From Zygophlyctis sp. KS116 (lineage: Eukaryota; Fungi; Chytridiomycota): a stretch of 32,000 nt of DNA. Positions 1-32,000 of the stretch are shown piece after piece (within the stretch, counting starts at the first letter, position 1; every line of letters begins with the position of its first letter). The DNA lies in the NCBI GenBank assembly GCA_054661495.1, contig BAAFSQ010000012.1:30001-62000 (forward strand), given 5' to 3'. The position numbers and the translations under genes are program-made. Under the pieces are notes generated by a model. The model saw only the letters and a list, made by a program, of their open reading frames with translations, was not told the origin of the DNA and made no database searches.

Positions 1-1295
1 CGGATATAGCTGGGCAGCTATCAATTAAACTGAAATCTGTTAGATTTGTAGATAGTGATTTTGTTTTTTCTATTTTGGATACTTTAGCGCCTTCTTGGAT
101 CTCTAATAATGAAGGCTGGGTAGCGATATCTGGAATGCAATCAGGAAGTTGTCAAAAGATAATGGTAAACAGCTTTACAATATTAAAAAATAGAATCTTA
201 TTTTGCCTTTTGGGGCTACTAGATCCATTTACCAATCAGGGAAATTATGGTTTGTAGAATTCTTTGATCTACGAGATGCTGCTTCTACTGTTGAAAATCT
301 TAATGGAACCGTTTTGCCAGTACTTTTTATTCTATTAATACTAGGGAAATGTAGTTTTGAATATGAGATTACACTTGACTAATGGGAAGAAGTGGGCGCA
401 GCAACAAAACTCTTCAAAGAATTTACGTGCTCTTGTTGATATCTCAAATTTCCAGACCAAAAATTCAAATGTTTCTAAATTTGACAAGGTATGGCAGCCT
501 ATAGGATCATCCTGGAAAACAGCTCAGAACTTGAAGATTGATGAGTCTATTTTGAAAAATGACTGGACATCAAAGAATAGATTAACAGGCAGATTTCTTG
601 AGCCACAAATTCAAAACTATACAAAAGAGGATAAAGAAAACGTCTTTGTTAAATCTGTCGAAAAATCCTTGAATGATTGGGAAGGTTCCCTTGATAGCAT
701 GATTATCAGTGAAGGAGGTCGTATTCAATCAAATGAGATTGACTTTGGATTGATTGGTAAATTACAAATTATAACTTATCTCTGTAGCATCTGGAAAGGA
801 TTTAAGAAGTACATTTATGATTCGAAATATCCCAAACAAGTATACACAGCAAATGTTACTTGATTTTTTGAATGAAACTCACCGTGTAATTACTTTGAAC
901 TAAAATCTTAGGGAACTTTTGATTTTCTTTATCTAAGAATGGACTTTAAAAACAAATGTAATGTTGGCTATGCATTTATAAATGTATTTCTTATTAAAAT
1001 AGTTAAAAAATAGTTTGCAAATCCAAAATCCATTTTATCTCTTGCTGATCGTATTCTTGGAAAAAAATGGAATCAATTTAATTCTGAAAAAGTTGCAACA
1101 CTTTGTTATGCAAATGTTCAAGGACGGGATTCTTTAATTCAAAAATTCCGTAATTCAAGTGTTATGTTGGAGGATTCTAGCTTTAGACCTAAATTGTTTT
1201 ATACTGTTGGCGATCGTGCTGGATCAGAAGAATCATTTCCTATTGGTCCAACTAAACTTAAATCAAAGTCTGATGTTTTATTTCGCCGTGAATAA
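1..1295 (+). CDS. mei2: Mei2-like RNA-binding protein (RRM2 plus Mei2-type RRM3), 5' end outside the window
   Basis: Splicing GT-AG introns 165-193, 320-344, 757-787, 886-911 and 984-1013 gives [10 protein letters not shown] (RRM2) and [52 protein letters not shown]...[19 protein letters not shown], the signature Mei2 RRM3. Stop TAA at 1293-1295. Confidence 0.9.
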
Positions 1296-1993
1296 TCTCT
1301 TAAAGTTTCTTTTTAAATCTAAATACCATTTGAATAGTTTAGATTTCCAATTTTTATGAGCCAATAGTTCCATATTATGACATAGATTATGCACTATACA
1401 TTTTAAAACAGCTTGAACGATTTCAGCTTGATCCGATTCAATTTGGCTTGGCGGAACATGTATAAATAGTGCAGGAACACCGGTTTTCTGACACTGATAG
1501 AGAGCTTTGAAATATACAAATTCACAAAGATATAATCCAGCATCATGAGATATTTCAACTGCATCCAACCAGCCATTGAACTTTAAACATGCAATTAAAC
1601 AGTCTAATGTAAATCAACCATAAATACCAAGATCAATATCAGTTGTAATAGATGATTCTCCTAATCCAGCAATACATTCGTTCCCTGGAGGGAGCAATCC
1701 TCTTTCATCAGACTCTAAAAGTACCTTGTATCCGGCTTTAAATAACTTTTATTATGTGCCAAGGCCTCTAATCGCAAAGGACCATCATGTCCGACACCGA
1801 CATGAATAATCATATCCAAGTCTTTAGGATACTTCAACTCCAAAATACTCTCGTACTCTACCTCTAGCAAGAGTTTTGTAATTTCCCAACCAGGAACAGG
1901 ATCTATTCTCTTGACAGCCTCCCAGGAAGGATTAATGGAATAGTGCTTAAATGGACCATAACCGGTTATCAATAATCTTTTCTTTGGGATCAT
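1278..1993 (-). CDS. Pyroglutamyl peptidase I (peptidase C15)
   Basis: MIPKKRLLITGYGPF...INPSWEAV...IIHVGV...LRLEALAHN...SHDAGLYLCEF...ALFIHVP, with the catalytic Glu/Cys/His present. Introns 1702-1724 (23 nt) and 1604-1627 (24 nt) join ORFs 1715-2065 and 1278-1568. The exact 3' end is less certain. Confidence 0.88.
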
Positions 1994-2005
1994 CAGTAAA
2001 ATATT

Positions 2006-3343
2006 ATGATAAATCAAACTTACAATGGACAAGAATGGAAGAATCCACTCAGAAACCACTATCAAAACTATAAAGACTTTAATGATCCAATCTCTAGTAC
2101 TGATCTGACTTGTGCTCCGTTTAGAATTATTACTTGCCCAAACTTTGTATCACAGGAAAAGATTGATTTATTGGTAGATGAAGTCAAGGCACTAGAGTTT
2201 AAGCATAAATCAAATGATCTCTATGAATTCTATCAATCAAATGAATTGAAATTCAACAAGACTGGAGTCATTGCTGAACTCGCTTCAAGTTTATCATCTG
2301 CTGAATGGATTTCAACTCTCTCTGAAATTACTGGAACTCAGTTATCAGGGGATTTAGATATGGCAGCTCAGGAATATAGACAAGGAGGCTATTTGTTATG
2401 TCATGATGATGATATGGGACAAGATCAAGACGCTAGATTAATTGCATTTATACTCTATTTATGTGATCCTGAATGGAAAGAAGAAGATGGAGGACAATTA
2501 CAATTATATGATACAGATGAAAGTGGTAGTCCTGGCCAAGTTGTAAGATCGATACTGCCTAAAAGGAATACTTTTGCATTTTTTAGTCTATCTAAAACAT
2601 CATATCATCAAGTTCAACAAGTATTTTCTAGTAGATTTAATAGATATTCAATTACAGGATGGTTTAGAGGAACAAGAAAGACTATTCCTCAAATATTAAA
2701 ACTTGAAACTCTAATTAATCCAACAATCAACTTTACTGATTGGATTAATCCTCTCTACTACAACTCTTCAAACATTACAATGTTGAAAGATGCATTTAGT
2801 GATCAGTCTTATTTAGTTTTAAGGGATTTTATAAAGACTGATCTCTTTACAAGTCTCTTAAATTCTAGCTCAAACCTTGAATTTTGTCAAATTGGACCTG
2901 CAAATGTCCAATCCTTTTCTAAACTTGTAAAATGCAATCAACTTTGGACTCAGTTTCTAGTCTGGTTTCAGTCAAAAGAGTTTAAATCTTGGGTAGAATC
3001 TATTTCAGGACTCTGTCTAACTACTTTTACCAGTCTTAATGCACGTAGATTTTCTGTTGGAGATTATACTCTTGTTCACGACAGAGTAATAGATCCTTTA
3101 GGATTAGATGTAATCTTTTCATTCCCAGTCTTTAAAACCTCAAACACAGAATGGAATGAATCTTGGGGAGGTCAATTACATTACATTTATGATAAAGATT
3201 CTATTTTTACTCATACTCCTCAACAAAATGAATTAGTTTTAGTTTATAGGAATGATTCAGATATACACAAATTCGTAAAACATGTGTCACATTCATCCTT
3301 TGGAGACCGATTAGAAATTTGTGGAATTTATCTAGAAAAATAG
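2006..3343 (+). CDS. TPA1: Ribosomal uS12 prolyl hydroxylase TPA1/OGFOD1 (tandem 2OG-Fe(II) oxygenase domains)
   Basis: Intronless 445-aa ORF with KSNDLYEFYQS, LLCHDD (HxD), RLIAFILYL, GGQLQLY, SYHQV and RYSITGWF, followed by a second oxygenase-like domain (RRFSVGDYTL, WGGQLHY). Confidence 0.9.
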   Translation: MINQTYNGQEWKNPLRNHYQNYKDFNDPISSTDLTCAPFRIITCPNFVSQEKIDLLVDEVKALEFKHKSNDLYEFYQSNELKFNKTGVIAELASSLSSAEWISTLSEITGTQLSGDLDMAAQEYRQGGYLLCHDDDMGQDQDARLIAFILYLCDPEWKEEDGGQLQLYDTDESGSPGQVVRSILPKRNTFAFFSLSKTSYHQVQQVFSSRFNRYSITGWFRGTRKTIPQILKLETLINPTINFTDWINPLYYNSSNITMLKDAFSDQSYLVLRDFIKTDLFTSLLNSSSNLEFCQIGPANVQSFSKLVKCNQLWTQFLVWFQSKEFKSWVESISGLCLTTFTSLNARRFSVGDYTLVHDRVIDPLGLDVIFSFPVFKTSNTEWNESWGGQLHYIYDKDSIFTHTPQQNELVLVYRNDSDIHKFVKHVSHSSFGDRLEICGIYLEK

Positions 3344-3528
3344 AGTATGCCATTTTCTACTTAAAATTCCCAGTGTCTGAACTCTCTCAGTACCTTTACT
3401 CTATAATCAGATAAGGATTATTACCTTATAAGATTTAAAGACTAGGCCATCCATGTAACCTGCACCTTCCCTTCTCTGTTTTGAAAAATCATAGAGTTAA
3501 GTATACTTTTTGAAAAATCACTGGAAAA

Positions 3529-4418
3529 ATGTTTAAAAGTCTGTCAACTCTGCAACCTAGAAATATAGAATTGGAGACTGTTTATATCACTACTGTTAAT
3601 CCAAAGATTGCATCCAAACTCATTAAAGAATTAAACTCTCTGGATGATCTAACCCTACCACATTTGAAGAGAATCAGGAAAACAGTAACAGATACAGGTA
3701 TTTGAATATTTTCTTAAAAATTAGGAAATATTTTAGAAGCAATTTTATTTCCTGCATCGGTTGAAATTGAATTTGTTTTACAATTTTTATCTAGAGTGCA
3801 TGATTCAGATTGGATTATTAGGACAACTCTAGTCTCTAAATTAGAACCAATGCTTAGAATTGAATATGAAGAATGGAAAGAATTTTGGCCATTGAGCTTT
3901 TATGAACGATTAGATTTAATTGATATATTAGATCAGAGTCATGAAGAATACGCGTCTAGTTGGTCAAGTAAAATTCTAGACTTCAAGCTCCAAAATACAA
4001 ATATTGAAAATGTTGCAATGATTGTTCATCCTGTTAAAAATGAACTTTTAGCTCTAGGAACTGATTCTTGTCTAAAACATCCATTAAGGCATGCTGTAAT
4101 GAATGTAATTGAAAATGTGGCACTACAAGAGTCTGAAAACAGGAATAACAGTAATACAAAGAAAAGAAGCTTGGATGAACCTAATTACGGTTATTTATGT
4201 ACTGGATTAGATATTTTTGTATTTAGAGAGCCATGCATCATGTATTTTTTTCTAAATTTAAATTTAATTATAGGTGTTCAATGGCTCTTGTTCATTCCAG
4301 AATCCATAGATTATTCTTTATAAAAGAAAATCCTGAAAATGGTGGAATTTGCTCAATTTATAAATTACATATGCATAAAAGTCTAAATCATCACTTTAAA
4401 TCATATTTAAAAGTCTAA
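3529..4418 (+). CDS. TAD3: tRNA adenosine-34 deaminase non-catalytic subunit Tad3/ADAT3
   Basis: Introns 3698-3724 and 4242-4273. Motifs HLKRIRK, FWP, HPLRHAVM (Val in place of the catalytic Glu, typical of Tad3), YLCTGLD, EPCIMCSMALVHSRI and LNHHF. Confidence 0.9.
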
Positions 4419-5009
4419 TCTTTTTTCAAATCAGAGACAACTTCATTGATTTTATTCTTTAGATTAATTTTTTTTTAATTTTACCTGCACTTTATTCAAT
4501 TCTTGATCTATTTTTGATTGTTCCTTTAGCAGAATTGGACGTAGAAAAGACGAGTAAATCTTTGCTGCGCCTTTAAATTGCGGAAGAATCAAGTATCCTA
4601 TAAACAATAGCTTAAATGTAAAATATAATCTAGCGGGTAAGAGATCAGAAAAGTCTTACGGAATCCAATAAATCACTACATCACTAAAGAGTTCAACCAA
4701 ATTTAAAAACCCAAAGACTGTCCAGTACATCAACCTTTTAAGTTAATTCTTGATCGCATACCATTGAACATCATCTTCCTTTCTATCCGACTCAATGGCT
4801 TTAAACGAAGCATATGCAGGATAAACAAATCCAAATAAATTTGTGATTAATCTTGCGCCGACATTCATAAAAACTAGAAAAATCAAGAATACTGCAATTG
4901 ATCCTGCAGAATAAGTTTTTGGGACCTTTGTCTTTCTCTCAAAATCCTTTAAAACACTAAATTTAGATAGTTCCTTGTCCAAATTCGAAATCAAAGTCTC
5001 AAAATTCAT
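4415..5009 (-). CDS. YOP1: ER-shaping protein Yop1/REEP5 (TB2/DP1/HVA22 family)
   Basis: Introns 4735-4761, 4630-4659 and 4457-4484. GFVYPAYASFKAIES...DDVQWLMYWTVFG...WIPLYFTFK...LILPQFKGA. Ends ...VSDLKKD* with TAG at 4417-4415. Confidence 0.92.
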
Positions 5010-5029
5010 TTTTCTCTTTCCGCCTAAAC

Positions 5030-5886
5030 TTAAAACTGCTCTGCCATTCGATTTCTAGAGTAAGTCTAGTATATTTACCTGATTTCCCATACTACATCTC
5101 TTCTTGGTTTAGAAGTTGGTACAATATAATTAGATCTCATGGATGCATAATTATGTCTTGGTTTAGAATTGAGTCTAACACTAGATCCTGATGCAGGATG
5201 ATCAGACTTATTCTCTGCCGATCGTTTTAGAAATGAATCTTTTGACCATGTTTTTTGATGTTGATGGAACCTAGAGACTGGATCATTCTTTTTCTTTCTT
5301 TGTGGTATAGATGGGCGTATAACTACTATTAATAATTTAAAAAGTACATCCGGGTCTCTTGAAGACAAATTGTTTCTCTGATTCAGAGTATTCAGTCTAA
5401 ATCATTAATACTTTTTAATAAAATACAATATTTGTGAAATCTTGATGATAAGATTCTTCTTCTTCTTCTTCTTCTAGATAATTGCAACTTTTATCATTAC
5501 TAATACTGTTTTGGTTTAAATCAATTGAATCTAGTCTCTGCATCATCTGATCTATTTCCTGTTTTTCTCTAGATTGTCTAGTATTCTTAATAATAATCTG
5601 ATTATTATCATTTCTGTATTCTACAGCATTCAATGAGAAATCAAAGGCCTCCAATTCAGTAAAGTCCGTGTCAGAGTCTGCTACTTTATGAATTTTGAAT
5701 TTAGAAAATACCATCAACTTCAGTATTAATTTCCTCAATAAAGGCATCAATCACAGAGTCTGGTAGAAAATCCCGTTGATATCCCATACTCTCCAATTGG
5801 TCAATTACAAAAGACCGTGTTAGTGGAACAACTTCTTCATCATTAGTCTTGGCTAAACTCTGGTCTAGTTTATTAATAGATAACAT
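5030..5886 (-). CDS. HYLS1: Centriole/basal-body protein HYLS1 homolog
   Basis: Introns 5684-5711, 5397-5426, 5323-5347 and 5055-5078 join three track ORFs. The C-terminus GFIRP...KKNDPVSRFHQHQKTW...NYIVPTSKPRRDVVWEIRNRM resembles the HYLS1 C-terminal box. N-terminal QLESMGY...PDSVIDAF helix. Confidence 0.78.
5454..5474. repeat. (TTC)7 microsatellite encoding poly-Glu in HYLS1
   Basis: Seven perfect TTC units, read as EEEEEEE on the minus strand. Confidence 0.9.
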
Positions 5887-6951
5887 TAAAAATCAGTCTT
5901 TTCGGAAGTATTTGTAATATGCGCTCGTCGAATTTTATCTGAATTACCAATTCCTAATTTTGGAAGTCCCTTTTCTAGTCCTTCAAGTAGAATACACGCT
6001 TTGCAAACATCTCTAGATGACATGTAACCACATCTAATACAAGATCCAAGATCTCCTTTAATTCTTTCTCCTCTATTCAACTTTAACAGAGTATTAGATT
6101 CAAAATTTTCACCAGATCTAATAATATCTAAAATTGCAGATGGTCTTATAGCTTCTAAATCCTTTAAAAATCCTCTTGCATAACCCCTATAAGCTTCTTT
6201 AGAATAAGTACATTCTGTAGAAAAATAATCTAATTTCTTGAAATATGCATACATGACAATTTCCTTTTCAAAAGTATATTTTAAAGGTTTTGCTCTTGGA
6301 AGTAATTCATCTGTATCAGTCTTTATAAGAGTACATCTCTTTAATCTAGAGAAATCTCCTCTTAAAATATTCATTAAAACTGTTTCAGCCATATCATCTG
6401 CATTATGACCTGTTACAATCATATCTACACCTAGTAAAGCTGCACCTCTATCAAGAGCTTGTCTTCTAAAAACACCACAAAATGTGCAATTATTCTTTAA
6501 TCCTACTTGTTTAACAATATCATCCATTGACCATCCATATAAATCAGTATAAGATAGCACTTTTAGAGGTATTTTGTACTGAATTTCATTTCTTTTAACA
6601 GTCTAGTATAAAACAGCTTAAAGTACCTCTAAAGAATCATCTCTGTATCCAGTTATTCCCTCATCAATAGATAATAAACACAAATCTAGTCCGTAATCAT
6701 ATTTTTCATTTAATGTAGTCATGACATGTGCCAGTACAGTTGAATCTTTCATAAGAATTTAGTGATTTACCTTTTCCTCCTGATGCTGCAATTGCTATTT
6801 TATCTCCTCTTTTGAATAATGCATTAGAGACTATAGTATTATGGATTTCCTCTTCAAAGATTGCAAAGAAACAAGTCTTGCAGACTAATTGTAATGTTTT
6901 GGGTCTCTTGAGAATGGGACGATTAGTTTTGCACAAACTGCAAGTTTTCAT
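5886..6951 (-). CDS. NCS6: Cytoplasmic tRNA 2-thiolation protein 1 (Ncs6/CTU1)
   Basis: Introns 6746-6770 and 6603-6626. N-terminal CxxC pairs, PP-loop [52 protein letters not shown] and a C-terminal CxxC...CxxC. Alternative in-frame ATG at 6975. Confidence 0.95.
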
Positions 6952-7052
6952 TTGCTGATAAGGCCTCCTAGCCATGGAACTGCTGTCAAGAGCTGTTAGG
7001 AAGTGCAATGTGCCACACTGTTATCAGTAGGCTCTTGGCTGTTGTAGGCCAT

Positions 7053-7091
7053 GGGGCAGTGGGGCATTGGGCAGTGGGCATTGGGGCAGTG
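7053..7091 (+). repeat. G-rich tandem repeat GGG(G)CA(G/T)T x5 / G-quadruplex-forming motif in the NCS6-TOM1 divergent promoter
   Basis: GGGGCAGT GGGGCATT GGGCAGT GGGCATT GGGGCAGT: five tracts of 3-4 G separated by 4-nt loops. Confidence 0.8.
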
Positions 7092-7145
7092 AGGAGGAGC
7101 CTTGAGCGATTGTGCTGATTGTGTAGGAGCCTCAATTAAAAAAAT

Positions 7146-10100
7146 ATGAGAATTTCAAAAACTCCAACAAAGAGGTTGGCTGCTCCGGTATTTAGTATTG
7201 TTTAATAGAAATAGGTAAAGGAGTTGTTGGAATTTATTGATTCTCTTTCAACCCAAAAGTTGCTTGATATTGCGCTAGAGTTGGATAGGAATGGTTGGCC
7301 CTTTCCAAAATCTGATCTCTTTCATTGGACTGCAGTTTTAAATCAATGGGATGAAGTTTTAGGAGAATTGGTTACTAAATATTCTCTAAAGGAGTTACAA
7401 AAAATAGACTTTTCAAAAGATGATAAGGATGTATTAAGAGGGATTTTGAAATTAACTTGGTATCTATGGGAGAATTGTACAAATAGGAACTTATACGCAT
7501 CTTATGAACATTTAGGGGCTTTATTGAATTCTAATGATCAGCAAATATTACATGTTACATTATTACTTTTAACAAGACCTGCGACAAGAATAAGCTCTCA
7601 AAGAAATTTAAAAAATATTTTTTCTGGTTTACAAGAAAGGTTGATTTGTTTAGCGGCAAATTGGGGAGAGTATTCAGATTTTAAACTTTTTAAAAGAAAT
7701 GAAGCGGATACTATGATTGATAAAGCAAATTTATTATACTCTTTTTATAGATCAAGTGATTCTTCTAAAGAATCAGATAAACAAGGACTGGTTTCTATAA
7801 TCATGGATTTGAATAAAACTCAAAATGAAGGTGCAAAAGAGGTTTTTGATATGATTGTTGAAAAGTATAATGTGCCAAATCAATTCTATTATCCTCTATA
7901 CTTTAAAGTTAGGATATTAAAAGATATAAATGATGCTGAAAAAAGGCAAATATGGGGATGTATAAGGTTACTGGCATTATCTGTTTGTTGTAAGTTTCTC
8001 TTGAAATTTTAAACTTTAGTAAATATATTGAGTCAAGAAACTGCTCAATCTACGTTTTTTTTATATGAACCGGATATTATCACTAAAATAGCTTCTGTTT
8101 TGGATGATTCAGAGTATTCTTTTGATTTCCAGCTTTGTGCAATTTATACAATGGAGTCTCTTTGTCATTTTAGATCCAAATTATCAGATGTGCTGTTAGC
8201 CGTAAATGCAAGTGTAAATCATGGTATTTTGTTAAATTTGATTCGTAAAATGATTGGAAATTGTAAGTTTATATACATTAAAAGGTAGCGATTCCATTTG
8301 AATTGGCAGAAGCTTTGAATTCATTGGTGGCTTATATTATTTCTACTCAGTCTGGGGGAACAATGCTTATAAGTGCTGGGATTATACCAGTGCTTCTTGG
8401 TACAGTGGCTGAGAATTCCTCTACTAGAGTAATATTTTTTAATTTTACAAATAGAGCGTTACTAAAAGTGTTAATATTTTAGATAACATTCTGTATGGAT
8501 TCCCGTCTTCTTTTAATGTCTTTATGGAATCAAATGGACTTGAGATTATTGTGAAAAGGATTGAATCAGAGGTTTCTCTATGCTTGAATACTTTTGATTC
8601 AAGTGGAGACGGGGCAACACTTCCATTTGATCGTGGAACTCTTTTACGCTCTTTGCTAAAGTTTGTGATGCATTTAATGCAAACATCTGGATCCGCTGAT
8701 CGTATGCGGAATCTCATTGAGAGTACGCTGCCGAAATCTATCCTGTTCATATTAGATAACTCAAAGAGCTTTGGAGCAAATGTCTTTGGGATTGGTATGC
8801 TAAAGTATTTTATTTAACACTAAAGCTATTAATATTATGGCCACATTTATTCATAATGAGCCAACTTCTTTGAATATTCTACAGGAAGCTAAACTACCAC
8901 AGGCATTTTTAAAATCAATCACCTCATCCATGCCTGTCTCTGCAGAAGTCATTTCAGCTATACCAAATGCTTTTGGTGCTATTTGCCTCAATTCGGCTGG
9001 ATTAGAAGCATTTAATGAATCTAATCCAATCCATACTTATCTTCAGGTTTTCACAGATAAAGAAAATCTTCGCACTGTGCAGGATAATGACGTCCCGCAT
9101 TTGGTTGGGAATTCAATGGATGAGCTTATTCGCCACCAGCCAAGTCTGAAAGAGTCAATTATAAGTGCTCTTGTTTCAATGCTGTCAAAAGTTGTTGAGC
9201 TTGGAGATTTTTATGCGGAAGAAAAATTGGAGAAAACCGTATTGATCCTTTCCTCCTCAGATTTGCCACTTAAACAAATCAATAATAAGGAACAACAAAA
9301 AGAAGAAGATATTGTGATCATGATTGATGTTGTTTCAAGGGTGATTTTTAATTTGAATTAATTCGATAGTTGCTTGAAGGCCTCTTCCAAAATGTAGCAC
9401 ATGCTCCTGATTTTATCCGATTGGGAGGTGCAGAAACCCTTCGGCAGTTATCGCAGCTGCGATGTATTCCGTATGACTTCACATCTACTCCATCTTCATT
9501 TACTCTCTCTTATCTTTTCAGAGTATTGATCGAATCGGATCCAAATCGCATCATTGAAATGATTGCCAAGCAAACAAGAAGCACTTTAAGTCTACTTGAT
9601 AATCTGTTGAAATGTTCAGAGGATGGTAGCATGCTGGAAAAATATATTCAGTTGAATTCGGGTATTTTTTTCACTGCTAAACTATAGATTTGACAGAAAC
9701 TGAACAAGATATTGGACAGAAACTTTTTAGAGGTCTGATAAATATTTTGGGCTTAATTCGACTACTGACAGATATGTACTGTACTCATTCTTTATCACAC
9801 ATGAAAAGCTTCACTGGTGCCATTTTGAGCTTCACTGGTGATTTTGGGGAAGGATTACTGGAACTGTTGGGAAAACTTCAAAAGGTTTGCATAACGGAAA
9901 AACTTTTTATCAAGAAAAACGTGCCTGAGAGCTGGTATGAGAAGCCAAAAAAGGAGAAGCCTGCCGATCCAGATCTTCGCATTGTTGGTATCGGTCAGGG
10001 GGCTTCTAGACCCGAATTTGAAATGGATATCATTAGTCCTACTTCTGCAGGGACAGATGTGCAAGGTGATCAAGTTATGGCAACTGCTGAATCAATCCAT

Positions 10101-13100
10101 CAAAATGATTCTCGTATCAAAAATGCTCAAATGATTTGGCATCTAGTTAATGAAATACCATCTGTTGTCGCCAACTTGTTTAAGGGATTAATAAAGCTGC
10201 TTTGGGGGAGAAAGGTTCCGGATCAAAGTCTTCGCAAGTCGTCACACGCGATGACTCGTGAAATAGCATTGGTCATTTGTGATGATTTGATATATACTCG
10301 AACATGTAAATTACTCCTTGATCTAATTGTAGTAAAAAGTATCATTAGTCCCGGCTACCTAAAGTCTGTTCTTAATTTCTTATTCACTCTGATGATGGAC
10401 GATCGATCTACTCCTAGCTTGCAGACACCTTTTGTTATTCACCTTGTGAGAGCCGGATTTTTAAGCCAGGCACAATCAATTATTGATTTATCTTGGAATA
10501 AATTACAAGATTCAGTTGATGATGGTAAATCGGAGGAAATGGCCGACTATCGCTCAATTTTAGAGCGCTGCTTGAATATATTCATGATCTTAAGTAATTC
10601 GACCATGCTAACTGAATCTGCTCATACAATTCACTTGACTAGAGAAAAAGATAAATCATCACCGGATTATTTTGATTCATCAAATCATATTATTACAATC
10701 AGACTGGAAATCTTCCCAACAATTCAGAAACTTTTGAATTCTCCTTTTATCTTGAAGGCTGGGCACCCTATTCTTAAAGCCATTATCCAGATTTTGCTAC
10801 ATATACTCAAGGCCGAAGGTGAGTCTAAAAGTAAAAATAGTGTTTCTAGTACATCTGCTCCTAGCAATTTAAGTTCCGTTGGAGGAAGTCTTGTTGCATC
10901 TCTTTTTGGAAATAGATCACATACAACTGTTGCAGATCCAAATAAAATTCAACAACTATGTGAAATGGGATTTCCTTCTGCTGCAGCTGAACGAGCTTTA
11001 ATACAGTGTGGAAATAATGTAACACGTGCTGCTGACTATCTTCTAACTCATCCTGAAATTGTGGCAGAGGCATCATTTAGTAATCAAGAGCAATCATCAG
11101 ATCCTGCTGGATCTGTGCCTTCTAATAGTACTGCGGCAATATCGAATACATTCTCTAATTCAAACACAGAGCCAATGGATGTTGTGATGGATAATCAAGT
11201 AGGAGAGGCATCCTCATCTGCGTCAGAAACTAGACCTTCTGCAACTCAAGAAGAGGTAGATGATGCGGGACACTCTTCGGACGAAAAAGGCAAAGAAAAA
11301 GCTTGTTTACAGGAAGAATTGGACTCTTTGCGGATTTCTTTCAAGGAGAACCTTCTGGATAAATGCTTTGTCCTACTTGTCGCCATTCCAGACGCCATTT
11401 TTGAGATAAAAGATCTTATTTTTTTGCTAGGAAAATCTGTTTCTGAAGTAATTAAGATTGTAGTTAGCCAGATTGCAGATGGAATAAGTGGTGGTACCGC
11501 AAAAGATTTTGGTGCCCTCGACGTACAGCTCCGCTTATTGGCCTTGATAGCTAATGATCCTAAATATCAGAAGGATGGAATATCGGCTATTGGTGCTCAA
11601 GTATCTGTTTTCTTTAATTTGGTTCGTGACAAAGATACTAGCCCTGTCGCAATCTCTTCCCTATTTTTAATACTGGAGTCATTGCTTTCTGTTTCTGATG
11701 AGCCTAAGAAAGCCATGACTTCTGAAATAGTTGAAGGATTGATGAATGAAGATGCCAAACAAAAAGGCAAGAGTAAGCCCAGAAAAGATGATTTACCGAG
11801 TGAGACGTTCGTCTTTTCGATAGAGGAAAAGTTGACACTTTTAGAATCGGTAGTTAATTATATGAAGCTTGATACACTTGATAATGACTTGTATCACGCA
11901 CTACTAAGGGTGATTGTACGCCTGACACGGCATTATGATCTAGCAAGGAAATTTTTAGAATTGGGTGGCTTGCCTTTGTTATTCAATAGCGAAAAGCTTG
12001 TCAGATTTCCTGCCCAGCAGCAATTGACTTTGATGGTTCTTCGTCATCTTGTCGAAGAGCCGGATCTACTAAAAGAGATATTTAAACACGAAATCACGAC
12101 ATGGTTTTCCCAATACAGGCCACGGGCGGTTGAATTAAATAACTATCTCAAGAATTTCAGTCATCTTTCTATTAGAAATTCAGAATTGTTTATCGAAGTA
12201 ACCTGCTCAATATGTTGCTTATCAAAGTATGATCTTTCTGGAAGAACTCAAAGCTTACTTTTAAAACCCAAGGACCCCGAGGAACATCTAAAAAAAGGAG
12301 AAAATAATGAAGGATCGCCTATCAAGGTGGCCAAAAAGTCAGAATCGGTTGCCAATCAAAATTGCGTATTGGTCATCAGACATATCATAACTTCTATACT
12401 TGCAATCAAATCAAATAAGAAAATTATAAAGGAAAATGACGATATTGGTGAAAAAGAAGATTTGGATCACATTCAGCGATGCTTCTATCTTCAATGTTTA
12501 TCCGAACTCATAATATCTTACTCAGAATGCAGGAAAGAAGTGATAAATGTTAGTACTAAACGAATTTCTGGAAAAACTCCCATTAAATCAACCGGAAGAA
12601 ATCACTTCCTGAATCATCTGTTGCACGAGCTATTGTATAAAGATATTAAATATCTGGATAAAGAGTTCTCTGAAATTCAAGACATGAGTATTCGAAAGAA
12701 ATCAGTTGAAAGTTTCTGGGCATGTTCAGTTCTTTGCGGTTTGTGTGTGGACTATAATATTTCAAAAGTATCGAATTCTATATCAGAACCCAGAAAAGTA
12801 ACTTTAGACGCAATTGGAAAATATCTTAAAGACTCAAATTCACATGCGACACATGGCACAGAGGAGCGTTATGGAATATATATCGCTTTAACAGAACTTA
12901 TACAGCGAATTCTTTCATATAAACCACCAACTTCTGTAGCGGGTTTTGGGAGATTAGCTAAGCCGAATGATGATCATGCTATTCAAAATTCAAAGTTGAT
13001 GCTAGAAGATGGATTTGTTGCTTTGATCACTTCACTAATAGCAGATTTAGATGAACATCATCCTCTATTTAATGGATTGCTGACCAAAATGTTGAAGCCT

Positions 13101-16100
13101 CTTGAAGTGTTAACTAAGTCAGCCATTAGTTTAGGGCGTGCTTCAGAGGAAGCTGCTGAAGCACCCGAAAAGTCCTCACCTTCTGAAGGCTTAAGTGTCC
13201 AAGATCAAGCTATACCTCTTGAATCAGAGGATAATGGTGAATTGTCGAACATATATCGTAATTCAGCTCTTTCCATGTTTGCTCCGCGTAGTGATGATGT
13301 AGAAGGATTTTCCCATGAAGAAGGATTTGAAGAATTTTCTTCAGACGAAAGTATGGATGACGGAGATGAAGCTGTATCTTTTAATTTATTTATTTATTTC
13401 TTAGGATTCCGAAGTGGAAGATGAGATGGAGATTGTAGTACCAGAACCATTTCATGGAGCAAATGAATATGATGACGACTCTGGCGAATCAGATTCAAGT
13501 TCTGATATTCCTCATGAATCAGATGTGATTATTGTATTTTTTTCTTTATAATATCTAGGACGGTGAAGAATGGGAGGATGTCGAAAGTGGGGAGAGTGGG
13601 TCTGGATTGGAGGGTCTGCAGGAAGATGGAGAATCTGATTTAGAAAACGTAATAGAGCTTATGTCCACCGATTATGAAATGGACGAGGAAAGTGAATCTG
13701 GAGAAAATGATGTGGAAGATGAAGAAGATCAAGAAAATTTTGATGCAGATGATTTTGATGCAGAGAGTAATCAAGATGATTCAAACATGCCCATAGAATT
13801 GCAAGATTCCAATTTTGTGCATCCATTTGATCCAGATGAAGAATATCCTATATATCAGCCGATAAATCCTAATATTGATAGGCAGCGGATTATGGAGTTG
13901 GATGTGGGGCCGGATGGATTAGAAATCCACTGGGCGCAAAGAAGCCGCCCTGACGATGTTGTAGATAATGATATCTTTAATAGTCGTCCCGGCAGGAGAG
14001 GTATTACTGACGAGTCTCTTACCCACCCACTTTTGCAGCAGAGAGTTGAAGTGCATAACCATGGCAGATCCGGAGCAAATTCTCATAGACCAGGTGGAGC
14101 TGATAGATCAAACGCAAACGGAGACTTACTGGATTGGCAAGCTTTCGATGACGCTGTTGGTGGAAATGCACTGCAGATCTTGGAGCAAATATTTTCCCGA
14201 ACTCGCGGTAGAGCTTCAGGATCTCTTCGGGTTGTTGAGGTCCCTCCAGGTATTTCCGCTGGTGGTATGACGCAAGGAGCATTTGACTCAGCGGATGAAT
14301 CTGAAGATAATTCACAGAAAGATAAAGTGCCTGGGGCATCTACCACGTTTGATCAACTATCCTTACTTCATTCCTTTACAGTAAATTCGACTATTGATCG
14401 ATGGAAACAGGAGATGAAGTTGATGTATGCTAGCTCTGGAGCAGAAAAGTCATTACGCCTGACACAAGGAATTTTAAATATTTTAATACCTTTGGCTAAA
14501 GAAGCAGCAGAGTTAAAATTCAAAAAAGATGAAGAAGAACGGCTTCTTAGAGAGGAAGAATCCAGAAAGAAAAAAGAGGAGCTTCTCAAGATTGAGGAAG
14601 AAAAGAAAAAAGAATCTGAGTCTGCAACAGTTGAGAAAGCTGTTGCAATACAAACTTCTGCTCCCTCTGATAATCCTTTAAGTGAATCTCACGAGAACCA
14701 AGTTGTGGACCAAAACATTACAGCGCCTGCGGCTCGAGTGATGGTTAATGTCAATGGCCGTGAGGTTGACATTACTGGTAATAACAATACTTCTTATTTT
14801 TAGGGACAGGGATAGATATTACTTTCCTTGAAGCATTACCAGACGATTTACGCCAGGAAGTGATTAGTCAGCACTATCGTGAACAGAGGATAGCTCTTCA
14901 GCCTGCAACTGCTGCAAATAATTCGATTAGTCCTGAATTTTTAGAGGCATTGCCTTTTGAAATTAGAGAGGAGCTTTTACGGCAAGAACAGGGCGACGAT
15001 AGCTCTCCGGAAAGAGGCTCTGCAGAGGATCGCATGTCATCACAACTTTTAGCCAACCTAGATATGCAACTGCGCCAGCAACTTTTTCCGGAAAATAATG
15101 GATCATTTTTGCCTCCTATTTTTGATGCATCATCATTTCGTAGAAGATTGCAGAACGCTGGGTCTGCTAGAATTATTCCCTCAACTGCTGTGGGAGAAAA
15201 GGAAACAAAAAAGTCAAATGCATTGCGACTTGAGCCAATTCAATTACTTGAGAAGCAGGCCTTGATGAATCTAGTTCGATTGATATTTGTACCGGATTGT
15301 ACCACCAATACTTCTCTTCATAGGATCTTAATTAATTTAAGTCAGAATAACAAGTCTAGAAATGATATCGCAATTCTTTTGTTATCAATATTGGCTGAAG
15401 GAAGTGTGGATTTAGCATCAGTGGATCGCAATTTCTCTCAAATGACAATAAAATCAGGGAAAGTAAAATCCATTGGTCCAATTTCTCCAAAGGTTGCCAA
15501 AATTGCCTCAAATACAGATATTCCAGTGAATTTAGGATTTGTAGAAACTGTTCCGAATTTAGTTGCCCAAAGAAGTTTGGAAGCACTTTCCCAACTTGTT
15601 TCATTTAATCCATTATTCATCGATTATCTTCTTTCCGAAAATGATCAACTTTCATGCATCAAAATGGTTAAGACACCTTCAAAAAAACCAAAAGGGAAAG
15701 AGAAGGAAAAGAATGCGATAATTTGTGAATATCCTGTAATTATATTACTTAGGCTTTTGGAAAGACCCTACTTTTTGGAAAATTCTTCATTGTTGGAGCA
15801 GTTGATGACCTTACTTTCGAACGTGTTCAAATTGTTTGCTCGAAATAAAGTTGTGAAGGCAGAAAAAGAAGAAGAATCTAGCTCGAAGCCGGTCAGTGCC
15901 GCATCTGAATCAAGCATTCTAAGCCCTTCAGGAGAATTACCTTCTTCTAGTGATGTGGTAGAATCAAAGGTTAAAAAAATTCATGCACCAAAATATCCTG
16001 CTCTACCGGTTCACAATCTAAAAGCTTTGGTATATGTTCTTTGTGACGGTGTTTGCTCAAGTAAAACATTCCAGTCTACCTTATCAGTGATTCAAAATGT

Positions 16101-17959
16101 ATCTAGGGTGAAAGAATTCAAAGACTTAATTGCGATTGAACTGTCTTTATCCTCGCAAAAATTGGGCGAATTGGTTGTATCTGAGTTAAAAGAACTGGAG
16201 GTCGCCATGAAAAATACTGGAAAGGGTGGAGACGTTGATCCAAAAATATTGTCTATCTTCTCTTCGGCTTCATCTCAGCAAGCAAAGTTGCTGCGTATAT
16301 TGAAAGCTGTTGATTTCGTTTTCCTAAAATGCCAAAGTGCTTCAACTCCACCTGAAACGACTCCAACAAAAGAAAACACTGAGGTCAAGCGCAGTGAAGC
16401 AGCCTTGATCTATGATCAGTTGAAGTTCTCATCAATGTGGACTCAGCTCGGGGAGATTCTTCAAATGATAAATGATAAAACTGATATGATGCATATTGCT
16501 ACCGTTCTTTTGCCGCTAATTGAATCTTTTATGGTTGTTTCAAAACCATACGTCGTTCGAAAACAACAGAGAGCTGCTGCTTCTTACAAATCCTTCCTCT
16601 CAGTTGGAAGACAGAACTCTTCATCAGATATTAACAACTACGACATATTCGTTCATTTTACTGATCAGCATCGAAAAATTTTAAATACTATGGTACGAAA
16701 TAATCCAAGTTTGATGGGTGGTTCTTTTTCATTGCTGGTTGATAATCCAAAAATTTTAGAATTCGATAACAAAAAAACATATTTCACGCAACAAATCCAC
16801 AAAAAAACAAGCAATAACTCATATGGATCCGTACAGGTGAATGTAAGGAGGCAGTACGTTTTTGAGGATTCTTACCATCAATTACAAGGTCGTTCTGGAG
16901 AAGAAATTAAATATAGTAAACTGAATGTCCGTTTTTATGAAGAGGAAGGTGTAGACGCTGGAGGAGTAACTAGAGAATGGTATACAGTTCTAGCAAGGCA
17001 AATGTTTAATCCTGATTATGCATTATTTAAACCCTCAGCGGCAGATAAAGTAACTTATCAACCTAATCGATCATCTGGCATAAATCCGGATCATTTATCA
17101 TATTTCAAATTTGTTGGTAGAATTATTGGCAAGGCTATATATGATGGACGTCTCATGGATTGTTATTTCACCAGGTCTTTCTACAAACTTATGCTTGGAA
17201 TTGAAGTGGACTATAAAGACATGGAAGCTATTGATCCTTCTTATCACAAAAGTCTGGAATGGATTCTAAACAATGAGATCACTGATATATTAGACTTGAA
17301 TTTTATTCTTGAAGTTGATGAATTTGGAAGACAAAGGACTGTTGAATTAATTCCAAATGGAAAGAATACACCGGTAACTGACGAAAACAAGCATGAATAT
17401 GTTCAGTTAATTGTTCAGCAACGTCTGGTAGTTGCGATAAAGGACCAAATTGATGCATTTTTAACTGGATTTCATGAAATTATACCCAAAGATTTGATCA
17501 AAATATTCAATGAGCAAGAACTTGAATTGCTAATATCCGGACTTCCTGATATTGACATTGATGACTGGTAATATTTTTAATGATTAATCTTCAGGCGAAA
17601 CAATACAGAATATTCAAATTACACACCTGCTTCTCCTCAGATTCAATGGTTTTGGAGAGCTGTTCGCTCTTTTAGCCAAGAAGAACGTGCAAAATTGATT
17701 CAATTTGTTACTGGTACATCAAAAGTGCCTCTTGAGGGCTTTTCTCGTCTGCAAGGCTCAAGTGGAGTTCAGAAATTTCAAATTCACAAGGACTTTGGAA
17801 ACATTAACCGACTTCCAAGTGCTCACACCTGGTAAGAAATCTATTTTAAATATTAGCTTCAATCAGTTGGACATCCCTGTGTATGAATCTTATGAGCAGC
17901 TAAGGTCAAATTTATTAGTCTCGATTTCAGAGTGTGGCACTGGCTTTGGTTTTGCTTAA
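7146..17959 (+). CDS. TOM1: HECT E3 ubiquitin ligase Tom1/HUWE1
   Basis: Starts [15 protein letters not shown]-terminal [11 protein letters not shown]...[17 protein letters not shown] and [11 protein letters not shown], a UBA ([15 protein letters not shown]), an acidic tract, UBM repeats ([13 protein letters not shown]) and a HECT domain ([13 protein letters not shown]...LPSAHTCFNQLD...GFGFA*). Introns at about 7188-7214, 7990-8019, 8263-8288, 8429-8454, 8795-8825, 9341-9369, 9662-9687, (10306-10332), 13374-13404, 13534-13558, 14778-14803, 17568-17594 and 17832-17856; the last splits the catalytic Cys codon TG|C. Confidence 0.96.
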
Positions 17960-18130
17960 AAATAATAAACGAGTTTCGCAATATAATCAAACCGATCATG
18001 TGGAGTGGTGGACGAGAAGAAATTCTCTTAAATTCCACTGCTGTATACACAGCCTTGAATCTGATTTGATTTTTCGCGTGGAACCGCGACAAATGATTGT
18101 CTTCCGAATAAGTAATCATACGTGACGATT

Positions 18131-20513
18131 ATGCTCCAAGATCTTTCCAATCTAGAAGCTGATTTTGCAGCCGAAGCAAAAGAATCTGCGATACAAAGAA
18201 TTTCTGACATCCTGAGACATCCCGATGATTTGACTAATAAGCTGGACAAAATTCGCAAAAAAATCGGACATGAGCGAGCAGCCGTTGAGGCACAATTAAA
18301 GACTGCATTAGAAGCTCAATTGGAGAATGTTGGCAGGGGGTTGGATGCAGTTCAAATGTGTCAAAATAAGACTCTGAATATGAAGACTTCTCTTCAGTCA
18401 ATGGACAGTCTCTGCGCAAATTCCCAAAATTCAATCAAAAACTATAATTATATAAAAAAAGTAATTGCATTCTTGTCTAAATGTAGATTTCAAAAACTCA
18501 CCAGAACTTTACAGAGGTACATACCATTTATTTGATGACAGACAAAAATGATGGCAGATCGTTTCAAAACGTTGAATGATCAAATCGAGCGAATTTCAAT
18601 TTTATTCGAGCAAGATTTCTCAAATTTGATTGGGCCTAATCCAAATATGCTCTTTGTTCATTATCAATTGCAGCAACTCGAGAAATTTAGGTACTTTTAT
18701 TTTAATCACGGAATAGAAATGATACAATGATAAAAGGTAGAGGCTCTTCAATTGATATTCTAAGCATTCCCAGTAATGCATTTAAAAGAGTTGATGTTTT
18801 GGAGCAAAAATTTGACAAATATATATGGGAAATATCCACAAATATCTTGGAGTTATTAAAGACTAATAACTATTCTACAATTGTCCGGCTGATCAAAATC
18901 ATTGAGATGGAGGAGAGGGCCGATGAATCAGCTGCCATTTTGGATAACGATAATTCTGATCCATTAGAGAAACCTCTAGAGCTGGAATTTACAAGAGGGA
19001 GGAAGATCAAGGCGTATCGCATTAAATTCTTCGATACTCTACGTAATCTGGTAGTTAATAACCTCAAAAAAATATTTAATCAGTATTCGGATGATTCTGA
19101 TAGTCTTTTAAGAGAAATGACTCTCTTAGTGGATGATTTGGTTTTAGTTCATGATGAATTGGTTCCTCTCTGCCCAAAAAGCTATAATATTTTTCGATTT
19201 TTTGTATTGGAAACTCATAGAGCAATTCATGATACACTGGAGCAAATAGTCATAGAAGGTAATATTGGACCTGGAGAGATATTACAGCTTTTAAAATGGG
19301 TTAGAAGCTATTATACGGATATGCGAACACGACTTGATGTTTCAGAAGAGCTGTTAGAGCCTCGTCTTTTAGGAGATCGAGAGGAAGAATTAGTTTCTGG
19401 TTATATTTCTCTTGTAAGAGATAAGCTGACTGAATGGCTTGCAAATATTTTACAAAACGAATCTGTGCATTTTTTATCTAGAAGTGGTCCGCCTGAACAG
19501 GATGCTGAGGGGCACTATCTATCTGGTGGCTCTGTAATTGTCTTTAAAATGTTTAATCAGCAATTGGATGTGGCACTCTCATCCTCTAAAGGGCAGCTTC
19601 TATATGATGTCGTACTGGTATGTACAGACGTTCTTGAAGAGTATCAAAACACTTGGATGAAACTTTTAGACCAAGAATATCAGAAATTTGTCGAAAAATC
19701 ACACGATTTAACTGATGGTCTTCCAGAGTATGTGATGGCGTTTGCCAATGATTCACTGAAAAGCTCTGAGTTTTCAGAAAATATCAGAGAACGTTTAGTT
19801 AATGAATCAGAAGATTCATTCAAGCCTTTGTTGGAACAAAAGATCAAACAATTGCTGGAGGGTTTTATGAAATTGACAAAGAAGGCTTATCAAGTGTTGA
19901 TAGATATTGTTCTACAAGATACAAAGCCAGCCATAAATCTATTAAACAGCTCACCGCAATGGTATGAACAGCCAGTTATGAATTTTATTGTTGGAACTTT
20001 TGATGATTATTGTGAAGATTTTAGGATCCATTTGAATGAATATGTATTTAATAAGCTTATGGTACGTGAATAAGAAACCGATACTAACTCTAGACTGATT
20101 TGCTTGATAGATTTCTAATACTTTATATTGAAACATTTAAAGGGAAAAATGTTAAATTTAATATTCCAGAAGCAGGCGATAAGTTACGAAGTGATTTAAA
20201 CAGCATCATTGAATTTTTTGCAAAATCTAAATCACAAAAAAGAATCAAGGCATCTTTTGAACCGATTGATCGCCTTGTGTCACTGATTGAATCTAACCCG
20301 CGACTTCTTTACATTGACTTTTTCGGACTCTACAAGGCATTTCCAGACGTGAATGTAGACTTTATAGAAAAAATGTTGAGTAAAAGATCTGATATGGATA
20401 AATCACAAATCAGGGAAGTTATGGAAGGAATCAAGTCTAAAGTTCAAGAAGACATGAGTAATAGTAATTATAAACCAGCAAATACCATCTTCTCTCGAGT
20501 TAATTACAAATAG
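18131..20513 (+). CDS. SEC6: Exocyst complex component Sec6/EXOC3
   Basis: AIQRISDILRHPDDLTNKL...ERAAVEAQLK, IVRLIKIIEMEERAD, LVPLCPKSYNIFRFFV, ELLEPRLL and LLSKRSD-like C-terminus. Introns 18461-18486, 18517-18541, 18691-18716 and 20062-20093. Confidence 0.92.
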
Positions 20514-20521
20514 AAACTATT

Positions 20522-20839
20522 TTACTTAAATTCAAAAGCTGCTAATGACATTCCAAAACTCCAAAATTGATTCCTAATTTCAACATCCCCTGATTTCCTC
20601 GCTCCGTGAGCAATCCTTTTCCAATTTTAGAAAATGCATCCTGTATATTATGATTGCATAACCATGTATGAATTTCTATAGATTTTTGAGCATTTCCAAA
20701 CCAGTATCAGTTACACAAACTATTCCATTGACTCTATCCTTATTGATCCCAATTCTTTCCAGTAAGCAATCGTTTCCTTATCATCTCCCTTGAGCATAGA
20801 ACCAGGTCCTCCATGGCTGATAAATGCCAACTTTGCCAT
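20522..20839 (-). pseudogene. Internally deleted, frameshifted remnant of a LigB/4,5-DOPA-dioxygenase-like extradiol dioxygenase
   Basis: The N-terminus MAKLAFISHGGPGSMLKGDDKETIAYWKELG matches the FISHG(G/S)P start of the family. GIVCVT follows in a shifted frame, and the C-terminus IAHGARKSGDVEIRNQFWSFGMSLAAFEFK* resembles the family end. Only 318 nt long, with an early stop and frameshifts. Confidence 0.62.
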
Positions 20840-20924
20840 TTGCTAGAGAAAGTGTAATGACTCCTGGCGAGAAAGTGCATCGGATACAACCTGTTCCTTT
20901 CCTGGTCTGACGATTAGGAAGAGA

Positions 20925-21637
20925 ATGTTTTCTGTATGATTGGAGCATTAATGATAGGGATCCGATAGTAATCTGACTAATATTGATACTGATCAGACTC
21001 ATCAGAATGCAATCCCAGGACCAGCAGGAAAGCTGCCACAAATCTCTATTCAAGAGAAGCAGCGGCTGTTCAAGAGTTTCGGTCTAAAACCAAAGATCAC
21101 AGAGCCTCCAATGCTATCGACGGAACCTCCTCAACGGCAAAAGGAGTCAGACTTTGAGAGTCTTTCTTGGATCAAGGCGAAATCAATAGCCGGGAGCCAC
21201 AAATTGGCAGAAATCAGCTCTCTAAAATCAATTCCTAAAATATTACTAGTGATTCATTCATTGCAGATTATAAATGATCAGGCAAATGTGATGCTAAAGG
21301 ATGAAACGGGAATGATGCAAGGGACGTTACATCCAGAGGTATTGTCTCTGGGGAAATTACAGGTTGGATGGGTACTTGAACTCGGTAAAATTGAAATATC
21401 AAACTTGTTAAAACTATAGAAAATGTAGGGATATTTAGGCCGTTTAAAAATGTATGCCATTTAAATATTACATTGGCTTGTATAAAATCCATATTTGCGG
21501 AACATGGTGATAGAAGAGTTTTTAAAACAAATGGTACTATTTATCATGATTAAATCATAAATTCTGTAAATACTAACAATATAGAAAATTCTCCAGTGTT
21601 AATTGATCCAGAATTATTATCAGAATTTACAATTTGA
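20925..21637 (+). CDS. HROB: HROB/MCM8IP (C17orf53)-like OB-fold homologous recombination protein
   Basis: IPGPAGKLP motif, then the OB fold IPKILLVIHSLQIINDQANVMLKDETGMMQGTLHPEVL...LQVGWVLELENVGIFRPFKNVCHLNITLACIKSIF. Introns 20934-20957, about 21385-21419, and probably 21534-21584 (contains TACTAAC). If the last intron is not spliced the stop is at 21553. Confidence 0.78.
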
Positions 21638-21638
21638 T

Positions 21639-22445
21639 TTAATCATTCATTTTTCCATACCAAGATGATTTGTAGATATTAAGTAAATATAAACAAGTTT
21701 CTAATATTAAATAGAATAAAATACCTTTAATATCACTTGTTTTAACATTAAATATTTTATCTATTCTGTTGTAAAGATTGATTGGATTATTTTTGCTATC
21801 AACTGATTCACCAGGAGTTAATTCTATTGCCATATACCAACATGCAGCTAAAATTGTTTTGAATGGAAAAATGATGCATGCAGGTGTATGAAAACTAAAA
21901 TAAAAATTTAGTAAAATTACCAATCAGAAAATAGTATCCAAGTTAATTGTTTCAAGACTTGAGATGCTTTTATCTTTGAAGCAGACTCTAAAAATTCTGG
22001 AAAAAAATCTTCAATGTCCATATCAAATGTGATTGTTACCAAGACATATTCTTCAAAAAATATGACTGCATCTCTCCATTTTTCCTAAAATTAAATTGAA
22101 CCAACTTACAAATTCTTTATCAGAGAACTCCAGTCCCATAACTTTAGCATATAAGGAAATCAAATCCTTTAATTTAATATGAACATCATAAAGTTTTAAC
22201 GATAAATACAGACAAGCCAGTGCAACTTCTCTAAAGTTATGTCCTTTGAGAGATCGACGCATGTAAAACCGTTGATAAAATATCATGCCAACATGTAGCG
22301 AATGTATTGGAGCTCTAGTGTGCGCACCAACTCTAAAGATAATCAGCGTCCCTTGGCTTCGATCTTTCCATTCTCTTTCAAATGAAATCCCATCTTTCTT
22401 AGAAGGCGAATCTTCTAGCTCTTGTCGAGTGAATAGCCAACTCAT
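21639..22445 (-). CDS. Transcriptional cyclin (cyclin K/T-like)
   Basis: MSWLFTRQELEDSPSKKDGISFEREWKDR, IFYQRFYMRRS, VALACLYLSLK and EEYVLVTITFDMDIE. Introns 22085-22109, 21895-21920 and 21701-21724. Confidence 0.85.
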
Positions 22446-22634
22446 TTTTTATCGTCAGTTTGAGGTACTAGGTGCCTATACTTTTGCCATTGCTCCAATA
22501 GCATACTGCATACGTAGTACTTTATATATATGTCCAATCTTGGCTCTTTAGATTATAATACTCGCAGTAATAATGCTTTTGAAATTTCCCCAATGCAGTG
22601 CGGGTAATGCGCAATGGATGCAACTAGTTTACTG

Positions 22635-22642
22635 TGACGTCA
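22635..22642. promoter_or_regulatory. Perfect CRE/ATF palindrome TGACGTCA, 21 nt upstream of the ATG at 22664
   Basis: Exact TGACGTCA in the divergent intergenic region. Related TGACG words sit next to several other start codons. Confidence 0.45.
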
Positions 22643-22663
22643 GTACGATTTTAAATTCCTTAC

Positions 22664-25600
22664 ATGAAAAACGATTCTACAAGATCAGATAGGTTAAAGA
22701 GACTATCATCATTAATGAAATCAGAGCCTAATCTGTCTAAACAATCTAACCAGTCATTGATAACGCTAAATTCATCATTTATGCCGCTTTCAAAACCAAT
22801 GCCATTAGTTAGACCAGTATCTGCATCTAAAAGATCTATAACTGAAGCAAAAAGACCAATTTCAGGATCAGTTAGACCTTTATCATCCCAGACATCTCTA
22901 TCAGTCACTTCAAGACCAAAGTCTGCTAAAGCTACAAATTCAATTTCTAACGGGTCATTATCAAGGCCAAAAAAGTCTGTATCGTTTATAAATGCTCAGG
23001 AAAAGTCTAATGATACACTATTCAAGAGATGTCCAACACCTGCTGCAAGTGTCACTTTAGGAGATTTACAAGTTCAAGAAGCGTCAAATGCAATTACAAT
23101 AGAACAGGATCAACGATCGCTTATTGAAATTGATCATGATGAGGCATTGATAGAAGAATCTGAAGATTTTTATGCAAGACTGGAAAATGAGAATGAATAC
23201 TTTCTCACACCCTTTCAAACATATATATATGATGAACTCTATCCAAATTCTGATGATCCAAAAAAATTAGAGACTGATGGGAGTAGGCTGTATATTGCTA
23301 GAGCTATTAGATTAAAACAGGGAATAATTTATGCGGATTTGAAGTTGGCAGTTAATCGGGTCGTCTCGCTTTATCCGATTTTGGAAACGGTATTTTTTAG
23401 AAATGAAAAAATACTGGATGCAGATGTTGTAGGTACATTACCCAGATATAGAGAATGGGACTCAGAATCGGATTTATATTTGGAAAAAATCAATACTGTT
23501 CAAAACTTTGAATTACAAAATTCAGATCCTGAAATACTAGCTGATTTTACTACAAAATGGATGAGGGGTCATTTAAACTTTAACCATCTATTTAAAGTTT
23601 TATTTATTCCTTCAGATCAAAATTCAAATATTTCAGATACCTTGGTTTTTATCGGTGCTAATATTGTACTGGATAGCCTTAGCGTCGCATTTCTTAATCA
23701 AGAAATTATGAATTTATACAGTTCTATTGCTCAATATAGGAAAATGGGGATTGCAGAAAATCGACTTTTTAATTTTCTTTCAAATTATAAAGTAAAGGAA
23801 AAGGCTTCATTTTTGCAATTTTCTCAAGGATGTGTTGACAGTAGGTTTTCAATGGACTTTTGGAGAACGCAATGCATGGAAGCCGTCCAAGAAACAGTCG
23901 AATTTGAAGAACGAGAAGAATTTTTAAAGCAGATAAAGAAACTTGGAATCGAAAAATATAATTTACAAGGGTCAAAGGAAAGTTTAACAAAACGAATGGG
24001 CAATCTGTCAAATGAGCTCAAGAATTTGCTTCAGCAAAGAAAAAAATTAGACAGTGGCATGAATGGAGAAGGCCCGATGACTCACTTTACAGATCCAACA
24101 ACAAAGGAAGTTATGGCGATCAGTGTTGACGCTAAAGATGCATTATTGCAATCGGTTCTTGGAATAGAAGGTAGTAATACCGAGAGCATAGTGTCCTTTT
24201 TGGATAAACACGGTGTTCCCAAAGATGTACAAAGAAAAATCAATGCATCTTCGTTACCAATTGAAACTTTTTCAGAGCTAAATCAGCAATCTCTTGCCAA
24301 TGTTCCAATATTAGCCAGAGAGAGAAGAAAAATATTGGCTTTGGCAGAATATATATCTAGCCGTATTAGGGAAAGTTTCCACGAGCAGCATAAAATCAAA
24401 GGAAACTATGAGCGTAGAATTTTGAAAACAAGGCGTGATTTGGAAAAAGTAAACGACATGCTTGCTGTAGTGAAAGAGCGATTAGAGATCAATGATGATA
24501 TGAATCTGCGACTAAATGCAATCATTAACCCCCCAATTTATGACGAAAGAATTTTACCATTGAACCTGAATACTGTCACAGCTGGTAATTATAACAGTGA
24601 AATCAACTTTAATCAAACATCATATTCTTTTGTCCCTTTTACTGTAAAAGATGAAGTTGTGGTCCAGCTCAGAAATTTTAGAGAAGCATATTTACTATCA
24701 AAACAAAACTCAGCCGGAGGAAAAGATTCCGGATCATCATCGGTTGAAATCATCACATCAGATGAATCTGATTCAGAAAAATTTAACGAAGAAACTCAAA
24801 CTCACAATCGAAAGCTTAGAAATGCAAATTCAGTGTGTATGGCAGCATTTTGTGTTTTGTTGAGGCATATTTCTGGCCAAGATAAATTTTCAATCGGACT
24901 TACTCAATCATATCGATATAGGGATATGCTTGTTGGACCGGTGAGTGATACTGTCCCACTCAAGATTGATCTTACAAAAAAAAGATTGGAATTTCGTTCT
25001 CTATTTTCTAAAATGTATCGGGGAATGTATCATGCACTTCATCAGGGTGCAGCTTGTCCTTTATATAAAATTGCTAAAAAGTATTCTCATGTGGGACACC
25101 TTCCGATTAGATTTGAATATATCTCGTATAAAGAATTTCAACGCTGGCAAAAAGCAGGAATTACTATGGAGGATTTGATGGATGAATCTCTAAATGCTTC
25201 AAATGAAGGGCTTGGATTCACAAAATTATGGACTATGAATGAAAGTGATCCATTTGATTTAAAACTTGTCTTGGTAGAAACGAAAGATTCGATAGAGGGA
25301 GGATTTGTCTATCGGCCAGAAAAGTTTACTCCTTCACAAATTACTAAATGGATGATTAAATTCCAGTCTATTTTATCATCAATTGAATATTCTCAGCGCA
25401 AAATCAGAATATCAACAATGATTTCAAGGTATTTTTGAGTAAATTTAATAATTATAGATTGTACCACTCAATGTGGACTAAAAGCATGGATGGATTATCT
25501 AATACCTTTAGCTTTTCTAGTTTTGCTGATTTGCATACTCCATTGGATTCACGAAATAATTTATCTTCTGATGACGAGAGAGATGAAATAGAAAATAGTC

Positions 25601-25779
25601 AGAATACTCTTGCTGCATCTTCGAATGAATTGAAAGCTACAAAAAGCAGTCTAGAAATCTATGCATCCTTACCATCACTAAATCCAGAAAGACTAAAAAC
25701 CTCACTGCCACCTTCTGATAAACCCCAAAAACAAGTTCAAAGTACAGATACAATTTATCTAGAAAGCTTAAGAATTTAA
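22664..25779 (+). CDS. ~1030-aa protein: basic low-complexity N-terminus plus an NRPS-type condensation-like domain split by a coiled coil/SAM-like/coiled coil insertion
   Basis: 924-aa ORF plus a last exon after intron 25429-25457. C-domain-like blocks: LTPFQTY, AIRLKQGIIYADLKLAVNRVVSLYPILETVF, LFKVLFI, ANIVLDSLSVAFLNQEIMNLY, DFWRTQ // MAAFCVLLRHISGQDKFSIGL, LVGPVSDTVPLKIDL, FDLKLVLVETKDSIEGGFVYRPEKFTPSQITKW. Confidence 0.8.
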
Positions 25780-26391
25780 AATTTTATTTTTGTAGCAGCA
25801 TATTCAAAGAGCTCATCCACATTTGTCCGATTTTTCGCAGACACAGATTTGAATTCTACACCCCATTCTGATGCCTTCTTTTGAGCATCTTGGGGCTTAA
25901 TAACAAGAGAATCGGCTTCGTCAATCTAATAATAAGATTTTACTAAAAACCTTTGTGCCACATAATATTATCGGTCCAGTTGGATTTACACGTTTAGCTT
26001 CTTGAACCCAAAATTCTGATTCTAAAAATGAATTCTTATCAAGCATATCAAAGCATATGATAGTAATCTAACCATAATTATTTTCCAAACATTACATGCG
26101 CATCATCCAAAAACTGTGAAACCAAAATCTTATATCTCTCAGCTCCTGATAACGCCCAGACTTGATATGATGCCCTCTTTCTAGATATTAATATTGAGTA
26201 TTACCCTGAAAGGTCGTTCTTTATGGTCATTTCTGCACCCAAAGTTTGTATGTACTCGTTATTAAATTCATTATTAACCCATCTAGTTTTAATTATTGAT
26301 GTTACCGCTGAACGAGGCATGATTTTCCAGCCTTTGATGATCCAGCGAGTACTATTTTAACAGGAGAATAAAGAGTTTCTGCAGAGACCAT
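25776..26391 (-). CDS. Atypical, non-prenylated Rab-like small GTPase (about 170 aa; absent from the ORF track)
   Basis: Introns 26283-26305, 26181-26204, 26068-26095 and 25926-25950 give MVSAETLYSPVKIVLAGSSKAGKSCLVQRWVNNEFNNEYIQTLGAEM...YQVWALSGAERYKIL...IICFDM...SF...IILCGTKIDE...VSAKNRTNVDELFEYAATKIKF*. Confidence 0.88.
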
Positions 26392-26469
26392 CCGATATTC
26401 GAATTTTCGGACAATAATTGGGTCAATTCTCGCGATAACAGCAATCAATTACCAAATCTCTAATTTCAG

Positions 26470-27971
26470 ATGGAGAAGTCAATAATTTCGTTTACCCCAA
26501 AGCATATCCATTACCCTCCTTCTCCACTCCAGAGATACATTTATATTCCCACCACATTTAGTAATTCTAGATTTTAAATGTGATAGATTCGCCCAAGAGC
26601 ATTGGCAACTACAATATCGCTAGATCCAACACTGAAACTAATAGCATCGCGAATGAGAAGAAGAGAGCGATTGAAATGGAAGATTCAGCTCCTAAAAGAC
26701 TTAAATTAGAGCAAGAATCAATGCAGTGGACAAATGATCATGGAAATATTGCTGATTTAGTAAATGTGATTAAAGATGAAATTAGTAATTATGCTCCATG
26801 TATGCTATTATAATCTTAAATATAGTCGCAGAGGATATTGATCAGACAATTACGCTGTATTATCCAAAGAATTCTGAAGTTTATCCGTTGGCAATTCCTT
26901 TGAAAGATGATTATGATCCTATTCATGATATTCTTCAGACAGCTAGAGTCATTGGTATTTAGTTTAATTTCTAATAGAATAGGCGAACATCTTGTGCCTC
27001 TGGAATTTTCTGAAATTTTAGGCACTTTTAAGACTGGTACTATAAAAATGATTCGCAAGGCAATAAGACATTCTGATTTGGAAGGATTTAAAAATAATGT
27101 TGATTTATTTAACAAGGGGGTTATGGAATTGAGAGACAAAGGCATATTTAATCATATAAGTAGAGAATCAGCAGCAGATTTGGAAATAATTGAACATATA
27201 ATGGAACAATCTTACGCGAGAATAGTTGCTCCAAAGACAAACGCATTAAGAAAATATGAAGGTATTTTAATATTTTAATTTCAAGGATTTTCAAATAATG
27301 TCTATGGAGAAATAAAGCATCCTTTTGTTAAGCAGATAATTAAGCAAACAAATCTGAAATCTGATCAGGTATTTTTAGATATGGTATATTTAATTCCTTA
27401 AGTACTAAGTATTTAGGGGAGTGGAATTGGGAATGTTGTACTTCAAGTTGCAGCTCAAACATTGTGTGATTCTTATGGGATAGAAATTATGGAGTCTCCA
27501 GCAGATCTTGGATTAAGGCAGGCTCAAGAATTTGTTGCAAGGATGGAAAATTATTGTCTTCCTTGTGGGAAAATCACTCTCAAAAAAGGAGATTTTTTAG
27601 ATAACGAGGCGATTCATGATGTTATTAAAAGGTTTAAACATTTAGTTTTTTACTTTCTTAGGGCAGATGTTATATTCGTAAACAATTACGCTTTTGATGC
27701 AGCTCTAAATCAGTCAATAATTGCCAAATTTTTAGATATCAAAGAGACGTGTCAAATTGTTTCACTAAAAAGTTTTGGTCATGTAGATAGGCGTGCTACT
27801 CTTCATAGAATTAATGCTATAGAGTCAATTTTTGATGTCAAAGAGGTAAGTTTGCTGAGTAGTAATTTATAGTTATACTTTGGTCAAGATCATGTTTCTT
27901 GGATGAATGAACCAGGAAAATATTATATTCATACAATCAACCGTCAAAAAGCTGTGATTGATGGCGAATGA
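26470..27971 (+). CDS. DOT1: Histone H3K79 methyltransferase Dot1
   Basis: Seven short introns. YDPIHDI, QSYARIVAP, LRKYEGFSNNVYGE, VFLDMGSGIGNVVLQVAAQ, SYGIEIM, GDFL, ADVIFVNNYAF, IVSLKSF and VSWMNEPGKYYIH. The start at 26470 is the best guess. Confidence 0.92.
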
Positions 27972-28043
27972 AATTTATCGCATCTGGTGAATTTTAACGC
28001 AATCATGAAATATTAAGATAATTTTTAGATAAATAGAACATTC

Positions 28044-29546
28044 TTATTTTGCATTAAAACTAAAAAGTCGCTGGAGAGTATTTTTTCTTGGTATATTAGG
28101 TCGCTGTCTTGCTTCCAAACTGGCTGATATCGTCTGCTTTATTTTCTCTTCCATTAGCCTTAGCATTTTTACTTTAGCATCAGGAAATCGTATTAAAATA
28201 ATTTCCAAGTTTTTGCTAGATATTTTTCCCAGATCACAATTAACCATTGTCCGTGCTGAGACTTCTCGAACTTGATTTTGCAACAATGCTACTTCACCAA
28301 TATAATCTCCTCTATGACACACCCGAACGAGATTCTCCCCATTGTATAAACTGGGCGTAGTGATTTCAATTTCACCTTTTAATATAATGTACATATCTCT
28401 AGCTTCATCGCCAACTTTAAAAAGAAAGGTATCGCATGCAACATGAATAGGTTCAATAGCTAATGCTAGTGAAGATATAAAACTTTGATCATGATCTTGA
28501 AATATTTCCATTGAGTTTAAGATATCCCCATAGATACAATTCACTACAGCTTGATGAAGATCTTTTGGTAGATTTTTCCAAGCCATTTTTTCATCTAATC
28601 CATCCAAATGATGAAATTTGATTTTCTCATGCCGCTTGATTTCATCTTGCAATTGAGTAGGAAATTTGTTTTGGCACATGTATGAATGAATTTGCCTGTA
28701 TCTAAACTTGAATTGTTTTTTTCTATGAATTGATTCGTTACTGATTGATATTCTCAAAATTGAATTAATCATACCAAAAAAAGCCCCATAAATAATCGCA
28801 GCAATAAAAAGTTCAAATATTGAATAGACCAACTCAATATCAGTTTTACAGTCTCTTGTATTGAAAACAAATACTTCCATGGCATAATAAATACTCCTAT
28901 AATTTAATATGAATCAAAAGTTTTACATTGAATACTGATCAATCATTTCAGTCGCACCGCCATCTTTTATTATGACTTGATTTACCCATGAATTATCCAA
29001 CTGTTGCGATCCGGACAAACTAAAAAAGAAACAAGCAGACAAATGAACTAGTATCAAAAGTCCGATAATTGACTTTACTAATCTCCCAACTTGAACTGAC
29101 ACATACGGAATCGCCGATTGTACTACTGATTTTAGCAAAGAAGCCAATGCAGGAATAATCTTTATGGCTCTAAGATAGATCCAAATTCTATAATTATAAT
29201 CGTATGGATAACATGCTCCGCTTGATGCAGCCACTAATGGAATAATATCCCATGGCAACCAAAATGCTATTTGAAGAGCCCCACCTTTCTTTATCATCAT
29301 CTTAAACGTTTCCTTTGGAGAATCCTGTAAAGTACCAAATTCATCTCTGTATTGTACCAACATGGATGCTATTAAAACAGCTGCATTAAGAAGATCGCAA
29401 ACATAAAAGAGTGGGAATACTGGTAACAGTTGGCAAGTCCATCCCAATCCCAATGGTAGACTAATGATTTGAATGAAATTAACAATCAAACAAAGATAAA
29501 ACAACCCACAGCTCAGTATTGAATCTTGGGTTATAGTTTTTAGCAT
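28044..29546 (-). CDS. Cyclic-nucleotide-binding-domain ion channel (CNG/HCN/EAG-like) with an atypical pore
   Basis: Hydrophobic S1-S6 segments (LPWD in S3, YLRAIK in S4, HLSACFFF in S5, SW), a C-linker (IHSYMCQNKFPTQLQDEI...LPKDLHQAV) and a CNBD (LFKVGDEARDMYIILKGEIEI...GDYIGEVALL...REVSAR). Intron 28897-28926. Confidence 0.88.
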
Positions 29547-29597
29547 GATGAATCTACTGATTTGATGAGGTGACGTCGACAAACGTCATTATTCAAA

Positions 29598-30387
29598 ATG
29601 TCTAGATCAACTTCTCTTAAAGATAACAATTCTAAAAAGAATGGAAGTCATGCTATATTATACATGACAAATGGAGATACTTATCATGGAGAATGGAAGA
29701 ATGATCTAAAACATGGTATTTTATTACTATTAAACAATAGGAAATGGAACTTTTACATGGCAAAAAACTGGTAATATTTATCAAGGTGAATGGGCATTTG
29801 ATAAAAGATCTGGATATGGAACTCTTTCAGTCTTAAGCATTGAAACCCCAAATTTAGTCTCTAATGATCCTCACCAATTCATTTCTAATCTTAAAAAGAG
29901 TTTTAAAGCGACTAAAAAGATTATAAAATCATATGCTGGTGAATGGGAATATGATATGAGACATGGAATAGGGACATGTTATTATCCCAATGGTAATATT
30001 TATACTGGACATTGGGAGTATGATATGAAGGAAGGTTGGGGTACAATGGAATATGCAGATGGATCTATATACCAAGGAGAATTTCATAAAGAAAATAGAC
30101 ACGGACAAGGAGTTTTATTATTATCTAGCGGTGATCGATATGAAGGAATGTGGTTTAATGATGTTAAAGAAGGACCAGGAAAATTTATATATAGAATTAA
30201 AAGAAGAGTTTATGAAGGAGAATGGTGTTTAGATTTACCAAAATGTGGAACACTTAAAGATTTACCAGGAATACCTGGATATAATCCAAAATATGCGATT
30301 CCAAAGATTGAACTAGAAAATCCTCAAGAAATTCTAGATACTCAAAAGGAGTTGTTGACTGCAGATCGATTGACTCGTCTAGTATAG
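29598..30387 (+). CDS. MORN3: MORN repeat protein 3 homolog
   Basis: KKNGSHAILYMTNGDTYHGEWKNDLKHGNGT...YQGEWAFDKRSGYGTLS, multiple YxGxWxxxxxxGxG repeats, and C-terminal YEGEW..D.PKCG...IPKIELENPQEIL. Intron 29716-29740. Confidence 0.82.
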
Positions 30388-30394
30388 ACCTTGA

Positions 30395-30444
30395 AACTAA
30401 AACTTCAAATAAAACTTCAAATAAAACTAAATCTAAAACTAAAA
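30395..30444. repeat. Degenerate A-rich tandem repeat (TAAAACTTCAAA / TAAAACTAAA) after MORN3
   Basis: aaactaaaacttcaaataaaacttcaaataaaactaaatctaaaactaaaa, containing AATAAA words. Confidence 0.6.
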
Positions 30445-30480
30445 TTACCTTTTTTAAACCCTAAATTCTTTTACGTGAAA

Positions 30481-30923
30481 ATGAAAGCAGTCACTTGGAA
30501 TAATCGTAATTAGAGTCTTTACTAACATTAGCCTTTATGGGATACATCCATACACTATTAGCTCATGGACCAAAAAGAACTTTAAAGTTGATATTAACCC
30601 TTTCTCAGCCTAAAGTAGGAAAATTAGTAGGAACAGATTCTTTAGGAAATGAATACTATGAAAATAGACTAGAAATTAATTACAGAGACCGATGGATTAT
30701 ATATTCTAAATGGAATTTTGATGCATCTCAAATCCCTGCTGAATGGCACGCATGGATGACACATATGACTGATGAATTACCATCTGGAAAACTTCCATTT
30801 TTCTCTCCAAAAACTTGGAATGAAAACCTAACTGGGACTTTTGGAGCTTTCAAGACTTATTCTACAGTTGTGCCTAAAATTAACTCTTGGAGTCCAAGGG
30901 TTCTAGAAAGGAGTAAAAAGTAA
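30481..30923 (+). CDS. NDUFA12: NADH:ubiquinone oxidoreductase subunit NDUFA12 (B17.2/N7BM)
   Basis: GKLVGTDSLGNEYYEN...RDRWIIY...DASQIPAEWHAWMTH...NLTGT..AFKTYST..PKINSWSP. Upstream exon 30481-30505 and intron 30506-30531 containing TACTAAC. Confidence 0.92.
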
Positions 30924-31032
30924 ATATCATCTTGTCTTTCTTGAGGTCCGAGATTTTGTAAAAAATAGAAATTGAAAATAGAATATAGATGGTGGGTGTC
31001 AAACAGAGTTGTAGGTCTGATTTAGCTTTAAA

Positions 31033-31730
31033 ATGAAAGTGTTGCTAAAAGTAATTATTCTTGGAGACTCTGGAGTAGGAAAAACATCTCTTATGAATCA
31101 ATATGTGAATAGGAAATTTAGTTCTCAGTATAAAGCAACAATTGGTGCAGATTTCTTAACAAAGGAAATTTCTATTGATGATAAATTGGTGACAACTCAG
31201 GTTTTTCTATTTTATTAATTAAAAAGATTTGGGATACAGCAGGACAGGAAAGATTTCAGTCTCTAGGTGTAGCATTCTACAGAGGATCAGATTGTTGTGT
31301 ATTGGTTTTTGACGTGAATAATGCAAAATCATTTGACAGTTTAGACAATTGGAGAGATGAATTCTTATTACAAGCTAATCCTAAAGACTCTTCAGATTTT
31401 CCATTTATTCTAATTGGAAATAAAGTTGATGTAGAAGAGAGTAAACGGCAGGTATTTTTTTTAAATTTTTTAAATTTCTGGTTTCTACTAAAAGAGCAAT
31501 GGCTTGGTGTACATCTAAAGGAAATATACCAGTATTTACTAGTTTTTTCTAAAAATTTATAGTATTTTGAAACTTCTGCAAAGGAAGGTTCAAATGTAGA
31601 AACAGCTTTTGCAACAATTTCAAAGAATGCATTGGCTAGAGAATCTAATACAGAATTTGCTGATTTTCCGGATCCTGTCTCTCTGACACCAGATACTAGA
31701 CATGGAGTGGGTCTGGGAAACTGTTGTTGA
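31033..31730 (+). CDS. YPT7: Rab7/Ypt7 GTPase
   Basis: [24 protein letters not shown]...[12 protein letters not shown]...[19 protein letters not shown]...GNKVD...YFETSAK...NCC*. Introns 31201-31226, 31452-31480 (ends in TG) and 31532-31562. Confidence 0.96.
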
Positions 31731-31731
31731 A

Positions 31732-32000
31732 ATGACTTTAATAAGATTGATAAATTTAATTGAATCACTACGAAAAAATCCTAATTTTACAAGGAAATGG
31801 GGGGAAATTGCTACACTATTTAATGGAAATTATGCTGATTCTGTGTATGAGAGTATTTTAAACTTGATAAAACGAGACTTAAATGTTCAGAAAAGACTAG
31901 ATGATACAATAAAGGCAATTTTAGTCATGATGGACAAGTTTCCAATGGAATTTCAGATAAAAATAATTTCAATTTTTAAGGATTTAGAGATTGATAATGA
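31732..32000 (+). CDS. Unknown protein, 5' part (open to the window end)
   Basis: ATG 1 nt after the YPT7 stop opens 89 uninterrupted codons, MTLIRLINLIESLRKNPNFTRKWGEIATLFNGNYADSVYESILNLIKRDLNVQKRLDDTIKAILVMMDKFPMEFQIKIISIFKDLEIDN, which look amphipathic-helical. Family not recognised. Confidence 0.55.
   Translation, partial: MTLIRLINLIESLRKNPNFTRKWGEIATLFNGNYADSVYESILNLIKRDLNVQKRLDDTIKAILVMMDKFPMEFQIKIISIFKDLEIDN

Follow-up and report, generated by a model that had tools for sequence, protein, structure and literature searches.

Nearly all that is known of condensation (C) domains concerns peptide-synthetase assembly lines, where they catalyse or recruit; the Asp of the HHxxxDG motif and the Arg of the SGR segment pair structurally in them. 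Cy domains, which are without HHxxxDG, use other residues and still catalyse. The X-domain of glycopeptide NRPSs (PDB 4tx2, 4tx3, 6m7l) has a C-type fold with a degenerate motif and works as a protein-recruitment platform. SAM domains, the second fold of concern here, self-associate head-to-tail only in some cases; further binding partners of SAM folds include RNA and other proteins.

Here, a protein combining likeness to these systems was analyzed in a 32,000-nucleotide stretch of DNA (the window) from the lake chytrid Zygophlyctis sp. KS116. The first-pass annotation of the window had described a stand-alone C domain that has lost its active-site histidines and is split by a coiled coil–SAM–coiled coil arm. 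All motifs that it quoted, ANIVLDS and four RPxS words among them, were found where it had placed them. In agreement with its remark that it knew of no described protein with such an architecture, none was found here, and a literature search by topic, locus tags and accession returned no paper on the family.

The gene and its condensation-domain head

The forward-strand ORF from 22664 to 25438 encodes 924 aa, as the ORF list had indicated, but the gene runs further, past a 29-nt intron into a second exon (Table 1). Splicing yields ISR/LYHSMW, in agreement with the family consensus ISR(F/L)YHS(V)W, and the unspliced reading ends in YF-stop. The two exons were searched separately and the spliced junction was translated solely as a frame check. 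Scanned alone against Pfam, exon 2 matched no family; the homologue P0005 has the same C-terminal tail and the same end motif as the exon 2 product. Two short metatranscriptome contigs from two studies touch the gene, for which DNA carry-over is possible; one covers 25492–25662 in exon 2, and neither spans the intron. A chimeric or misassembled gene was ruled out because the reading frame is unbroken and 41 sequences share the entire layout.

Table 1. Features of the gene in window coordinates, with the evidence for each.
Feature	Position	Strand	Evidence and remarks
Exon 1	22664..25428	+	ORF list and splice-site position; unspliced ORF reads to stop at 25438
N-terminal low-complexity tail	22664..23185	+	Ser/Thr-rich, basic; four RPxS words; conserved KKSVSF
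C-domain N-lobe and lobe junction, aa 175-409	23186..23890	+	AF2 secondary structure; VIA; weak NRPS N-lobe profile matches
Degenerate C3 (HHxxxDG) motif, reads ANIVLDS	23657..23677	+	Family alignment column
Outgoing stalk helix, aa 414-463, 50 residues	23903..24052	+	DSSP helix 245-294; block-mean pLDDT ~88-95
Beta-hairpin at tip base, DPxTGExIxIS motif	24056..24124	+	Strands 303-307, 314-318
SAM-like helical bundle, aa 492-572	24137..24379	+	VIA wide search; weak SAM profile matches
Returning stalk helix, aa 573-621	24380..24526	+	DSSP helix 382-452; period 3.5
C-domain C-lobe, aa 626-922	24539..25428	+	Pfam PF00668 aa 694-907; NRPS C-lobe profile matches; VIA
Disordered acidic Ser-rich loop in C-lobe, aa 685-721	24716..24826	+	pLDDT <50 at model residues 518-547
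Intron, 29 nt, GT..AG	25429..25457	+	Family consensus at junction
Exon 2	25458..25779	+	Ser-rich C-terminal tail, ~107 aa; stop 25777-25779

An AlphaFold2 (AF2) model of aa 170–924 (pLDDT 83.3, pTM 0.70) was compared with known structures. In VIA, it matched SrfA-C (8f7g) with a Z of 29.8 and an rmsd of 3.9 Å over 412 of 426 residues (model range 6..754), and Foldseek placed it with C domains at an E of 6e-13. The two-lobed CAT-like fold of PF00668 was found over both lobes by both methods, so that in the model the two sequence halves, as had been proposed, are one complete, stand-alone NRPS-type C domain, with the same fold over its full length as the NRPS C domains (SrfA-C, PDB 8f7g, 2vsq). 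The Pfam check suggested for the halves upheld this for the C-half only: Condensation (PF00668) was matched at aa 694–907 with 53.5 bits against a cut-off of 30.6, over the profile positions 228–433 that make up the C-lobe, whereas the N-half searched alone had no match. No other Pfam domain was found in the protein, and ATPase families were unmatched. The N-lobe region ends in the FWRTQ helix, and the C-lobe has a disordered loop at aa 630–654 besides the acidic one listed in Table 1, which carries a net negative charge and is the least conserved and gappiest region in the family.

Both catalytic histidines are lost, as claimed from the window, and the loss extends to the family: His is absent at both HHxxxDG positions in all 41 aligned members, and the column of the second His holds no conserved substitute. 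The Asp of the motif (D168) is invariant in the same alignment. R582 is nearly invariant in the family and, in the profile search, falls opposite the Arg of the SGR segment in McyB and SrfA-C; judged from sequence, both residues of the structural Asp/Arg pair are therefore kept, and the C-lobe motifs are recognisable. Other nearly invariant polar residues of the head are N78, D83, D85, H566, D600 and K730, which could make up a new site. Since Cy domains lack HHxxxDG and yet catalyse, loss of the motif does not establish inactivity; the protein is probably non-catalytic. Over the whole family, conservation is highest in the SAM-like region and the returning helix, the C-lobe is well conserved, and the N-lobe is among the lowest.

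The best PDB profile match of the protein was the X-domain (E 2.6e-07; VIA Z 25–26). The chytrid protein belongs to no NRPS and is thus not an X-domain: the latter forms part of an NRPS module, retains a single His (HRxxxDD) and lacks an inserted arm. Moreover, the X-domain recruits proteins, whereas we only infer partner binding for the chytrid protein. Compared with NRPS C domains at large, the chytrid protein differs in having no HHxxxDG histidines and no A, PCP or TE partners, in carrying a 210-aa coiled-coil/SAM-like arm in a C-lobe loop, in its long disordered N- and C-terminal tails, and in being eukaryotic and single-copy.

The four RPxS words of the N-terminal tail lie at 22811–22927 and compare with 0.14 expected in the window protein. 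Across 29 non-redundant family tails, 44 RPxS words were observed where 8.9 ± 2.9 were expected, 37 of these 44 being followed at +1 by A, G or S. With Arg at -3 of the repeated RPxS[A/G], the Ser-rich tail is likely to be a target of a basophilic kinase.

An arm inserted in the C-lobe

The ~210-aa arm emerges from the C-lobe at a surface loop that links the FWRxQ helix to an LPxD-type segment; its length is constant at ~220 aa in all 41 members, and it was modelled with high pLDDT. The coordinates proposed for a coiled coil–SAM–coiled coil arrangement agree with those found here, hairpin and bundle together occupying about 24056–24379 between the two helices (Table 1). In the outgoing helix, hydrophobic residues follow a period of 3.5, with a core hydrophobic fraction of 0.63 at a/d positions as compared to 0.12 elsewhere, and the 3.5-residue period is seen in both stalk helices across the family. 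As the arm exits and re-enters one loop, the stalk helices are predicted to pair antiparallel; the stalk length of ~7 nm is an estimate from ~50 residues per helix at 1.5 Å per helical residue. The Asp of DPxTGE in the hairpin is nearly invariant in the family alignment. The last helix of the SAM-like bundle continues into the returning stalk helix, in which E414 and R422 are invariant and K410, R415, I417 and K419 are nearly so.

The assignment of the tip is carried by shape, whereas sequence thresholds were not reached. A wide VIA search over 48,161 chains returned SAM domains for nearly all of the top 50 matches, covering the whole targets with Z of 4.2–6.8 and rmsd of 2.2–3.5 Å over 60–75 residues, which is of middling strength (Z <8). 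In Foldseek against the PDB the best E for the tip was 0.75, with none at or below 0.001; Pfam SAM_2 stayed below its cut-off (E 0.14, 12.8 bits as compared to 20.5), and Pfam SAM families searched on 41 tips gave five sub-threshold matches only, to four SAM-type families. The SAM segment of the first-pass annotation thus holds as a fold but not by sequence, and the model supports the tip as a SAM-like five-helix bundle. The bundle has the same size and topology as the SAM domains of Caskin, CNK/Hyphen, Eph receptors, SLy1, tankyrase and Vts1. Unlike these, it reaches no Pfam SAM threshold, follows a beta-hairpin, has its last helix extended as coiled coil, and is embedded in another domain rather than terminal.

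In its predicted layout only, the protein resembles SMC/Rad50 and the dynein stalk, where an antiparallel coiled coil bearing a small distal domain connects parts of a head that are distant in sequence. The comparison with SMC that had been drawn is a topological analogy, in which two heptad helices of ~50 residues flank a small domain, and does not extend to the head, as the ABC ATPase is absent. Furthermore, the predicted stalk would measure ~7 nm compared with ~50 nm in SMC, the insertion lies in the loop of a single domain and not between ABC half-domains, and there is no homology. By analogy, the dynein stalk, in which a small binding domain is carried on an antiparallel coiled coil by a globular head, may be considered at least as apt a comparison.

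Family distribution and genomic setting

The family comprises ~85 clusters with ~45 named members, which are all annotated as hypothetical, about half of the clusters never having been named; 41 sequences were aligned. Zoosporic fungi of four phyla are the source of every one of the ~45 named members, with many chytrid orders, Gonapodya, Blastocladiomycota and Rozella represented. Outside the family, a HMMER scan of 1.84 billion representatives matched NRPS C-lobes only. A homologue search with the family profile, restricted by a word filter, returned close relatives alone. By shape, the ESM Atlas returned plain C domains aligning over ~430 residues, none of them with the arm, and a search of the same resource by features with the arm as query gave no usable match. 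The supplements of the Rhizoclosmatium developmental atlas have no "Condensation" entry. A single loss in the ancestor of terrestrial fungi could explain the phyletic pattern, which accordingly counts as at most one or two independent events.

The protein holds the sole C domain of the 12.7-Mb genome. The profile search found no adenylation or carrier domain in the gene or anywhere on its contig, which extends the earlier observation that A and T domains are missing from the gene and the window; the genome has two carrier-domain loci at other sites, with PP-binding and AMP-binding matches on other contigs. The HECT and Sec6 neighbours are common to close relatives only and are not found in Spizellomyces or Phlyctochytrium, so that the genomic context yields no functional clue. 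The genome encodes radial-spoke and IFT57 genes, indicating that the organism is flagellated.

Possible roles of the protein

We consider it moderately probable that the protein is a stand-alone, probably non-catalytic member of the C-domain fold serving as a scaffold or adaptor, a reading drawn from anatomy and distribution only and perhaps linked to the zoospore. Following this, we propose that the predicted antiparallel stalk of ~7 nm holds the SAM-like tip at a distance from the head. Being the most constrained parts, the tip and the returning helix would probably make most of the contacts, whether with a partner protein, with the protein itself or with RNA, and the head may act as a second binding module, comparable to the X-domain of glycopeptide synthetases that binds P450s. 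Because its named members all come from fungi with swimming zoospores, the protein is proposed to act during the zoospore stage or as part of a structure specific to zoospores, which is the weakest step of the proposal. A possible but rather doubtful extension is that the C domain was exapted in the ancestor of fungi into a non-enzymatic head on its stalk with a SAM-like tip, that the protein serves the zoospore as a phospho-regulated structural or tethering component, and that it was lost together with swimming spores; the kinetosome or flagellar root, the lipid-microbody complex and the stored ribosome/mRNA mass, taken jointly as candidate sites, are equally tentative.

That the protein is still an enzyme, namely a free-standing C-type acyltransferase or cyclase-like protein whose active site, like that of Cy domains, is non-canonical, would be in line with the complete fold and its recognisable C-lobe motifs, the nearly invariant polar residues of the head, the well conserved C-lobe and the carrier-domain loci elsewhere in the genome. 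However, the position of the catalytic His has no conserved residue of any kind, the N-lobe, which contributes one half of the tunnel, ranks among the parts with least conservation, no A or T partner lies next to this sole C domain of the genome, and the closest PDB sequence profile is that of the inactive X-domain. We therefore regard an enzyme as unlikely, and the same low probability is attached to its elaboration, in which the substrate would be CoA- or carrier-bound and the arm would serve either to bring in the carrier or to position the enzyme in the cell, zoospore lipid bodies being one example.

The tip leaves room for other roles. A non-polymerising, RNA-binding SAM of the Vts1/Smaug type, by which stored mRNAs or ribosomes might be tethered or silenced in the dormant zoospore, is suggested by the presence of the SAM domains of Vts1, Smaug and mitoribosomal mS41 among the structural and profile matches, by the basic start of the last SAM helix (median net charge +4, consensus KDRRK), and by the limitation of the family to zoosporic fungi. 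Additionally, the gene model of one homologue includes a HABP4/PAI-RBP1 mRNA-binding domain, although this may be a merged model. Since protein-binding SAM domains score equally or better and the net charge of the whole SAM-like region is 0, RNA binding appears quite improbable. The flagellar version of the first-pass annotation, a structural part of the flagellar or kinetosome apparatus polymerising via its SAM tip, is in accordance with the flagellated nature of all fungi that contribute named members, with the axonemal and IFT genes of the organism and with the general knowledge that many SAM domains form polymers. Core axonemal proteins are, however, usually common to other flagellated eukaryotes and the HMMER scan found no member of the present family outside fungi, which makes this version unlikely to be correct. 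Of the earlier suggestion, the zoospore part fits the exclusively zoosporic origin of the named homologues.

If the scaffold or adaptor reading is true, the family would plainly illustrate how an enzyme fold can become a structural or adaptor module: the fold is single-copy here, histidine-less and conserved across four zoosporic phyla, and its stalk-and-tip insertion surpasses its own N-lobe in conservation. The exaptation reading, if true, would give the C-domain fold its first cell-biological, non-biosynthetic role. For annotation, automatic labels such as "condensation domain-containing protein" or NRPS-like do not necessarily point to secondary metabolism when given to proteins of early-diverging fungi. 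Finally, the cell biology of fungal zoospores is poorly known, and the family offers it a lineage-specific candidate that is accessible to experiment, genetic tools being available in Spizellomyces.

Gene structure and distribution of the family

Within the gene under study an uninterrupted 924-aa ORF was identified, and all sequence words quoted from it by the first-pass annotation were found in place. It seems to end in ...ISRYF-stop only because a 29-nt GT..AG intron is left unspliced: after splicing, ...ISR is joined to LYHSMW..., the family-wide consensus ISR(F/L)YHS(V)W, and the longer product has the same C-terminal tail as the homologue P0005. Only two metatranscriptome contigs, both short, touched the gene, and no RNA contig crossed the intron; the sequencing runs containing the studied DNA were freshwater metagenomes. 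Database searches were performed with each exon on its own.

A full HMMER scan of 1.84 billion representatives yielded 112 hits, of which approximately 85 covered the whole layout, the remaining matches being giant NRPSs aligned over the C-lobe only; 41 members were aligned. All of the approximately 45 members with organism names derive from zoosporic fungi, namely Spizellomycetales, Rhizophlyctidales, Chytridiales, Rhizophydiales, Cladochytriales and Polychytriales as well as Synchytrium, Caulochytrium, Gonapodya, Allomyces, Blastocladiella, Coelomomyces, Sorochytrium and Rozella. This pattern could be due to a single ancestral loss. Members are annotated as hypothetical or, automatically, as "condensation domain-containing", and JGI record P0022, which its source calls 'flagellar motor switch/type III secretory pathway protein FliN', appears to have been misannotated automatically. 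Neither literature on the family nor an ESM Atlas structure cluster with the arm was found, in agreement with the earlier statement that no described protein of such architecture was known.

Conservation is highest in the SAM-like bundle and the returning helix; the N-lobe ranks among the lowest regions. The N-terminal tails are basic and Ser/Thr-rich with a recurrent RPxS[A/G] word; RPxS was observed 44 times as compared to 8.9 ± 2.9 in shuffles, and occurs in 21 of 29 non-redundant tails. At the C-terminus, the three Blastocladiomycota members shown share an ELRxS(I/L)xxxL-type motif and the lineage of the window carries STDTIYLE(S/N)L(R/K)I; these ends may represent a conserved short helix or docking motif.

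The condensation-domain head and its inserted arm

Pfam recognized Condensation (PF00668) only in the C-half (53.5 bits, cut-off 30.6; profile positions 228-433), and the N-half searched alone matched no Pfam family. The AlphaFold2 model (755 residues; pLDDT 83.3, pTM 0.70), however, matched complete NRPS C domains over their full length, with Z 29.8 and rmsd 3.9 Å over 412/426 residues of SrfA-C (8f7g; model range 6..754), and Foldseek gave E 6e-13. These end-to-end matches show that both halves form one complete two-lobed C domain, as had been proposed. An acidic Ser-rich, disordered loop in the C-lobe, found across the family in variable form, is of SDxSDSE type and resembles casein-kinase-2 sites.

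Features of the gene and its modelled product (model residues refer to the 755-residue AlphaFold2 model)
Feature	Window position (strand)	Residues	Block-mean pLDDT
Cyclin-N-like ORF	22053-22445 (-)		
Spliced gene	22664-25779 (+)	~1028 aa	
Uninterrupted ORF	22664-25438 (+)	924 aa	
Acidic Ser-rich loop	24716-24826		
GT..AG intron	25429-25457		
AlphaFold2 model		aa 170-924	
PF00668 match		aa 694-907	
Outgoing helix		model 245-294	~88-95
Hairpin strands		model 303-307 and 314-318	
Small helical bundle		model 319-375	
Returning helix (71 residues)		model 382-452	84-96

In both long helices hydrophobic residues recur family-wide with a period of 3.5 residues, with core hydrophobic fractions of 0.63 and 0.56 at a/d positions versus 0.12 and 0.23 elsewhere. 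In the profile alignment, FWRxQ...ETV of the family aligns with FWRNHL...ETVLPFDR of the teicoplanin X-domain. FWRxQ precedes the arm and the LP-type segment comes only after it; thus, the arm, with a constant length of approximately 220 aa in 41/41 aligned members, is inserted into a single surface loop where the C-lobe begins. On these topological grounds its two predicted helices must run antiparallel, which at 1.5 Å per helical residue would give a stalk of about 7 nm.

The tip was modelled alone (pLDDT 78) and compared with 48,161 PDB representatives. SAM domains, including those of Caskin2, CNK/Hyphen, EphA5, SLy1, liprin, tankyrase and Vts1, made up nearly all top-50 matches (Z 4.2-6.8, rmsd 2.2-3.5 Å over 60-75 residues, whole targets covered). 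Sequence evidence was weak: SAM_2 matched at E 0.14, the family profile matched SAM structures at E of about 0.35-0.6, Pfam gave scattered sub-threshold matches on the 41 tips, and Foldseek of the tip gave no match at E ≤ 0.001. The segment is best termed SAM-like by modelled fold, short of proven SAM family membership. The first-pass observation is confirmed, and its structural reading is largely right.

Active site, genome context and putative role

Among the 41 aligned members none has His at either HHxxxDG position, which bears out the reported loss of both catalytic histidines, and at the second-His position no residue is conserved. The motif Asp, by contrast, is invariant and the Arg aligned with the canonical SGR Arg nearly so. 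In C domains these two pair structurally, which implies that the scaffold has been kept and the catalytic residue lost. The top PDB profile match of the family is a catalytically inactive NRPS domain, the X-domain.

In the assembly (12.7 Mb, 1175 contigs) the gene is the sole PF00668 match, and PP-binding and AMP-binding matches lie on contigs other than its own, consistent with the earlier remark that gene and window lack adenylation and thiolation domains. Since radial-spoke and IFT57 genes are encoded, the organism is flagellated; tektin had no match in this assembly, due to either assembly incompleteness or real loss.

A cyclin-N-like ORF lies head-to-head immediately upstream of the gene, and the 1508-aa gene model of P0013 (Phlyctochytrium arcticum) carries an N-terminal Cyclin_N domain, so that either the linkage is conserved or a neighbouring gene was merged into the model. 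The models of P0017 (Phlyctochytrium bullatum) and P0032 (Entophlyctis luteolus) contain additional C-terminal domains, HABP4/PAI-RBP1 and mitochondrial carrier, which are probably merged neighbouring genes; the mRNA-binding HABP4/PAI-RBP1 domain would matter if the fusion were real.

The best-supported reading is that of an adaptor or scaffold, in which a head of non-catalytic C fold bears a short antiparallel stalk that presents a SAM-like domain for interactions, and the disordered tails could be targeted by kinases. Its confinement to zoosporic fungi suggests a putative role at the zoospore stage. Alternatively, the head may retain a non-canonical catalysis, the tip may be an RNA-binding SAM, or the protein may be a polymerising flagellar component. 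The protein belongs to a known fold superfamily, in which its architecture is a new variant, and is of relevance to work on NRPS structure as well as to the cell biology of chytrids.
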